Origin: an uncultured delta proteobacterium
GTDB lineage: Bacteria; Myxococcota_A; Polyangia; Polyangiales; Polyangiaceae
Length of the DNA: 64,000 nt
Direction: 5' to 3'
NCBI GenBank assembly: GCA_963782055.1
Contig: CAWAIF010000003.1
Coordinates: 3,712,001 to 3,776,000 of the forward strand
Shown: one piece after another, positions 1 through 64,000 of the stretch
How positions within the stretch are numbered: position 1 is the first letter of the stretch
Layout of the letters: each line of letters begins with the position of its first letter
Translations under genes and position numbers: made by a program
Notes under the pieces: model-generated
What the model saw: only the letters and a program-made list of their open reading frames with translations
The model's database searches: none
What the model was told of the DNA's origin: nothing

Positions 1-22
1 CAACCTGCGCACCGGCGTCCCG

Positions 23-2992
23 GTGATGCTCGACGTGGGCGACGGCAACTTCCCGGTGCCCATCCGCGATCAGGACAACTACTACGCCAACGATCCGCGC
101 GCCTCCGAGCAGAACATCGTGCTGGAGACCGCCGAGGAGGGCGCGGGCAAGACCGCCTACGACCCGGCGCTGGACACCGACTTCGACGGCGTGCTCGATC
201 ACCCCGACACCCTGGCCAGCCTCATGCCCGCAACCGGTGGGGTCCACGGCGTCGACGACCTGCTCACCTTCTACGAGCGCGAGACCGACACGCTGATCCT
301 GCGGCCGCTCTTGCCGATGGACGAGAAGACGGAGTACGCGGTGGTCCTCACCGACAGGCTCGTGGACGCGCAGGGGCGGCCGGTGCGCTCCCCCTTCGAC
401 CTCGTCTACCACCCGACGCAGGTGGAGGCCGCCGCGCAGGTGAAGGCGATCCTGGGGGACGCCTCGCGCGCCAACTACTACGGCGACCTCGCCGGCACCG
501 GCCTCGACCACGTGGCCTTCACCTGGTCCTTCACCACCGCCCCGGCCACCGAGGACCTGCGCCTGCTGCGCGACGGCATGTTCGGGCAGGGCCCCTTCGC
601 CCGCCTGGCGACCGACTTCCCGCCGAAGGTCTCCATCTTCCGGGCGGCGGGGCTCACGCGCGACGTGAACGACGAGCCCGCGTGGAAGACCGACCCGCGG
701 TGCCAGACCGTCTCCCCCACGCCCTACGTCGTGCACATCCCCGACGTGATGGAGATGCTCCACCAGGTCGTCGGCCGCGTCTTCTCCCTCAGCGGCCCGG
801 AGGAGACCGCGCTCGAAGACTCCCTGAAGAACGTCGACCACTTCGTCATCGGCACCTACCCCCTGCCTTACTTCCTGGGCGACGACCCGGCGCACGAGCA
901 GCCCACGAGCCGCTTCCACCTCAACTACCGGACCGGCGAGGGCCGGGTGACGACCGACGTCGGCCACTTCTGGCTGAGCGTGCCCAAGGCGCGCGGCGCG
1001 ATGAAGCAGCCCTTCCCCACCGTGGTGTGGGGCCACGGCACCACCCTCAACGGCGCCGAGATCCTCATCCGCGCGGGCTACTTCGCCCGCCAGGGGCTGG
1101 CGGTGATGGGCTTCGACGGCCCCGGCCACGGCCTGGTGCTCGATCAGGGCACGCAGATCCTCGCGCAGGGCCTGCTCTACAACGCGTGCCTGGTGCCGTG
1201 GATCGACGCGCTGACGAGCGGGCGCGCGCACGACCTGGACGGCGACGGCGTGGCGGATCCCGGCGGCCTGCTGTGGACGGCGAACATCTTCCACTCCCGC
1301 GACAACATCCGGCAGACGGTGCTCGACGGCATCCAGGCCGGGCGCGTCCTCATGAGCTTCGACGGACGCGTGGGCGACCAGGACTACAACGACGACGGCA
1401 AGCCGGAGCTCGCCGGCGACTTCGACGCCGACGGGACGCCGGACGTGGGCGGCCCCCTCTTCTCCTCCGGCGACTCCTACGGCGGCATCTTCGCGCAGAT
1501 CCACGCCGCGCTGGACCCCAACGTCGTGGCCGGCGGGTCCATCTCCGGCGGCGGCGGCCTCACCGACGTCGCCGCGCGCTCCTACGGCGTCGTCGACTCG
1601 GTCATCGAGCAGATCATCACCCCGCTCGTCATCGCCGTACCCGCGAGCGAGCGCTCCTCCAGCCCCAAGCCCGGCTCCACCGTGTGCAAGAGCACGCAGC
1701 GGAGCGTGCGGCTGGTGGTCAACGATCTCACCCACTCGCGCGAGATCGAGATCGCGTGCCTGGACCCGGGCGATCTCGGCCCGGGCATGACGGTGCTCGT
1801 GCACGACCCCGACGACGGCGAGACACGCTGCGCGCGCACCGGCCCGGACGGCCGCTTCCGGATGCCCATCCCCGCGAGCGCCAACGACCGCCTGCAGGTC
1901 CAGATCTTCGGGGAGCCCGACGCGGTCGACAGCTACGGGTCCTGCGTGGTGAAGGCGGACGCGCCGGTGGGCCGCGCCATCACCACCTTCGAGCAGCCGG
2001 CGGCGGCGTACCGACCGGTGGCGGACGCCTCGCAGCAGTGCCCCGACCCAGCAGGGTGCCAGCAGTACCGCACGACGTACTACCCGGTGGGATCGGTGCT
2101 GCGCACGCCGCAGGGCGGCCTGGGCCTGCGCCGGCAGACGCCGGAGGTGCGCAAGCTGCTGCAGCTCACGCAGGCCGCGCTGGAGCCCGCCGATCCCATC
2201 AACTACGCGCCGCTCTACATGCTGCGGCCCAACATCCTGCCCGACGGCTCGGTCGCCCCGCCCAAGCCCTTCCTGGACTCCATGACGGTGGCGGACGGCT
2301 TCGTCGTGGTGGCGACAGGGCACGCCTTCGCGCGGGCGATGGGCGCCCTCCCCTTCCTGCCGCCCGACGCCCTCGCCCGGATGCCCGACTACGCCGACTA
2401 TGTCACGCCGAAGGCGCTCTACGATCAGCTCGGCGGCAAGACCCCCAACGACGTCCTCATCGAGCACCACGCGCTGGAGGGCGTCGCGCGGCTGGCGCGT
2501 GAGCCCGCCGGGCCGAGCTGCGCGCCCAACTACGTCGAGAGCGCGGACTGCACCGGCTCCACCAAGCCTGACCCCACCACGTGCGCCGACACCGTCTTCG
2601 ACCCCGACTGGCACGCCGAGGGGCGCGATCTGTACGCCGCGCAGCACCCGGCGATGCCGCTGCGCCTCGCCCGGGAGGCCACCATGCGGGCCACCGACCC
2701 CGATAGCCTCGCCGCCTCGTGGGCGCCGCGGCTGCTGGGCGTCCCCTTCTCCGACGACGGCGGCTACACCCCGGCCGAGCCGCTCGTGGGCATGATGGAC
2801 GCGTACATCAGCCCGAAGGGCGAGCACGTGTGGACCACCGCCAACCCGTGCAAGGCGTGGGACGACGCGGTCTACTACGACGGCGTCCTCGCCCGCTTCT
2901 TCGCCTCGCGCGGGACCGACCTCTACTACCTGTCACACCCCAGGACCCACCAGTGCTTGATGGATCAATCGTGCGACTTCCTTCAGCCCTGA
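23..2992 (+). CDS. Large putative exported alpha/beta-hydrolase-fold protein (probably truncated at window start)
   Basis: 989-aa ORF with GC3-biased codons; VVWGHG, GFDGPGHG and a GDSYGG nucleophile-elbow-like motif; several DxDxDG Ca-binding-like loops. Confidence 0.6.
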   Translation: MMLDVGDGNFPVPIRDQDNYYANDPRASEQNIVLETAEEGAGKTAYDPALDTDFDGVLDHPDTLASLMPATGGVHGVDDLLTFYERETDTLILRPLLPMDEKTEYAVVLTDRLVDAQGRPVRSPFDLVYHPTQVEAAAQVKAILGDASRANYYGDLAGTGLDHVAFTWSFTTAPATEDLRLLRDGMFGQGPFARLATDFPPKVSIFRAAGLTRDVNDEPAWKTDPRCQTVSPTPYVVHIPDVMEMLHQVVGRVFSLSGPEETALEDSLKNVDHFVIGTYPLPYFLGDDPAHEQPTSRFHLNYRTGEGRVTTDVGHFWLSVPKARGAMKQPFPTVVWGHGTTLNGAEILIRAGYFARQGLAVMGFDGPGHGLVLDQGTQILAQGLLYNACLVPWIDALTSGRAHDLDGDGVADPGGLLWTANIFHSRDNIRQTVLDGIQAGRVLMSFDGRVGDQDYNDDGKPELAGDFDADGTPDVGGPLFSSGDSYGGIFAQIHAALDPNVVAGGSISGGGGLTDVAARSYGVVDSVIEQIITPLVIAVPASERSSSPKPGSTVCKSTQRSVRLVVNDLTHSREIEIACLDPGDLGPGMTVLVHDPDDGETRCARTGPDGRFRMPIPASANDRLQVQIFGEPDAVDSYGSCVVKADAPVGRAITTFEQPAAAYRPVADASQQCPDPAGCQQYRTTYYPVGSVLRTPQGGLGLRRQTPEVRKLLQLTQAALEPADPINYAPLYMLRPNILPDGSVAPPKPFLDSMTVADGFVVVATGHAFARAMGALPFLPPDALARMPDYADYVTPKALYDQLGGKTPNDVLIEHHALEGVARLAREPAGPSCAPNYVESADCTGSTKPDPTTCADTVFDPDWHAEGRDLYAAQHPAMPLRLAREATMRATDPDSLAASWAPRLLGVPFSDDGGYTPAEPLVGMMDAYISPKGEHVWTTANPCKAWDDAVYYDGVLARFFASRGTDLYYLSHPRTHQCLMDQSCDFLQP

Positions 2993-3189
2993 CGCTCCTG
3001 CTCGCCGTCGCCCCCTGGCGTGCCGGCGTCCTCGGGTGAGGCCGGCGGCTGCACGCCGGACCAGTCGATGCCGCGCCAGCGGATGTTCTCCGAGCGGGGC
3101 CGGCGGGCGGTGCGCCAGGTCATGCGCATGAGGAACATCGCCACGAAGAAGCCCACAGCGGCGATGAGGACGGGGTAGTGGATCGTCAC
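2983..3189 (-). CDS. Small hypothetical membrane protein
   Basis: GTG at 3189 with TAGGCT -10-like box 7 nt upstream; one hydrophobic segment (VLIAAVGFFVAMFLM). Confidence 0.5.
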   Translation of the reverse strand: MTIHYPVLIAAVGFFVAMFLMRMTWRTARRPRSENIRWRGIDWSGVQPPASPEDAGTPGGDGEQERQG

Positions 3190-3287
3190 GCGTCCAAGCC
3201 TAGCACTGCCCGCGCGCCGTCGCCCCGGGCCGGCTCGGGCGTTTGGGCGTGGCACGCGGCGGCGCGTTGTTCTAGCTTTCGCCGGCG

Positions 3288-3791
3288 ATGCGCTACTACG
3301 TCTCGACCGGCGGCAAGCCCGTGGAAGTGGATGTCCGGGAGCTGCCCAGCGGCCAGCTCGAGGTAGCCGTGGACGGCCGCCAGGTCGAGGTGGACGTCGT
3401 CCCCCTGCGCGCCGCCCTCTCGGTGCGCGTCGACGGCGTGGTGGTGGACCTCACCGTCGAGGGCTCTCCCCCGGAGCTCGGCGCTGTCGCCAGCGGCCAC
3501 CGCTCCTACGTGCGCGTGGAGAGCGAGCGCGAGCGCGCCGCCGCCGCCGCGGCCGGCCACCACGGCGGTTCGGGCGAAGGCGTGCTGCGCTCCCCCATGC
3601 CGGGCCGCGTCGTGAAGGTGCTGGTCGCCCCCGGAGACGAGGTGCAGCCCGGACAGCCGGTCGTCGTCATCGAGGCCATGAAGATGGAGAACGAGCTCAA
3701 GGCGAAGGCGAAGGCCACGGTGAGCGCGGTGCACGTCAAGACCGGCGAGGCGGTGGAGGGGAACGCCAAGCTCCTGACCTTCGCGTCGTGA
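3288..3791 (+). CDS. Biotin carboxyl carrier protein (biotin/lipoyl attachment domain)
   Basis: SPMPGRVVKV and IEAMKMENEL biotinylation motif. Confidence 0.9.
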   Translation: MRYYVSTGGKPVEVDVRELPSGQLEVAVDGRQVEVDVVPLRAALSVRVDGVVVDLTVEGSPPELGAVASGHRSYVRVESERERAAAAAAGHHGGSGEGVLRSPMPGRVVKVLVAPGDEVQPGQPVVVIEAMKMENELKAKAKATVSAVHVKTGEAVEGNAKLLTFAS

Positions 3792-4831
3792 GCCGCCTGC
3801 CCCGCCTCCACCTGATCTTCGCGCCCACGCCGGTGGTGCAGCGGCCTGCCCTCTCCGAGCTGATCGGTGTGGACCTGTGGATCAAGCGCGACGACGCCAC
3901 CGGCGGCGCGGAGGCGGGCAACAAGATCCGCAAGCTGGAGCTGCTCCTCGCCGACGCCCTGGCGAAGGGCGCGCGGCACGTGGTCACCTGCGGCGGCATC
4001 CAGTCCAACCACGCGCGCGCGACGGCGCTGGCGTGCGCGGGGCTCGGCCTGGGGTGCACCCTCTTGCTGCGCGTGCAGGAGGGGGCGTCCGGCCCGGAGC
4101 GCGACGCGCCCGCCGGGTCCCTGCCGCGCACCGGCAACGTGCTGCTCGACCGGCTCGCCGGCGCGCGCATCCGCACCATCACCCCCGGGGACTACGCGCA
4201 GCGCGGCGCGTGCATGGCGGCAGTGGCGGCCGAGATCGAGCGGCTCACCGGCGAGCGCGCCCACGTCATCCCGGAGGGCGGCTCCAACGGCATCGGCGCC
4301 CTCGGCTACGTGCTGGCCATGCAGGAGCTCCGCCAGCAGATGGACCTGGGGCTGGCAGGCGGCCGCGCCCCCTTCGACGAGATCGTCCACGCCTGCGGCT
4401 CCGGCGGGACCGCCGCCGGCGTGGCGCTCGGCGCGCGGGCCTCCGGCGTGGCCGATCGCGTCCGCGCGGTGGCCGTCTGCGACGACGAGGCCTACTTCCG
4501 CGGCGTGATCGACGGCATCGTCCGCGAGGCGCGCGCCGTCGGCGCGGGCGCCGGCCTCCTGCTGGAGGCGCCCGCGGAGCTCGTCGTCGACGACCGCTCG
4601 AAGGGCCCGCGCTACGGGGTGATGGACGACGATCAGCTCGCCTTCCTCGTCCGCGTGGCGCGCGCCTCCGGGCTGGTCCTCGATCCCGTCTACACCGGCA
4701 AGGCGCTCTACGGCCTGTGGCGCGCGGTGGAGCGCGGCGACGTCGCGCGCGGCGCACGCGTGCTCTTCCTGCACACCGGCGGGCTGCCCGGCCTGCTGGC
4801 GCAGGGCGACGCCGTGGAGGCCGCGCTGTGA
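3788..4831 (+). CDS. D-cysteine desulfhydrase / ACC deaminase family PLP enzyme
   Basis: KRDD, GNKIRKLE, GGIQSNH, PEGGS, GSGGT, LDPVYTGKA, FLHTGG motifs; GTGA overlap with upstream gene. Confidence 0.9.
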   Translation: MSRLPRLHLIFAPTPVVQRPALSELIGVDLWIKRDDATGGAEAGNKIRKLELLLADALAKGARHVVTCGGIQSNHARATALACAGLGLGCTLLLRVQEGASGPERDAPAGSLPRTGNVLLDRLAGARIRTITPGDYAQRGACMAAVAAEIERLTGERAHVIPEGGSNGIGALGYVLAMQELRQQMDLGLAGGRAPFDEIVHACGSGGTAAGVALGARASGVADRVRAVAVCDDEAYFRGVIDGIVREARAVGAGAGLLLEAPAELVVDDRSKGPRYGVMDDDQLAFLVRVARASGLVLDPVYTGKALYGLWRAVERGDVARGARVLFLHTGGLPGLLAQGDAVEAAL

Positions 4832-5613
4832 GCGCCGCGGGCACCACGGCGGTGGACCGCAAGGCGGCCTTCAAGGACACGGCGAAGGTCGCCCTGTGGG
4901 GACTGGCGCTGTTCACGGCGGTCAGCGCGGTGGGCGCGTACCTCTCGCACAACCACTCCGGGGCGATCGTCGCGCAGCTCCTGCTCGCCGAGTTCGGGAC
5001 CGGGAAGCTGGGCGTGGCGTGGTCGGATCCGCTCGCGCCGCTGCCCACCTTCAAGGCCCTCCTGATGCGCGCCCTGCGTGGCATGGGCTACGGCGTCGCG
5101 GTCGCCGCCGTGCTGCTCGGCCTGGTGGTGATGACCCACCGGGCGGACATCCGCGCGGGCAGCCCCGCCATCGCGCCCATCACGATCGGCCTGCTCATGA
5201 CCGCCTTCGCCGCCGCGCGCGACGAGCTGCTGCTGCGCGGCCTGGTCCTGCGCGCCGCCGGGCCGACCGTCGGCCCGTGGGTGAAGCTCGCGCTGTGCGG
5301 GCTCGCCGCGGCGGCCTTCCGCTTCGGCGTCGACCCCTCCGCCGGGCCGTGGGGCGCCGCCTTCTCCGGCCTGCTGGGCGTGGGCCTCGGCGCGCTCTGG
5401 CTGGTCGACCGCGGGGCGTGGCTCGCGGTGGGGGCGAACGCGGCCTACGGCTTCGTCCTCGGCCCGCTGTCGGAGGGCGGCGTGCTGGACGTGCGGCCGC
5501 ACGGGGATACCCCGCTGGACGCGAGCGCGCTGGCGGTGGTCGTGGGGATCGTGGTGGCCGCGTCGGGGATCGCGCTGGTACGGCGGCGGCAAGATCACGC
5601 GGCGAAGAGCTGA
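4828..5613 (+). CDS. CPBP (CAAX protease/Abi)-like membrane protein
   Basis: GTGA overlap; multi-TM; DELLLRG resembles the EExxxR motif (degenerate). Confidence 0.55.
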   Translation: MSAAGTTAVDRKAAFKDTAKVALWGLALFTAVSAVGAYLSHNHSGAIVAQLLLAEFGTGKLGVAWSDPLAPLPTFKALLMRALRGMGYGVAVAAVLLGLVVMTHRADIRAGSPAIAPITIGLLMTAFAAARDELLLRGLVLRAAGPTVGPWVKLALCGLAAAAFRFGVDPSAGPWGAAFSGLLGVGLGALWLVDRGAWLAVGANAAYGFVLGPLSEGGVLDVRPHGDTPLDASALAVVVGIVVAASGIALVRRRQDHAAKS

Positions 5614-5758
5614 GTTGGCTCAGGACGACGCCGCGCCCGTGTGGAACGCCGACGTCGCGGGAGGATCGGCGTGGCGGGAACGATTGTGCGATAGCGGCAT
5701 ACCTGGTTGATCCTGTCCGAGGATTGACTCTTGCGCGGCGATCACCTGCGGCCTACGG

Positions 5759-7741
5759 TTGAGTCATTGCGCGGGAGGGCGCCGATGGCGAAGCACGTCA
5801 GGTTCCTGGCTCCAGGCTGCTGGCGTTGGCATCTCCGTGTGCGGCGTCCTTACGGCGGTGATGTCCGGGTCTTGTGGACCTCCTGGGCCCGCAGGTCCGG
5901 ACATCCAGATATCGGCCAACAACACGCTCATCTGGGGCCAGAACGTCGGGCTCGATAGCTACTCCTGGGAAGGCCAGGCGCTGGGACCGGTGCCGGGCTT
6001 CTCGCTGGAGAACGCGCAGATCGGGATCCGCTTCCGCGACGTCGAGGAGCAGCAGGCCGTTTCCTTCGTCACGGGCCAGTGCTCGGGGCACATCTGCCCG
6101 AAATTCGTCCTTCGGCGGCGCCCGGAGCTCCACCTGTTCGAGCGAGATCCTCGCGTCCTCTACTCCGCCCTGACCCTCGACCCCCTGGACAACTCGTGGG
6201 GCGCGAACCTCCGGACCGCGGCCAACCAGGACGTCACGGGTGACGTGAACGTGGGCCCGCCCTACGGCCTGCCCGCCGACGTGGTCATCCCCTATGGTGA
6301 GGACTTCACCCTGATCCCGCAGTACCCGACGCAGGTGGCGATCCCGTCTCTCCAGGAGCAGGACTTTCTGCTTGCGCAGAACGGCTCGACGACACAGCTT
6401 TCGGACTGGCTCCCGGACGGCATCCACTCCATCAAGGGCACGCACATCAGGGCCGTTCGGCTGCTTACCCTGCCGGAGTGCTCGACCGCCGTGAACATCC
6501 AGAGAGACGTGTTCAAGCCCCTGGCCGACCAGGTCAACGGCGCGCTCCACTGCAAGCCGACGGAGATCGCCGGCATCTTCAAGGGGGAGGTGTTCCCCAC
6601 GCTCGTCAATCTCTACGCGGCGACGTACCTGACGCACCAGGACCCGACCGCGCCCGAGTCGCAGGCGATCCTCGAACCGGTCAACCCCTGGGAGGGCGTC
6701 TTCGGCGGCATCATGGTGCACGGGCAGGTGTTCGTCCACACGCAGGTCGACTACAATACCCTCAACTTCAACACCGAGGACTGCACGGTCACGTTCACGT
6801 ACGACCTGCGCTACGCCCTCGACGCGGATGGGATCTTCACCGTGACGCCGTACCGCGTGCAGCTCGACAGCACATCGGGCGTCGCCTGCCAGGGGAACTT
6901 CATCACGAACGACAGCGCGAAGCAGACCATCGACGATCTCTTCGAGAAGGACATCCCCAATTTCGCGCGCGGGACCGCGCTGCAGAAGCAGCAGATCTCG
7001 TTTCCATTCCTGAGCAACGGCACGACGCCAAACACCTCATGGGAGTGTCCGTTTCCTGCGCCCGACCCTGCGGCACTCACCGAGCCGGGAGGCAGTTGCT
7101 CGGGCGCTGCTGCGGACTTGGTGTTCAAGGTCGGCAAAGGCACTGGCACCTTGGGCTTCACCGACTCTCAGAAGGCCGCGGTAAACGCCGCGATCAACGA
7201 CTCCAGGAACTGGCGCTGCCGAGCCCCCAACGCGAACGATCTCACGCAACAATGCGCCCACGGGGGCCCGGTCCGGGGCATCTGCGAGTTCGTCGTGCCC
7301 GCCCAGTCGGTCATCGCAGAACCGGACGAGGTCAGGATCGGGTGGGCCCCACTGAACGACTACGAGAGCTCTTCCGAGGTTGGCCCCAGCACCGTCGCGT
7401 TTGCGGGCGCCGTCGCCGCAGGCGACTACAGGGCGCTGTGCACGCCACCAACGGAGGTATCGAGCGCGAGGCCTTTCTACGAGAGGTACTTCGCCACGCT
7501 CAAGCTCGGCCGCCAGCAGTGCACCGAGCCGCCGCCACCGTTACCCCCGCCGCCACCGCTGGTGTGCCCTTGCACGGGCGACAGCGAGTGCGTGAACGGC
7601 GACAAATGCGCCAGCGTCAATGGAACGAAGCAGTGCCTATTCGTTTGCAGGAACGACAATGACTGCGCAGCACGGGGCCTCTACCCGCACTGCTTCACCA
7701 ATACGGCGGTTCCAACATGTGTGCCACTGTCGCCACCGTGA
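5759..7741 (+). CDS. Hypothetical secreted/lipoprotein with C-terminal poly-Pro linker and Cys-rich domain; start uncertain
   Basis: 660-aa ORF, visibly lower GC than flanks; hydrophobic N-terminus ending SGSC; PPPPLPPPPP then CTGDSECVNGDKC..CRNDNDC. Confidence 0.7.
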   Translation: MSHCAGGRRWRSTSGSWLQAAGVGISVCGVLTAVMSGSCGPPGPAGPDIQISANNTLIWGQNVGLDSYSWEGQALGPVPGFSLENAQIGIRFRDVEEQQAVSFVTGQCSGHICPKFVLRRRPELHLFERDPRVLYSALTLDPLDNSWGANLRTAANQDVTGDVNVGPPYGLPADVVIPYGEDFTLIPQYPTQVAIPSLQEQDFLLAQNGSTTQLSDWLPDGIHSIKGTHIRAVRLLTLPECSTAVNIQRDVFKPLADQVNGALHCKPTEIAGIFKGEVFPTLVNLYAATYLTHQDPTAPESQAILEPVNPWEGVFGGIMVHGQVFVHTQVDYNTLNFNTEDCTVTFTYDLRYALDADGIFTVTPYRVQLDSTSGVACQGNFITNDSAKQTIDDLFEKDIPNFARGTALQKQQISFPFLSNGTTPNTSWECPFPAPDPAALTEPGGSCSGAAADLVFKVGKGTGTLGFTDSQKAAVNAAINDSRNWRCRAPNANDLTQQCAHGGPVRGICEFVVPAQSVIAEPDEVRIGWAPLNDYESSSEVGPSTVAFAGAVAAGDYRALCTPPTEVSSARPFYERYFATLKLGRQQCTEPPPPLPPPPPLVCPCTGDSECVNGDKCASVNGTKQCLFVCRNDNDCAARGLYPHCFTNTAVPTCVPLSPP

Positions 7742-8499
7742 AGCGGACGGTAGCATTGCTGGCCATGGCTGCCCTCGCATGCGGCGGGCAGGTAGTGCCA
7801 GGCAACGGTGACGCGGGCGCGGACGGCGCGCCTGACGGTGCCGGGTACACCGACTGCACGTCCCCGAGCGGGTATGCCGTCTGTGGCGGCCCGAACCAAT
7901 GCGACTTCCACAACTGCATCAGCGCTTGCTCTTATGCGATCCCGCCCAGCGACTTCGGCTTCTGCCTTGGTTCGGGGCTACCGGACCCACTGAACGGGAA
8001 GGTCTGCGAACCAGGATATGGCGGCGATGTCTGCATCCTCATTCCCATCATCAACAGCACCACCGGCTGGGCGGATGCACCCTTCGAGATGGGGCCGCTG
8101 TTCGCCTCCAACGGCGCCGCCGACAGGGTCCGCTACGCCGACCTGAGCCTGTGGACGGGTGATCCGGTCCCGGATCCCCAGAGCTGCCCGGACCTCGGGG
8201 GCACACCGGCATGCGGCGGTGCTTGCGGAGCATGCCCGGCGGGGTTCACCTGTCGCGGCAGGTCGCCGCTTCATCCCGTGGGGTTCTGTTCGGACGACTC
8301 GGCGAACTGGGGCGCCAACTGCGGGGCGCCCCCCTCCGTCTATCACGGGGCGTGTCCCAAGTCTCAGGGCTGCTTCACGTATCTGGTGCAACCGGAGGTG
8401 CAGAAGGACGCCGACGACGCGGGCATGTGCCTGCCGATCGACCAGTGCAACGCCCTCGCCGCCGCCATGCCCGGCGGCGCGAAGTGCACGCCGCCGTAG
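7738..8499 (+). CDS. Cys-rich lipoprotein
   Basis: GTGA overlap; KRTVALLAMAALAC lipobox, DAGADG linker, many Cys including CGGACGAC. Confidence 0.75.
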   Translation: MKRTVALLAMAALACGGQVVPGNGDAGADGAPDGAGYTDCTSPSGYAVCGGPNQCDFHNCISACSYAIPPSDFGFCLGSGLPDPLNGKVCEPGYGGDVCILIPIINSTTGWADAPFEMGPLFASNGAADRVRYADLSLWTGDPVPDPQSCPDLGGTPACGGACGACPAGFTCRGRSPLHPVGFCSDDSANWGANCGAPPSVYHGACPKSQGCFTYLVQPEVQKDADDAGMCLPIDQCNALAAAMPGGAKCTPP

Positions 8500-8549
8500 T
8501 CTCGCCGACGGTGACGCGACGGCACGTGGCCTTGGTGTACGATGCCCCC

Positions 8550-9968
8550 GTGACCCAGGACGAAGGACCCAGCGCGTCGGTGCCGCCCCCGGCCGACTCG
8601 GTGCGCGAGATGGCGAGCGAGGAGTTCCTCTTCCACCTCTACCGCGGCGCCGAGATGCTCCAGGACGACCGCGTCCACGAGGCGAAGGAGGAGCTGGAGG
8701 CCGCCCTCGACCTGCAGCCGCGCGATCCGAAGGGTCAGGACCTGCTCGCGGTCGTCTACTTCCGCATCGGCCTCTACCCGCGCGCCATCCAGATCTACGA
8801 GGTGCTCCTGCGCGACAACCCGCGCGACACCTCGCTGATGATCAACCTGGCGCTCTGCTACCTGAAGACCGGCCAGAGCCCGGCGGCGCGCAGCGTGCTG
8901 GAGGAGCTGGTGCAGCTGGTGCCGGAGCACCGCCGGGCGTGGGGCTACCTGGGCCTCGCCTACGAGCGCCTGGGCGACTTCGAGAAGGCGGAGCAGTCCT
9001 TCGAGCGCGCCGGCCACGCGGCGATGGCGCGGCGCATGGCGCAGATGCGCCCGCAGAACTCGCTCCCGCCGCCCTCCGAGACGGAGCCCAACCGCGCCGA
9101 GCAGGCCGCCATCCGCGCCACCGCCGCCGTCGCCTTCCAGGAGCTGGACAGCGGCGAGCTCTCCTTCGCCCTCGCCGAGCCGGCGATGCGCCGGACCGAG
9201 TCGGGGACCTGGCGCGCGGTGGAGATCGGGGCCGCCGTGCGCACGTCGCCCTCGGTGCCCCCGCCCCCGCCCGCCGCGGCGCCCGCGCCCGCCGCCCACG
9301 CCTCCGAGCCCGCCGCGAGCCCCGCGCCGATGCGCCCGCCCCGGCCCTTCGGCGACGTGGTGCGCGACGGCCACCTGGTGCCGGCGCAGACCGACACGGT
9401 GACGATGCACCCCTCCGGCCTGGTGCTGGTGCAGCCCTCCGACTCCGAGCTCGCCGTGCGGATGGGCGCGGTGCGCAGCTACTCCGGCACGCTGCAGACC
9501 AGCATCCTGGAGCGACAGACCCGCACCCCCTCCAGCGAGCCCTTCGGCGGTCTGGGCGCGCCGCTGATGCGGATGAAGCACGGCGGCCCGGTGCTCATCG
9601 GTCCTCGAGCCGCCCACCGGCTGGTCCCGGTGCAGCTCGCCGGGGACATCGTCTTCCTGCGCGAGGACGTGGTGCTCGGCTTCGAGCTGCGCCTCACCTA
9701 CGAGAACGGCCGCCTCACCTTCGGCGAGGGCGAGACGCTCGCGGTCGTGCAGTTTCGCGGGGAGGGCGCGGTGCTGCTGGAGCTGCTCGATCCCATCGTC
9801 GCCCTGGACGTCACCTCCAGGCGCAGCGTGGTGGTGCGCCGCGAGTCCATCGTCGGGTGGCAGGGGCGCCTTCTCCCCCGCGCCCTCCCCATGAGCGAGG
9901 CGCCGTCCGGTCAGCGCGGCCTGCTCAGCTTCTCCGGCGACGGCGCCGTGCTCCTGTCGGGTCGGTGA
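8550..9968 (+). CDS. TPR protein with C-terminal AIM24-like domain
   Basis: TPR-like helices (AWGYLGLAYERLGDFEKAEQSFERA), Pro/Ala linker, C-terminal FLREDVVLGFE..VQFRGEGAVLL..FSGDGAVLL; TACGAT box 6 nt before GTG. Confidence 0.7.
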   Translation: MTQDEGPSASVPPPADSVREMASEEFLFHLYRGAEMLQDDRVHEAKEELEAALDLQPRDPKGQDLLAVVYFRIGLYPRAIQIYEVLLRDNPRDTSLMINLALCYLKTGQSPAARSVLEELVQLVPEHRRAWGYLGLAYERLGDFEKAEQSFERAGHAAMARRMAQMRPQNSLPPPSETEPNRAEQAAIRATAAVAFQELDSGELSFALAEPAMRRTESGTWRAVEIGAAVRTSPSVPPPPPAAAPAPAAHASEPAASPAPMRPPRPFGDVVRDGHLVPAQTDTVTMHPSGLVLVQPSDSELAVRMGAVRSYSGTLQTSILERQTRTPSSEPFGGLGAPLMRMKHGGPVLIGPRAAHRLVPVQLAGDIVFLREDVVLGFELRLTYENGRLTFGEGETLAVVQFRGEGAVLLELLDPIVALDVTSRRSVVVRRESIVGWQGRLLPRALPMSEAPSGQRGLLSFSGDGAVLLSGR

Positions 9969-10633
9969 TGGCGGACGCGGTGGACACCAAGAGCCCGGCG
10001 CAGCCCGGGGAGAAGCGGCCGCGACGCCGCTCTCTCGCCGAGGACGCGGTCAACATCCCCAACCTGCTGACCTTCGGGCGGATCGTGATGATCCCCCTCT
10101 GCCTCTACTTCCTGAACCTGGACACCCCGAGGGGCGGCTACTGGGCGTGCATCGTCTTCACCCTCGCCGCCATCACTGATCTGCTGGACGGCTACCTGGC
10201 GCGGAAGCTGGGGGTGGTGAGCGTCCTCGGCAAGCTCCTCGATCCGCTCGCCGACAAGCTCATCGTGATGGCGACGCTGGTGTGGATGGTGCCGATGGGC
10301 CGCATCCCGGTGTGGGTGGTCATCCTCCTGCTCGGCCGCGACATCAGCGTGACCGGCCTGCGTGGCGTGGCGGCGAGCGAGGGCGTGGTCATCGCCGCGG
10401 GCGAGGAGGGCAAGACGAAGACCGCCCTGCAGATGATCGGCATCATCGCCCTGCTCCTCGGCTACCCCTACCACCTTACCTACGCGGGCATCGACCTGGG
10501 CGCGCTGGACATGGTCCACGTCGGCCGGATGCTCGTCTACCTCTCCATCATCTTCAGCCTGGCGAGCGCCGCGCAGTACGTCCGCCTCTTCGCCCTCGCG
10601 GTGGAGGCGAAGCACGAGAAGGGCGCCGGCTGA
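9968..10633 (+). CDS. pgsA: CDP-diacylglycerol--glycerol-3-phosphate 3-phosphatidyltransferase
   Basis: NIPNLLTFGRI, TDLLDGYLARK..GKLLDPLADK CDP-alcohol phosphotransferase motif, GKTKT. Confidence 0.9.
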   Translation: MADAVDTKSPAQPGEKRPRRRSLAEDAVNIPNLLTFGRIVMIPLCLYFLNLDTPRGGYWACIVFTLAAITDLLDGYLARKLGVVSVLGKLLDPLADKLIVMATLVWMVPMGRIPVWVVILLLGRDISVTGLRGVAASEGVVIAAGEEGKTKTALQMIGIIALLLGYPYHLTYAGIDLGALDMVHVGRMLVYLSIIFSLASAAQYVRLFALAVEAKHEKGAG

Positions 10634-10639
10634 GCTCGA

Positions 10640-12514
10640 TCAGGTCGCGTCCACGAACTCGCGGAACCAGAGCTCCAGGACCAGCAGCGTCCAGACGCGG
10701 TCGACGCTCCCTCGCCCCTTCTCCATGGCGTCGACGAGGTCCGCCACGTACTTGGGGTCGAAGAGGCCTCGCTCGCGGGCGCGGCGGTCCAGGAGCACGT
10801 CGCGCGTCATCTCGCGCAGGTCGGTGCGCATCCAGCGCTCCAGCGGCAGGGCGAAGCCGCGCTTGGTGCGGTAGAGGATCCGCGCCGGCACCAGGTCGCG
10901 CATCGCCTTGCGCAGCAGCCACTTGCCGCGCAAGCGCATCAGCATCCGCGCGGGCAGCCGCGCCGCGAGCTCCACGACCCGCCTGTCCAGGAAGGGGCAG
11001 CGCACCTCCAGGGAGTGGGTCATGGAGGCGATGTCCACCTTCACGTTGATGTCGTCGATCATGTACGTCTGCCAGTCCAGATCGCAGAGGCGCGCCATGG
11101 CGCTGGTGCCGCCGCTCTCGCCGAGCACCCGCGCGAAGCGGCGGACGGTGGCGTCGGTCGCCGCCTCGCGCATCGGGTCGAGGTACAAAAGGCGCTTGTC
11201 CTCGATGGCGAACTGGCCCACCAGGCGCGAGTAGCGCGAGGCCTCCCCCTCCTCGAGCCGGTCGGCGTACTGCGCCAGGTGGGGGACGAAGACGCGGCCG
11301 AAGGCGCCGAGCCCCACGCGGAAGGCCCCCTGCGCCGCCGCCGGCAGCGCGTCGTGGGCGTGGCCGAAGCGGGCCGTGGTGTAGCGTTTGTACCCGGCGA
11401 AGTCCTCGTCGCTCGCGTCGCCGGAGAGGGCGACGGTGACGTGCTGCCGCGTCATCTTCGCGAGGTAGTACATCGCGACCGCCGAGCTGTCGGCGAAGGG
11501 CTCGCCGTGGTGGCGCACCGTCTCCACCACCACGTCGGTCATCTCCGGGGAGACAATCTCCTCGTGGTGGTCGGTCGCGTAGCGCTTCGCCACCAGGCGC
11601 GCGAAGCGCACCTCGCTGTCGTCGGCGTGGGGGAAGCCGATGCTGAAGGTCTTGACCGCCCGCGTGCTCTGCGTCGCCATCAGCGCGACCACCGTCGAGC
11701 TGTCGACCCCGCCGGAGAGGAAGGCGCCGAGCGGCACGTCGGAGACCAGGCGCCGCTTCACCGCCGCGGCCAGCGTCTCGCGCAGCTCGCGCGCCAGGTC
11801 CTCCGCGCTGCCGCGCAGCTCCGGCCCGTGCGGCTTGCTCCAGTAGCGCACCGGCTCGGGCAGCGGCCCGCCGGGCTCGAAGACGGCGTGGTGCGCCGCC
11901 GGGAGCTTGAAGGTGCCGGCGTAGGCGGTCCGACGCGAGGGCACGTACTGCAGCGTCAGGAACTCGTCGATGGCGCCGAGGTCGACGTCGGGCCGCCGGT
12001 CGGGGAAGGCGCGCACCAGCGCCCCCACCTCCGAGGCGAAGGCCACGCCGTCGGGCATGCGGCGGTAGAAGAGGGGCTTCTGTCCGGCGCGGTCGCGCGC
12101 GGCGAGCAGGCGCCCGCGCGAGGCGTCGTAGAGGAGGAAGGCGAACATGCCGTCCAGCCGCGCCACGCAGCCCTCGCCGTGCTCCTCGTACAGGTGCAGC
12201 ACCACCTCGCTGTCGGAGTGCGAGCGGAAGCGGTGCCCCTTCTTCTCCAACTCGTCGCGCAGCTCGCGGAAGTTGTAGATCTCCCCGTTGACCACCACCC
12301 CGACCGTCCCGTCCTCGTTGAGGAGGGGCTGGTTGGCCTCCGGGCTCAGGTCGATGATGGAGAGGCGCCGGTGGCCGAGGACGCACGGCCCGCTCGACCA
12401 GAAGCCCTCCGCGTCAGGCCCGCGGTGGCGCAGCGCGCCGGCGATGCGCCGCACCGCCTGCTCGTCGCCCGCCGCGCGCCGGTCCAGGGCCAGGAAGCCC
12501 GCGATCCCGCACAC
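10640..12514 (-). CDS. asnB: Asparagine synthase (glutamine-hydrolysing) family amidotransferase
   Basis: MCGIAG N-terminus, HRGPD, HRRLSIID, NGEIYN, LSGGVDSS, SLEVRCPFLD. Confidence 0.95.
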   Translation of the reverse strand: MCGIAGFLALDRRAAGDEQAVRRIAGALRHRGPDAEGFWSSGPCVLGHRRLSIIDLSPEANQPLLNEDGTVGVVVNGEIYNFRELRDELEKKGHRFRSHSDSEVVLHLYEEHGEGCVARLDGMFAFLLYDASRGRLLAARDRAGQKPLFYRRMPDGVAFASEVGALVRAFPDRRPDVDLGAIDEFLTLQYVPSRRTAYAGTFKLPAAHHAVFEPGGPLPEPVRYWSKPHGPELRGSAEDLARELRETLAAAVKRRLVSDVPLGAFLSGGVDSSTVVALMATQSTRAVKTFSIGFPHADDSEVRFARLVAKRYATDHHEEIVSPEMTDVVVETVRHHGEPFADSSAVAMYYLAKMTRQHVTVALSGDASDEDFAGYKRYTTARFGHAHDALPAAAQGAFRVGLGAFGRVFVPHLAQYADRLEEGEASRYSRLVGQFAIEDKRLLYLDPMREAATDATVRRFARVLGESGGTSAMARLCDLDWQTYMIDDINVKVDIASMTHSLEVRCPFLDRRVVELAARLPARMLMRLRGKWLLRKAMRDLVPARILYRTKRGFALPLERWMRTDLREMTRDVLLDRRARERGLFDPKYVADLVDAMEKGRGSVDRVWTLLVLELWFREFVDAT

Positions 12515-13696
12515 CTAGTTGAGCTCCGCCTCTCCCCGCCGTGACCGTGCCGGGCTCGCGACCACGCCGCGCGCGGCGAGCACCCGCTCGTAGACGTCCA
12601 TCGTGCGGCGCGCCATGCGCGCCACGCCGAAGCGCGCCGTCGCGTGCAGGTGCCCAGCCTGCCCCATCGCCGCCCGCTCTTCCCGCGAGAGCGCGAAGAA
12701 GCGCTTGAGCGCCCGCGCGATGCCGCTCGCCCGGTTCTCGTCGCAGACCACGCCCTCGGTGCCGTCGGTCACCAGCCTGTCGGTGTTGGCGGCGTCGGAG
12801 ACGATGACCGGGGTCGCGCACGCCATGGACTCGATGACGGCGTTGGGCAGCCCCTCGTAGTTGGAGGCGAGGAGCATGCCGTCGGCGGCGCCGACGAGCT
12901 TCTCGATCTGCTTCACGATGCCGAGGAACTCGACGTGCGCGCCCAGCCCCCAGAGCGTCGCGTAGGCGCGGAGCGCCTCGCCGTAGATGGGCGGGGAGCC
13001 GCGGCCGGCGAAGAGCACGCGCACGTCGGGCGGGAGCTCCCCTGCCCGCTCCAGGCGGTGGAGTGCGCGCAGGATCTCCAGCTGGTTCTTCTGCTCGCAG
13101 ATGCGTCCGGGCACGACCAGCGTGCGCCGCCCGTCCATGCCCCAGATCCGCCGCTCGCGCGCGACGGTGGCGGCGTCCAGCGGGCGGAAGCGCGCGAGGT
13201 CCACCCCGTTCTCGATGACGTCGATGCGGTCGGCCGCGATACCGGCGCGGCGTACCAGCTCGTCGCGGATGCCGACGGAGTTGACGATGAGGGCGTCGGC
13301 CATGCCGTGGGTGATGCGCTCCCCGATCACGTGCTTGCGCGGCAGGCGGGTGCAGCGCACCGAGCTCACCACCGCGCGCACGCCGGCGAGGCGCGCGGCG
13401 ACGCGGCCGAAGATGTTCTCCCACCCCATGTACGTGTGGACGACGTCGGTCCCGAGATCGCGCAGCTCCCGCGTCAGCTTCTGCACCGAGAGCGGCGACG
13501 GGAACATGGGCGCGTGCAGGTGTCGCACGCGGTCGACGGGCAGCTTGTACCCGAGCTGATCGCGTTCGATGCAGGTGATCAGGCTCGGCTCGTAGCGCTG
13601 CAGGTCCAGCCTGCACATCAGCTCCGCGAGCTGGCGCTCCGCCCCGCCCTGCTCCAGCGAGTTGATGAAGAAGGTGACCCTGACCCTCGGCGCCAC
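12515..13696 (-). CDS. Glycosyltransferase family 4
   Basis: GGAERQ, IENGVD, EGLPNAVIESMACATP. Confidence 0.9.
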   Translation of the reverse strand: MAPRVRVTFFINSLEQGGAERQLAELMCRLDLQRYEPSLITCIERDQLGYKLPVDRVRHLHAPMFPSPLSVQKLTRELRDLGTDVVHTYMGWENIFGRVAARLAGVRAVVSSVRCTRLPRKHVIGERITHGMADALIVNSVGIRDELVRRAGIAADRIDVIENGVDLARFRPLDAATVARERRIWGMDGRRTLVVPGRICEQKNQLEILRALHRLERAGELPPDVRVLFAGRGSPPIYGEALRAYATLWGLGAHVEFLGIVKQIEKLVGAADGMLLASNYEGLPNAVIESMACATPVIVSDAANTDRLVTDGTEGVVCDENRASGIARALKRFFALSREERAAMGQAGHLHATARFGVARMARRTMDVYERVLAARGVVASPARSRRGEAELN

Positions 13697-13812
13697 GCGG
13701 GGGTCGTATCACACCGCCACGCTCGACTGAAGTCCGGGAGGGTGAAGGTTTCCCGGGTCACACCGCGACCCCCCGAATACGCGCGAAGTGCGGGGTCGGT
13801 TGCATCGGACGC

Positions 13813-14688
13813 CTAGCCGAACACCCCCACCTTCGACGGCATGGATTGGGGGTTGAGCACCGGCACCGCCCGGTCCAGCCTCCGCTTGGCGTCGCGCACC
13901 CTGCGCCGGAGCCCCTGCGGCTCCTCCACGCGCGCCTTCTCCTCCCACTCCCGCACGTACTGCCCCTGCTGCGGCACCTTCCCGGCCGTCGAGCGCTCCG
14001 TCTTCTCCACCACGAACCACAGCCCCGCTACCGTGACGCCCGACGCGCGCACGTCGTGGAAGCGGGCCGTCACGCCGTCCAGGGCACCCGGCGCGTAGCG
14101 GTAGACGGTCCAGGGGGACTCGAAGTCGCGCGCCTGGAAGACGTAGGCGGTGACGATGTCGTAGTCGTTGGCGGCGTAGTAGTCCCAGAAGAGCGCGGGC
14201 GAGAAGGAGTAGAAGCCGTGGTCGATCTGGTTGGAGCAGGGCGCCATGTGGATCGCGCGCCCGCCAATCTTCAGCGCCGCGTGGACGTTGCGGAGCGCCG
14301 CGGGCAGGTCGAAGACGTGCTCCAGGGTGCCGCCGTTGTAGGCGAGGTCGAAGCGGCCGTGCAGCGAGGTGGGGAGCGGCTCGTTCAGATCGCACACGAG
14401 GTCGGCGCCCTCGAAGGCGGACGCGTCGACGCTGCGCACCTCGTCGAAGCCGAGGGCCTCGAAGAGCTCGCCGTCGTCCATGCCCAGGCTCCCCATGGTG
14501 GCGCGCCGCCGATCGCTCCCCTTCTCCTCCACCCTCGCCAGCGTCACGCCGCGCGCGGCGGCCCACGCCGCGAGCTCCTCGCGCGTGAAGACGCAGTCCT
14601 GCCGGCCCAGCTCCAGCGCCGCCCCGGAGAACGGCCGGCGCGCATGCTCGGCCAGGAGGAGCTGCGCCGCCGCCTTCGCGATGCCCAT
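13813..14688 (-). CDS. Class I SAM-dependent methyltransferase-like protein
   Basis: ALELGRQ, CDLNEP, FDLAYNGGTLEHVFD, DHGFYSFSP; ATG 14688 chosen because TATGGT lies 7 nt upstream. Confidence 0.75.
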   Translation of the reverse strand: MGIAKAAAQLLLAEHARRPFSGAALELGRQDCVFTREELAAWAAARGVTLARVEEKGSDRRRATMGSLGMDDGELFEALGFDEVRSVDASAFEGADLVCDLNEPLPTSLHGRFDLAYNGGTLEHVFDLPAALRNVHAALKIGGRAIHMAPCSNQIDHGFYSFSPALFWDYYAANDYDIVTAYVFQARDFESPWTVYRYAPGALDGVTARFHDVRASGVTVAGLWFVVEKTERSTAGKVPQQGQYVREWEEKARVEEPQGLRRRVRDAKRRLDRAVPVLNPQSMPSKVGVFG

Positions 14689-14738
14689 CGGCGCCACCAT
14701 AGCGCACCGGCTGCCGGCCTGTGCTACGCCGCAGGCCC

Positions 14739-15539
14739 ATGACCGACCGGGCCGGCCGCGAGTACTGGGAGCGCGCGTGGGACGAGCGCGGCCTGCCCCC
14801 GCCGCTCGACCCCTTCGGCGAGAACCTCTCCTGCTTCGTCGACCGGGAGATGGACCGCTTCCTCACCCGGGCCTTCGCGGGCCTCCAGCCCGGCGCGCGC
14901 TTCCTGGAGGTGGGCTGCGGCAGCTCCGCCTGGCTCCCGTACGTGGCGCGGCGCTTCGGCTTCCAGGTGAGCGGCGTCGACTACGCCGACCTGGGCGTGG
15001 CGCAGGCGGAGGCGATGCTGCGGCGGGAGGGCGTGGAGGGGCGGATCGTCAAGGCGGACCTCTTCGACCCGCCCGCGGACCTCGTGGGCGCCTTCGACGT
15101 GGTGCTGAGCAACGGCGTGGTGGAGCACTTCGAGGACACCGCCGGCGTGCTGCGCGCCATGGCCCGCTTCGCGAAGCCGGGCGGGCGCGTCGTCACGGTG
15201 GTGCCCAACATGCACGGCGCGCCGGGCGCGGTGCAGCGCGTGCTCGACCGCGACGTGTTCGACGTGCACGTCCCCCTCTCGCGCGAGCGCCTCCGGGCCG
15301 CGAACGAGGAGGCGGGGCTGCGGGTCGAGATCGCCGAGTACCACTTCTTCGTCAACTTCGGCGTGTGCAACGTGCCGGAGTCGGCGCGAGGAGCGGGCGC
15401 GACGGCGCGCAGGGCGCTGCACAAGGCGCTGGTGGACGCCTCGCGCCTGGTGTGGGTGCTGGAGACGCACACCCGCCCGCTGCCGGCGAATCGCTTCCTC
15501 TCCCCTTACGTGGTGGCGGTCGGGCGGGCCGACCGCTAG
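14739..15539 (+). CDS. Class I SAM-dependent methyltransferase
   Basis: FLEVGCGS, GVDYA, FDVVLSNGVVEHF, KPGGR. Confidence 0.85.
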   Translation: MTDRAGREYWERAWDERGLPPPLDPFGENLSCFVDREMDRFLTRAFAGLQPGARFLEVGCGSSAWLPYVARRFGFQVSGVDYADLGVAQAEAMLRREGVEGRIVKADLFDPPADLVGAFDVVLSNGVVEHFEDTAGVLRAMARFAKPGGRVVTVVPNMHGAPGAVQRVLDRDVFDVHVPLSRERLRAANEEAGLRVEIAEYHFFVNFGVCNVPESARGAGATARRALHKALVDASRLVWVLETHTRPLPANRFLSPYVVAVGRADR

Positions 15540-15812
15540 TAGACCCTCCCCGTCCCCCAGTGGAAGCCGACGCCCAGGTGAGGCCCGTGAATGGTCGCGC
15601 TCAGTCCCACCTGACGGACCGGAATGCGCGCAGAGAGCCGACCGCGCGCGAACGCCGCGGTCGGCGCTCAGGTCCCCGGCGTTCACCGGCGTGCCCGCGA
15701 CAGGGCCCCGCCCGCGGTCCGCCGCGGCATCGGACTCACCGGACAGGCCACAGCACCGCGCAGGCGCAGAGCCCGGCGGCCAGCACCGTCAGCCCGCAGC
15801 GGCGAACCGCGG

Positions 15813-16682
15813 TCACGTGGGCACCGCGTGCGCGACGCGGGCGTGGTGCCGTCTGGACCACACCTGGTAGGGCAGCGTGACGAGCGCGGCCACGACCAGA
15901 TAGAGCAGCAGCGCGGCGACGAGGGGCCGCTGCTCGACCGCCGTGGCCGACGCGACGACGAAGGCGACGCCGGGGTGGCGCGTGGAGGTCATCAGCGCCA
16001 GGGCGGATCGCTCGTCGGAGTCCGGGCCGCCGAGCAGGTGACCCGCCACCAGCCCGACGACGACGAAGGCGACGATGGCGGCGAGCGTCCCGTTGCCGAG
16101 CAGCGCGACCATCGCGGGGGCGAGGACGACCAGCACCGGCACGGCGCCCGCGACGAGCAGCACGAGCCCCACCACGGCGACCGGCTTCGCCGCGCGCCCG
16201 GCGAAGCGCGCGGCGAAGCGGCGAACCAGCATGCCCACCGCGAGCGGCACCAGGATCGAGAGGGCGACCACCGCGACCAGCCTGGACAGCGAGACGTGCA
16301 CCGTCTTCCCGAACAGCGCGGCCATCCCATCCACCGCCAGCGGCACGAACACGATCGCGAGGGCCGTCGCCGCGACGAGCAGACCGACGATGTACGCGGA
16401 CCCGCCGCCGGACTTCAGCGCCTTGCGCGGGAGCAGCGGCGGGATGGGCGCCACGGCCAGGGCCATCAACGCGACGGCGACCGCGGGGCGCAGCTGGAAG
16501 AGGAGGGCCAGCCCCACCGCGAACGCCGGCATGATCACGTTCATCGCCAGCAGCGCCTTGCCCAGCTTGGCGGGTCGCTCGACGAGGTACGCGGCGTCGC
16601 CCCTAACCGCGCCGAGGCCGAGCGCGAGCACCGTCAGCACGACGCCCAGCTTCACCGCCAGCATGATCAACGTCACCGCCAT
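15813..16682 (-). CDS. Bile acid:sodium symporter (BASS)-like transporter
   Basis: Multi-TM ORF; LLAMNVIMP, AVAPIPP, TSTRHPGVA. Confidence 0.75.
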   Translation of the reverse strand: MAVTLIMLAVKLGVVLTVLALGLGAVRGDAAYLVERPAKLGKALLAMNVIMPAFAVGLALLFQLRPAVAVALMALAVAPIPPLLPRKALKSGGGSAYIVGLLVAATALAIVFVPLAVDGMAALFGKTVHVSLSRLVAVVALSILVPLAVGMLVRRFAARFAGRAAKPVAVVGLVLLVAGAVPVLVVLAPAMVALLGNGTLAAIVAFVVVGLVAGHLLGGPDSDERSALALMTSTRHPGVAFVVASATAVEQRPLVAALLLYLVVAALVTLPYQVWSRRHHARVAHAVPT

Positions 16683-17176
16683 GGGCACCTGCCTCGCCTG
16701 CGTCCCGGGCGTGCAGCGGGCGTGCCACCATGCGGAGCACGCCAGGCGCTTGCCTTGCAAGCGCACCGCACCGTCTGCACCGGACGGAAGCCCTCGCGCA
16801 CCGCGGCGTGGACTCCTTCTGGAGCATCACCTTCGCGGCGCCTCCCGCGCGACCGCGAGGTCCTCGTCACGCGCCGGTCCGGCCAGCGCGCGTACACCGC
16901 CACGCGCATCCATCCTGCTGCAGCACGGGTTCTAGGCGCGCAACCTCGTCGACGGGACGCTCTCCCGGGCGATGCTTGCGTCCGGGTGAGCGGCCGACAG
17001 GTGATCCGCCTCCAGGGCCCGCCGAGGGCGCCGGCCGTGGTGTTTCGCCCCTGCGCGCGCGAAGGCGTGGCGAACGGGGCCCGCGACGCGCGCGCGCACT
17101 CCACATGGCGAGGCATTCCTCGGGCGCACGTCGCCTCCCGAGCGGCGCGCGCATTGCAAGCCTGACGCGTCACCCC

Positions 17177-18562
17177 ATGGCCCACGACACTCTCCCCGAC
17201 ACCGCCCCGCCCGCGTTCCACTTGCTGGCCAAGCCGAGCGGCTCCACGTGCAACATCGACTGCAAGTACTGCTTCTTCCTGTCCAAGGAGGCGCTCTACC
17301 CGGACGACGACCACCGGATGTCCGACGAGACGCTGGAGGCCTACATCCGCCAGCTGCTGCAGTCGCATCGCACCCCGGAGGTGACCGTGGCATGGCAGGG
17401 CGGCGAGCCGACGCTGATGAAGCTCCCCTTCTTCGCGCGCGCGGTCGACCTCGTGGAGAAGTACCGGCGCCCCGGCCAGGTGGTGCAGCACACCTTCCAG
17501 ACCAACGGCATCCTGCTCGACGACGCCTGGTGCGCCTTCTTCAAGAAGCACGACTTCCTCGTCGGCCTGAGCGTGGACGGCCCGCGCGAGCTGCACGACG
17601 CCTACCGCGTCGACCGCCGTGGCCAGGGCACCTTCGACCTGGTGATGAAGGGCTGGCGCCAGCTACGCCGCCACAGGGTCGAGTTCAACGTCCTCTGCAC
17701 CGTCAACGCGGCGAACGAGGAGCACGGCCGGGACGTCTACCGCTTCTTCCGCGACGAGCTCGGCGCCAGGTGGGTCCAGTTCATTCCCATCGTCGAGCGG
17801 GCGACCCAGGACACGATCGCGATCGCCAACATGGGCTGGAGCAAGGACCGCAAGGGCAAGCGCCTGCTCTACACGCAGTCCGGTGACCTGGTCACCGATC
17901 GCACCGTCGGGCGCGAGCAGTACGGCCGATTCCTCGTCGACGTCTTCGACGAGTGGGTGCGCCACGACGTGGGCGAGGTCTTCGTCCAGCTCTTCGACGT
18001 GACGCTGGAGGCCTACTTCGGCCGTCACCTCCTGTGCGTGCACGCCCCGACCTGCGGCGACGGGCCCGTGCTGGAGCACAACGGCGATCTCTACTCGTGT
18101 GATCACTTCGTCGAGCCGCGCTACCGGCTGGGCAACATCCACGAGACGCCCATGCTGGAGATGATCGCCTCGCCGGAGCAGCGCAAGTTCGGCGACGACA
18201 AGCGCGACACGCTCACGGCGCAGTGCCGGGGCTGCGAGGTGAGGTCGCTCTGCAACGGCGGCTGCCCGAAGGACCGCTTCTCCGCGTCGCGCGACGGCGA
18301 GCCGGGCCAGAACTACCTCTGCCCCGGCCTGGAGCTGTTCTTCACCCACACGCGCCCCGCGATGCGCGTCATGGCGGAGCTGCTGCAGCGAGGCCGGGCG
18401 CCGTCGGACGTGATGGCGTGGATCGCGCAGGAGGACGAGCAGCACGGGGTCCACCGGCCGTGCCCCTGCGGGAGCGGCGTGGCGTTCCGCGCTTGTCACG
18501 GCAACGAGACAACCGTGGGGGAGTACGCGTCCACTGTCGTGGAGCGAGCGAATCATCCCTGA
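17177..18562 (+). CDS. Anaerobic sulfatase-maturating radical SAM/SPASM enzyme with C-terminal SEC-C motif
   Basis: AKPSGSTCNIDCKYCFF, WQGGEPTL, QTNG, YSCDHFV, CRGCEVRSLCNGGCPK, CPCGSGVAFRACHG. Confidence 0.92.
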   Translation: MAHDTLPDTAPPAFHLLAKPSGSTCNIDCKYCFFLSKEALYPDDDHRMSDETLEAYIRQLLQSHRTPEVTVAWQGGEPTLMKLPFFARAVDLVEKYRRPGQVVQHTFQTNGILLDDAWCAFFKKHDFLVGLSVDGPRELHDAYRVDRRGQGTFDLVMKGWRQLRRHRVEFNVLCTVNAANEEHGRDVYRFFRDELGARWVQFIPIVERATQDTIAIANMGWSKDRKGKRLLYTQSGDLVTDRTVGREQYGRFLVDVFDEWVRHDVGEVFVQLFDVTLEAYFGRHLLCVHAPTCGDGPVLEHNGDLYSCDHFVEPRYRLGNIHETPMLEMIASPEQRKFGDDKRDTLTAQCRGCEVRSLCNGGCPKDRFSASRDGEPGQNYLCPGLELFFTHTRPAMRVMAELLQRGRAPSDVMAWIAQEDEQHGVHRPCPCGSGVAFRACHGNETTVGEYASTVVERANHP

Positions 18563-18674
18563 CCACGGCAGGAAGCCGGGCGCCCTGGCGCTCCGACGCG
18601 TTCGTGAAGTCCCCCCTCGCCGGAGGCCTGCGTCCTTCAGAGCAGCCGGGACCACCGAGCCCGCTCGGCAACGG

Positions 18675-20189
18675 TCAACCTGGGCGCGACAGGCGCGCGA
18701 CGGCCCACCGCCGGACCGCCCCGAGCGCCTCGCGCTCCTCCGGGCCGAGGCCGAGCACCACCAGCAGCACCACGTAGACCGCTGCCGCCACGCCGACGCC
18801 GGAGAAGAACCTCGCCGCCAGCCCCGCCGGCACGGCGACGAACACCGCCCGACCGGCGAGCAGCCCCCCGCCCGCCGCCGCCACCACCCGCAGCAGGCCC
18901 GCCGACAGGCCGTGCACGCCGGTGAGCTTGTAGGCGAACGCCATCTGTACCCCCTGCGCGATCACGATCCCGCTCGCCGACGCCACCGCCGCCCCCGTCA
19001 GTCCGAGCCTAGGCACCAGCACCGGCAACAGGACGCTCTGCAGCGCCACGCTGGTCAACGCCGCGTACGTCCCGAAGCGCGCGTGCCCGCTCATCGGCAC
19101 CGCATACGCCGCGAGCGACAGCGCGTTGACGGTGTGGCCCACCGCCAGGATCGCCATCGCGGGAGCGCCCTGCGTGAACTCCTTGCCGAAGATGGCGAGC
19201 AGCCCGCTGCCGAAGCCGGCGAAGAGCACGCAGAGCGGCAGCGCGGCGAGCGCCACCCACCGCGTCTGCCGCTGGATGGACCTGTTGAGCTCCGCCACTT
19301 CTCCCCGCGCCAGCGCAGGCGGGATGAGCGCGCACACGACCGGGTCGAACGCGCCGCGGATCTGGCTGATGCTCGCCACGTACAGCCCGCACGCGGCGTA
19401 GGCGCCCATCTCGTCGCTGCCGCGGTAGTGGTCGAGGAAGAAGGCGTCGATGCGCCCCTGCAGCGCCCACACCATGTTGGTGAGCACCAGCGGCACCGCC
19501 AGCCACATGGTCTCGCGGTCGAGCGGGCCGCTCACCACCGCGCGCAGCGTGGGGCCCAGAGGCAGCTCGCGGGAGTAGAAGAAGGCGGCCGCCACGGCGA
19601 CCAGACCCATGCCGCTCGCCACCGCCACGCACGCCGCCGGGACCCCGCCGCCGTTGCGCAGCACCAGCGTCGTCAGCGCCAGCAGCGCGAGCGGCTGCAG
19701 CACCCCGCGCGCCCAGAAGCCCCAGCGCATCACGCCGCGCGCCTGGGTGGCGACGATGAAGACGGTGCTCCCGTGGTAGAAGATGGGCACCAGCGCGAGC
19801 AGCCGGAGCGGCGCGGTGAGCTGCGGCTTGCCCTGGAAGGCCGCCACGTACGGCGCGGCGAAGAAGATCCCCACGCCGACCAGCACGCCGGAGGTGAGCA
19901 CCACCCGCAGCGCCGTGCCGACGGCGGCGACCGTCCGCTCCTTCTCCGCCTCCGCGTGCGCCAGCGCCAGCGCCACCTGCCGCTGGACCGCCTGGTCCAT
20001 ACCGAACAGGGTGATGATGGAGAAGAGGTCGACGAAGGTGTTGGACCAGGTGTAGTCGCCGTACCCGCCGGCGCCGAGGAAGCGCGCGAGCTGGACGTGG
20101 AACGCCGGGAGCGCCGCGTTCGCCACCAGGGTGAGCATGTTGACGCCGATGCCGCGCGCCTCCGTCTTCGCGCTGCTCTTCGCGGTCAC
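18675..20189 (-). CDS. Wzx-like oligosaccharide flippase (MOP superfamily)
   Basis: GTG overlapping the upstream GT stop; LARFLGAGGYGDY, ~12-14 TM segments, RIDAFFL, LVPRLGLTGAAVAS. Confidence 0.85.
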   Translation of the reverse strand: MTAKSSAKTEARGIGVNMLTLVANAALPAFHVQLARFLGAGGYGDYTWSNTFVDLFSIITLFGMDQAVQRQVALALAHAEAEKERTVAAVGTALRVVLTSGVLVGVGIFFAAPYVAAFQGKPQLTAPLRLLALVPIFYHGSTVFIVATQARGVMRWGFWARGVLQPLALLALTTLVLRNGGGVPAACVAVASGMGLVAVAAAFFYSRELPLGPTLRAVVSGPLDRETMWLAVPLVLTNMVWALQGRIDAFFLDHYRGSDEMGAYAACGLYVASISQIRGAFDPVVCALIPPALARGEVAELNRSIQRQTRWVALAALPLCVLFAGFGSGLLAIFGKEFTQGAPAMAILAVGHTVNALSLAAYAVPMSGHARFGTYAALTSVALQSVLLPVLVPRLGLTGAAVASASGIVIAQGVQMAFAYKLTGVHGLSAGLLRVVAAAGGGLLAGRAVFVAVPAGLAARFFSGVGVAAAVYVVLLVVLGLGPEEREALGAVRRWAVARLSRPG

Positions 20190-21325
20190 GCCGGCTCCCG
20201 CCCGAGCACGCGCTCGTAGACCGCGCACGTGCGCCGGACCATGCGCGCGACGGTGAAGCGCGCGAGCGCCGTCTCGCGGCCGCGCAGGCCCATGCGCCGC
20301 CGCTCCTCCTCCGGGAGGGCGAAGAAGCGGGCGAGGCTCCCTGCGATCGCGTGCGGACCGGCCCCCTCCATCGCCAGGCCGGTCTCCGCGTCGCACACCA
20401 GATCGTCCACGTTGGCCCCGGGGCTCACGATCGCCGGCGTTCCGCACGCCAGGCTCTCCAGCACCACGTTGGGCAGCCCCTCGAAGATGGAGGGGAGCAC
20501 CATGGCGTCGGCCGCGCCCAGCAGCTCCTCCACCTCCCGCACCACGCCGGCGAAGCGCACGAGATCGCCGGTGCGCGTGAGGGCGATGGCCGCGCGCAGG
20601 TACGTGCCGTAACGGGTGTGGGCCTCCTGCCGCCCGGCGAAGATCACCCGCACGTCCGGCGGGAGCTGCCCGCGCGCACGCAGCAGCGCGAGCGCGGCCA
20701 CCAGCGCGATCTGGTTCTTCTGCGACGAGATGCGGCCGGGCACGACCAGCGTGGTGCCGGTCATCCCGAAGCGCTCGCGCGCGGTCCGGCGCTCCTCCGC
20801 CGACGGGGGCCGGAAGCGGCGCGTGTCCACGCCGTTCTCCACCACGTCGATCCGGTCCGCCCGGACGCGCGCCCGGCGCACCAGCTCCTCGCGGATCCCC
20901 ACCGAGTTGACGATGAGCGCGTCGGTGAGGCGGTGGGTGAGCCGCTCGTGGCGGATCGCCTGCGCGGGCAGGCGCGTGCAGCGCACCGACCCGACGGCCT
21001 TTCCGATGCCGGTCATGCGCACCGCGAGGCGGCCATAGAGGTTCTGGTGCCCGAGGTAGCTGTGGAGCACGTCCGGCCGCACCTGCCGCAGCACGCGGGC
21101 GAGGCGAAGGAGCGTCGCCGGCTCCGGCCCCTGCGGCGATCGCAGGTCGGTGCGGGTGACGAAGGGCAGATCGTAGCCGAGCTGGTCCGCCGGGTTGCAG
21201 ACGGCGAGGTGCGGCTCGTAGCGCGCGAGGTCCAGCCCGGCGACCAGCTCGGCGACCTGACGCTCCGCGCCCCCCTGTTCGAAGGACGAGACGAAGTAGA
21301 GGACCTTGACCCGGCGACCCGGCAC
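20186..21325 (-). CDS. Glycosyltransferase family 4 (paralog of 12515-13696)
   Basis: GGAERQ, DQLGY, SVRCTRLP, VENGVD, EGLPNVVLESLACGTP shared with the first copy. Confidence 0.9.
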   Translation of the reverse strand: MPGRRVKVLYFVSSFEQGGAERQVAELVAGLDLARYEPHLAVCNPADQLGYDLPFVTRTDLRSPQGPEPATLLRLARVLRQVRPDVLHSYLGHQNLYGRLAVRMTGIGKAVGSVRCTRLPAQAIRHERLTHRLTDALIVNSVGIREELVRRARVRADRIDVVENGVDTRRFRPPSAEERRTARERFGMTGTTLVVPGRISSQKNQIALVAALALLRARGQLPPDVRVIFAGRQEAHTRYGTYLRAAIALTRTGDLVRFAGVVREVEELLGAADAMVLPSIFEGLPNVVLESLACGTPAIVSPGANVDDLVCDAETGLAMEGAGPHAIAGSLARFFALPEEERRRMGLRGRETALARFTVARMVRRTCAVYERVLGREPA

Positions 21326-21789
21326 GCCCACCGCGTAGCACAACTTCCCCCCGCACGCGTGCCCGCGACCCGCCCCGGGCTGGGAGGGGACGCGCCCATG
21401 CCCCGCCCACTCGATCGCACGAGGCAGCCCTCCGCGACCTCACGCCCCCGCTCCGGGTGGCGCGTGAAGTGCCTGAAGGCTTCGGCCTCGCGCTCGCGGT
21501 CCCTCCTCACATCCTCCGTCGACTCGGGTGTGCGACGTGCCCGAGTCGGCCCCCGCGCGACGGCGAGGCGCGCGCTCCCCCGACTGCTGGACGCGTCGCG
21601 CTGGTGTGGGAGAGCCGTCCAGAACTGCTCCCGAGGAACCGCTGCGGTTCCCTCCGGGGTGGCGGTCGGGTTTACGGATTCGTCACCAGACGACGATTGA
21701 CGACTATCGCGATCCGATCTGTAGTGGTCTTGTCGGGGGACTGAGCCGCAAGTCGCCTCCGACGTCGACTTCGACGCGAGGAGGACTCG

Positions 21790-23282
21790 ATGGACCACAT
21801 GCCCCCCCCGGACGTACACGCACATACTCTAGCTCTGCTGCCGAGCTCGTTCCGCTCGCGCTCGCACTGACGCTTTCGATGGCGGCTTCGCTCGGGTGCA
21901 GCCCCGCGCCGCTTCCCAGCCCCGGACCGGAGCAGCTCGTCGACAACAACGGGGACGAGACCTCCGCGGGCTTCGCGCCGGCGAGCGTCGGCGAGGCGGC
22001 CGGGATCCCGGTCGCCTTTCCCGCGACGGCCGTGTCCTCGTTCAACGAGTTCAGCGTGCCTACCACCAACGGCGGCTCGCTCTTCGGCTATGCTTGGACG
22101 GTGGACGGCATCAACTGGACGAGCTGCAACGCGGACCAGTCGGGGCCTTGCTTCGTTCCCAAGCACCCGTCGCAGAAGAACTGGCGTGGAGACCCCGCCA
22201 TCGCCGCCGCGCCGCAGGGTGGCGGGATCGTCGTCGCGGCCAACCTGGCCAACACCACCGACGACTCCGGCAACCCGAACATGATCGTAGCGGCGCTCTC
22301 CTTCGACGGGGGGCGCTCCTACGGCAACACCCAGTGGGTGAATGGCGATGGCTGCACGGACGGCGATCAGGACCAGGAAGCCATCGCCTTCGACCCGACC
22401 ACGACCGAGCCGACCGTGTGGATCGCCTGGCGGCACAACGGGGCCGCTGGTCTCTCGGGGACGTACGGGATCTGCGTCCGCGGAGGCACGGTGAACGCTG
22501 CGGCGCACACCATCGACTGGTTCGGCCCGTCGGAGGAGATGCAGAACCTCGACCGCGCGCCCTTCCACGGCGCCGGCGGCCTGCTGATCCAGCCGGCACA
22601 CGACGCCGTGACGGTGATGTACTCGAACACCGACCGTGCGGACACGTCGATCTTTTGCAGCACGCACGACACGCAGGTCAAGTGGTTCACAGGCACGACG
22701 ACCGATGCCGGGGCGAGCTGGTCGTCGAGCCACTTGGTCTACGACACCCAGACCTTCCACTGGTGCACGTCCGGGTTGCACTACCAGAACGGACTGCGGG
22801 CCTTCGGCTTCGTGCGCGACTCCTATGGTGACCTCTGGGCTGCCGTTCACGACAGCCCCGGCACCATCCGCACCTTCACCAGCACGGACGAAGGCACCAC
22901 GTGGATCGCCAACAGGGTGATCTCGGTGATCGGATTCCCCGATCTCCTCTTTCCGACGCTCGCCGCGGGCGCGGGGGGACGAGTGGGCCTCACCTTCTAC
23001 GGCAGCGAATCTGCGGAGCGAACGATGCGGATGTTCTTCACGGCCAAGGGCTACGATCCCGCGCAGCCTCAGCGCTGGAGCTTCCCGCTGGCGTACGGCA
23101 ACGTGTTCCTGGCGTCGGGGCTGCTGAGCCGATCGCTCGGCGATTACCTCGGGATGACCGTCGTGCCGAGCGGCTCCTTTCACTTCGGCGACGACGAGAC
23201 CTTCCTGCCGCTCTACACCGACGGCGGCGGGGCGGGCTTTCAGGTCTCGTCGGCGCTCATCGACATGCCGGGGACGCTGTGA
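21790..23282 (+). CDS. Sialidase-like (BNR/Asp-box) beta-propeller lipoprotein; SD+ATG at 21790 is out of frame across a C8 tract
   Basis: Asp-box-like SFDGGRSY, TTDAGASW, STDEGTTW; GDPAIA and LGDYLGM; hydrophobic stretch ending SLGC; long open frame 21528-23282. Confidence 0.65.
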
Positions 23283-23677
23283 TCGCTCCGCGCCGTTGCA
23301 GCGCATTCCTTCTCGCCTGTGCAATCTTCGGGCTGGGCGCCGCCCCGGCCTGCGGGGGCCGAACCGGCGACGGTACGGACGCCGGTGTCGACGGGGCGGC
23401 AGACGCCGGTGCGGAGGCTGGACCCTGCGACCCCAATGTCCCGAGGCTGCCTCAACAACCCTGCACCGCCGACCTCGTCAAGATCTGCCAGGACTGGGCG
23501 GCCCAGGCGGCCGCACCCGCCGGCGCTTACGGCTCCGCGACCTGTGATGTGGACGGCGTCACAGGCCACACGGGCTGTGTGAGCACGTGCAGCGGCGACT
23601 GCCAGAGTCCTGCGGTCTGCGCGAGCGACACGCCCGGCGGCCCCCTGCACTGCGTGACCGCCTGCAAGGGGCTCTGA
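23279..23677 (+). CDS. Small Cys-rich lipoprotein
   Basis: GTGA overlap; signal ending PACGG, DAGVDGAADAG linker, Cys-rich C-terminus. Confidence 0.7.
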   Translation: MIAPRRCSAFLLACAIFGLGAAPACGGRTGDGTDAGVDGAADAGAEAGPCDPNVPRLPQQPCTADLVKICQDWAAQAAAPAGAYGSATCDVDGVTGHTGCVSTCSGDCQSPAVCASDTPGGPLHCVTACKGL

Positions 23678-23679
23678 GC

Positions 23680-24123
23680 GTGCGGCGCCTTCGTCTACTC
23701 GCCGTGCTCCTCGTGACGGCGTCCGCTGCCTGCGGCGGCGTCGTGGTGGACGACGACGGCGGCGCCAACTCGAACGGAGACGCCGCCCCCACGGGGGATG
23801 GCGCGCCGGACGACGCCGCCGGTGTGCCCCCCTTCCTCGACGCCTCGTGGGACAGCCCCTGCTACACCGTCAGCTACTCCTTCGGGGACGGCAAGTGCTC
23901 CCCGGAGCGCGACGCCATCTGCGAGGCCAAGGCAATGCGTGCCGCCGTCGACGCCTATGCGCACTCGCGATGCCTGAACGGCCTCTGCACCCGCGGGGAC
24001 TACTGCTACGGCAACCCCGTCGTGTGCGCCTGCTCGCCCAAGGTCATCTGCGCGGCGGGGTACGTCTGCTACAGCTTCACGCCCGACGGCGGCGCGCACT
24101 GCAAGGTGGAGTGCACCCCCTGA
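23680..24123 (+). CDS. Small Cys-rich lipoprotein (related to 23279-23677)
   Basis: RRLRLLAVLLVTASAACGG; C-terminus VCYSFTPDGGAHCKVEC resembles VCASDTPGGPLHCVTAC of its neighbour. Confidence 0.7.
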   Translation: MRRLRLLAVLLVTASAACGGVVVDDDGGANSNGDAAPTGDGAPDDAAGVPPFLDASWDSPCYTVSYSFGDGKCSPERDAICEAKAMRAAVDAYAHSRCLNGLCTRGDYCYGNPVVCACSPKVICAAGYVCYSFTPDGGAHCKVECTP

Positions 24124-24195
24124 CGCGCCCGCCAACGACGCCGTCACCTGTACAGACGCCTTGACAGGTCGCCGCGACGTTGGCGAGATGCGCTC

Positions 24196-24774
24196 GTGCA
24201 AGGGGACGTCCGGGACCTCGCCCGCCGCTGGGAGCGCTCGCTGCGGCGCGCCCTGCCCGCGGTCCGGCGCGAGGCCCTCCGCCTCGAGCGCGGCGCGCTC
24301 CGGAGGCCGGAGCGCTTCCACGATCTCGGCGTCGCGCTGGACGCGTGGCGGCGCTCCGGGCGCTTCCGCCTCCTCGGCTTCCGCTCCTTCACCGCGTACC
24401 TCCGCGCGCGCGGGGGGATGAGCCGCGCGACGGCGTACAAGCTCATGGCGGTGGCGTCGGGCATGGACAGGGCGACGGCGAACGCGCTCGGTCTGGAGCG
24501 CGCCTACGCGGCGACGCGCCTCGGCCCGCGGGGCACCGCCCTCGCCGCCGACAGCTCCGTCCGCGCCCTGCGTGCCCGCGCGACCGCCACGCCGGGCCGC
24601 GCCGCCGGCGCCGCCGCCCGCGCCCTCGCCGCGGCCCTCCGCGCGCCGCTCGGTGACCGCGGGCGCGTCCGCGCCTCGCGCCGCGGCAAGGGGTGGCGGA
24701 TCGCGCTCGAGCTGAACGTCGAGGACGCCCGCACGCTCGCCCGGCTCGTCCGGGCGCCGCGCCGATCGCCTTGA
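24196..24774 (+). CDS. Hypothetical basic protein with HTH-like segment
   Basis: 192 aa, Arg/Ala-rich; GFRSFTAYLRARGGMSRATAYKLM looks like a helix-turn-helix. Confidence 0.5.
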   Translation: MQGDVRDLARRWERSLRRALPAVRREALRLERGALRRPERFHDLGVALDAWRRSGRFRLLGFRSFTAYLRARGGMSRATAYKLMAVASGMDRATANALGLERAYAATRLGPRGTALAADSSVRALRARATATPGRAAGAAARALAAALRAPLGDRGRVRASRRGKGWRIALELNVEDARTLARLVRAPRRSP

Positions 24775-24823
24775 CGTCCCGTCCCCCGGCCAGGAGGGAA
24801 CGGACACCCGCGCACGTCGCACG

Positions 24824-24989
24824 TTCCCATTCCCTTCCCCTTCCCATTCCCTCCCCCTTCCCCTTCCCCTTCCCCCTTCGCGTTCGCACTGCAGGCGCGT
24901 GGGCGGGCGCGGGCGCGGGCGCGAACGCGGGCGCGGGCGCGAACGCGAGCGCGAGCGCGAGCGCGGGCGCGGGCGAGGGCGAGGGCGGG
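24824..24989. repeat. Polypyrimidine (TTCCC/TTCCCC)n tract followed by a (GCGGGC/GCGAGC/GCGAAC)n hexamer array
   Basis: Read directly: C/T tract ~24824-24879, hexamers ~24895-24989. Confidence 0.9.
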
Positions 24990-25023
24990 AGAGGAGGGGG
25001 CTCGCTCGGGGGGAGGTCATCGT

Positions 25024-25107
25024 CCCGCCGTGCTCGGAGTCGGCAAGGCCGGGCCGTGCTCGCCGTCCTCGCCGTGCTCGGCCTTGCCGACTCCTGCGCG
25101 CGGCGGG
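25024..25107 (+). ncRNA. Putative structured leader (long hairpin) upstream of four-helix-bundle gene 1
   Basis: GGAGTCGGCAAGGC 25036-25049 pairs perfectly with 25081-25094; outer stem 25024-25033/25098-25107; homologous to 26096-26220. Confidence 0.55.
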
Positions 25108-25162
25108 CTCGGGCGTTCGCCCCCCGCGCGAGGGTGCGCGGGCGCATGCAAGGAGTCGAACG

Positions 25163-25487
25163 ATGTTGCGTATCTATCCTGTGTTGCTGGAGCTCGTGCG
25201 GACGCTGGCACCTCTCGTGCGGGAGCTAGAGCGGCATGATCCAGAATCTCGCGCGGCAGTGCCGGCGGGCGCTGGCGAGCGCACCGCTCAACGTGGCGGA
25301 GGGAATGTACTCGCAGGGGCGCAACCGGAGGGCGCGCTACCACAACGCGCTCGGCTCCCTGCGGGAGGTGCTGGCGTGCTTCGAGGTGGCGGCGGCGCTC
25401 GGCTACTTGCCCGGGCTCGAGGACGGGCTGCGGGACCGCGTGGATCACGTGCTCGGCACGCTGGTCCGCCTCGTCGGCGCGCGATGA
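25163..25487 (+). pseudogene. Four-helix-bundle protein (IVP/Avd-like family) with a one-base frameshift near 25245
   Basis: AGGAG SD 25151-25155; MLRIYPVLLEL..RHDP, then LARQCRRALASAPLNVAEG..ALGSLRE in another frame; span is 3n+1. Confidence 0.8.
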
Positions 25488-25494
25488 GGCGCGC

Positions 25495-25696
25495 GATCGG
25501 CGACGTCGCCGGAAGATCGGCGACGTCGCCGATGCGCCTGGGCGCGAGCGCGTGGGCGGGGGCGGGCGCGAGCGCGGGCGCGGGCGCGGGCGCGTGGGCG
25601 GGCGCGGGCGCGTGGGCGGGCGCGTGGGCGCGTGGGCGAGCGCGAGCGCGTGGCCGGAACCGGGCGGGCGCGATGAGACAGGACATCGCGCCCGCC
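25495..25696. repeat. Palindromic direct repeat, GC hexamer array and hairpin between the convergent genes
   Basis: GATCGGCGACGTCGCCG x2 (25495-25511, 25515-25531); (GCGGGC/GCGTGG)n ~25541-25652; 13-bp inverted repeat 25663-25675/25684-25696. Confidence 0.85.
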
Positions 25697-25714
25697 GGGC
25701 CTGCGGCCGGGCCT

Positions 25715-26041
25715 CTAGTGCGCGCCCGCCAGCCGCACCAGCGTTCCCAGCACGTGCCGGAAGCGCGCCTCGAGCGCCGCCTCCAGCTCCGGCATGTAGC
25801 CGAGCGCCGCCGCCACCTCGAAGCACGCCTGCGTCTCGCGCAGCGAGCCCAGCGCGGTGTGGTAGCGCGCCTGCTTGTTGCGCCCCCGCGCGTACGCGCC
25901 CTCCGCGACGTTGAGCGGCACGCTCGCCAGCGCCCGCCGGCACTGCCGCGCGAGATCCGGATCGTGCCGCCCGAGCTCCCGCAACCGCGGCCCGACCTCG
26001 CGCACCAGCTCCAGCACCACGGAATAGATTCGAAGGTTCAT
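25715..26041 (-). CDS. Four-helix-bundle protein (IVP/Avd-like family)
   Basis: 108 aa; LRIY..DLARQCRRALASVPLNVAEG..ALGSLRETQACFEVA matches the family pattern QxxRAxxSxxxNxAEG..A.GS..E; AGGAG SD. Confidence 0.85.
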   Translation of the reverse strand: MNLRIYSVVLELVREVGPRLRELGRHDPDLARQCRRALASVPLNVAEGAYARGRNKQARYHTALGSLRETQACFEVAAALGYMPELEAALEARFRHVLGTLVRLAGAH

Positions 26042-26095
26042 CACGCGCTCCTCGGCAACGCCCCGCGCACCGCGCGCGGGGGGCCCAAGCCCACA

Positions 26096-26220
26096 CCCGC
26101 CGCGCGCAGGAGCTGTCGAGGCTGCGCGCGAAGCGCGCACCGCGCGCAGCCGCCCGGAGGGCGCGAAGCGCCCGAGGACGGCGAGCACGGCCCGGCCTCG
26201 ACAGCTCCGAGCACGGCGGG
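26096..26220 (-). ncRNA. Putative structured leader upstream of four-helix-bundle gene 2
   Basis: 14-bp perfect stem 26109-26122/26195-26208 plus outer stem; same flanking motifs as 25024-25107. Confidence 0.55.
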
Positions 26221-26245
26221 ACCATCCCCTCCCCCGAGCGAGAGC

Positions 26246-26460
26246 TCCCTTCCCGTTCCTTCCCCTTCACCTTCCGCGCCAACGGGGGGGATGACGCAAG
26301 CGCGAGGGCGAGCGCGGGCGCGAGGGCGAGCGCGAGCGCGAGGGCGAGCGCGAGCGCGGGCGCGTGTGGGGAGGGCGTCACCATCCCCTTCCCCTTCCCC
26401 TTCGCCCTTCCCTTCCCCCTTCCCCTTCGCCCTTCCCGTTCCCCTTCGCCCTTCCCCCTC
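26246..26460. repeat. C/T tract, (GCGAGG/GCGAGC/GCGGGC)n array and long (TTCCCC/TTCGCCC)n tract
   Basis: Read directly: ~26246-26275, ~26299-26365, ~26384-26460. Confidence 0.9.
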
Positions 26461-27438
26461 TCAATAGGCCGACAGACCCAGCTCCAGCGCCAATCCCAGC
26501 GTCTCCACCCCCGCCGTCCCCGCCGTCCCCGCCAGCGGGTGCTCCGGACCGACCTGCACCAGCCACACGCCCAGCACGCGCAGCTCGGCGTCGCTCATCG
26601 CCGCGAAGGGCGCGGGCAGCCGCGGACGCACCGCGCGGACCTCGCTCTCCGGCACCACGTGCGTCGTCGCCGCCCACGCCGTCCGCAGGCCGTGGCGCTC
26701 GCCCAGACCGAGGAGCGCGCCGGCGCGCACGCGGTTGGGCAGGTCCAGGTGCGACGCCATCCTCCGGTAGACGCGCGCGGGGAAGAGCAGGAAGTCCAGC
26801 TCGTTGTCGAAGCGCGTCCCGTGGCAGCGCAGGTCCACCTTGTGGATCGCCACCGCGCCGGGCGCGAGCACCGGGGCCAGGTCGTCGAACAGGGCGTCCA
26901 GATCGTGCACGTGCTCCAGCACGGCGCGGGACAGCACCAGATCGTAGCGCCTGTCCTCCCGCGCCGCGCCGCGCAGGTCCCGCAGCATGCGCGTGGACGA
27001 GAGCAGCTCGCCCACCGAGGCCGGATCGCGTCCCTCCCCCCGCGCCAGCGGCGCGTAGATGGCGCGCTTGTAGGCCTCGTCGCGCGACTCGATGTCGAAG
27101 GCGTCGACGCCGTCCCAGCGCGCCGCGCCGCGCAGGAGCGTCAGCAGGCCCACCGCGCGGGTATCACCGGGCCCCAGCTCCAGCACGCTCCGGCCGCGGT
27201 ACAGCGGCCCGTCGATCCCCGCCGCGCGGGCCACCGCCTCGTAGTCGTCGGCGACCGCGCGGAAGTAGCGCGCCCCCGCCTCCCCGTCGCGCCCCTCCCC
27301 TCGCCCGGTCGCGCCCGCGCGCCGCTTGGTCCAGTCGTGCAGCCGCGGCACCCTGCGTGCCAGCTCGTTCTCCCAGGCGAAGCCGAGGAAGGTGCGCGCC
27401 GCCCAGGCGAGCTTCCGCGAGGACCCGAGCGCGCTCAT
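26461..27438 (-). CDS. Class I SAM-dependent methyltransferase
   Basis: VLELGPGD, YDLVLSRAVLEHV, HKVDLRCHG; ATGA overlap with the kinase stop. Confidence 0.8.
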   Translation of the reverse strand: MSALGSSRKLAWAARTFLGFAWENELARRVPRLHDWTKRRAGATGRGEGRDGEAGARYFRAVADDYEAVARAAGIDGPLYRGRSVLELGPGDTRAVGLLTLLRGAARWDGVDAFDIESRDEAYKRAIYAPLARGEGRDPASVGELLSSTRMLRDLRGAAREDRRYDLVLSRAVLEHVHDLDALFDDLAPVLAPGAVAIHKVDLRCHGTRFDNELDFLLFPARVYRRMASHLDLPNRVRAGALLGLGERHGLRTAWAATTHVVPESEVRAVRPRLPAPFAAMSDAELRVLGVWLVQVGPEHPLAGTAGTAGVETLGLALELGLSAY

Positions 27439-28775
27439 CCGCTCCGCAGCGCCATCCACGCCAGCACGAACGCCAGCCCCGCCCCCGCGCCCATCGCCGC
27501 GTAGAGGGCGATGCCCTTCGCCTCGCTGGGCCTCCGCGGCAACGGCGTGGCCGAGGTCGTGCGCACCAGCGCCGCCGACGGCGTCGTCGGCCCCGCCGGC
27601 GCCTCGATCCGCACCAAGAAGTCGCGCGGTCCCTCCGGGAGCTCCGGCTCTGCGGGGGGCAAGAGCTCCCGCACCGGCGGCAGGTCCTCCTCCTCCAGGT
27701 CCTCCGGCGGCAGCAGCGGCACGCTCGGCTCCAGCGGCGGCACCTCCGCAAGCGGCACGCTGGGAAGGAACGTCGTGCGCTCCCTGCCCGTCGCGAGGCT
27801 GAGCCAGTCGGCCTGCTTCTCCGCCTCGCCGGGGAACAGCTCCGCCACCAGCATCGCCAGGTGCGCGCGCAGCTCGGCGTCGGAGGTCGAGCCGATGACC
27901 TCATCCAGATCGTCGGCCATCTCGCCGGCGGAGGCGTAGCGCGTGTCGCGATCGTGGCGCAGCGCGCGCTCGATGACGCGCCAGAGCGGCGCGTGGAAGT
28001 CCTGGATGAAGGTGCGCGGGTCGGGCACCTCGCCCCTCTGGATGGCGCGCACGGTGGCGACGTCGGTGTCGCGCTTGAAGAGGCGCCGCATCGTCGTCGT
28101 CTCCCAGAGCGTCGTGCCCAGGGCGTACAGGTCGGAGCGCCCATCCAGGTTGTCCTCCTTGATCTGCTCCGGCGAGAGGTACGGGATCTTGCCCTTGATG
28201 AGCCCGCGGGTGCTCTTGGTCTGCCGCTTGCGCGCCTTGGCCAGGCCGAAGTCGATCAGCTTCACGCTGCCGTCGTAGCCGATGAAGATGTTGCTGGGGT
28301 TCACGTCGCGGTGGACGATGTTCAGGCGGTGGTGGTCGTCCTCGTCGACGAGATCGTGGGCGTGCTGCAGCCCGCGCGCGACCTCCCGCGCGACCCACGC
28401 GGCGACGTCCAGCGGGACGCGCTTGCCCAGGCTCGCCGCCATCTCCCAGACGTCCAGCAGCGTGCGGCCCATCAGCAGCTCCATCGCGATGAACCACGCC
28501 CCGGCCTGCGAGCCGAAGCCCACCGTGCGGATCACGTTGGGGTGATTGAGCCGCGTGAGCAGGTGCGCCTCGTCGAGGAACATCTTCTCGTAGGCCGGGC
28601 TCTGGACGAACTCGCCCTTGACCACCTTGAGGGCCACCACCTCCTGCCCCGGCGGCGGCTCCTCGCCGGGCGCGGCCACGTAGCGGCCCAGGTAGACGGA
28701 GGCCATGCCGCCGCCCCCGATCTTCGGACCGAGCGCGAACGGTCCGAGGACCTCGTGCGACGGGGCGAGCGTCAT
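27435..28775 (-). CDS. Ser/Thr protein kinase (Hanks type) with C-terminal TM
   Basis: GGGGMASVY, VALK, HRDVNPSN, DFGLAK, YLSPEQ, DLYALG. Confidence 0.95.
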   Translation of the reverse strand: MTLAPSHEVLGPFALGPKIGGGGMASVYLGRYVAAPGEEPPPGQEVVALKVVKGEFVQSPAYEKMFLDEAHLLTRLNHPNVIRTVGFGSQAGAWFIAMELLMGRTLLDVWEMAASLGKRVPLDVAAWVAREVARGLQHAHDLVDEDDHHRLNIVHRDVNPSNIFIGYDGSVKLIDFGLAKARKRQTKSTRGLIKGKIPYLSPEQIKEDNLDGRSDLYALGTTLWETTTMRRLFKRDTDVATVRAIQRGEVPDPRTFIQDFHAPLWRVIERALRHDRDTRYASAGEMADDLDEVIGSTSDAELRAHLAMLVAELFPGEAEKQADWLSLATGRERTTFLPSVPLAEVPPLEPSVPLLPPEDLEEEDLPPVRELLPPAEPELPEGPRDFLVRIEAPAGPTTPSAALVRTTSATPLPRRPSEAKGIALYAAMGAGAGLAFVLAWMALRSG

Positions 28776-28861
28776 GGCGAAGAGAGCGTAGCCGAACCCG
28801 GAGACGTGTCCAAAGTGGCGGAGCGCTCCTCGCCCGACGCGCAGCGGAGGGCCCGCGTGGG

Positions 28862-28956
28862 GTGGGGCCCCAATGAATTCACTTCATTGGGGCGGGGCGG
28901 CGCGTGCCGCCCCGATGACAAGTGAAAGACCTGTCCAGCATCTCTGGACAGGTCTT
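28862..28956. repeat. Cluster of three perfect inverted repeats (REP-like)
   Basis: 28867-28877/28883-28893 (11 bp); 28893-28901/28906-28914 (9 bp); 28926-28938/28944-28956 (13 bp). Confidence 0.75.
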
Positions 28957-28994
28957 GGAGCCCGCGGCCGGGCGGTTTGCTACATTGCCCCACC

Positions 28995-29927
28995 GTGCGC
29001 AGCGACGTCGTGAGCCTGGTGATGGCGGCCTACAACCGCGCGCACACCCTCGACCGCGCCATCGAGAGCGTGCTCCGGCAGACCTACCCGCACTGGGAGC
29101 TGGTCATCGTCGACGACGGCTCCACCGACGGCACCGACGAGGTGCTCGGCCGCAGGCGCGACGAGCGCATCCGGGTCGTGCGCCACGATCGCAACCGCGG
29201 CGTCACCGCCGCCAAGAACACCGGCTTCGACCACGCCCGCGGCGACTGGATCGCCACGCTGGACTCCGACGACGAGATCGTCCCGCAGGCGCTCGCGGTG
29301 CTCCTTCGCCCCCTCGACGAGGTGGACCCGGACCTGGACGCGGTCGGCTGCAACTGCTTCGACTCGCAGACGGGCACGCTCACCGGTCGCGGCCTGCGGC
29401 GCGATCAGTTCATCAGCGTGCCCATCATGCTGGACGTGCTGCGCGGCGAGCACTGGGGCATGTTCCACCGCCGCATCCTGGGCAACCGGCGCTTCAACGA
29501 GCGCATCCGCGGCAGCGAGGGGCTGCTCTGGTGCCGCATCTACGACGGCGCCAAGTGGTACTACGTGCACCGTGGGCTGCGCGTCTACCACACCGAGGGC
29601 GACGACCGCCTCACCTCCAGCGCCGCCCCCGCGCGCGATCGCGAGCGCCGCCGCTACGAGATGTACCGCGCCATCTTCGACGAGGAGTCGGCGCTGCTCC
29701 ACCACATCCGCCGCCTGAGCGTGCGCGAGTACCGGAGCATCCTGCGGGAGGCCGCGCGCTCCTTCCTGCTCGCCGGCGACGGCGAGCGCCTGGGCGAGGC
29801 GGTACGCAACCTGGAGGAGAGCGGGGAGCACCTGCGCCCCGGCCTGCTGCGCGCCGGCGCCCGCCTCTCGCCCCTCCTCCGCGCCCTGCGCGGCCCGGGG
29901 CCGGTGGAGAAGGAGATGCGGCGATGA
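28995..29927 (+). CDS. Glycosyltransferase family 2
   Basis: VSLVMAAYNR, ELVIVDDGSTD, TLDSDD. Confidence 0.9.
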   Translation: MRSDVVSLVMAAYNRAHTLDRAIESVLRQTYPHWELVIVDDGSTDGTDEVLGRRRDERIRVVRHDRNRGVTAAKNTGFDHARGDWIATLDSDDEIVPQALAVLLRPLDEVDPDLDAVGCNCFDSQTGTLTGRGLRRDQFISVPIMLDVLRGEHWGMFHRRILGNRRFNERIRGSEGLLWCRIYDGAKWYYVHRGLRVYHTEGDDRLTSSAAPARDRERRRYEMYRAIFDEESALLHHIRRLSVREYRSILREAARSFLLAGDGERLGEAVRNLEESGEHLRPGLLRAGARLSPLLRALRGPGPVEKEMRR

Positions 29928-30820
29928 TCTCGCTGGTCATGCCCACCTTCAACCGCGCGCACGTCCTCGGCCGCGCGGTGCGCAGCATGCTGGCGCAGAC
30001 CCACGACGACTGGGAGCTGGTCATCGTGGACGGCGCCTCCACCGACGACACCGAGGCGGTGGTGCGCGCCTTCGGCGATCCGCGCATCCGGCTGGTGCGG
30101 CAGCCGGAGAACACAGGCCACATCTCCGGCCGCAACCTGGGCCTGGACGAGGCGCGCGGCGAGTGGCTGGGCATGCTGGACTCCGACGACGAGCTGGTCC
30201 CGCAGGCGCTCGGCATGCTGATGCGCGCCCTGGACGAGGTGGACCCCGAGCTGGACGCCATCTCGTGCAACTGCTTCGACGCCCGCACCAGGCGCTTCAC
30301 CGGCACCGGCCTGCGGCGCGACGGGTGGCTGACGGTGGGCCTCTCCCTCGACCGCTGCCGCGGGGAGCACTGGGGCATCTTCCGGCGGCGCATCCTGGGC
30401 TCGCGCCGCTTCGACGAGCGCATCCGCGGCTACGAGGGCCTGCTCTGGTACCGCATCCACGACGGCGCGCGCTGGTACTACCTGCACAGGGGCCTGCGCA
30501 TCTACCACCGCGAGGGCGCCGACCGGAACAGCATCCAGCCAGGCACCGACTACGGCCTCTACAAGTCCATCTTCGACTTCGACCCAGGGTACGTCACGCG
30601 CCTGCGCACCTGGAGCCCGCGCGCCTACCGCCGCTTCAACTTCAACGCCGCCGGTCAGTTCCTCTACGCCGGCGACCGCGAGCGCTTCGAGCGCGCCCTC
30701 GCCAACCTGCGCGCGAGCGGCGACGCGATGCGCCCGGCGGTGCTGCGCGTCGGCATGGGCGTCTACCCGGTGCTCAAGCCGGCGATCTTGCGCGCGAGTC
30801 AGTACCTCGACAGGAGGTGA
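29924..30820 (+). CDS. Glycosyltransferase family 2 (tandem paralog)
   Basis: ATGA overlap; ISLVMPTFNR, VDGASTD, LDSDD; shares LDEVDP..CNCFD..RGEHWG with neighbour. Confidence 0.9.
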   Translation: MISLVMPTFNRAHVLGRAVRSMLAQTHDDWELVIVDGASTDDTEAVVRAFGDPRIRLVRQPENTGHISGRNLGLDEARGEWLGMLDSDDELVPQALGMLMRALDEVDPELDAISCNCFDARTRRFTGTGLRRDGWLTVGLSLDRCRGEHWGIFRRRILGSRRFDERIRGYEGLLWYRIHDGARWYYLHRGLRIYHREGADRNSIQPGTDYGLYKSIFDFDPGYVTRLRTWSPRAYRRFNFNAAGQFLYAGDRERFERALANLRASGDAMRPAVLRVGMGVYPVLKPAILRASQYLDRR

Positions 30821-31779
30821 AGCGGCGCGCGCCCGACGTCCTCCGGGCGGAGGCGCGCCGCCGCGGACGCCATCGGGTGCGCCGGCCCCACCTGCACCAG
30901 CCACACCCCGAGCACGCGCAGCGCGGCGGGCGGCATCAGCCGGAAGGGGTGCGCCAGCCGGTCGCGCACCGCCAGCACCTCGCCCTGCTCTACCACATGC
31001 GTCGAGCTCGCGTAGACGAGCGCGAGACCCTGCCGCCGCCCCAGCTCCAGGTACTCAGGCAGGCGCACGCGGTTGGGGAGGTCGATGTGCGAGCTCATCG
31101 CGCGGTAGACGCGCTCGGGGAAGAGCAGGAAGTCCAGCTCGTGATCGAAGCGGTTGCCGTGGCAGCGCAGGTCCACCTTGTGGATGAGCACCGCGTCGTC
31201 GGTGGCGACCTCGCCCAGGTCGGCGAAGAGCGTGTCCAGATCGCCCACGTGCTCCAGCACCGCGCGGGAGATCACCCGGTCGAAGCGCTTGCCCCCGGCG
31301 CGGAGCGCCGCCGCGGACGTGTGCACGCTGCACCCATCGAGGAGCTCCTGGGCCCGCCCGTAGGACGCATCCTCCCCGGCGCGGCGCAGGAGCGGGCCGT
31401 AGATCGCCTCCAGGTAGCGGTCCTTGCGGGACTGGATGTCGTAGGGGTCGTAGCCCTCGCACGCCGCCGCCCCACGCAGGCGGGCGAGCAGCGCCACCGA
31501 GCGCGTGTCGCCAGGGCCGAGCTCGAGCACCCGCCGGCCGCGGAAGAGGTCCTCGCCGGGGCGCACCACCCCCACGTGCTCCGCCATCGCCTGGTAGTCG
31601 CCCGCCACCGCCTCGAAGTAGTCCGCCCCCGCCTCCCCGTTGCGATCGTCCCCGCGGCCCGTATCGCCCGTGAGGCGCTGCAGCGCGGCGGACACGGCGG
31701 GCGCGCGCCGCGTGAGCTGGTTGTAGGCGGCGTGGTACGCGAAGGAGCGACCCGCCCAGAGGGCCTTGCCGAGACGCAT
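30799..31779 (-). CDS. Class I SAM-dependent methyltransferase (paralog of 26461-27438)
   Basis: VLELGPGDTR, SRAVLEHV, HKVDLRCHG, ELDFLLFP, LRVLGVWLVQVGP shared. Confidence 0.8.
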   Translation of the reverse strand: MRLGKALWAGRSFAYHAAYNQLTRRAPAVSAALQRLTGDTGRGDDRNGEAGADYFEAVAGDYQAMAEHVGVVRPGEDLFRGRRVLELGPGDTRSVALLARLRGAAACEGYDPYDIQSRKDRYLEAIYGPLLRRAGEDASYGRAQELLDGCSVHTSAAALRAGGKRFDRVISRAVLEHVGDLDTLFADLGEVATDDAVLIHKVDLRCHGNRFDHELDFLLFPERVYRAMSSHIDLPNRVRLPEYLELGRRQGLALVYASSTHVVEQGEVLAVRDRLAHPFRLMPPAALRVLGVWLVQVGPAHPMASAAARLRPEDVGRAPLHLLSRY

Positions 31780-31904
31780 GGACCCCCGCGCTATAGCCGA
31801 AGCGGCGCCCGATGCCGAGGCCGCCGGGCGAACGCCAGAAAGCCGGCGCCGGGCGTGCGCTCGCGCTTCAGTTGGACTACAACCCCGGCTGCGAGGAGGC
31901 TTCC

Positions 31905-33245
31905 GTGAAACTCGTTGCTTTCGGCGCCGGATACGTGGGGCTCGTCACCGGGACGGGCCTCGCCGAGCTCGGCCACGACGTGCTCATCGTCGACATCGAC
32001 CCCGACCGCATCCAGCGCCTGAACGACGGCGTCATCCCCATCTACGAGCCCGGCCTCGCCGACCTGGTGCGCCGCAACGAGCGCAACGGCCGCCTGCGCT
32101 TCGCCACCGCGCTCCTGCCCGAGTACACCGACGCCGACGTCTACTTCATCTGCGTGGGCACCCCCCCGGACGAGAAGGGCGACGCCGACACCCGGGCGGT
32201 GCTCACCGCCGCCGACACCATCGCGGCCGCCGCGAAGAAGGACGCCCTCGTCGCGGTCAAGAGCACCGTGCCCGTGGGCACCTGTGACGCCGTGCAGGAC
32301 CGCCTGGCGGCCTCTGCGGTGCACCTGGAGGCCGTGTCCAACCCGGAGTTCCTGAAGGAGGGCGCCGCCCTCAACGACTTCTTCCGCCCCGACCGCGTCA
32401 TCCTCGGCGCCGACAGCGAGCGCGCCCACGAGAAGCTGCGCGATCTCTACGCCCCGCTGCAGCTCTCCGGCGAGCGCGTCGTCATGACCGACCGCCGCTC
32501 CAGCGAGCTCATCAAGTACGCCTCCAACACCATGCTCGCCATGCGCGTCAGCTTCATGAACGAGCTGTCTCGCCTCTGTCACGTGACCGGCGCCGACATC
32601 CACGCCGTGCGGCTGGGCGTCGGCTCCGACGCCCGCATCGGCAAGCGCTTTTTGTACGCCGGCCCCGGCTACGGCGGCTCCTGCTTCCCCAAGGACGTGC
32701 ACGCCCTCATCCACCTGGGCGCCAAGCACGGCGTACCCATGCGCCTCGCCGAGGCCACGCACCAGGCCAACAAGGAGCAGGGGCGCTTCCTGGTGGAGCT
32801 GGTGGAGTCCGCGGTCGGCCCGCTGCGCGACAAGGTCATCGCCCTCTGGGGCCTCGCCTTCAAGCCGGAGACCGACGACGTGCGCGAGGCTCCCGCCGTC
32901 GCCCTCGCGGAGGCGCTCCTCGCCAAGGGCGCCACCCTTGTCGGCCACGATCCCGAGGCCGGCGCCAGCTTCGACCGCGTCATGCGCGGCCGCGTGCGCA
33001 TCGTCGCTCGCGACTACGACGCCGTCACCGGCGCGGACGCCCTGGTCCTGCTCACCGAGTGGCGCAGCTACCGCGCCCCCAACTTCCCGGAGATCAAGCG
33101 GGTGATGCGCGGCGACGCCGTCATCGACGCCCGCAACGTCTGGCGCCCCAGCGAGGTGATCCGCGCCGGCCTCCGCTACCAGGGCGTGGGCGTGCACACC
33201 CTCGACCCTTCGCGCCTCTCCTCGCCGCGCCTGCCGGGGGAGTGA
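31905..33245 (+). CDS. ugd: UDP-glucose 6-dehydrogenase
   Basis: GAGYVGL, ICVGTP, KSTVPVG, SNPEFLKEG, GYGGSCFPKD, GLAFKPETDD; GAGGAGG SD. Confidence 0.95.
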   Translation: MKLVAFGAGYVGLVTGTGLAELGHDVLIVDIDPDRIQRLNDGVIPIYEPGLADLVRRNERNGRLRFATALLPEYTDADVYFICVGTPPDEKGDADTRAVLTAADTIAAAAKKDALVAVKSTVPVGTCDAVQDRLAASAVHLEAVSNPEFLKEGAALNDFFRPDRVILGADSERAHEKLRDLYAPLQLSGERVVMTDRRSSELIKYASNTMLAMRVSFMNELSRLCHVTGADIHAVRLGVGSDARIGKRFLYAGPGYGGSCFPKDVHALIHLGAKHGVPMRLAEATHQANKEQGRFLVELVESAVGPLRDKVIALWGLAFKPETDDVREAPAVALAEALLAKGATLVGHDPEAGASFDRVMRGRVRIVARDYDAVTGADALVLLTEWRSYRAPNFPEIKRVMRGDAVIDARNVWRPSEVIRAGLRYQGVGVHTLDPSRLSSPRLPGE

Positions 33246-33249
33246 CGCC

Positions 33250-34209
33250 ATGGCGCGCTGGCTCGTCACCGGCGGCGTGGGCTTCATCGGCTACCACCTG
33301 TGCGCCGCGATGCTCGCGCGCGGTGACGAGGTCACCGTCATCGACGACTTCAGCGACGCCCCCTACCCCGCCGCCGAGAAGCGCCGCAACGAGCGCGACC
33401 TGGTGGGGGCCTTCGGCGCTCGTGTCACGATCGTGACGAAGTGTGTTACGGACCGCGAGGCCCTGCGCCCGCACTTCGCCGGCCTGGACGGCGTCATCCA
33501 CCTCGCCGGCCTGGCGGGCGTGCGCCCCTCCTTCCGCGATCCCGCCCGCTACGCGCGCGTCAACGTGGAGGGCACCGCGGTCACGCTGGAGCTCGCCCGG
33601 CAGGCGGGGGTGCCGCGCTACCTCTTCGCCTCCAGCTCCTCGGTCTACGGCAACTCGACCCCGCTGCCGGCGCGCGAGGACGCCCCGGCGATCGAGCCGG
33701 AGTCCCCCTACGCCGCCTCCAAGCGCGGCGCGGAGCTGGTGGCGAGCTCCATCGGCCGCATCGCGCCGGAGCTGCCGTGCACCGCGCTGCGCTTCTTCAC
33801 GGTCTACGGCCCGCGCCAGCGGCCGGAGATGGCCATCACCCTCTTCATGCGCGCGGTGCTCGCGGGCAAGCCCATCTCCGTCTTCGGCGATGGATCCATG
33901 CGCCGCGACTTCACCCACGTCGACGACATCGTGCGCGGGGTGCTCGCCGCCGCGGAGAAGGCGCCGCGCGGCTTCCGCGCCTACAACCTGGGCTCCGGCG
34001 CGCCCATCCGCCTGGGGGACCTGGTCACCGCCATCGGCGAGGCCGCCGGCAAGGCCCCGGTGGTGGAGCGCGCGCCCGTCCCGCCCGGCGATGTCGACGC
34101 GACCTTCGCCGACATCCGCCGCGCCGCCGAGGAGCTCGGCTGGTCCCCGCGCGTCCTCGTGCGCGACGGTCTGCAGACCGTCCGCGACTGGGTCAGAGAC
34201 CACCCCTGA
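33250..34209 (+). CDS. NAD-dependent epimerase (UDP-glucuronate 4-epimerase-like)
   Basis: TGGVGFIG, HLAGLAGVRPS, ASSSSVYG, YAASK, RFFTVYGP, RDFTH. Confidence 0.9.
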   Translation: MARWLVTGGVGFIGYHLCAAMLARGDEVTVIDDFSDAPYPAAEKRRNERDLVGAFGARVTIVTKCVTDREALRPHFAGLDGVIHLAGLAGVRPSFRDPARYARVNVEGTAVTLELARQAGVPRYLFASSSSVYGNSTPLPAREDAPAIEPESPYAASKRGAELVASSIGRIAPELPCTALRFFTVYGPRQRPEMAITLFMRAVLAGKPISVFGDGSMRRDFTHVDDIVRGVLAAAEKAPRGFRAYNLGSGAPIRLGDLVTAIGEAAGKAPVVERAPVPPGDVDATFADIRRAAEELGWSPRVLVRDGLQTVRDWVRDHP

Positions 34210-34246
34210 GCCGCACTCGTCGACGCGCCCTCTTGGCGCCATCCTC

Positions 34247-35764
34247 TCAGCTCGCGAACTGGGGGTGCTTCTGCTGCGGCGTCGCCCTGCCCGCCGGGCG
34301 CAGGTGGCCCATCAGGTACACGCCGCCGTTCATGATCCCCCACGAGCGCGCGTGGCGGAGCGTCGTCATCCACTGCACCACCTTCGGCCCGGAGGCCGCG
34401 GGGCGCAGGCCGCTCGCCGAGGCGTGGTCCTGCGAGTGCTGGAAGGCCTCCGCCACCCGCTGCTGCACCACGAAGGGATGCGCCCGCTCCCGCGCGACGC
34501 GGCTCGCGTTCATCCCCAGGCGCGCGCGAAGCTGCGGATCGCGGATGAGGGTCACCACCGCCCGGCCGAAGTCGGCGTTGGCGTCGGCCTCCGCCGCCCG
34601 ACCCTTCCCCGGCGGCAGCAGGATGCCGTTCACGCCGTCCTGGAGCTGCGAGGAGATGCCCATGCCGTCGGCGAAGGCGACGGTGGGTGAGCCGCACCAG
34701 AGCGCCTCCCCCATCACGTTGCCGTACGTCTCGCTGAGCGAGACGTGCACGAAGACATCCGCGTAGGCGTAGTAGTCCGCCATCTTCAGGAAGGGCACCT
34801 CCCCGGCGAAGAAGACGCGATCGGCGATGCCCAGCTCCTCCGCCTGACGGCGAAGGAAATCGGTCTGCGGGCCGAGCCCGAGCAGGGTGAGAGTGGCCTC
34901 CGGCTCGGCGGGTAGCACGTGCTTGGCGAAGATGCTCACCAGCCTGTCGTGCGACTTCTCCCGCGTGTGGCGCCCGGCGCAGAGCAGACGCGGGCCACGA
35001 CGCGGCAGGAAGGTGTAGGGGTCCTCGCCCAGCGGGCGATCGAAGATCTCCGGCTGCACGGTGCGCGGCACCACGTGGATGGGCGTCGTGACCCCGCGCT
35101 CGCGCCAGTACGTCCGTAGCCCCTCGGAGAGGACCATGAGCCCGTCACCCTGGTTGTACAGGTTGACGAAGGTGCGCTCGTACGGGCGCTTCAGGATGAT
35201 CTCCAGGCCGGCCTGGAAGGTCTCCATGCGCGACAGCTTCTCCGGGAGCAGGACGTCGTAGGCCGCCGCCAGGTGGGTCGTGTTGACCATCAGCAGGGGG
35301 ATGCCCTTCATCTTCCGCAGCCAGATGCCGAACTCGTGCACCATCGAGGTGACCGAGGCGAAGATGAGGTCGTAGTTCCAGCGGTCGGGGTCGAAGACCC
35401 ACCGCTCCAGGGGCATGGGCAGGTGCAGGCCCGGGTAGCTCCGCAGGGGCATGCTGGGGAGCTGGATGGTACCCGGCGCGAGGTCCTCGGGTATGGCGTC
35501 GGGGTCGTGGGCGCCGATGACTGTGACTTCGTGACCACACCGTCGCAATTCTTGATACAGGTGCCGTGTCTGGAACACTGCACCGTTGGCGTACGTCACC
35601 CGGATGAAATCGCTGAGTAGAGCGATACGCAGCGGGCGCCCGTAGCGGGAGCTGAGGGCCTCGAAGGGGTGAGGCTTCCCGGCGTGCGGATTGCCGACAA
35701 ACGCCGGTCTTTGGGCAGCGCGCGGGGAGGGAAAGCGGAGTAGAGAAGCGGAAGGAGGGCTCAT
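34247..35764 (-). CDS. Glycosyltransferase family 4 (start uncertain)
   Basis: ANGAVFQT, GRHTREK, SETYGNVMGEALWCG. Confidence 0.8.
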   Translation of the reverse strand: MSPPSASLLRFPSPRAAQRPAFVGNPHAGKPHPFEALSSRYGRPLRIALLSDFIRVTYANGAVFQTRHLYQELRRCGHEVTVIGAHDPDAIPEDLAPGTIQLPSMPLRSYPGLHLPMPLERWVFDPDRWNYDLIFASVTSMVHEFGIWLRKMKGIPLLMVNTTHLAAAYDVLLPEKLSRMETFQAGLEIILKRPYERTFVNLYNQGDGLMVLSEGLRTYWRERGVTTPIHVVPRTVQPEIFDRPLGEDPYTFLPRRGPRLLCAGRHTREKSHDRLVSIFAKHVLPAEPEATLTLLGLGPQTDFLRRQAEELGIADRVFFAGEVPFLKMADYYAYADVFVHVSLSETYGNVMGEALWCGSPTVAFADGMGISSQLQDGVNGILLPPGKGRAAEADANADFGRAVVTLIRDPQLRARLGMNASRVARERAHPFVVQQRVAEAFQHSQDHASASGLRPAASGPKVVQWMTTLRHARSWGIMNGGVYLMGHLRPAGRATPQQKHPQFAS

Positions 35765-35773
35765 GGAAAGCCG

Positions 35774-36979
35774 ATGAAAGTCCTGGACGTGACGGAGTTT
35801 TATTCGGAGCGAGGCGGCGGCGTTCGCAGCTACCTCACCCTGAAGAACCACGTTTCGTGCCAGCTTGGTCACGAGCACGTGATCCTGGCGCCCGGCCCGA
35901 GGCGGGCAGCCGGTCCCAACCGGGACCCCAGCTCGAAGGTCATCCGGATCCCCGGGCCCTCGATGCCTTACGACGCCACCTACCACCTGCTGTGGCGCGT
36001 CGACAAGATCCGCGAGGAAATCCGCCGGCAGCAGCCGGACGTGCTGGAGATCCACTCGCCCTACGTGGCGGCCCTGGGGGCGCTGGCGGCCCCGAGGGGG
36101 TCCTTCGGCCTGCGCACCTTCGTCTGGCACTCCGACTTCATCGACACCTACGCCCGCGTCCTGCGGCTACAGGAGCGGATGGGCGCGCGCGCGGCGGACG
36201 CGGTGGTGCGCCCGCTCTGGGCCTGGGTGCGCCGGATCGGCTGGGGGTGCGACGCGACGATCGTGGCGAGCCGGTGGCAACAGGAGAAGCTGGCGAGCCA
36301 CGGCGTGCCCCGGCTGCACCGCCTGCCCTTCGGCGTGGACAAGCAGGTGTTCCGGCCGGAGGCGGCCGGCGAGGCGTGCAGGCAGGAGCTGCTCGGGCCG
36401 GACGGCGGCGATCTGCTGCTCGCGGTGGGGCGTCTGGCGGTCGAGAAGGAGTGGGACGTGGTGCTGGACGCGTTCGTCACGCTGCGGGAGACGCGGCGCG
36501 CCACCCTCGTCGTCTTCGGCGACGGCCCGGAGCGCGCGCGGCTGGAGGCGAAGGTGCGCGGGCGCGCGGACGTCCGCTTCATGGGCTTCGTCACCGACCG
36601 CGCCGCGCTCGCCTCGGCGATGGCCAGCGCCGACGCGCTGGTGCACGCGTGCCCGCACGAGACCTTCGGCATCGGCATGGCGGAGGCGATCGCCTGCGGC
36701 CTGCCCCTGGTGGTACCCGATCGCGGCGGGGCGGTGGAGCAGGCGCGGCCGGAGTACGCCGAGACCTTCGCCTCCGGCGACGCGGCGGCGTGCGCGGCGG
36801 CCGTCGCGCGGCTGCTCGACCGCGATCGCCCGTCGCTGCGCGCCGCGACGCGCGCGGCCGGCGGAGCCGTGCTGGGCCAGCAGGAGCACTTCGAGCGGCT
36901 GTTCGCGCTCTACGAGGAGCTGGGGGCCGCGCGCCGCGCGCGAGGCGGCGCTACGCTCCCGGAGAGGCCCGTCGCGTGA
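35774..36979 (+). CDS. Glycosyltransferase family 4
   Basis: TEFYSERGGGVRSY, VGRLAVEK, ETFGIGMAEAIACGLP. Confidence 0.85.
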   Translation: MKVLDVTEFYSERGGGVRSYLTLKNHVSCQLGHEHVILAPGPRRAAGPNRDPSSKVIRIPGPSMPYDATYHLLWRVDKIREEIRRQQPDVLEIHSPYVAALGALAAPRGSFGLRTFVWHSDFIDTYARVLRLQERMGARAADAVVRPLWAWVRRIGWGCDATIVASRWQQEKLASHGVPRLHRLPFGVDKQVFRPEAAGEACRQELLGPDGGDLLLAVGRLAVEKEWDVVLDAFVTLRETRRATLVVFGDGPERARLEAKVRGRADVRFMGFVTDRAALASAMASADALVHACPHETFGIGMAEAIACGLPLVVPDRGGAVEQARPEYAETFASGDAAACAAAVARLLDRDRPSLRAATRAAGGAVLGQQEHFERLFALYEELGAARRARGGATLPERPVA

Positions 36980-37728
36980 CCGTCCACCTCTCCATCCACG
37001 ACGTCTCCCCCGCCTGGTCGCAGGAGGTGGAGGACGCCCTCGCCGCGTGCCACGCCGTCGGCGGCCGCCCTGCCCTGCTGGTGGTGCCCGACTTCCACGG
37101 CCAGTGGCCCCTGCCCCGCTACCCCGAGTTCTGCAAGCGGCTGCGCGCGCTGCAGCAGGATGGGCACGAGGTCTACCTCCACGGCTACTACCACCTCGCC
37201 GGGCCGGGCGGCGGAGAGGGCGAGGCGCGACGCGGCGACGGTCGCGCGCTGGGCCTGCGCCGCTTCTACGCGCAGCGCGTGGTCTCCGGCGGCGAGGCGG
37301 AGTTCTCCGACGTGTCGCGCGCGGAGGCGGAGCGGCGGCTGGAGGAGGGCGAGAAGGTCCTCGCGGAGGCGGGCCTGCGCATCGACGGCTTCATCGCCCC
37401 GGCGTGGTCGATGCCGCGCTGGCTGATGCCGCTGCTCGCGGCCCGCGGCTACCGCTACACCGAGGACCACATGCGCGTCTACGACCCCGCCGGCCGTCGG
37501 CGGCGCGCCAGCCTGGTGCTCAACTTCGCCAGCCGCACGCCGGCGCGCCTCTGGTCCAGCGTCGCGCTGTGCCGCGCGGCGGGGCCGACGCGCGGGCTGG
37601 TTCCGACGCGCGTGGCGATCCACCCGGGGGACATGCGCCATCCGGTGCTGCGCCGCGAGGTCACGCGCATCCTCACGTGGGCGTCGAAGGATCGCCTCAC
37701 CTCCCACGGCCGCGCGCTGCTGGACTGA
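36976..37728 (+). CDS. Polysaccharide deacetylase-like (DUF2334-type) protein
   Basis: SIHDVSP, LLVVPDFH, LHGYYH, GEAEF, GFIAPAW, RVAIHPGD. Confidence 0.8.
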   Translation: MTVHLSIHDVSPAWSQEVEDALAACHAVGGRPALLVVPDFHGQWPLPRYPEFCKRLRALQQDGHEVYLHGYYHLAGPGGGEGEARRGDGRALGLRRFYAQRVVSGGEAEFSDVSRAEAERRLEEGEKVLAEAGLRIDGFIAPAWSMPRWLMPLLAARGYRYTEDHMRVYDPAGRRRRASLVLNFASRTPARLWSSVALCRAAGPTRGLVPTRVAIHPGDMRHPVLRREVTRILTWASKDRLTSHGRALLD

Positions 37729-37730
37729 CG

Positions 37731-40439
37731 TCACCCCCCGGCGCCGTCTCCCCCGGAGGGAGCGGGGGTGCTGCTCTTGCGCGGGAACAGTCGGTTCATC
37801 GCGTGCAGCAGGGCCGGGAGCACGAAGAGCGCGGAGGTGATGCACGCGATCTCCCCGCTCATCGCGAGGCGGCCGAAGGACTGCAGCGCCTGCTGGTCGG
37901 ACACGAGCATGGAGCTGTAGCCGATGGTCGTCGTGTAGCTGCACAGCGCCACCGCGCCGCCGGAGAGGCGCACCGCGCTGGAGACGTCGCCCTTCAGCAG
38001 GCGTGAGCGATCGAAGATGTTGAAGGGGTACTCGCTGCCGATGCCGAAGGTGATCGGCAGGGCGATGAAGTTGAAGAAGTTGAGCTTCATCCCGCCGAGC
38101 GCCGCCCCGCCGAGCGTGACGCCCACCGCCAGGACCAGCGCCGCGATGACCGCGAACGCGCCGCGCAGGCTGCTCGTCGCGATGAGGATCACCGCCACCA
38201 CGGCGCAGAAGGACACGCCGGTGGCGAGCGGGCCGTCGCGCTGCATCGACCGGATGATCTCGGCGAAGACGGTGGAGCGGCTCGCCGTCTGCACCACCGT
38301 ACCGTCGCGCAGGTGGACGTTGTCGGTCGTCTTGGCGATGCGCAGCAGGATGTGGCCGTCGGAGAAGGAGATGTTGTTGTGGAACTTGACGTAAAAGACG
38401 GTGCCGACGCGGCCGTCGTTCTCCTCGAAGCGCCGTCGCAGCAGCGGCGGGAGGTCCTCCGCCCGGATGGGCTTCAGGCCCTCGGGCGGCATCAGCTCCT
38501 TCGCCTTCTTGCGCTCGTCGTCCGTCAGGCGCGCCATCACGCCCGGAGTGAAGCGGTCGCGGATGTCCTGGAGCACCGCCAGCTTCTTCTTCTGCTCCTG
38601 CACGGTGCCGGGCAAAAGGTCCGCCACCGTCGCCACCTCCGCCACCAGCCGGCCCTGCGGGTCCTTGGCGTCGTTGTCCAGGATGGCCTGCTTGATGAGC
38701 GGCACCTGCGCCGGGCTGTCGGCCAGCATCAGCGCGCCGGCGATGTTCATCTTCCCGCCGAACACCTTGTCGGCCTTGTCGCTCCAGGCGCCGGCGCCGG
38801 ACACCTTCGTCCCGCGCGAGCCGAGGCGGCCCCAGTCGTACTCCCACGGGTCGTGCAGGAAGCCGGGCAGCGTGTGCATCGCGTACGCCCCGCCGGCGAT
38901 GGCCACCAGGACCACCGTGAAGGGCGCCCGCTCGGTGATCCACGCGATGCCGCGCATCACCGGGCCGCGCCCCTCGTGTGTGGGGTCGCGGAGGGGGCGG
39001 TCGCGCATCCAGGCCGGCACGCGCGTCTGGATCCACTCGTCGACCACCAGCAGCGCGGGTACGCACGGGATCATGCTGATCCACACCAGCAGCATCCCCA
39101 CGAAGCCGATGACGCCGAACTGGTTGAAGCCGCGGAAGTGCGTGACGACGAGCGAGCCGTAGGCGATCGACGCGACGAGCGAGCCGACGAGCTCGGCGCG
39201 GAAGGCGTTGAGCACGGCCTCCCGCCGCGCGTCCCGGGGCGGCATCCCCCGCGCGCGGAACTCGCGGTACCGGTTGAGCAGGACGATGGGGTAGTTGATG
39301 CCGTTGCCCAGGATGATGGCGCCCAGGAACGCCCCCGACGTGTTGACGAAGCCGTAGCGCCACATGGCGAAGCTGTAGGCCACGCCCACGCCGATGGCCG
39401 CCGGCAGGGCGATGACCAGCGGCGCCCACGGCGAGCGGAAGAAGACGACGATGCCGATGAAGATGAGGACGAAGGCGCCGCCGGTGGCCCACGCCGCGTC
39501 GCTCACCAACGAGTCCTTCTCCTCGATGGCGTTGGGAATGTCGCCGGCGTAGCCGACCTCGATCCGCGGGTCGATGGACGCGGGGTTCACCGTCCCCACC
39601 ATGCGCTTCACGCGCGCGAGCAGAGAGTCGCCGCCGGCGTCGCCCAGGCCGCGCGTGGTGGAGATGATGCGCAGCCCCATCATCGTGCCGTCGGGCGTGG
39701 CGAAGTAGCCGGTGGGGAAGTCGTCGTACTTCTGCGCGCGGGAGTTCCACTCGTCGTAGAAGCGGTCCATCCCCAGGTCGTGGTCCCCCTTCGGCGCGGG
39801 GGCGGCGCCGCCCCCGTGGCCGGGTGCCGGCGCGGGCGCGGGGTCGTCCGACTCCAGATCGCTCACCAGCCCGGAGCGGATGGCGATCTGGTGGTCGAGG
39901 GTGTCATCGGCCTTCTGCAGGTCGTCGAGGTCCGCGTACAGCCACTTGTGCTGCTGGAAGAAGGTGCGAACGTCCTTGGTCCCCGACTCGACGTACGCGA
40001 TGAGGTCGGGCCCGCACTTCGCGATGCAACGGCCGTCCTGGCCGCATCGCGCGTCCTCCGGCTTCTCCTCCGCCTTTCCGGGGGCGGGCGGCGGCGTGCC
40101 CAGCACCGAGTGCACGCACTCGCCGTGCTCCTTCAGGGAGGCCTGGAGCTGGGCGGCGAGCGCGTCGATGAAGCGCTCGTTGGCCTTCCGGTCCGGCGAC
40201 TGCGCCACCACGATGAGGGAGGAGCCGCCGCCCACGCGGCCGAGCTGGTGCTCGAACGCCTGGAAGCCGGGGCTGTCGCGGGGCAGCAGCTCGAGCAGGT
40301 CGCTGTTCAGACGGAAGTGGGTGTAGGCGTACGTCCAGGAGCCGAACAGCACGCCGAAGGCGAGCAGGAGCACGACGAACGGGTGCTCCCCGCTGGTGTC
40401 GACGAGCCGGCCGATGAGGTCGCGGAAGCGCGCCCTCAC
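37731..40439 (-). CDS. MMPL/RND family membrane transporter
   Basis: 902 aa, two TM clusters; LELLP, GNGINYPI, FNFIALPITFGIG, TTTIGYSS, VLPALL. Confidence 0.88.
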   Translation of the reverse strand: MRARFRDLIGRLVDTSGEHPFVVLLLAFGVLFGSWTYAYTHFRLNSDLLELLPRDSPGFQAFEHQLGRVGGGSSLIVVAQSPDRKANERFIDALAAQLQASLKEHGECVHSVLGTPPPAPGKAEEKPEDARCGQDGRCIAKCGPDLIAYVESGTKDVRTFFQQHKWLYADLDDLQKADDTLDHQIAIRSGLVSDLESDDPAPAPAPGHGGGAAPAPKGDHDLGMDRFYDEWNSRAQKYDDFPTGYFATPDGTMMGLRIISTTRGLGDAGGDSLLARVKRMVGTVNPASIDPRIEVGYAGDIPNAIEEKDSLVSDAAWATGGAFVLIFIGIVVFFRSPWAPLVIALPAAIGVGVAYSFAMWRYGFVNTSGAFLGAIILGNGINYPIVLLNRYREFRARGMPPRDARREAVLNAFRAELVGSLVASIAYGSLVVTHFRGFNQFGVIGFVGMLLVWISMIPCVPALLVVDEWIQTRVPAWMRDRPLRDPTHEGRGPVMRGIAWITERAPFTVVLVAIAGGAYAMHTLPGFLHDPWEYDWGRLGSRGTKVSGAGAWSDKADKVFGGKMNIAGALMLADSPAQVPLIKQAILDNDAKDPQGRLVAEVATVADLLPGTVQEQKKKLAVLQDIRDRFTPGVMARLTDDERKKAKELMPPEGLKPIRAEDLPPLLRRRFEENDGRVGTVFYVKFHNNISFSDGHILLRIAKTTDNVHLRDGTVVQTASRSTVFAEIIRSMQRDGPLATGVSFCAVVAVILIATSSLRGAFAVIAALVLAVGVTLGGAALGGMKLNFFNFIALPITFGIGSEYPFNIFDRSRLLKGDVSSAVRLSGGAVALCSYTTTIGYSSMLVSDQQALQSFGRLAMSGEIACITSALFVLPALLHAMNRLFPRKSSTPAPSGGDGAGG

Positions 40440-41770
40440 CGGTCGTGCCCCTCGCCCCCCGCACCGCCGGCCCGCGCCACGCGCTCGATCTCGGCCTGGA
40501 TGCGCCGCCCGTGGGCGCGTGCGTCGTACTCGCGCAGGACGAGCGCCCGCGCCGCGCGGCCCTGGCGCTCACGGAGGGCCGCGTCGCGGGCGTAGCGGAC
40601 GAACTGTGCGGCGAGGCCGTTCACGTCGGGCGGGCTCCCCGCAACGAGCGTGCCCGTCTCCCCGTCGCGGAGCATCTCCGCCACGCCGCCCACGTCGAAG
40701 GCGATGACGGGCAGGCCGAAGGCCATGCTCTCGATGACCGCCCGGGGCAACGGGTCGGCGTATACGCTCGGCACCACCGCGACATCGAAGTCACACACGT
40801 AGGGACGCACGTCCTCACGAAACCCGAGAAAACTCACCTTCTCGGCCACGCCGAGGCGCTGCGCCAGATCCTTGCATTCGGCCAGATGGTCCGGCCGGAG
40901 GTCCTCCGGCGTGTCCCCCAGGATGGCAAAGTGCACCTGACCGCGTTCTTCCTCGGAGAGCTGTTCCAGCGCCAGCCGCGCCGCCCGGACCATCTCCACG
41001 TAACCCTTGCGTCGAAGGATGCGCCCCTGGCTGCCGAAGACCACCACATTCGCGCCGAGACCGAGCTCTCGCCTCAGGCGTGGCTCCACACGGCCGGGCT
41101 GGAACGCCTCCACGTCCAGGGCGTTGTGGATGACGGTCACCTTCTCCGGGCACTGCGGGAAGAGGGCGGCCGCCGCCCGCGAGACGCAGACGATCCGGCG
41201 CACGCCGCGGCTCGCGGCGAGGCTGTCGTGGAGCCTGCGCACCGGGCCCGGCACCGACGTGTAGCGCACGTGCCAGAGCGCCGGCACACCGCTGAAGCGC
41301 GCGATGGCGCCGCCGGCGAAGTCGGCGTTGGTGCCGTTGCAGTACAGCACGTCGAAGCGCCCACGCCGGGCGAGACGCGAGAGGCGGATCACCGCGCGGG
41401 TGCCGCGGCCGACGTTGCCCGCGAGCCGCACCGCCTTGACGGGCAGCGAGGCGTCGAAATCCGCGCGCTCCATCGCCCGGTCCCAGGGCTCGATGGGGTT
41501 CTCCACCAGGTCGGGCTCGAAGCAGAGCTCGTCGCTCACGCCGGCCAGCAGGTCGGCGATGATCCCAGGGCGGGGCAGCACCACCACCCGCTCCACCACG
41601 GCCGGGTCGAGGAACTTGAGGATGGTGTGCAGGCTCCTGCCCGGACCGCCGTTGCGGGCGGTGTCGTTCAGGAAGAGCACGCGAATTCGACTCCGAGCCG
41701 GAGGCTCGGAGGAAGAACGCGACCGACCGAGGCCGGAGGCCGAGGGAAGGTCGTGAATGCGAGCGGTCAC
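40436..41770 (-). CDS. Glycosyltransferase family 4 (start uncertain)
   Basis: GGPGRSL, IHNALD, GRILRRKG, DPLPRAVIESMAFGLPV. Confidence 0.85.
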   Translation of the reverse strand: MTARIHDLPSASGLGRSRSSSEPPARSRIRVLFLNDTARNGGPGRSLHTILKFLDPAVVERVVVLPRPGIIADLLAGVSDELCFEPDLVENPIEPWDRAMERADFDASLPVKAVRLAGNVGRGTRAVIRLSRLARRGRFDVLYCNGTNADFAGGAIARFSGVPALWHVRYTSVPGPVRRLHDSLAASRGVRRIVCVSRAAAALFPQCPEKVTVIHNALDVEAFQPGRVEPRLRRELGLGANVVVFGSQGRILRRKGYVEMVRAARLALEQLSEEERGQVHFAILGDTPEDLRPDHLAECKDLAQRLGVAEKVSFLGFREDVRPYVCDFDVAVVPSVYADPLPRAVIESMAFGLPVIAFDVGGVAEMLRDGETGTLVAGSPPDVNGLAAQFVRYARDAALRERQGRAARALVLREYDARAHGRRIQAEIERVARAGGAGGEGHDR

Positions 41771-41970
41771 GCACGCCCCAAGGGACACAGAAAGACGCGC
41801 GACATTGCGCAGAGATTTTCGGCAATTAGCAGATGGATCCCGGCTTGGGAAGCGCATTGCACCCCCCTCCGGAAGATGGTACCGCCAGGCGCTTTCGCCT
41901 ATCTTCGTCAATCGAACTTCTTTCACCTGCGCTCCCACTCCGATGGCGGCGCGGGCCGCCCCGTCTTCCG

Positions 41971-43335
41971 GTGAAACGCCCTTCCCTTGTCCGCACTTCG
42001 CTTCTGCTTCTCGCCGCGCAGGTGGTCTTCCGCGCGGGCGACGCCGTCCTGCCTCTTCTGCTCGCGGCGTGGTTCGGCCGTAACAGCGCGACCGACGTCT
42101 ACTACTTCTCGTGGGCGGCCTTCGCCTTCGCCGGCTCGCTCGTCTTCTCGGCGTACCAGGACTCGGCCATCGTCCCGATCCTGGCCGAGATGCGCATCCG
42201 GCACGCCTCCGCGGTCACCGCGGAGGAGCGCTCCCTGCCGGCGCGTACGCGCGGCTCGCTCCTCGCCTACACGCTGATCCTCGGCGGGGCCCTCTCCGCG
42301 GTCATCGGCATGATGGCGGTCGCCTTCTTCGCGATGCGCTACGACGGCCCGGACCTGGCGCTCGCCGCCAAGATGGTCCCGCTCTTTTGCCTCGTGCTCG
42401 TGGCGATGAGCGTGAAGACCTTCTTCATCGCCGTGCTCAACGCGGAGCACCGCTACTTCGCGCACCCGGTGGCCGGCGCGGTGGGCATCGTGGTCACGCT
42501 GACGATCATCGCCACCATGCGCGAGCAGGCGGGTGTCATCGCCATCCCGGCGGCGGCGCTCGCCGGCGAGGTCACCGCGAGCGTGGTGCTGATGCACATC
42601 GCCCTGTCGCAGCTCCGCCTGCCGCTGACGCTCACCCTGGAGCGGCCGGAGCCGGTGATGCGCTTCGTGAAGCTCGGCGCGTCGGAGGTGGGGGGCGGGG
42701 CGCTCACCCGCGTCAACCCGGTCGTCGACCAGCTCATGGCCGGCTGGGCGGGCATCGTCGGCGGCGGCACCCTCCTGCGCTACAGCGGCGACGTCTCCTC
42801 GGTGCTCACGTCCCTCCTGCAGGCGAGCCTGCTGCCCGTCCTGCTCACGCACCTCGCCGACCAGTTCCACACCGAGAAGACCACCCACTACCGCAGCACT
42901 GTGGCGCGCACCCTCCTGTGGGTGTGCTCGCTGCTGGGCGGGCTGTCCTTCCTCGTCTACCTGGTGCGCGGGCCGCTGCTGCGCTTCGTCTTCCTGCGCG
43001 GTCAGATGGACGCGGCGGGCGTCGACCGCATGATCGAGATCCTGCCCTACCACCTCGTGGGCGTCGCGCCCTTCGGCGCGCTGCTCGTGCTCGCCCGCGC
43101 CCACGTGGCGATGAAGAACAGCCGCATCATGGTGTCGATGGGCATCCTCAACGCGTCGCTCAACCTGATCTTCGACGGCGTCCTGCTCAAGGTGCTGGGC
43201 CTCCGGGGTCTGGCGCTTTCCACCTCGTGCGTGCACACTGCGATCGCCATCGTGTTCTGGTTCCGACTCGAATCCGCCCTGCGCTCGCCCCAGATGGCGA
43301 GCCGCCCCTCCGCCGCGCCGGAGGTGGCCGCGTGA
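41971..43335 (+). CDS. MurJ/MviN-like flippase
   Basis: LAAWFGRNSATDVYY, NPVVDQLMA, FLRGQMD, LGLRGLALSTS; multi-TM. Confidence 0.8.
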   Translation: MKRPSLVRTSLLLLAAQVVFRAGDAVLPLLLAAWFGRNSATDVYYFSWAAFAFAGSLVFSAYQDSAIVPILAEMRIRHASAVTAEERSLPARTRGSLLAYTLILGGALSAVIGMMAVAFFAMRYDGPDLALAAKMVPLFCLVLVAMSVKTFFIAVLNAEHRYFAHPVAGAVGIVVTLTIIATMREQAGVIAIPAAALAGEVTASVVLMHIALSQLRLPLTLTLERPEPVMRFVKLGASEVGGGALTRVNPVVDQLMAGWAGIVGGGTLLRYSGDVSSVLTSLLQASLLPVLLTHLADQFHTEKTTHYRSTVARTLLWVCSLLGGLSFLVYLVRGPLLRFVFLRGQMDAAGVDRMIEILPYHLVGVAPFGALLVLARAHVAMKNSRIMVSMGILNASLNLIFDGVLLKVLGLRGLALSTSCVHTAIAIVFWFRLESALRSPQMASRPSAAPEVAA

Positions 43336-44483
43336 GCGCCGCGCACTCGATGCTCGGCCGCGTCGTGCCGCTGCCGCTGCCGCGGCGCCGGCCCCGCGTG
43401 CTCCACGTCGTGGTCGCCGGAGAGGTCGGCGGCGCCGAGCGCATGCTCGTCGAGCTGGCGTCGCGCCCGCAGGCCACCAGCGCCGATCACGTCGTCGCGC
43501 TGATGACGCCGAACGACAAGCTCGCCCGCCTGTTCAAGGACGCCGGCCTGCACGTCCACGACCGCGGGCGCGTGCGGGAGAACCCCATCGCCTACGTGTG
43601 GCGCTCCCTCGGCCCCGCGGACACCGAGTGGCTCGCCGAGGTCATGGCCCGCGAGCGCGCGACGGTGGCCCAGCTCCACACCTTCGGCTCGCAGGTGGTC
43701 GGCACCCGCGCTGCCCGGCGCATGGGCCTGCGCGTCGTGCGCACCGAGCACGCGGCCGACGTCTACAAGGACCTCTCCTGCTGGCCCTTCTCGCGCTGGT
43801 CGCTCCAGCGCGCCGACGCGGTGGTCGCGGTGAGCGATCACGTGCGGCGCGTCGCCCTCGCGAAGGCGCCGTGGGTGGCCGACCGCATCCGCGTCATCCA
43901 CAACGGCGTGGACACCCAGCGCTTCGCCCCGCGGCCGGTTCCCCCGCCGGGCCACCCCTTCTCCTTCGCGCTCGTGGGGCGGCTGGAGCACTGCAAGGGC
44001 ATCGATCTGGCGCTGGACGCCCTGGCGATGGTCCCCGACGCCGAGCTGCACGTCGCCGGAGAGGGCCGCCTCCGCGAGAAGCTGGAGGCCCACGCGCGCC
44101 GCGCCGGCGTGAGCGCGCGGGCGCACTTCCACGGCTACATGTCCGATCCGCGCGAGCTGGTGTCCACCGCGCAGGCCGCCATCTGCAGCTCGCGGCAGGA
44201 GGGCCTGGGCATCGCCCTGCTGGAGTCGATGGCCCTTGGCCGGCCGGTCGTGGCCTTCCCGGTGGGCGGGGTGCCGGAGATCGTGCGCGACGGCGAGACC
44301 GGCTGGGTGGCCGGGGACAAGACCCCGCAGGCCCTCGCCCGATCCATGCGGGAGGCCATGCGGGATCGCCGCCGGCTGCTGGAGCTCGGCACCGGGGCGC
44401 GTAACTTCGTGGCCCGCGCCTGCTCCATCGAGCAGATGTGCGGCGCCTACGCCGACGTCTACCGCCAGCTGATGGACTCGTAG
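43332..44483 (+). CDS. Glycosyltransferase family 4
   Basis: GGAERML, IHNGVD, GRLEHCKG, EGLGIALLESMALGRP. Confidence 0.9.
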   Translation: MSAAHSMLGRVVPLPLPRRRPRVLHVVVAGEVGGAERMLVELASRPQATSADHVVALMTPNDKLARLFKDAGLHVHDRGRVRENPIAYVWRSLGPADTEWLAEVMARERATVAQLHTFGSQVVGTRAARRMGLRVVRTEHAADVYKDLSCWPFSRWSLQRADAVVAVSDHVRRVALAKAPWVADRIRVIHNGVDTQRFAPRPVPPPGHPFSFALVGRLEHCKGIDLALDALAMVPDAELHVAGEGRLREKLEAHARRAGVSARAHFHGYMSDPRELVSTAQAAICSSRQEGLGIALLESMALGRPVVAFPVGGVPEIVRDGETGWVAGDKTPQALARSMREAMRDRRRLLELGTGARNFVARACSIEQMCGAYADVYRQLMDS

Positions 44484-44494
44484 CTCCACACGCG

Positions 44495-45664
44495 ATGGCG
44501 CGGACGAGCACCCACCACCGCCTCTACTTCACGCCCGGGATGTTCGGCTTCGGGCGGCTCGCCTCGTACGACTACTTCGCCCACCTGGAGCGGGCGCTGG
44601 TGCAGCGCTTCGAGGACGCCGGGCGTCACCTGGAGACGTACGTGGTGAACGTGGCGCCCACCGCGTCGGTCCGGAAGCGCGCCGCGCGGCTCGCCGAGCT
44701 CGTGGCGCGCTCGTGCTCCAGCGAGGTGGACGCCGGCGGCCCCATCCACCTGCTCGGCCACTCCACCGGCGGGCTGGACGCGCGCCTCGTCGCCTCCCCC
44801 ACCTCGCACGTGCCGGTCGCCGCGGGCATGCTGGACTGGCGCCCGCGCCTGCGCAGCGTCACCACCCTCGACACGCCGCACTTCGGCACGCCGCTCGCGA
44901 GCTTCTTCGCCACGGTGAGCGGGCAGCGCCTGCTCTACGCCGTCAGCGCGCTGACCTTCATCGCCCTCTCGGTGGGCGCGCCCCCGCTCGCGGCCGCCAG
45001 CGGTCTGGTGCTCGCCGTCTCGCGGCTGGACCGCGCCGTCGGCCTGGAGCTGCGCGTGCTCGACCGCACGACCGACTCCCTGCTGCGCGTGCTGGACGAC
45101 GCGCGCAGCAAGGAGGTGCGCGAGTACCTGGACGCCATCAAGCAGGACCAGGGCGCGGTGCTGCAGCTCTCGCCGGAGGCCATGGACCTCTTCCAGGCCG
45201 GCGTGGAGAACGGGCCGGAGGTGCACTACCAGTGCGTGGCGTCGATGGCGCCGCCGCCCTCGCCGGTGAAGTGGGCGCGGTCGCTCACCCGGCCGTGGAG
45301 CGCGGTGTCCTCCAGTCTCTTCACCAGCCTCTACGGCATCACGGCGCGCAGCGATCCGCGCTACCCGTGCGCGGCCCCGGAGACCGACCCGGCGACCGAG
45401 GCGGCGCTCCACGCGGCCTTCGGCCGCAGCCCGGGCGTGCGCGGCAACGATGGCGTGGTGCCCCTTCGCTCTCAGCTCTGGGGAGAGCTGGTGTGGACGG
45501 GGCACGCCGACCACCTGGACGTGCTCGGGCACTTCGACGGCGGCGCGCGCGGCGGCGGGGAGCCTGCCCATGTCGACTGGCTGACCAGCGGGTCCGGCTT
45601 CGACAGGCCGCGCTTCGACACCATGGTCGACGCCGTGGCGCGGGGCTTGCTCCAGGCCGCATGA
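44495..45664 (+). CDS. Lipase-like alpha/beta hydrolase
   Basis: PGMFGF, HLLGHSTGGLDAR, TPHFGT, NDGVVP, ADHLDVLG. Confidence 0.85.
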   Translation: MARTSTHHRLYFTPGMFGFGRLASYDYFAHLERALVQRFEDAGRHLETYVVNVAPTASVRKRAARLAELVARSCSSEVDAGGPIHLLGHSTGGLDARLVASPTSHVPVAAGMLDWRPRLRSVTTLDTPHFGTPLASFFATVSGQRLLYAVSALTFIALSVGAPPLAAASGLVLAVSRLDRAVGLELRVLDRTTDSLLRVLDDARSKEVREYLDAIKQDQGAVLQLSPEAMDLFQAGVENGPEVHYQCVASMAPPPSPVKWARSLTRPWSAVSSSLFTSLYGITARSDPRYPCAAPETDPATEAALHAAFGRSPGVRGNDGVVPLRSQLWGELVWTGHADHLDVLGHFDGGARGGGEPAHVDWLTSGSGFDRPRFDTMVDAVARGLLQAA

Positions 45665-46377
45665 CGGCGAAGCGCCTCGGCCAGGTGGAGGAGCGCATCG
45701 TCCGGTGCGAGGCCTGCCCGCGACTGGTCGCGCACCGGCAGGCGGTCGCCAGGAAGAAGCGCCGCGCCTACCGCGACGAGGTGTACTGGGGACGGCCGGT
45801 GCCCGGCTTCGGCGATCCCGCCGCGCGCCTGGTCGTCGTCGGCCTCGCGCCGGGCGCCCACGGGGCCAACCGCACCGGGCGCGTCTTCACCGGCGATTGC
45901 TCCGGCGACTTCCTCTTCGCCGCCCTGCACCGCGCCGGGCTGGCGTCGCAGGCGCAGGCGGTGGCGCGCGACGACGGCCTTCGACTCCAGGACACCTGGG
46001 TGACCCTCGCCGCGCGGTGCGTGCCGCCGGACAACAAGCCGTCGCCGCGCGAGCTCTCCAGCTGCGCGCACTTCCTGGACGAGGAGCTCGCCGAGCTGCC
46101 GTGCATGTGGGCGCTGCTCGCCCTCGGCGCGATCGCGTGGCACGCGGTCCTTGGGTGGGCGACCCGGCAGGGTGTCCAGGTCCCCTCCCCCCGACCGAAG
46201 TTCGCGCACGGGGCGGTGGTGCGACTGGGACGCCACACCCTGGTCGGCAGCTACCACGTGAGCCAGCAGAACACGCAGACCGGCAGGCTCACCCCCCGCA
46301 TGTTCGACGCCGTGCTGAGGAAGGCGCAGCGGGCGAGCTCAGCCGCAACGGACCTCCGGGAGCACATTAAACGTTAG
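45661..46377 (+). CDS. Uracil-DNA glycosylase family 5 (UdgB-like)
   Basis: CEACPRL, YWGRPVPGFGD, GLAPGAHGANRTGRVFTGD, CVPPDNKP, YHVSQQNT. Confidence 0.9.
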   Translation: MTAKRLGQVEERIVRCEACPRLVAHRQAVARKKRRAYRDEVYWGRPVPGFGDPAARLVVVGLAPGAHGANRTGRVFTGDCSGDFLFAALHRAGLASQAQAVARDDGLRLQDTWVTLAARCVPPDNKPSPRELSSCAHFLDEELAELPCMWALLALGAIAWHAVLGWATRQGVQVPSPRPKFAHGAVVRLGRHTLVGSYHVSQQNTQTGRLTPRMFDAVLRKAQRASSAATDLREHIKR

Positions 46378-46579
46378 CTCCCAATCGGCGGAGATGATTG
46401 CAGTTTGCACCTTCTGAATGCGCGGGGCCGCCGACCACACCCTGCGACCAAAATCTGCGTTTTTTCCGTTTTGGCCTTGTAACCTCGCGTGGGTCCCGTA
46501 TCCACAATGTCCGGCGCGCGCCTCTGCAGGCGCAGGAGGACACGCGTTGGGAAGAACGGCGGCGAGGTTGTGGGGGGCG

Positions 46580-47446
46580 ATGGCGGTGCCGGGCGCGCTG
46601 CTCGTGCTGAGCCTCTCCAGCGTCGGCGGCTGCACCAAGTCCGCCCCCGGCGCCGACGACCTCGCCTCGATCGGCCACGGCCGCTTCGGCAAGGCGCGCG
46701 TGGTGGGCGAGCGCGCCGCGCGCATCGCCCGGGCGGAGACGGATCCCTTCGACGACACGCCGGAGCTGGTGCGCGGGCAGTGGCGGCGCGAGCACGCCTG
46801 CCCGCGGGAGATGGCCAACGTCGAGGACCGCTTCTGCGTGGACCGCTGGGAGGACTCGCTGGTGGAGATCCTGCCCAACGGCGAGGAGCGCCCCTTCAGC
46901 CCCTTCCAGGTCGTCGGCAAGCACGTGGTGCGCGCGGTGAGCGTGCCGCACGTCGACCCTCAGGGCTACATCAGCGAGACCCAGGCGAAGGAGGCGTGCG
47001 CGCGCTCCGGCAAGCGCCTCTGCAAGCCGGCCGAGTGGCGACAGGCCTGCATGGGCCCGCAGCACACCACCTTCGGCTACGGCAGCGTGCGGGTGAAGCA
47101 CCGCTGCAACGACAGCGGCGACAGCCCGATGCTCTCGGTGCTCCACATGCGCGTGGACAAGCCGTGGACGTGGACCCTCGGCGTGATGAACGACCCTCGC
47201 CTGAACCAGGCGCCGGATACCCTCTCGCGCACCGGATCGCACGAGAAGTGCACCAACGGCTACGGCGTCTACGACATGGTCGGCAACCTGCACGAGTGGG
47301 TGGACGACCCGAAGGGCAGCTTCCAGGGTGGCTACTACCTGGACACGCACATCAACGGCGACGGCTGCAACTACCGCACGGTGGCCCACGCCCCGCGCTA
47401 CCACGACTACTCGACCGGCTTCCGCTGCTGCGCCGCCGCGGAGTGA
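46580..47446 (+). CDS. SUMF1/FGE-sulfatase domain protein, probably exported/lipoprotein
   Basis: FCVDRWE, CARSGKRLCKPAEW, YGVYDMVGNLHEW, STGFRCC. Confidence 0.85.
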   Translation: MAVPGALLVLSLSSVGGCTKSAPGADDLASIGHGRFGKARVVGERAARIARAETDPFDDTPELVRGQWRREHACPREMANVEDRFCVDRWEDSLVEILPNGEERPFSPFQVVGKHVVRAVSVPHVDPQGYISETQAKEACARSGKRLCKPAEWRQACMGPQHTTFGYGSVRVKHRCNDSGDSPMLSVLHMRVDKPWTWTLGVMNDPRLNQAPDTLSRTGSHEKCTNGYGVYDMVGNLHEWVDDPKGSFQGGYYLDTHINGDGCNYRTVAHAPRYHDYSTGFRCCAAAE

Positions 47447-47450
47447 GACG

Positions 47451-49154
47451 TCAGTTAGGCGGGGGCGGCGGCGGGAGCTTGAAGTATTCCCACGCCGGGG
47501 TGTGGTTGCCCTCGTCGGCGGGCTGGTTCCACAGGTAGAGCGCGGCGTACGTGGTGACCTTGCCGCCCTCGACGACGACCGGGGTGATGAAGAGCTGCGG
47601 GAGGGTGCCCTGCCGCGTCGAGCTGAAGACGATCCAGTAGTAGGTGCGGCCGCCGGAGGTGCCGACGCTCGGCGCCCACTTCGGCCAGCTGTTGGTCACC
47701 CCTGGGCTCTTGCCGCCGGAGCACGCCGGCGGGTCGTTGGCAGCGAGACGCACCGCGGTTCCGCCCGCCGCCGGCACGACGTACACCTCCGCCTTCTGCT
47801 GGTTGTACATGTTGAGATCGTTGGGCGCCTCGGTGTAGGCGATCCACGCATCGTCGGGCGAAAACGACGGGTAGTACTCCTGCACCTTGGGATCGCTCGC
47901 GCCGGCCACCGGGGCAACCGCGCCGCCCGCGCGCGCGTTGTACGGCACGGTGTACAGGTCGGCGCGCGACCCGTTGTCGGTCTGCGACTGGTAGTAGCCG
48001 CCGAGGCGACCGTCGGTGGTGTGGTTGGTCGCGGTGTAGACGACGGTCGCGCCGTCGTGGCTGAAGGACGGCGCGGCGGCGCGGGTGCCCGCCGCCGCCG
48101 TGCCCTGGCGCGGGATCACGCCGCGCGCTGCGCCCGCCGTCTTCGCCTCGACGTCCAGCCAGACCAGGTCCGTTCCGTCGCTCGCGACCGCCGTGCGATC
48201 GCCCGGGGTCCAGTGGGCCTTGGAGAAGGAGGTGATGCCCAGCGGGCCCTGCTGCAGCACGGTCGCCGCGCCGGCGCCGAGGTAGCTCGGTGTCGTCCCG
48301 ATGAGGCCGGAGTCCACGCCGCCGTCGCCCGGATCCACGCGGGCCATCAGGTTGCCCCAGTTACCCGGCGGCGCGGAGAGCATCACGTCGTTGCCGTCGG
48401 GCGTGCCGGTGTGGCACCCGAAGCACTGCACCTGCGGGCTCTGCACCTGCGGCGGCGTCAGCGCGGAGACGACGGTCTCGTCGCCGACGGAGAAGCCCTT
48501 GAGGCCGGTGGAGCCCTTGATCCACCAGTAGACGATGCTGCCGGGCGCATCGACGGGCGCCACGCCGAGGGGGCCGCTGGTGCCGAGGGCGATGGAGGCC
48601 AGGTTCTGGCCGTCGAAGACGCCGCCGCGGATGGAGAGCGTCATCGCTTCATCGGCGGAGTGGTTGCGTAGCAGGTCCCACGTCGCCTGCGGCATCGTCC
48701 ACGACGTCTGCGTCGTGTACACGACGAGATCGGTCTTCTGGTTGGCGACGTGCAGGCGGATCTCGAAGAGGTTCTCCCCGCCAGAGGGCGTCCAGGAGAA
48801 GCGCGGGCGCAGCCAGTTGTGCGGATAGAGCGAGCCCACCTCCGGCTCGAAGAGGCAAGGTCCGCCGCTCCCCGCGCCCGCGTCGGCGTCCCCGAAGAGC
48901 TGCGCCGCGTTCTGCGGCGCGCCCGCGCCGGCGTCGCCGGTGTCGACGACCGGCGTGGGGAAGTCGTCGAAGACGCCGCCTGAGTCCGGCGCCGCGTCCC
49001 CGCCGCCGTCGTCGAAGGGGTTCGGCACCTCGCCCCCCGAGTCCGGATTCTGGAACACCGACGGCGGCGTGGCGTCCGTCCCGCAGCCGTACGCGAGGGC
49101 CGCTGCCACACCCAGCACGCCCGCCAGAACCCCGAAGGAACGCCTATGGCCCAT
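47451..49154 (-). CDS. TolB-like (PD40 repeat) lipoprotein
   Basis: Lipobox AYGC; PSFSHDG, YPSFSPDDAWIAY, NSWPKWAP, WIVFSSTR; CFGCH. Confidence 0.75.
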   Translation of the reverse strand: MGHRRSFGVLAGVLGVAAALAYGCGTDATPPSVFQNPDSGGEVPNPFDDGGGDAAPDSGGVFDDFPTPVVDTGDAGAGAPQNAAQLFGDADAGAGSGGPCLFEPEVGSLYPHNWLRPRFSWTPSGGENLFEIRLHVANQKTDLVVYTTQTSWTMPQATWDLLRNHSADEAMTLSIRGGVFDGQNLASIALGTSGPLGVAPVDAPGSIVYWWIKGSTGLKGFSVGDETVVSALTPPQVQSPQVQCFGCHTGTPDGNDVMLSAPPGNWGNLMARVDPGDGGVDSGLIGTTPSYLGAGAATVLQQGPLGITSFSKAHWTPGDRTAVASDGTDLVWLDVEAKTAGAARGVIPRQGTAAAGTRAAAPSFSHDGATVVYTATNHTTDGRLGGYYQSQTDNGSRADLYTVPYNARAGGAVAPVAGASDPKVQEYYPSFSPDDAWIAYTEAPNDLNMYNQQKAEVYVVPAAGGTAVRLAANDPPACSGGKSPGVTNSWPKWAPSVGTSGGRTYYWIVFSSTRQGTLPQLFITPVVVEGGKVTTYAALYLWNQPADEGNHTPAWEYFKLPPPPPPN

Positions 49155-49249
49155 GACAGAGAGGATACGCCTCGACAGTCGCACCGCAACTTTCCAGTCT
49201 GACCACAAGGCAACCAGCAGTGCAGGAAGCTCGACACGCGCGGCGAGCC

Positions 49250-50035
49250 GTGAAAAAAGTGGGGGCGACGGGTATCTCAGCGGGGCGATGGGGGTTCGGC
49301 TTGCTGGCGGTGGCGGCGGCCTGCTCGCACCACGCCGGCGAGGGCGCCTCCCCGGAGGCCCCGACCCCCTCCAGCACGCCATCCGCCGCGGTCGCGTCCC
49401 CCGCAGCGCCCGCGGCCGTCGCGCCCGTGGCGACGCAGGCCGGCGTCGCGCCGGTGGTGGTGGAGGGGGGCGTCGCCGACGGGCTGGAGGCCGGTCCGGT
49501 CGCCCCCCCCGCGCCGAAGGTGGTGCTGCAGTGCGGCGACTCGATGGTGGGCGGCTACGGCGGCCTCACCAAGGCGCTCGGCGACAAGTTCAAGGACGCC
49601 GGCGACCACTTCGTGCGCGACTGGGAGGTGAGCGTGAGCATCGCCACCTTCGATCACCAGAAGCGGCTGGCGGAGCTGCTCGCCAAGCACAAGCCCGACG
49701 TCGTCATCCTGACGCTCGGCGCCAACGACGTCTTCGTGCCCTTCCCCCAGTCGCTGGCCGGCCACGTGGCGTCCATCGCGCGCAAGGCCTCCGCCGGCGG
49801 GCGGGAGTGCTACTGGATGGCGCCCCCCCTGTGGAAGAAGGACACCGGCATCGTGCAGGTCATCAAGGACAACGCCTCGCCGTGCAAGGTGTTCGACGCC
49901 TCGCACCTGAAGATCGCGCGTGGCGGTGATGGCATCCACCCCACCGACAAGGGCGGCGAGACCTGGGCCTCGGCCTTCTGGGCCTTCTATGAGAGCCACG
50001 GCTCCCCCGACCTGGCGACGCCCGGGGCCCCCTAG
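49250..50035 (+). CDS. SGNH/GDSL hydrolase-like lipoprotein
   Basis: Lipobox AAAC; GDSM, LGAND, DGIHP. Confidence 0.8.
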   Translation: MKKVGATGISAGRWGFGLLAVAAACSHHAGEGASPEAPTPSSTPSAAVASPAAPAAVAPVATQAGVAPVVVEGGVADGLEAGPVAPPAPKVVLQCGDSMVGGYGGLTKALGDKFKDAGDHFVRDWEVSVSIATFDHQKRLAELLAKHKPDVVILTLGANDVFVPFPQSLAGHVASIARKASAGGRECYWMAPPLWKKDTGIVQVIKDNASPCKVFDASHLKIARGGDGIHPTDKGGETWASAFWAFYESHGSPDLATPGAP

Positions 50036-50099
50036 CGCGCCCTTCCGGCGAGGGGTGTCCTGGCTCATCGCGGCCCAAGGCTGTGGTAGCCTGACCGGC

Positions 50100-50750
50100 G
50101 TGAGAGCGATCGCCGTGTCGGGAGTGATGGCTGTTTTGGTGCTGCTGGTGGGCTGCGTGGGCGACACGCCGTCCTCCCCTACAGGACAGGCCGGCAGCAA
50201 GGGCGCCCCGTGCTACCCGAACGGGACGTGCAATCCGGGGCTGGCGTGCCTCAACGGGACGTGCTTCCTCACCGATGCGGGCGGGCAGGACTCCGGCGGC
50301 GACGCCGGTGGCACGGACGGCTCGACCGCCGATGGCTCCACGGGCGACGCGGGCGGCGACGCCGGGTCCCCCTGCCCCTTCCCCGGCACCAGCGACCCGG
50401 CGAAGGTCACGTGCGACAGCATCTCCTGCGACATCAACAACAAGCAGGTGTGCTGCGTAGGCAGCGCGTCGGCGAGCTGCAACCCCGACCCCTGCACCAC
50501 CGGCAAGGAGCTCGCGTGCGACGAGAAGGCGGACTGCCCGCAGAACCAGGTGTGCTGCGCGACGGGGGCGTCGGTGCAGCCTGCCTGCCCGGCGACGCTG
50601 ACGCTGAGCACCACGGGAGCCTTCTGCAAGCCGGACTGCCAGCCCGGCCTCGTCCTATGCGCGGTGGACGCCGACTGCCCCGACCCGAAGATGCACTGCC
50701 ACAATGCGCAGCCCTCGGACAGCAAGGAGCACCTGGGCGTGTGCCTGTGA
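50100..50750 (+). CDS. Cys-rich lipoprotein
   Basis: LVGC lipobox, CYPNGTCNPGLAC, DAGGQDSGGDAG linker, CDEKADCPQNQVCC. Confidence 0.75.
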   Translation: MRAIAVSGVMAVLVLLVGCVGDTPSSPTGQAGSKGAPCYPNGTCNPGLACLNGTCFLTDAGGQDSGGDAGGTDGSTADGSTGDAGGDAGSPCPFPGTSDPAKVTCDSISCDINNKQVCCVGSASASCNPDPCTTGKELACDEKADCPQNQVCCATGASVQPACPATLTLSTTGAFCKPDCQPGLVLCAVDADCPDPKMHCHNAQPSDSKEHLGVCL

Positions 50751-50770
50751 AGCGCACCCGGTGAGCGCCG

Positions 50771-53020
50771 TCAGTCGACGGTGATGGTGCCGCCGCAGGG
50801 GACGTTCACCTTCTTCTCCTTGCCCGACGAGCCGACCTGCACCTTGTGCTCGCCGCACCGGACGGTCAGCGGGTGGTCCCCCTGCCCCTTCACGTGGCCG
50901 TCCAGGTAGACGCGACGGTCCTTGGCCCACGAGGGGAAGTCGATGACGCCCTCGGTCGGCGAGGGCGCCGCGGCGACCGTGGTGGTGTCGGACGCGGAGG
51001 GCGCGGCCGTGACCGTGGGCGTGGCCGTCGCGACGGCGTGCGACGCGGCGGTGGTCACCAGAGGCGGCGCGGTGTCGGCGGCGGTGCTCACCGTCGTCGT
51101 CGCGGTGGTGGCGTGGTCCGTCTCCGCCGGCGGCGCGGTGGGCGCGACGCTCGACGTGTCGACGGTGGACGCCTCGGCGCGGTGCTGGACGAACCAGATG
51201 CCCACCGCGGCGGCGCCTCCGACCGCCACCAACACGCCGGCGATGATCCCGAACACGAGCCCGCCGCTGCGGCGTCCGGCCGCCGCCGGCAGCACGGGAG
51301 GCGGCTCCCCGAACGCCACCGGCGGGGCGAAGCGCGCAGGCGCGGCGGGCGGCGCGAACGGCGGACCCGCTGCGGCCGGCGCGAAGGGCCCGGCTGACGC
51401 GGGAGGCCCGAAGGCTGGCCCTGGAGGCGGAGACGCGACCGCCGGACCGGCTGCCGGCGGAGGCGGGCCCGCTGGCCCCGCCACCACGGGCAAACCAGGC
51501 GCGGGCGTCGCGGGCGTCGGCGGCGCGGGCGCGGGCCGCGCAGGCGCGGCAGCGGGCGCCCTCGGTGACGGCACCGGCGGCGCCTTCGCCCCGAGGGGAA
51601 CCGTCTCCCCGAACCTCACCGGCGAGGGCGTGGTCTTGGCGAAGGGATGCGGCGGCGCGCCCGGCGCGGCGCCGGCCTTCGGCGGGATCTCCAGGGTGGA
51701 CGCCGCATCCGAGGGGGTGTCCGCCGGCACCACCGAGATGGGCGCGAAGCCCTGCAGTGTCGGCTGGCTGAGACCGACCGCGCGCGGCGGCGACGACACG
51801 GGTCGGAAGCCGCTCGGGGTGTTGCGGCGCACCGGGTCCAGCGCGGCGGCCGTCGTGGCGAGCGCGGCGGCGCCACCGCGAGAGGGGGCCTGCGGCCGCG
51901 GCGGCTCCTGCGGCGAGAAGGACTGGGTGATCGGCCGCGGCACCGGCGGGCGCGGGGGCGGGGGGGCCGGCGCCGGCGACGTGGCCGGCGCGTCCGCCAG
52001 ATCGAAGGACGGCAGCGAGGCGGCCTCAGCCTCCACCGTGGCGCGCATGTCCTCGGCGATGGTGTCGCTGAGCGACTTGCGGCCCGCCGGCGCGAGCTGG
52101 CCGAGCACAAGCGCCAGGCGCTGTCGCGCGTCGTCCAGGTCGATGTGCGCGCGGAGCAGCGCCACCATCTCCTCCGCGGTGACCGCGCGCTTCGCCGGGT
52201 TGGGCTCCAGGCCGCGAGCGACCGCCTCGCGGATGGCCTCCGGCACGTCGGGGCGCAGCGCGTCGAGCGAGGGGAGCTTGGGCTCGGCCATCGCGCGCAG
52301 GACCTCCATCTCGGGGAGCTTGTCCGCCATGATGGCCTTCTTGCGGGCGAGCAGCTCCCAGAGCACGAGCGACGCCGCGTAGACGTCGGTGCGGATGGTG
52401 ACGCGCTCCCCGCGCACCTGCTCCGGCGCCATGTAGCCGTACGTGCCCTTGATGAGGCCCTGCTTCGTCTCCCCCTCGACGTCGGTCCCGGTGATCTTGG
52501 CGATGCCGAAGTCGGCCAGCTTGGCGTGGCCGTCCCACGGGATGAGCAGGTTGGACGGGTTGACGTCGCGGTGGATCACCGGCGTGGGGTTGCTGGTGTC
52601 GGGGTCGCGCGCGTCGTGCGCCGCGGCGAGGGCGTCGAAGATGCGCGCGGCGATGAAGAGGCTCGCGCGGTCGTCCAGCTTCTGGCCGCTCTGGTGGACG
52701 TGCGTCAGCAGCTTGGCGAGCGAGACGCCGTCGACGTACTCGAGCACCATGATGAGCTGCCCGTCCGACGTGAAGAAGTCGAAGAGCTTGACAATCGCCG
52801 GGTGGCTCAGGCGCGCGTAGGCGGCGGCCTCCCGCGTGAACATCTTGGCGAACTCGGGGTCGGTCTGGTGCTCGGAGAGCAGGCGCTTGAGCACGACCGT
52901 GCGCTCGAAGCCGTGCGGCCCCTCGGCGCGGGCGAGCAGGACGTCGCTGGTGCCGCCGGTCGCGAGTCGCTTGACGAGGCGAAAGCCTCCGATGCGACCG
53001 AGCGTGACGTCCTCGTCCAC
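50771..53020 (-). CDS. Ser/Thr protein kinase with Pro/Ala linker, TM and PEGA-like C-terminus
   Basis: HRDVNPSN, DFGIAK, YMAPEQ; C-terminal RVYLDG..GEHKVQV. Confidence 0.92.
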   Translation of the reverse strand: MDEDVTLGRIGGFRLVKRLATGGTSDVLLARAEGPHGFERTVVLKRLLSEHQTDPEFAKMFTREAAAYARLSHPAIVKLFDFFTSDGQLIMVLEYVDGVSLAKLLTHVHQSGQKLDDRASLFIAARIFDALAAAHDARDPDTSNPTPVIHRDVNPSNLLIPWDGHAKLADFGIAKITGTDVEGETKQGLIKGTYGYMAPEQVRGERVTIRTDVYAASLVLWELLARKKAIMADKLPEMEVLRAMAEPKLPSLDALRPDVPEAIREAVARGLEPNPAKRAVTAEEMVALLRAHIDLDDARQRLALVLGQLAPAGRKSLSDTIAEDMRATVEAEAASLPSFDLADAPATSPAPAPPPPRPPVPRPITQSFSPQEPPRPQAPSRGGAAALATTAAALDPVRRNTPSGFRPVSSPPRAVGLSQPTLQGFAPISVVPADTPSDAASTLEIPPKAGAAPGAPPHPFAKTTPSPVRFGETVPLGAKAPPVPSPRAPAAAPARPAPAPPTPATPAPGLPVVAGPAGPPPPAAGPAVASPPPGPAFGPPASAGPFAPAAAGPPFAPPAAPARFAPPVAFGEPPPVLPAAAGRRSGGLVFGIIAGVLVAVGGAAAVGIWFVQHRAEASTVDTSSVAPTAPPAETDHATTATTTVSTAADTAPPLVTTAASHAVATATPTVTAAPSASDTTTVAAAPSPTEGVIDFPSWAKDRRVYLDGHVKGQGDHPLTVRCGEHKVQVGSSGKEKKVNVPCGGTITVD

Positions 53021-53029
53021 GACGCCCCG

Positions 53030-53596
53030 TCAGTCCGGCTGCCCTTGATCGGCCAGGTCCTTCTCGACGGCGTCGAGCAGGACGTTGGCGCGCGCCTCGT
53101 CGATGCCCAGACCCTCCGCCAGGCTGTTGAGGACCTCGTTCTCCTCGTCGGCGATGGCGTTGTCGGCGAAGGCGATGGCCGCCGCGAGGACGAACGCCAC
53201 CTCCGCGCGCGCCTCGTCGTGCGCGAGCGCGGAGACCACCTCCTCCATGCGCTTCTCGCGGCCCTCGCTGCCCACCTTCCGCGAGGCGTCGTCCAGCATG
53301 GACTCGATCTGGCTGCCGCGCAGCGTGTCCCCGGAGAGGTTGCGCAGCGCGCCCTTGAGGACCACGCGCTCCTCGTCGGAGATCTCCCCATCGGCGGACA
53401 TCATCAGGTACATCGCCTCGCAGAGCGGGCCGTACTCCGCCACCAGCATGAGCGTCTCGGCGAGATCCGGCGTGACGTTCGCCGGCATCGCGATGCTCGG
53501 GCGCTGGCCCTTGGTGCGGAGCTGATCGCGCAGCCGGACGACGGTCGATGTGGAGAGCCAGAGCATGCGATCGAGCGTAGCCGTTTTGTCGCGCAA
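53030..53596 (-). CDS. TerB-like (tellurite-resistance family) protein
   Basis: SADGEISDEE and AIAFADNAIADEE..LAEGLGI. Confidence 0.8.
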   Translation of the reverse strand: MRDKTATLDRMLWLSTSTVVRLRDQLRTKGQRPSIAMPANVTPDLAETLMLVAEYGPLCEAMYLMMSADGEISDEERVVLKGALRNLSGDTLRGSQIESMLDDASRKVGSEGREKRMEEVVSALAHDEARAEVAFVLAAAIAFADNAIADEENEVLNSLAEGLGIDEARANVLLDAVEKDLADQGQPD

Positions 53597-53632
53597 TGGG
53601 CAGCGCCAAACCGCTATGATGCGGCGCGTACC

Positions 53633-54967
53633 TTGCCCACGACGAGCCCCTCACTGCCCGACAAGATCGGCCGCTTCGATGTTCGCGCCAGGCTGGCCGA
53701 CGGGGGCATGGCCCACATCTACGTCGGCCGGCTGAGCGGCCCGGCGGGCTTCGAGCGCCTGGTCGCCCTCAAGGTGATCAAGCCGGAGTACTCCAGCGAC
53801 CAGAGCTTCGTGAACATGTTCCTGGACGAGGCGCGCATCGCCGCGCGGCTCTCGCACCCGAGCATCGTGCAGGTCTACGAGCTGGGCGAGTACGAACCCG
53901 GGCCGCCCTCGGGGGACGTGCCGCCCTCCCAGCGGCCGCGCAAGCAGCTCTACATCGCGATGGAGCTACTCTTTGGCGAGTCGCTCTGGGACGTGTGGTT
54001 CACCGCGCAGCGCCGCAAGGACCCGCTGCCGGCGGACCTCGTCGCGTGGATCGGGGCGCGCGTGGCGGAGGGGCTGCACCACGCCCACGAGCTGGTGGAC
54101 GGCGGCGGCGTGCGACAGAACGTCGTCCACCGGGACATCAACCCGTCCAACATCTTCGTCACCTACGACGGGCAGGCGAAGATCATCGACTTCGGCCTGG
54201 CCAAGGCGAAGAACCGGATCACCGAGACCGGCCTCGGCGTCATCAAGGGCAAGGTGGCGTACATGGCGCCGGAGCAGACGCGCCACAGCAAGGACGTCGA
54301 CCACCGCGCCGACATCTTCGCGCTCGGCGTGACGCTCTGGGAGCTGACGACCAACCGCCGCCTCTTCAAGCGCGGCGACAACGTGTCCACGCTCGCCGCC
54401 GTCTCGGAGTGCAAGGTCCCCGACCCGTCCACCTTCGTGCCGGACTACTCCCCTGCCCTGTGGGAGATCCTGAAGAAGGCGCTCGCGAAGAACCGCGACG
54501 AGCGTTACCAGAGCGCGAAGGAGCTCGCCGACGCGCTGGATGCCTTCTCCCGCAGCCGCGGCCGGGTGGTGACCGCGGCGACGGTCGCCGCGACGATGGA
54601 GACCCTCTTCGGCGCCCAGCGGCAGCGCTACATGTCCTTCCTCGAGGAGGTCAAGAGCGAGCGGCCGGTGCCGAAGGAGGCGTTCCGCCAGCCGTCCGAC
54701 GGCGACGAGAACGCGGTCATCGTCGGCGCCGAGGTGGACAAGGACGCGAAGGCGCCGCCGGTGCCGAGCGTGCCCCTCACCGGCAAGAAGCTGGAGCTCG
54801 CCGAGGTGGATGGCGACGCGGAGAAGCGTCCGGACCCCTACGCGCCAGCGCCGCCCCCTGCCGCCCCGGACGTGCGACTGAAGGAAGATCGCCGCGCGTG
54901 GATCGCCGCGGCCGTCTTGCTGGTGGTCGCCGTGGTCACCGTCTGGTGGGCCACCCACCGGCTGTAG
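53633..54967 (+). CDS. Ser/Thr protein kinase with C-terminal TM (start uncertain)
   Basis: GGMAHIY, VALK, HRDINPSN, DFGLAK, YMAPEQ, DIFALG. Confidence 0.92.
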   Translation: MPTTSPSLPDKIGRFDVRARLADGGMAHIYVGRLSGPAGFERLVALKVIKPEYSSDQSFVNMFLDEARIAARLSHPSIVQVYELGEYEPGPPSGDVPPSQRPRKQLYIAMELLFGESLWDVWFTAQRRKDPLPADLVAWIGARVAEGLHHAHELVDGGGVRQNVVHRDINPSNIFVTYDGQAKIIDFGLAKAKNRITETGLGVIKGKVAYMAPEQTRHSKDVDHRADIFALGVTLWELTTNRRLFKRGDNVSTLAAVSECKVPDPSTFVPDYSPALWEILKKALAKNRDERYQSAKELADALDAFSRSRGRVVTAATVAATMETLFGAQRQRYMSFLEEVKSERPVPKEAFRQPSDGDENAVIVGAEVDKDAKAPPVPSVPLTGKKLELAEVDGDAEKRPDPYAPAPPPAAPDVRLKEDRRAWIAAAVLLVVAVVTVWWATHRL

Positions 54968-54971
54968 GCCC

Positions 54972-57900
54972 TCAGTCCTCCAGCTTGAAGAGGTCTTCCA
55001 GGTCCGACTTGGTGAGCTTCTTCGCGCCGCCCATGTCCTCGCTCAGCACGGCGCCGACGAGCTCGCGCTTCTTGCCGCCGAGCTCCAGGATCTTCTCCTC
55101 GATCGTTCCCTTGGCGATGAGCCGGTAGGTGGTGACGACCTTCGTCTGGCCGATGCGGTGGGCGCGGTCGGTCGCCTGGTCCTCGACGGCGGGGTTCCAC
55201 CACGGGTCGAAGTGCACGACGGTGTCGGCGGCGGTGAGGTTGAGGCCGCTGCCACCCGCCTTGAGGGAGATGAGGAAGACGGGCGCGCCGTCGTCGCGCT
55301 GGAAGCGCTCGACCACGGCCTGGCGGTCCTTGGTGGAGCCGTCCAGGTACTCGTACAGGACGCGGTCCTCGTCCAGCGCCTTCTTGATGAGCGTGAGCAT
55401 GCTGACGAACTGGCTGAAGACGAGCACGCGGTGCCCGCCGTCGACGCACGTCTGGATGAGCTCGCGCAGGGCGACGAGCTTGCCGGAGTCCTCGTCGCCG
55501 AAGTCGCGCGGGAGGCCGAGCAGGCGCGGGTCGCACGCCGCCTGCCGCAGGCGGGTGAGACCGGCGAGGATCTCGGATCTGCGACTTGGCGATGCCCTGG
55601 CGCTCCACCTCGTTCAGCACCTGGGCGCGCACCTCCTTGAGCACCGCGGCGTAGAGCGGCGCCTGCTCGCCCGCGAGCTCGCAGAACTGGTCGGCCTCGA
55701 TCTTCGCCGGCAGGTCCTTGGCGACCTCGCTCTTGGTGCGGCGAAGGATGAAGGGGTGGATCGTGGCGCGCAGGCGCTGGGCCACCTTCGGGTCGCCGGC
55801 GTCGATGGGGCGCGAGTAGCGCTCCTCGAACTTGTCCAGCGGGCCCAGCAGGCCGGGGCTGACGAAGTCGAAGATGCTCCAGATCTCCGACAGGCGGTTC
55901 TCGATCGGGGTGCCGGTCAGGGCGAGCCGCCGGTCGGACTTCATCCGCTTGGCGGCGCGCGCCGTGGCGGACATGGGGTTCTTGATGTTCTGCGCCTCGT
56001 CCAGGATGCAGTAGCGCCAGTCCATCCTGGCGAGGAGCTCCTCGTCGCGGCGAAGGAGCGCGTAGCTGGTGACCACCACGTCGGCCTCGTCCAGCTCCTC
56101 CTTGCGCTCCTTGCGGCCGCCGCCGTGCCACAGGTGGTACTTGAGCGACGGGGAGAACTTGTCCATCTCCTTGAGCCAGTTGGTCACGACGCTCGTCGGC
56201 GCCACGATGAGCGCCCGGAACTTCTTCTTCTTCTTGTCCTCGCTCTTGTCGTCGGCGGCCTTCACCGCGAGCATCAGCGCGATGGTCTGCACCGTCTTGC
56301 CGAGGCCCATGTCGTCGGCGAGGACGCCGCCGGAGCCGATCTCGTGCAGGAACCAGAGCCACTGGAAGCCGGCGTCCTGGTAGGGACGCAGGTGCGCCTT
56401 GAGGGTGCGCGGCTTCTTCGCGCCCTTGATCTCGTCGATCTCGCGCAGCTTCTTGAAGAGGTCGCGCGTGCCCTCGGTGAGGTTGGAGCGCCCCACCTGC
56501 AGGAGCAGCTCCTCGATGCGGCCGGCCTGCGAGAGCGGGAGCTTCTGGCCGTTGCCGCCGCTGGTGGCGAGGATCTCCGCCTGCCGCTGCAGCACCGCGC
56601 GCACCTTCTCCGGGTCCAGCCGGGCGAAGGAGCCGTCGGAGAGGCGCACGTACTTGCGGCCCTCCGAGAGGCAGCGCGCCAGCTCCTCCTGCGTGACGGG
56701 GATCCCCTCCGCCTCGAAGCTCATCCGGAGAGAGAGCCAGTCGACGCCGCTGGAGACGCGGACGTTGGCGCCGAGGGTCTCCCCCCGCACCTGCACGTCG
56801 ACGAGGTCGTCCGGCACGAAGAGGTCCCACTCGTCGGGGAGGGTGGTGATGCCGTCGGTCCAGAAGGTGATGGCGCCGTCCCCGCGGACGACGAAGCCCT
56901 GCCCTTCCTCGTCGGGCTGGAGGCCCAGGTCGCGCAGGCGGCTGGCGGCCTCCTGCTGCGCGGCGATGTCGCAGCGGATGCAGCGCGCCCGCTTCTGCGA
57001 CCCGCCCTCCGGCGGCTTGACGATCACCGGCGGGGTCATGCCGTCGGCGCGCACGTCGATCTCGACGTCCTCGTAGGCGGCCCGCAGCGACACGACCGCC
57101 TCGGTCAGGGCGCCGCCGGCGCGCATGCGGAAGGTGGGGACGAGGTCGACCACGTCGGCCACCTGCGAGAGATCCGGCAGCTCGGCGCCGACCTCCAGCG
57201 CCACCCTCGGCAGGCCCTGGCCGATGAGCGCGGGCAGGCCCTCGATGGGCTCGTGGATCACCGGCATCCGCGCCAGACGCCGGATGCTCGCGGGGGACAC
57301 CCGCTTGTCCACCGGCCGGGCCACGCCGTCCTGCGGGTCGACGTGCCATCCCGGGCTGCCGTCGAACCAGGCGCCCTGCCCCGCCAAGAAGCGGCGCGGG
57401 TCGCCGGGGCGGGTGAAGCTGGACTTCACCAGCACCACCGTGCCGTCCTGCGAGAGCTCCAGATCGAAGCGCGGGCGCAGCGGCTCGTCGCCGAAGCGCA
57501 GCTCCATCATCTGCGGCTCGACGATGACGCGCCGGCCCTTCAGGACGGCGAGGAGATCGCACGCGTCCTCGCCGCGCACCTCGATGCCCGGGCGACGCGG
57601 GCCCTCCGCCTCGAAGCGGGCGAGCATGCGCAGGGCGTCGCGATCGGCGGTGGGGTGCTGCGCCTGCGGCACCATGAGCGCGCTCGGCAGGAGGGGCGCG
57701 CGGGTGTCGGGGTCCATCACCGTGACCGTGAGCGACGGCTGCGGCCCGGTGCGGACGTGAAGGCGGTATTCGAGCTGCTTGGGCAGCGGGGGCATGGGCT
57801 CGTTGAGCCACGCCTCGACGCCCGTCTTGCCGTCGGTGCCCTGCCGCGCGAGAAGTCCGGCGGCCGCGACCTGCGCCTGCTTGAGCGCGCGCGCGCGCGC

Positions 57901-58347
57901 CCTGCGGCTGCGGCGGCCGCCGCCGCCTTCCGGCACGGGCATGGCGTAGGCGCTCACGCCGTTGGGCCCCGCGGTGACGGCCGGCAAGGGCGCGGCGGCG
58001 ACGCCGCCCCCCGACGCCTGGGGCGCCTGCGGCTTGGGCGGCCGGAACTGATCGCGCACGGCGATGAGCAGCGCGGCGACGTGCTTGCAGTGGCCATTGA
58101 TCTTGGAGAAGGCCGGACAGGTGCAGCTGGAGCTGATGCCCGTCGGCGCGAGCTGGATGGTGACGTGGTAGGGCTCGCTGTCGGTGCCGCGGACGTCACC
58201 CCTCGCCGCCCCCTCCTCGATGACGACGTTGTCGACGGCGTGGCGCCGCACGTAGTCGTAGCCCCGCAGGAAGGCGCGGGCGCCCAGAAGGCGGCGGAGC
58301 GCCCGGTCGTTGAGCGTGGAAATCGCGTCCGTGAAGGGAGTGGCCAC
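54972..58347 (-). pseudogene. SWIM zinc finger-SNF2 helicase with a one-base frameshift near 55575 (possibly a sequence error)
   Basis: CTCP..CKH SWIM; LADDMGLGKT, DEAQ, LTGTPIEN; VFSQF, SLKAGG, DPWWNP, QATDRAHRIGQ in a second frame; span is 3n+1. Confidence 0.85.
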
Positions 58348-58670
58348 TCGTCTCGCGCGCCTGCGCGCCCTTGCTCGTTATCGTGTTTCCCGAACGCGCC
58401 CGGGGCCCGCAGCGGGCGGGCCTGGCGTGGATGTCCGCGGCACGGACCAGAGCGCTGGTGGGGCGCGCTCCCCCTCTCCCCGGCGGCCTATCGGCTCGGG
58501 GGCGGGCTTACGCCGCCAGAACAGGCGGCGCCGCGGTGAACGCGACCGACCAGGGCCGAAGGCCGAGGAAAGGTCGTGAAAATGCACACCTCGAGTGCTC
58601 CGTAGCACCGCTATCTGTCCGTGGCAACACTCCCTTGCTGCCCCGCCGGGAGCGGGATACCACCCCAGAC

Positions 58671-59489
58671 ATGATCCGCCCCGTCCGAGCCGCCGCAATC
58701 CCCCGGCCCGCGCCCGCCGGGCGGCCGCGCCGGAAGGCGACCCTCGCCCTCGCCCTCGCCGTCGTTTGCATCGGCTGCAACGTGCCGGTCGCCAACGGTC
58801 TGGACGACGACGACGCCAACCGCATCGTGCTCGCGCTGGATCAGGCCAGCATCGACGGCGAGAAGGAGCCGGACCCGCAGAGCGAGGGGAAGATGCGCGT
58901 CATGGTCCCGCGCGACGACGTCGCGCGCGCGCTCTCCGCCATGCGCGACCAGGAGCTGCCGCGGCCGCGGCCGGCGGGCGTGCTGGACGCGATGGACAAG
59001 GGCGCGCTGGTGCCGAGCGAGGCGGCGGAGCACGCGCAGTACGTGGCGGGGCTGTCGGGGGACATGGAGCGCTCGCTGGAGAGCGTCGACGGGGTGCTCT
59101 CCGCCCACGTCCACCTCAACCTCGCCGCGCCGGATCCTTTCGGGGACGCGCCGCTGCCCAAGACCACCGCGAGCGTGCTGCTGGAGCACCGCGGGTCCAC
59201 CCCCCCGCTGACGACAGAGGCCGTGCAGCAGCTCATCGCCGGCGGCGTGCGCGGCCTCGCACCGGCGGACGTGGCGGTGGTCATGGTCTCGCGCGCGGCG
59301 CCCGCGCGGCGGAGCGGCGCGGCGGCGCTGGCGCACGTCGGTCCCATCGCCGTCGCCCGCGGGTCCGCGCGCACGCTGCAGATCGTCCTGGGCGCCCTGG
59401 TGGTTTTGCTGGCGGCGCTCGCCGCCGCCGCGCTCACCCTCTGGGTGCGGCTCGGCCGCGTGCGGGCGGCGCTCGAAGAAAAGCACTGA
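58671..59489 (+). CDS. SctJ/YscJ (FliF N-terminal)-like ring lipoprotein
   Basis: Lipobox IGC; GLDDDDANRIVLAL, GALVPSEAAE, ERSLESVDGVLSAHVHL, TASVLL, C-terminal TM. Confidence 0.8.
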   Translation: MIRPVRAAAIPRPAPAGRPRRKATLALALAVVCIGCNVPVANGLDDDDANRIVLALDQASIDGEKEPDPQSEGKMRVMVPRDDVARALSAMRDQELPRPRPAGVLDAMDKGALVPSEAAEHAQYVAGLSGDMERSLESVDGVLSAHVHLNLAAPDPFGDAPLPKTTASVLLEHRGSTPPLTTEAVQQLIAGGVRGLAPADVAVVMVSRAAPARRSGAAALAHVGPIAVARGSARTLQIVLGALVVLLAALAAAALTLWVRLGRVRAALEEKH

Positions 59490-59492
59490 CTG

Positions 59493-60272
59493 ATGGCGGC
59501 GAGGTCGCAGGCGCCGGACATCGCCCTCGCCCTGCGGGGCGTCAGCAAGGCCTTCCGCACCCTCGCGGGGTACAACCATGTCCTTCGCGACGTGTCGCTG
59601 GAGGTGCCGCGGGGCTGCCTCTACGGCCTCATCGGCCCCGGCGCGTCGGGCAAGAGCGTGCTGCTGAAGATCCTCGCCGGTCTGGTCAAGCCGGACCGCG
59701 GGACCGTCCACGTCGACGGTGAGGATCTCACCGCGCTCTCCGAGATCGAGCTGCAGCGGGTGCGCCTCAAGCTGGGGATGCTCTTCCAGAACAACGCCCT
59801 CTTCGACCACATGACGGTGGCGGACAACATCGCCTTCCCCCTGCGACGGCTGTACGCGCTACCCGACGAGGAGGTGCGCGCGCGCATCTCGGAGCGGCTC
59901 ACCCGCGTCGCGCTGCCCGGCTTCGAGGAGCGGATGCCGGGCGGGCTCTCCGGCGGGCAGAAGAAGCGCGTCGGGGTGGCGCGCGCCACCGTCACCCGCG
60001 CGCCGATCATCCTGTACGACGAGCCGGCGGCGGGGCTGGACCCGGTGACCAGCCAGAAGATCTTCGAGCTGCTGCGCGCGGAGCAGCGGGACGCCGGTGC
60101 GACGGCGGTGATGGTCTCCAGCGATCTGGACCGCCTCCTCACCGTCACCGATCGCGTCGGCATGCTCTACAAGGGCGAGCTCATCTTCGACGGCACGACC
60201 GAGGAAGCGCAGACGAGCACCGAGCCGCGGGTCCGGCAGTTCGTCCACGGGCTCGCCGAAGGTCCGCTGTGA
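59493..60272 (+). CDS. mlaF: MlaF/Mkl-type ABC transporter ATP-binding protein
   Basis: GPGASGKS, GMLFQNNALFDHMTV, LSGGQKKRVGVAR, LYDEP, VRQFV. Confidence 0.85.
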   Translation: MAARSQAPDIALALRGVSKAFRTLAGYNHVLRDVSLEVPRGCLYGLIGPGASGKSVLLKILAGLVKPDRGTVHVDGEDLTALSEIELQRVRLKLGMLFQNNALFDHMTVADNIAFPLRRLYALPDEEVRARISERLTRVALPGFEERMPGGLSGGQKKRVGVARATVTRAPIILYDEPAAGLDPVTSQKIFELLRAEQRDAGATAVMVSSDLDRLLTVTDRVGMLYKGELIFDGTTEEAQTSTEPRVRQFVHGLAEGPL

Positions 60273-60413
60273 GTCAGGGGGCACCACCCGGCGCCACGGC
60301 CGCTCGTGCCCGGCGCTGGTGCTCCACCCGGGCCGCTGCTGCCGGATGCACGGCGCCGCGCCGGCGGCTCCGCTCGTCTCGGTGTGGCGCGGCGGCTCTC
60401 GAGGGACGTGTCC

Positions 60414-61022
60414 TCACGCGCTCGGCGCGGCGAGCGCGAGTGCGCCATCGAGCTCGCGCCGCCGCTGCTCCTCGCGCGCCCGGGCGCGGCGGGCTCGGTC
60501 GAGGTCCCGTCGCACCCAGGCTCCGCACTCGGTCAGCCGGTCGAGCTCGGCCTGATCGCCGAACCCGAGCCGGATGCGCATGCAGAGCGCCTCGATGTGC
60601 CTGCGCGCACTTGCGCACCGCCGCGCATCGGGCCAGCGCCGCTCACCCGGCGCGAGCGCGCCGTCCAGCGCGAACCCCACGTGCCCCACGAGCACGAGCC
60701 CGTAATACGCCCGCCGGACACGCCGGCGTCCCTCGGCCGTGAGCGCGACGATCACCTCGCGCCCGACGCGCCGCCGGCTGACGAGCCCGATCGTCTCGAG
60801 CGCCCGCATCATCTCGCTGATCGTCGCCCGCGCCACCCCGAGCCCACGCCGCAGATCGCTCTGGTAGTGCGCGCACCCCGTCCCCAGCCGGTAGAGCGCG
60901 TCGAGCACATCGAACCGAGCCGCGGTGAGCCCCATCGCCCGAAGCGCCCGCCGAGTGAGCCGGAGCGTCGCGTAGTACGCCCGCTTGATCGTGAAGAACA
61001 CCGGATCCAGTCCCGCCATCAT
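60414..61022 (-). CDS. MarR-family winged-helix regulator
   Basis: GLTAARFDVL..QSDLRRGLGVARATISEMMRALETIGLVSR..VALTAEG. Confidence 0.75.
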   Translation of the reverse strand: MMAGLDPVFFTIKRAYYATLRLTRRALRAMGLTAARFDVLDALYRLGTGCAHYQSDLRRGLGVARATISEMMRALETIGLVSRRRVGREVIVALTAEGRRRVRRAYYGLVLVGHVGFALDGALAPGERRWPDARRCASARRHIEALCMRIRLGFGDQAELDRLTECGAWVRRDLDRARRARAREEQRRRELDGALALAAPSA

Positions 61023-61229
61023 CCCCACCCCCAAAGCACCCCCCATGCCACCCCCCCCTCCCCACGGATCCCCGCAGAAACGTCGGAGTGAAAGGACCCT
61101 TGCACTTCGACGCTGGGTGTCCGGGGACAGGAAGGGGGGACAGGGGGACGGGGGGGGCCGCGGGCGGGCGGCGGTTTCTTTGGTCGCCCTTCGCGAACGC
61201 TCATCGGGTCCGCCGGGCGCGCGCCGCCG

Positions 61230-61607
61230 TCAACCGGCGACGTCCGGCGGTGGGAGCGCGAGCGGTGGCGCTTCGACCGGGATGCTCAGCACGACGGCCG
61301 TCCAGGTGGGGAAGAGGGCGGCGCCGGGCACCAGCTCGATCGCGAGCGCGGCGAGCACCCGCCACTTGAAGCCCAGGGTGAAGAGCAGCGCCACCGCGAC
61401 CACGACGTCCAGCACGTCGTCCGGGATGGAAAGCGCGCCCTCGGCGAAGACGGGAAAGAGGCCGAGCTGGAGCAGATCAGCCACGGCGGCGAGCGCCAGG
61501 GCGACCCGCTTGCGCGTGCGCGACACGGTGTGCCCGGCCAGGCCGGCGTGGGCGCGGCCGGCGATCTCTGCCTGGACGGCCGCGAGGGTGCTTGCGGACT
61601 CTGCCAT
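61230..61607 (-). CDS. Hypothetical membrane protein
   Basis: Hydrophobic ORF; ADLLQ, ELVPG..PTWTAVV; TACATT box 9 nt upstream. Confidence 0.65.
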   Translation of the reverse strand: MAESASTLAAVQAEIAGRAHAGLAGHTVSRTRKRVALALAAVADLLQLGLFPVFAEGALSIPDDVLDVVVAVALLFTLGFKWRVLAALAIELVPGAALFPTWTAVVLSIPVEAPPLALPPPDVAG

Positions 61608-61679
61608 CAGTCGATCAATGTAAGGACGCCGCGGGCGCGCGCAACGTTTGCCACGCAGGTGCTAGCCTCGACCGGGTCC

Positions 61680-63353
61680 ATGGCCTGTCGCCCGCTGATC
61701 CTCGCCGCCCTGCCCGTCCTCCTCCTCGCCGGGTGCGGTCACCCCGCGACGCCCGCGCGCCCGTCCGCCGAGGTGGTGTTCGACGCGGTGGCGCCGTCGG
61801 TCGTCGCCATCAGCAACGACGACTCGGCCGACCGCGAGAAGCAGATCGCCGCGCTGGAGAAGCGCACGGGGACCGCGCCGCACGGGCCCAAGCGCGTCAT
61901 CGACGTCTCCGCGCACAGGCAGGCCACCCCCGACGGCACGGGCTTCATGGTGGCCGGGGGCCTGATCGTGACCGCCGCGCACGTCGTCGAGCTGCCCGAC
62001 AAGCTCTTCGTCACCACCCGCGCCGGCAAGCGCGTGCCCGCGGACCTGGTCCACCTGGACGAGGTGCGCGACATCGCCGTGCTGCGCCCGCGCACCCCGC
62101 TGCCCGAGGTGCCGCCGCTGAAGCTGGAGGAGCACGACCTCCGGGTGGGCGAGCCCGTCTGGGCGCTGGGCCACACCGGACGTGGCTACTGGGCGCTCTC
62201 GTGGGGGATGTCGGAAGGCATCGCCTCCGGCATCGTCGACATGATGGGCGCCAAGCTCCTGCTCTTCGACGCCGCGGTCTACCCCGGCTTCTCCGGCGGG
62301 CCGGTGGTCACCTTCCACGACCACGGCCATGCCGAGGTTGCCGGCGTCAACCACGCCATCCTGTACACCGGGATGAGCGAGACCTCCACCTCGCCCATCT
62401 TCAGCGCGGTCGCCGTCTCCGAGCTGCACGAGGTGCTCGCCGGCCACCCGCCACCCATCCAGAAGGCGCTCCTGGCCTACGCCAAGAAGGAGCGGACGCG
62501 CGTCTTCGCCGACCTCTTCATCACCAGCAAGTTCCAGATCAAAAAGGACGAGGACGGCCACCCCGTGGCCCACATCGTGGGCGACACGCGCTCGATCCAG
62601 ATCGGCGACCCGCAGACCACCATCCCCGCCGTGGCGATGCTCTTCGGCTTCGCGCCGGGCACCTCCGAGCTGCGCTTCGAGGCGCGCGACCCGGCCGGCG
62701 ACGTCGTGGCCACGGCCAAGACCAGCGCCAAGGTGGCCACCAAGCAGCGCGTCGCCTTCGCCAGCGCCGACCTCTCCTTCGTGAGCAAGAAGCAGGGGCG
62801 CTACCTCGTCAGCGTGCGCAAGGGCGGCGCCGTCATCGGCCAGTCCTTCGTGGAGGTGCAGGCCCAGGGCGCCGACGAGGTCCTGCACGACGACCCCGAC
62901 GTGAGCGACGGCGACCCCAACGTGGACGTGGTGGTCACTCGCCACGCCAGCGCCAGCCCCCTCGTGCTCGCCGGCGTGGAGTCGTACTGGACGGCGCGCA
63001 GCTTCCCCCGGCGCGTGCCCTTCACCTGGTTCGCGCGCGGCTCGCGCGGGTGGTCCGGCCGCGACGTCATCATCAGCGCCTACGTCCTGGACGACGCCGG
63101 CAACGTCGTGGGCCACTCGGAGGGCTGCTTCGAGCCGGAGCTGCGGCCGGAGCTCGCGTGGTCGTGTCTGGCCACCGGGGGGATGATGCCGCCGCCGCTG
63201 GCGCCGAAGGCGGGCAGCTACGACATCGTCTTCACCGTCAACGATCGCCCGGTCGGCTGGTGGCCGATGGAGGCGGTGCTGCGCAAGGACGGCAAGGACG
63301 AGTCAGACACCAATCGCTGGCTCGAGGACCTGCGGCGCGCGGGCGGGAGCTGA
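61680..63353 (+). CDS. Trypsin-like (S1C) serine protease lipoprotein with extra C-terminal beta domains
   Basis: LAGC lipobox; GTGF, VTAAHVV, DIAVL, PGFSGGPV catalytic-triad motifs. Confidence 0.85.
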   Translation: MACRPLILAALPVLLLAGCGHPATPARPSAEVVFDAVAPSVVAISNDDSADREKQIAALEKRTGTAPHGPKRVIDVSAHRQATPDGTGFMVAGGLIVTAAHVVELPDKLFVTTRAGKRVPADLVHLDEVRDIAVLRPRTPLPEVPPLKLEEHDLRVGEPVWALGHTGRGYWALSWGMSEGIASGIVDMMGAKLLLFDAAVYPGFSGGPVVTFHDHGHAEVAGVNHAILYTGMSETSTSPIFSAVAVSELHEVLAGHPPPIQKALLAYAKKERTRVFADLFITSKFQIKKDEDGHPVAHIVGDTRSIQIGDPQTTIPAVAMLFGFAPGTSELRFEARDPAGDVVATAKTSAKVATKQRVAFASADLSFVSKKQGRYLVSVRKGGAVIGQSFVEVQAQGADEVLHDDPDVSDGDPNVDVVVTRHASASPLVLAGVESYWTARSFPRRVPFTWFARGSRGWSGRDVIISAYVLDDAGNVVGHSEGCFEPELRPELAWSCLATGGMMPPPLAPKAGSYDIVFTVNDRPVGWWPMEAVLRKDGKDESDTNRWLEDLRRAGGS

Positions 63354-63359
63354 CGGGCC

Positions 63360-63656
63360 GTGGGCGAGGTCCTCGACATCCTCGTCTCCTGGCTCGTGAC
63401 GGCCGCGGTGTGCTTCGCCATCGTCGGGCGCGACGAGAAGCACCTCTCCGCCGAGGCGCTGGCGCGCGCGTGGCCGGCGACGAGCCGCGCCGCCGCCATC
63501 CTGGTCTTCGGGCAGCTCGCACTCGTCGTCCACTTCGCCAAGACGCGCCGCAGCCTCTACGGCGTGGGCCTCGGGCTCTTCTGGGCCGCCGTCGCCACCG
63601 CGCCGTCCATGGTGATAGGACTCCTCATCGACTACGCCCTGCCCCAGGGCGGGTAG
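63360..63656 (+). CDS. Hypothetical membrane protein
   Basis: 98 aa, about three hydrophobic segments, 6 nt after the protease stop. Confidence 0.6.
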   Translation: MGEVLDILVSWLVTAAVCFAIVGRDEKHLSAEALARAWPATSRAAAILVFGQLALVVHFAKTRRSLYGVGLGLFWAAVATAPSMVIGLLIDYALPQGG

Positions 63657-63668
63657 CCGCACCTCGCC

Positions 63669-64000
63669 ATGGCCGCCGCGACCGCCGTCAAGCACCGCTT
63701 CCTCGATTTCGCCGGGTCCGTCGGCGGAGGCTTCCTCGGCATCGCCGAGATCGCCGGCGGCATGGGCGTGCTCCTCTTCCGCATCGGCGCGCGCCTCTTC
63801 CCGCCGCGCCTCGATTACCCGGAGCTGCGGCGCAACCTCTACAAGATGAGCGTCAAGTCGCTGCCCATCGTGATCGTGACGGCGCTCTTCACCGGGGCCA
63901 TCATGGTCATCCAGGCCGCGCCCATCGTGAAACGCCTCGGCGCGGAGGGCCTGGTCGGCTGGGCGGCGAGCTTCACCACCCTGCGGGAGATCGCCCCGCT
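63669..64000 (+). CDS. mlaE: MlaE-family ABC permease (runs off window end)
   Basis: Own translation: ..VKSLPIVIVTALFTGAIMVIQA..TLREIAP, typical of MlaE. Confidence 0.85.
   Translation, partial: MAAATAVKHRFLDFAGSVGGGFLGIAEIAGGMGVLLFRIGARLFPPRLDYPELRRNLYKMSVKSLPIVIVTALFTGAIMVIQAAPIVKRLGAEGLVGWAASFTTLREIAP

Follow-up and report, generated by a model that had tools for sequence, protein, structure and literature searches.

The window, a 64,000-nucleotide stretch of contig C3 from the 7.58-Mb genome of an uncultured delta proteobacterium (72% GC, 97% complete), contains a compact cassette at 24820-26460. A hexamer tract and a hairpin leader precede gene A, which runs head-on into gene B, and gene B is in turn preceded on its own strand by a hairpin leader and bordered by a further hexamer tract. 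The features, from left to right, are as follows.

24820..24888, + strand: outer pyrimidine hexamer tract, left, of CCCCTT units
24891..25001, + strand: left hexamer tract of GGGCGC/GAGCGC units, oriented like the middle and right tracts
25001..25012, + strand: conserved end motif, the GCTCG core of which lies upstream of 56 of 68 hairpins
25024..25107, + strand: leader hairpin A with covarying outer and inner stems, 75 bits with covariance model R1
25120..25155, + strand: small second hairpin and AGGAG ribosome-binding site
25163..25487, + strand: gene A, four-helix-bundle protein (PF05635/TIGR02436), with an extra base at 25243-25245
25495..25533, no strand: doubled palindrome 3' of gene A, which also follows other copies and is not conserved across species
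25536..25626, + strand: middle GGGCGC-type tract between genes A and B
25641..25714, no strand: palindromic spacer 3' of gene B, which the sister pair at C3:2.576 Mb has in identical form
25715..26041, - strand: gene B, intact, four-helix-bundle protein of 108 aa (PF05635/TIGR02436; model pLDDT 95)
26048..26242, - strand: leader B, with AGGAG, a small hairpin, a long hairpin with two TNC-loop branches, and the end motif
26293..26375, + strand: right tract of GAGCGC/GAGGGC units, direct relative to the left tract
26381..26460, + strand: outer pyrimidine tract, right, abutting the stop codon of a methyltransferase gene at 26461

The 12-mer CTCGCTCGGGGG starts at 25001 on the forward strand and at 26242 on the reverse strand, and AGGAG is found at 25151 (+) and 26052 (-). 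This layout is not a product of chance: the genome contains 15 occurrences of the 12-mer, and a copy of the gene family is found within 800 bp of 29 of the 72 hexamer tracts on the main contig. The convergent genes with their shared leader layout, the palindromes and the GGGCGC and CCCCTT tracts, which had been described in an earlier sequence-only reading of this DNA, are all present.

The same reading had proposed twin genes of about 108 residues with 79 of 106 residues identical. Gene B is indeed intact, but gene A is frameshifted, and the identity amounts to 78 of 106 aligned residues, with an X at the break. Gene A carries one extra base at 25243-25245 (around 25244) in this assembly and for this reason is not an open 108-aa frame here. 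A 186-nt soil contig is without the extra base; it has five substitutions and a depth of 2.8 and could derive from a paralogue. In a sister copy, an extra base with different letters is found at the position of that in gene A. The extra base may represent either a long-read error or an inherited lesion.

Both proteins pass the cut-offs of the family to which they had been assigned, with 47.9 and 38.2 bits for PF05635 (cut-off 33.8) and 46.9 and 40.7 bits for TIGR02436 (cut-off 24), and PF05635 is the sole Pfam match. To our knowledge, proteins of this family are widespread, have solved structures and are of no known function. In the accessible parts of three further papers the family is named only in passing (PMC8700078, PMC5524665, PMC10910872). 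By sequence, 2GSC is the one clear relative with a solved structure. The predicted structure of the gene B protein (pLDDT 95) consists of four helices and aligns best with 2RLD (Z 14.8, rmsd 1.9, 105 residues), followed by 2GSC (Z 13.8, rmsd 2.5, 105 residues) and, in third place, Avd (Z 12.6, rmsd 2.5, 103 residues, 10% identity). No nuclease or recombinase family appeared near the top of this fold search, which does not exclude one. By analogy with its homologues, the protein would assemble into a pentameric ring (available part of PMC4990558). The residues L30, Q33, S40, L43, E47 and E69 are invariant across 36 proteins. A HEPN-like reading, based on an Rx6H motif, was dropped, as the histidine is not conserved.

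The median dN/dS is 0.24 for 77 copy pairs of this genome; elsewhere it is 0.12 in one genome (G006) and 0.07-0.60 in seven others, the highest value being that of G046. Judged by these ratios, the family protein is under purifying selection. The dispersed copies thus seem to need their own protein, as would be expected if it acts on its own element.

The leader hairpins A and B fold better than shuffled sequences (z -4.4 and -2.8), and a hairpin is located 5' of 68 of the 81 full-length genes; it was missed at the other 13, at some of them through deletions. In 53 distinct copies 1252 of 1325 stem cells are paired, compared with 953 +/- 14 in shuffles, a figure that counts G-T as paired and is inflated, since the hairpins were chosen by a pairing threshold. 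An alignment of 37 sequences contains 173 cells that changed on both sides versus 3 that changed on one side; the hairpins are kin, so that such counts overstate independence, and palindrome repair without any function can also yield two-sided changes. The stems of hairpin A surround an almost invariant T:G pair, a T/C mismatch and an unpaired T. A covariance model scores the sense strand at 75 bits versus 26 for its complement. When 150 candidates of this genome were scored, it gave 14 matches, all of them preceding family genes, and it matched in 17 of 61 genomes, each of which also encodes the protein. The hexamer tract lies upstream of 66 of 80 genes, compared with 6 of 600 random windows. 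The co-occurrence of leader and repeats with the gene, which had been put forward from this one locus, is supported. Rfam gave just two weak matches in 24000-27200, both below the gathering score, and none to an rRNA family. Pattern scans of metagenome contigs (at least 118 matches) and viral contigs (119) gave no complete hairpin among the matches listed, which are chance matches.

About 24 family genes or fragments are present in the genome, namely 13 intact and 2 frameshifted main-family genes, 6 interrupted or partial ones and 3 of a second subfamily; they include five convergent pairs and one tandem duplicate of a single-gene copy. The sister pair, 1.16 Mb away, is identical to that of the window in 322 of 327 positions of gene B and 202 of 205 of leader B. 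A gene-less collapsed pair at C3:4157205-4157769 has retained two facing end motifs and tracts. Homologues occur in 34 of 61 relatives, often tail-to-tail, with 8-21 matches per congener in six congeners, and PF05635 was found in 38 of the 61, with up to 40 matches, and not in the remaining 23. In 60 regions taken from the best-scoring homologue matches together with this genome, 37 tail-to-tail pairs were counted. It had been thought that a leader with its gene arrived twice at this locus; however, it is the tail-to-tail pair itself that recurs. Single-gene copies may be half units or decayed pairs. In congeners, the partners of a pair are conserved subtypes that are about 45-50% alike. The 13 intact copies form their own branch in a FastTree phylogeny (no support values read), to which the copies of six congeners do not belong. 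This grouping suggests that the family was acquired and expanded separately in this genome. A search for related loci yielded four in genome contigs, one of them full-length, and one short match in viral contigs. Soil contigs match genes A and B, and none of them contains a joint across the cassette.

Two further places in this genome involve copies of the family. At G000:C3:5208580-5212703 a 4-kb insert with an IS and cysteine-rich genes divides a family gene, and we take the end of this insert to resemble the 3' end of a group II intron. At G000:C3:2267009-2267803 and 1820200 a short gene, presumably DUF559-like, is found near two or three cassette copies with alike flanks.

The unit of the hexamer tracts varies among genomes and sometimes among sites. 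Of the 23 pairs with tracts on both sides, a count that leaves out 14 pairs without a tract on one side, 21 have direct tracts, none has inverted ones and 2 are ties. As the two halves are inverted and the tracts are direct, polarity is a property of the whole pair. With regard to the replication strand, the skew is weak and tracts of opposite direction neighbour each other; tract direction goes with the cassette.

The surroundings at the window site had been described as a glycan locus, a setting that turned out to be incidental. No homologue of the four glycan genes of the window lies nearby at 15 of 17 sites; within 8 kb, such homologues occur only at the window site and at one other, where a UDP-glucose dehydrogenase homologue is 2.9 kb away. 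In five congeners no family gene lies within 1.5 kb of the orthologous methyltransferase gene. A glycan function was rejected, as most other sites are without a homologue of these genes nearby and the glycan loci of congeners are without a family gene near the orthologous methyltransferase gene.

The glycan locus of the window is split by a 3.5-kb block (21312-24821), at the end of which the cassette is located. This block contains four uncharacterised genes, likely for lipoprotein and cysteine-rich secreted proteins and for a 192-aa basic protein, and it is duplicated at 97.8% at G000:C3:6179445-6182983, where a copy of gene A then follows. The elements flanking the duplicate are presumably ISL3-like and IS91-like. 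Two methyltransferase paralogues, at 26461-27459 and 30799-31779, share about 72% DNA identity; congeners have one.

Mobility had been suggested on the basis of the window, and comparison with orthologous sites supports it. Collinear flanks are present in this genome for 17 of 33 congeneric loci, and none of these 17 is filled here; 10 of the gaps are under 300 bp, and some comprise only 4-6 bp between stop codons. When 40 congeneric loci were considered together with 15 own sites, no more than two sites proved to be common to different species, and one of these contains different subfamilies and tract units in four species. When own sites were tested in congeners, one was rearranged and one had no collinear flanks. 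A genome from another family of the order (G044) contains seven near-identical pairs of a sister subfamily. At one site of this subfamily, 40 congeners were compared: in 17 the site is empty (<100 bp), and in at least 7 of these the cassette is present elsewhere, whereas in 9 congeners the site contains mixed hairpins and tracts over 178-711 bp. That this strongest set of empty sites comes from another subfamily, the hairpins of which differ and bury the ribosome-binding site, counts against the main reading given below. Neither transposition nor a circle nor an empty site at strain level was observed; the empty sites come from other species, so that no target-site duplication is definable, and the cassette ends dissolve into variable tracts. 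Three outcomes had been named as speaking against a mobile unit, namely proteins outside the family, homologues without leader and repeats, and a locus fixed across relatives; instead, the proteins match the family, leader and repeats recur, and the sites differ. From these comparisons the cassette is very likely a mobile element. Its repeats and frameshift could suggest long-read errors, but an assembly artefact or a neutral local duplication is scarcely credible and is refuted except for the single extra base, as the same architecture occurs in many independent assemblies and soil contigs match both genes.

A host regulatory module would also account for part of the data. The leader RNA would be bound by the protein in autoregulation or attenuation, and copies would spread passively by recombination between tracts. 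Indeed, the hairpin is always 5' of the ribosome-binding site at a fixed distance and is preferred in the sense strand (75 versus 26 bits), the sister-subfamily hairpin buries that site, tandem arrays occur between tracts, and the protein is under selection. However, a family that is not found in 23 of 61 relatives and reaches 40 matches in others, with sites that differ among species and many decayed copies, speaks against it, and most empty sites have no tract with which to recombine. We consider this explanation very unlikely.

Several signatures bear on whether the hairpin acts as RNA or as DNA. The variable stem cells (n=1219) include 13 G-T and 9 A-C combinations; in the tRNA stems of this genome the G-U share is 6.7%. 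The sense-strand triloops of the inner branches are TNC in 79 of 130 cases and GNA in 4 of 130, with a background of about 5% each. Their contexts are GCTNCGC (71 of 117) and CCTNCGG (45), which are the complements of the DNA mini-hairpins GCGNAGC and CCGAAGG, respectively. According to the available part of PMC13037366, these mini-hairpins are far less stable as RNA and are found at single-strand initiation sites. GCTNCGC is also impossible as an RNA cUNCGg loop. The two-sided covariation, the GNA complements and the scarcity of G-T pairs all point to DNA rather than RNA. Against this stand the near-invariant T:G pair, the constant place 5' of the ribosome-binding site and an RNA energy that favours the sense strand by a mean of 2.9 kcal/mol (38 of 64 sequences); DNA energies show no strand preference (32 of 64). 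Moreover, with the halves inverted, the GNA loops of one half are not on the same strand as those of the other, so that a single-stranded intermediate comprising the entire pair does not fit. The ribonucleoprotein module that had been envisaged is weakened by the DNA-type signatures and keeps some standing.

An RNA route to mobility would be a retro-cassette, in which the Avd-like ring binds the transcript and a reverse transcriptase (RT) supplied in trans copies it; the antisense GNA strand would then correspond to the cDNA, and reverse transcription could have produced the tracts or used them as transfer sites. The fold matches Avd, which is a pentamer needed together with the DGR RT (available part of PMC6182149), the GNA loops are on the strand that a cDNA would be, and the genome has 13 RT matches. 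However, none of these 13 lies inside the window, as had been stated before, or beside its cassette, and RT was not found in 6 of 17 carriers, including G005 (98% complete), G019 (100%) and G027 (97%). The identity to Avd is 10%, and G-U pairs are scarce. Such a route appears rather unlikely.

Two of the RT matches were tested and are of group II intron type. Eight equal-scoring copies of this type, e.g. at G000:C3 1993752 and 2003506, represent a recent expansion, and a transposase-like ORF of 443 aa twice interrupts another RT type.

None of the surveyed helper enzymes is universal among carriers. The survey covered Y1, IntI, IS110, RT and IS21, and this test of co-occurrence is limited by incomplete genomes and lost helpers. 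IS110 was not found in 10 of 17 carriers and IS21 not in 5 of 17, both being present in this genome; in G005 (98% complete) RT, IS110 and IS21 were all not found. The Y1 search covered six genomes; PF01797 has 0 matches in this genome and occurs in five relatives, the congeners having 15-31 matches each, and six Y1 loci of relatives gave no convincing hairpin match (best 20 bits). The best match to the integron integrase (TIGR02249) in this 97% complete genome reaches 115.6 bits, compared with a cut-off of 265. The designation of the cassette as non-autonomous is therefore not supported, as no surveyed helper tracks it and its protein is under purifying selection.

These data also bear on the view that the cassette is a passenger of the MITE or REPIN type, the hairpin ends of which are mobilised in trans by an IS or HUH transposase and the genes of which are mere cargo; the helper would differ or be lost between lineages. 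The inverted ends with their conserved GCTCG, the gene-less collapsed pair, the matches of the hairpin model to an IS21 junction, to an IS110-linked place in G077 and to short gene-less elements, and the many Y1 matches of congeners are all compatible with this. Purifying selection on the cargo of dispersed copies would, however, be unexpected, and neither the distribution of Y1, IS110 and IS21 nor the six Y1 loci nor the integron integrase, which stays below its cut-off, points to a helper common to all carriers. We regard a passenger element as improbable to the same degree as the retro-cassette.

We think, tentatively, that the data are best explained by DNA hairpins that are handled by the element's own ring protein, with catalysis being borrowed. 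Among the mechanisms, this one ranks first, the retro route and a transposase in trans come next on equal terms, and the regulatory module is last. The cassette, which has no recognisable transposase, probably works through folded single-stranded DNA. It is likely copied as DNA with the pair as the unit. For each hairpin, folding of the template strand is predicted. The hairpin, in which one unpaired base is fixed, would be read as cruciform or single-stranded DNA in the manner of attC and HUH hairpins, and it is likely bound by the cassette's own Avd-like ring. The protein would act in cis as a binding or handling factor and not as a known nuclease, and strand cutting and joining would be borrowed from the host or from an unrelated enzyme. 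The direct tracts may permit tandem duplication and loss by recombination, and they may mark the insertion process. A tandem array of entire pairs in G058 and the existence of orphan tracts would fit such recombination between tracts.

Orphan tracts without a family gene, made of the same hexamer units, lie at G000:C3:1468350-1469200, 3186450-3187250, 925002 and 6480234. They partly form facing arms or flank a short repeated non-coding motif.

Among described systems, the nearest to the cassette is the ORF-bearing intervening sequence (IVS) of 23S rRNA, a small selfish element with an S23p/PF05635 protein (available part of PMC4990558). In rRNA genes of CPR bacteria, such sequences are scattered over several insertion sites, as described in the accessible part of a preprint (bioRxiv 10.1101/2024.02.27.582315). 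As far as these sources extend, both systems share the protein family and an inverted-repeat stem with short tandem repeats 5' of the ORF, but the IVS stem encloses its gene, whereas the cassette has a stem upstream of each gene. The cassette is also intergenic and multicopy, with a strong ribosome-binding site, two tail-to-tail genes and a protein under purifying selection. It is flanked by protein genes, and 24000-27200 contains no rRNA family. With Avd of DGRs, as far as it is described in the available source, the protein shares the four-helix fold (Z 12.6); unlike in DGRs, the identity is 10%, no RT lies beside the cassette and no template/variable repeat pair differing at adenines was seen among the repeats of 23500-27500. 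REPIN/RAYT and MITE-type elements presumably resemble the cassette in having two inverted hairpin ends, an intergenic location, many copies and gene-less derivatives. They differ from it in that the cassette has selected protein genes, direct hexamer tracts and no Y1 here (0 PF01797 matches, and no convincing hairpin at six Y1 loci of relatives). AAC/GTT, the R-box consensus of integron attC sites, is not found in the hairpin alignment A1. The cassette hairpin is nevertheless like attC, as far as the accessible text goes (PMC2727003), in being an imperfect DNA palindrome in which unpaired bases are conserved, the terminal branches vary and the strands are asymmetric; unlike attC, it lies upstream of the gene and not downstream, is not arrayed, and is accompanied by no integrase over the cut-off. 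A literature search, with most subscription journals outside it, found no description of this cassette.

The covarying hairpin with its fixed mismatch and unpaired base provides PF05635 with a precisely defined candidate ligand. As the unit is also defined, namely as the tail-to-tail pair flanked by direct tracts, and there is evidence of repeated insertion, the function of the family becomes directly testable. If no known transposase is needed, this would be a new way for DNA to spread. It is more doubtful that the cassette represents a hitherto undescribed class of autonomous bacterial mobile elements, in which an Avd-like ring with its invariant residues (Gln, Ser and two Glu) is the sole protein encoded, recognises the DNA hairpins of the element and brings about insertion, either alone or via host replication and repair, while laying down the direct tracts. 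If this were true, the very large PF05635 family would have a function and bacterial hexamer repeats would have a source, and rRNA intervening sequences and the Avd of DGRs would be offshoots.

The covariance model also matches outside cassettes, namely at an IS21 junction, in an IS110 3' region and in short gene-less elements, and the hairpin motif is thus part of the repertoire of mobile DNA. The IS21 match (59.9 bits) lies at an istA/istB junction, opposite to istB (L124, G035:C23, 1501-1600). In G077 (L399, L416) there are fourteen near-identical hairpin matches, and the one tested is situated just downstream of an IS110 transposase gene and is followed by a ribosome-binding site, short repeats and a further non-coding stretch. 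This IS110-linked hairpin was considered as a bridge RNA, and it reaches only about 45 bits. The short gene-less elements (L390, L391, L398, L402, L406) carry the hairpin with inverted ends; one of them apparently lies within a recombinase gene and another apparently within what we take to be a phosphoketolase-like gene.
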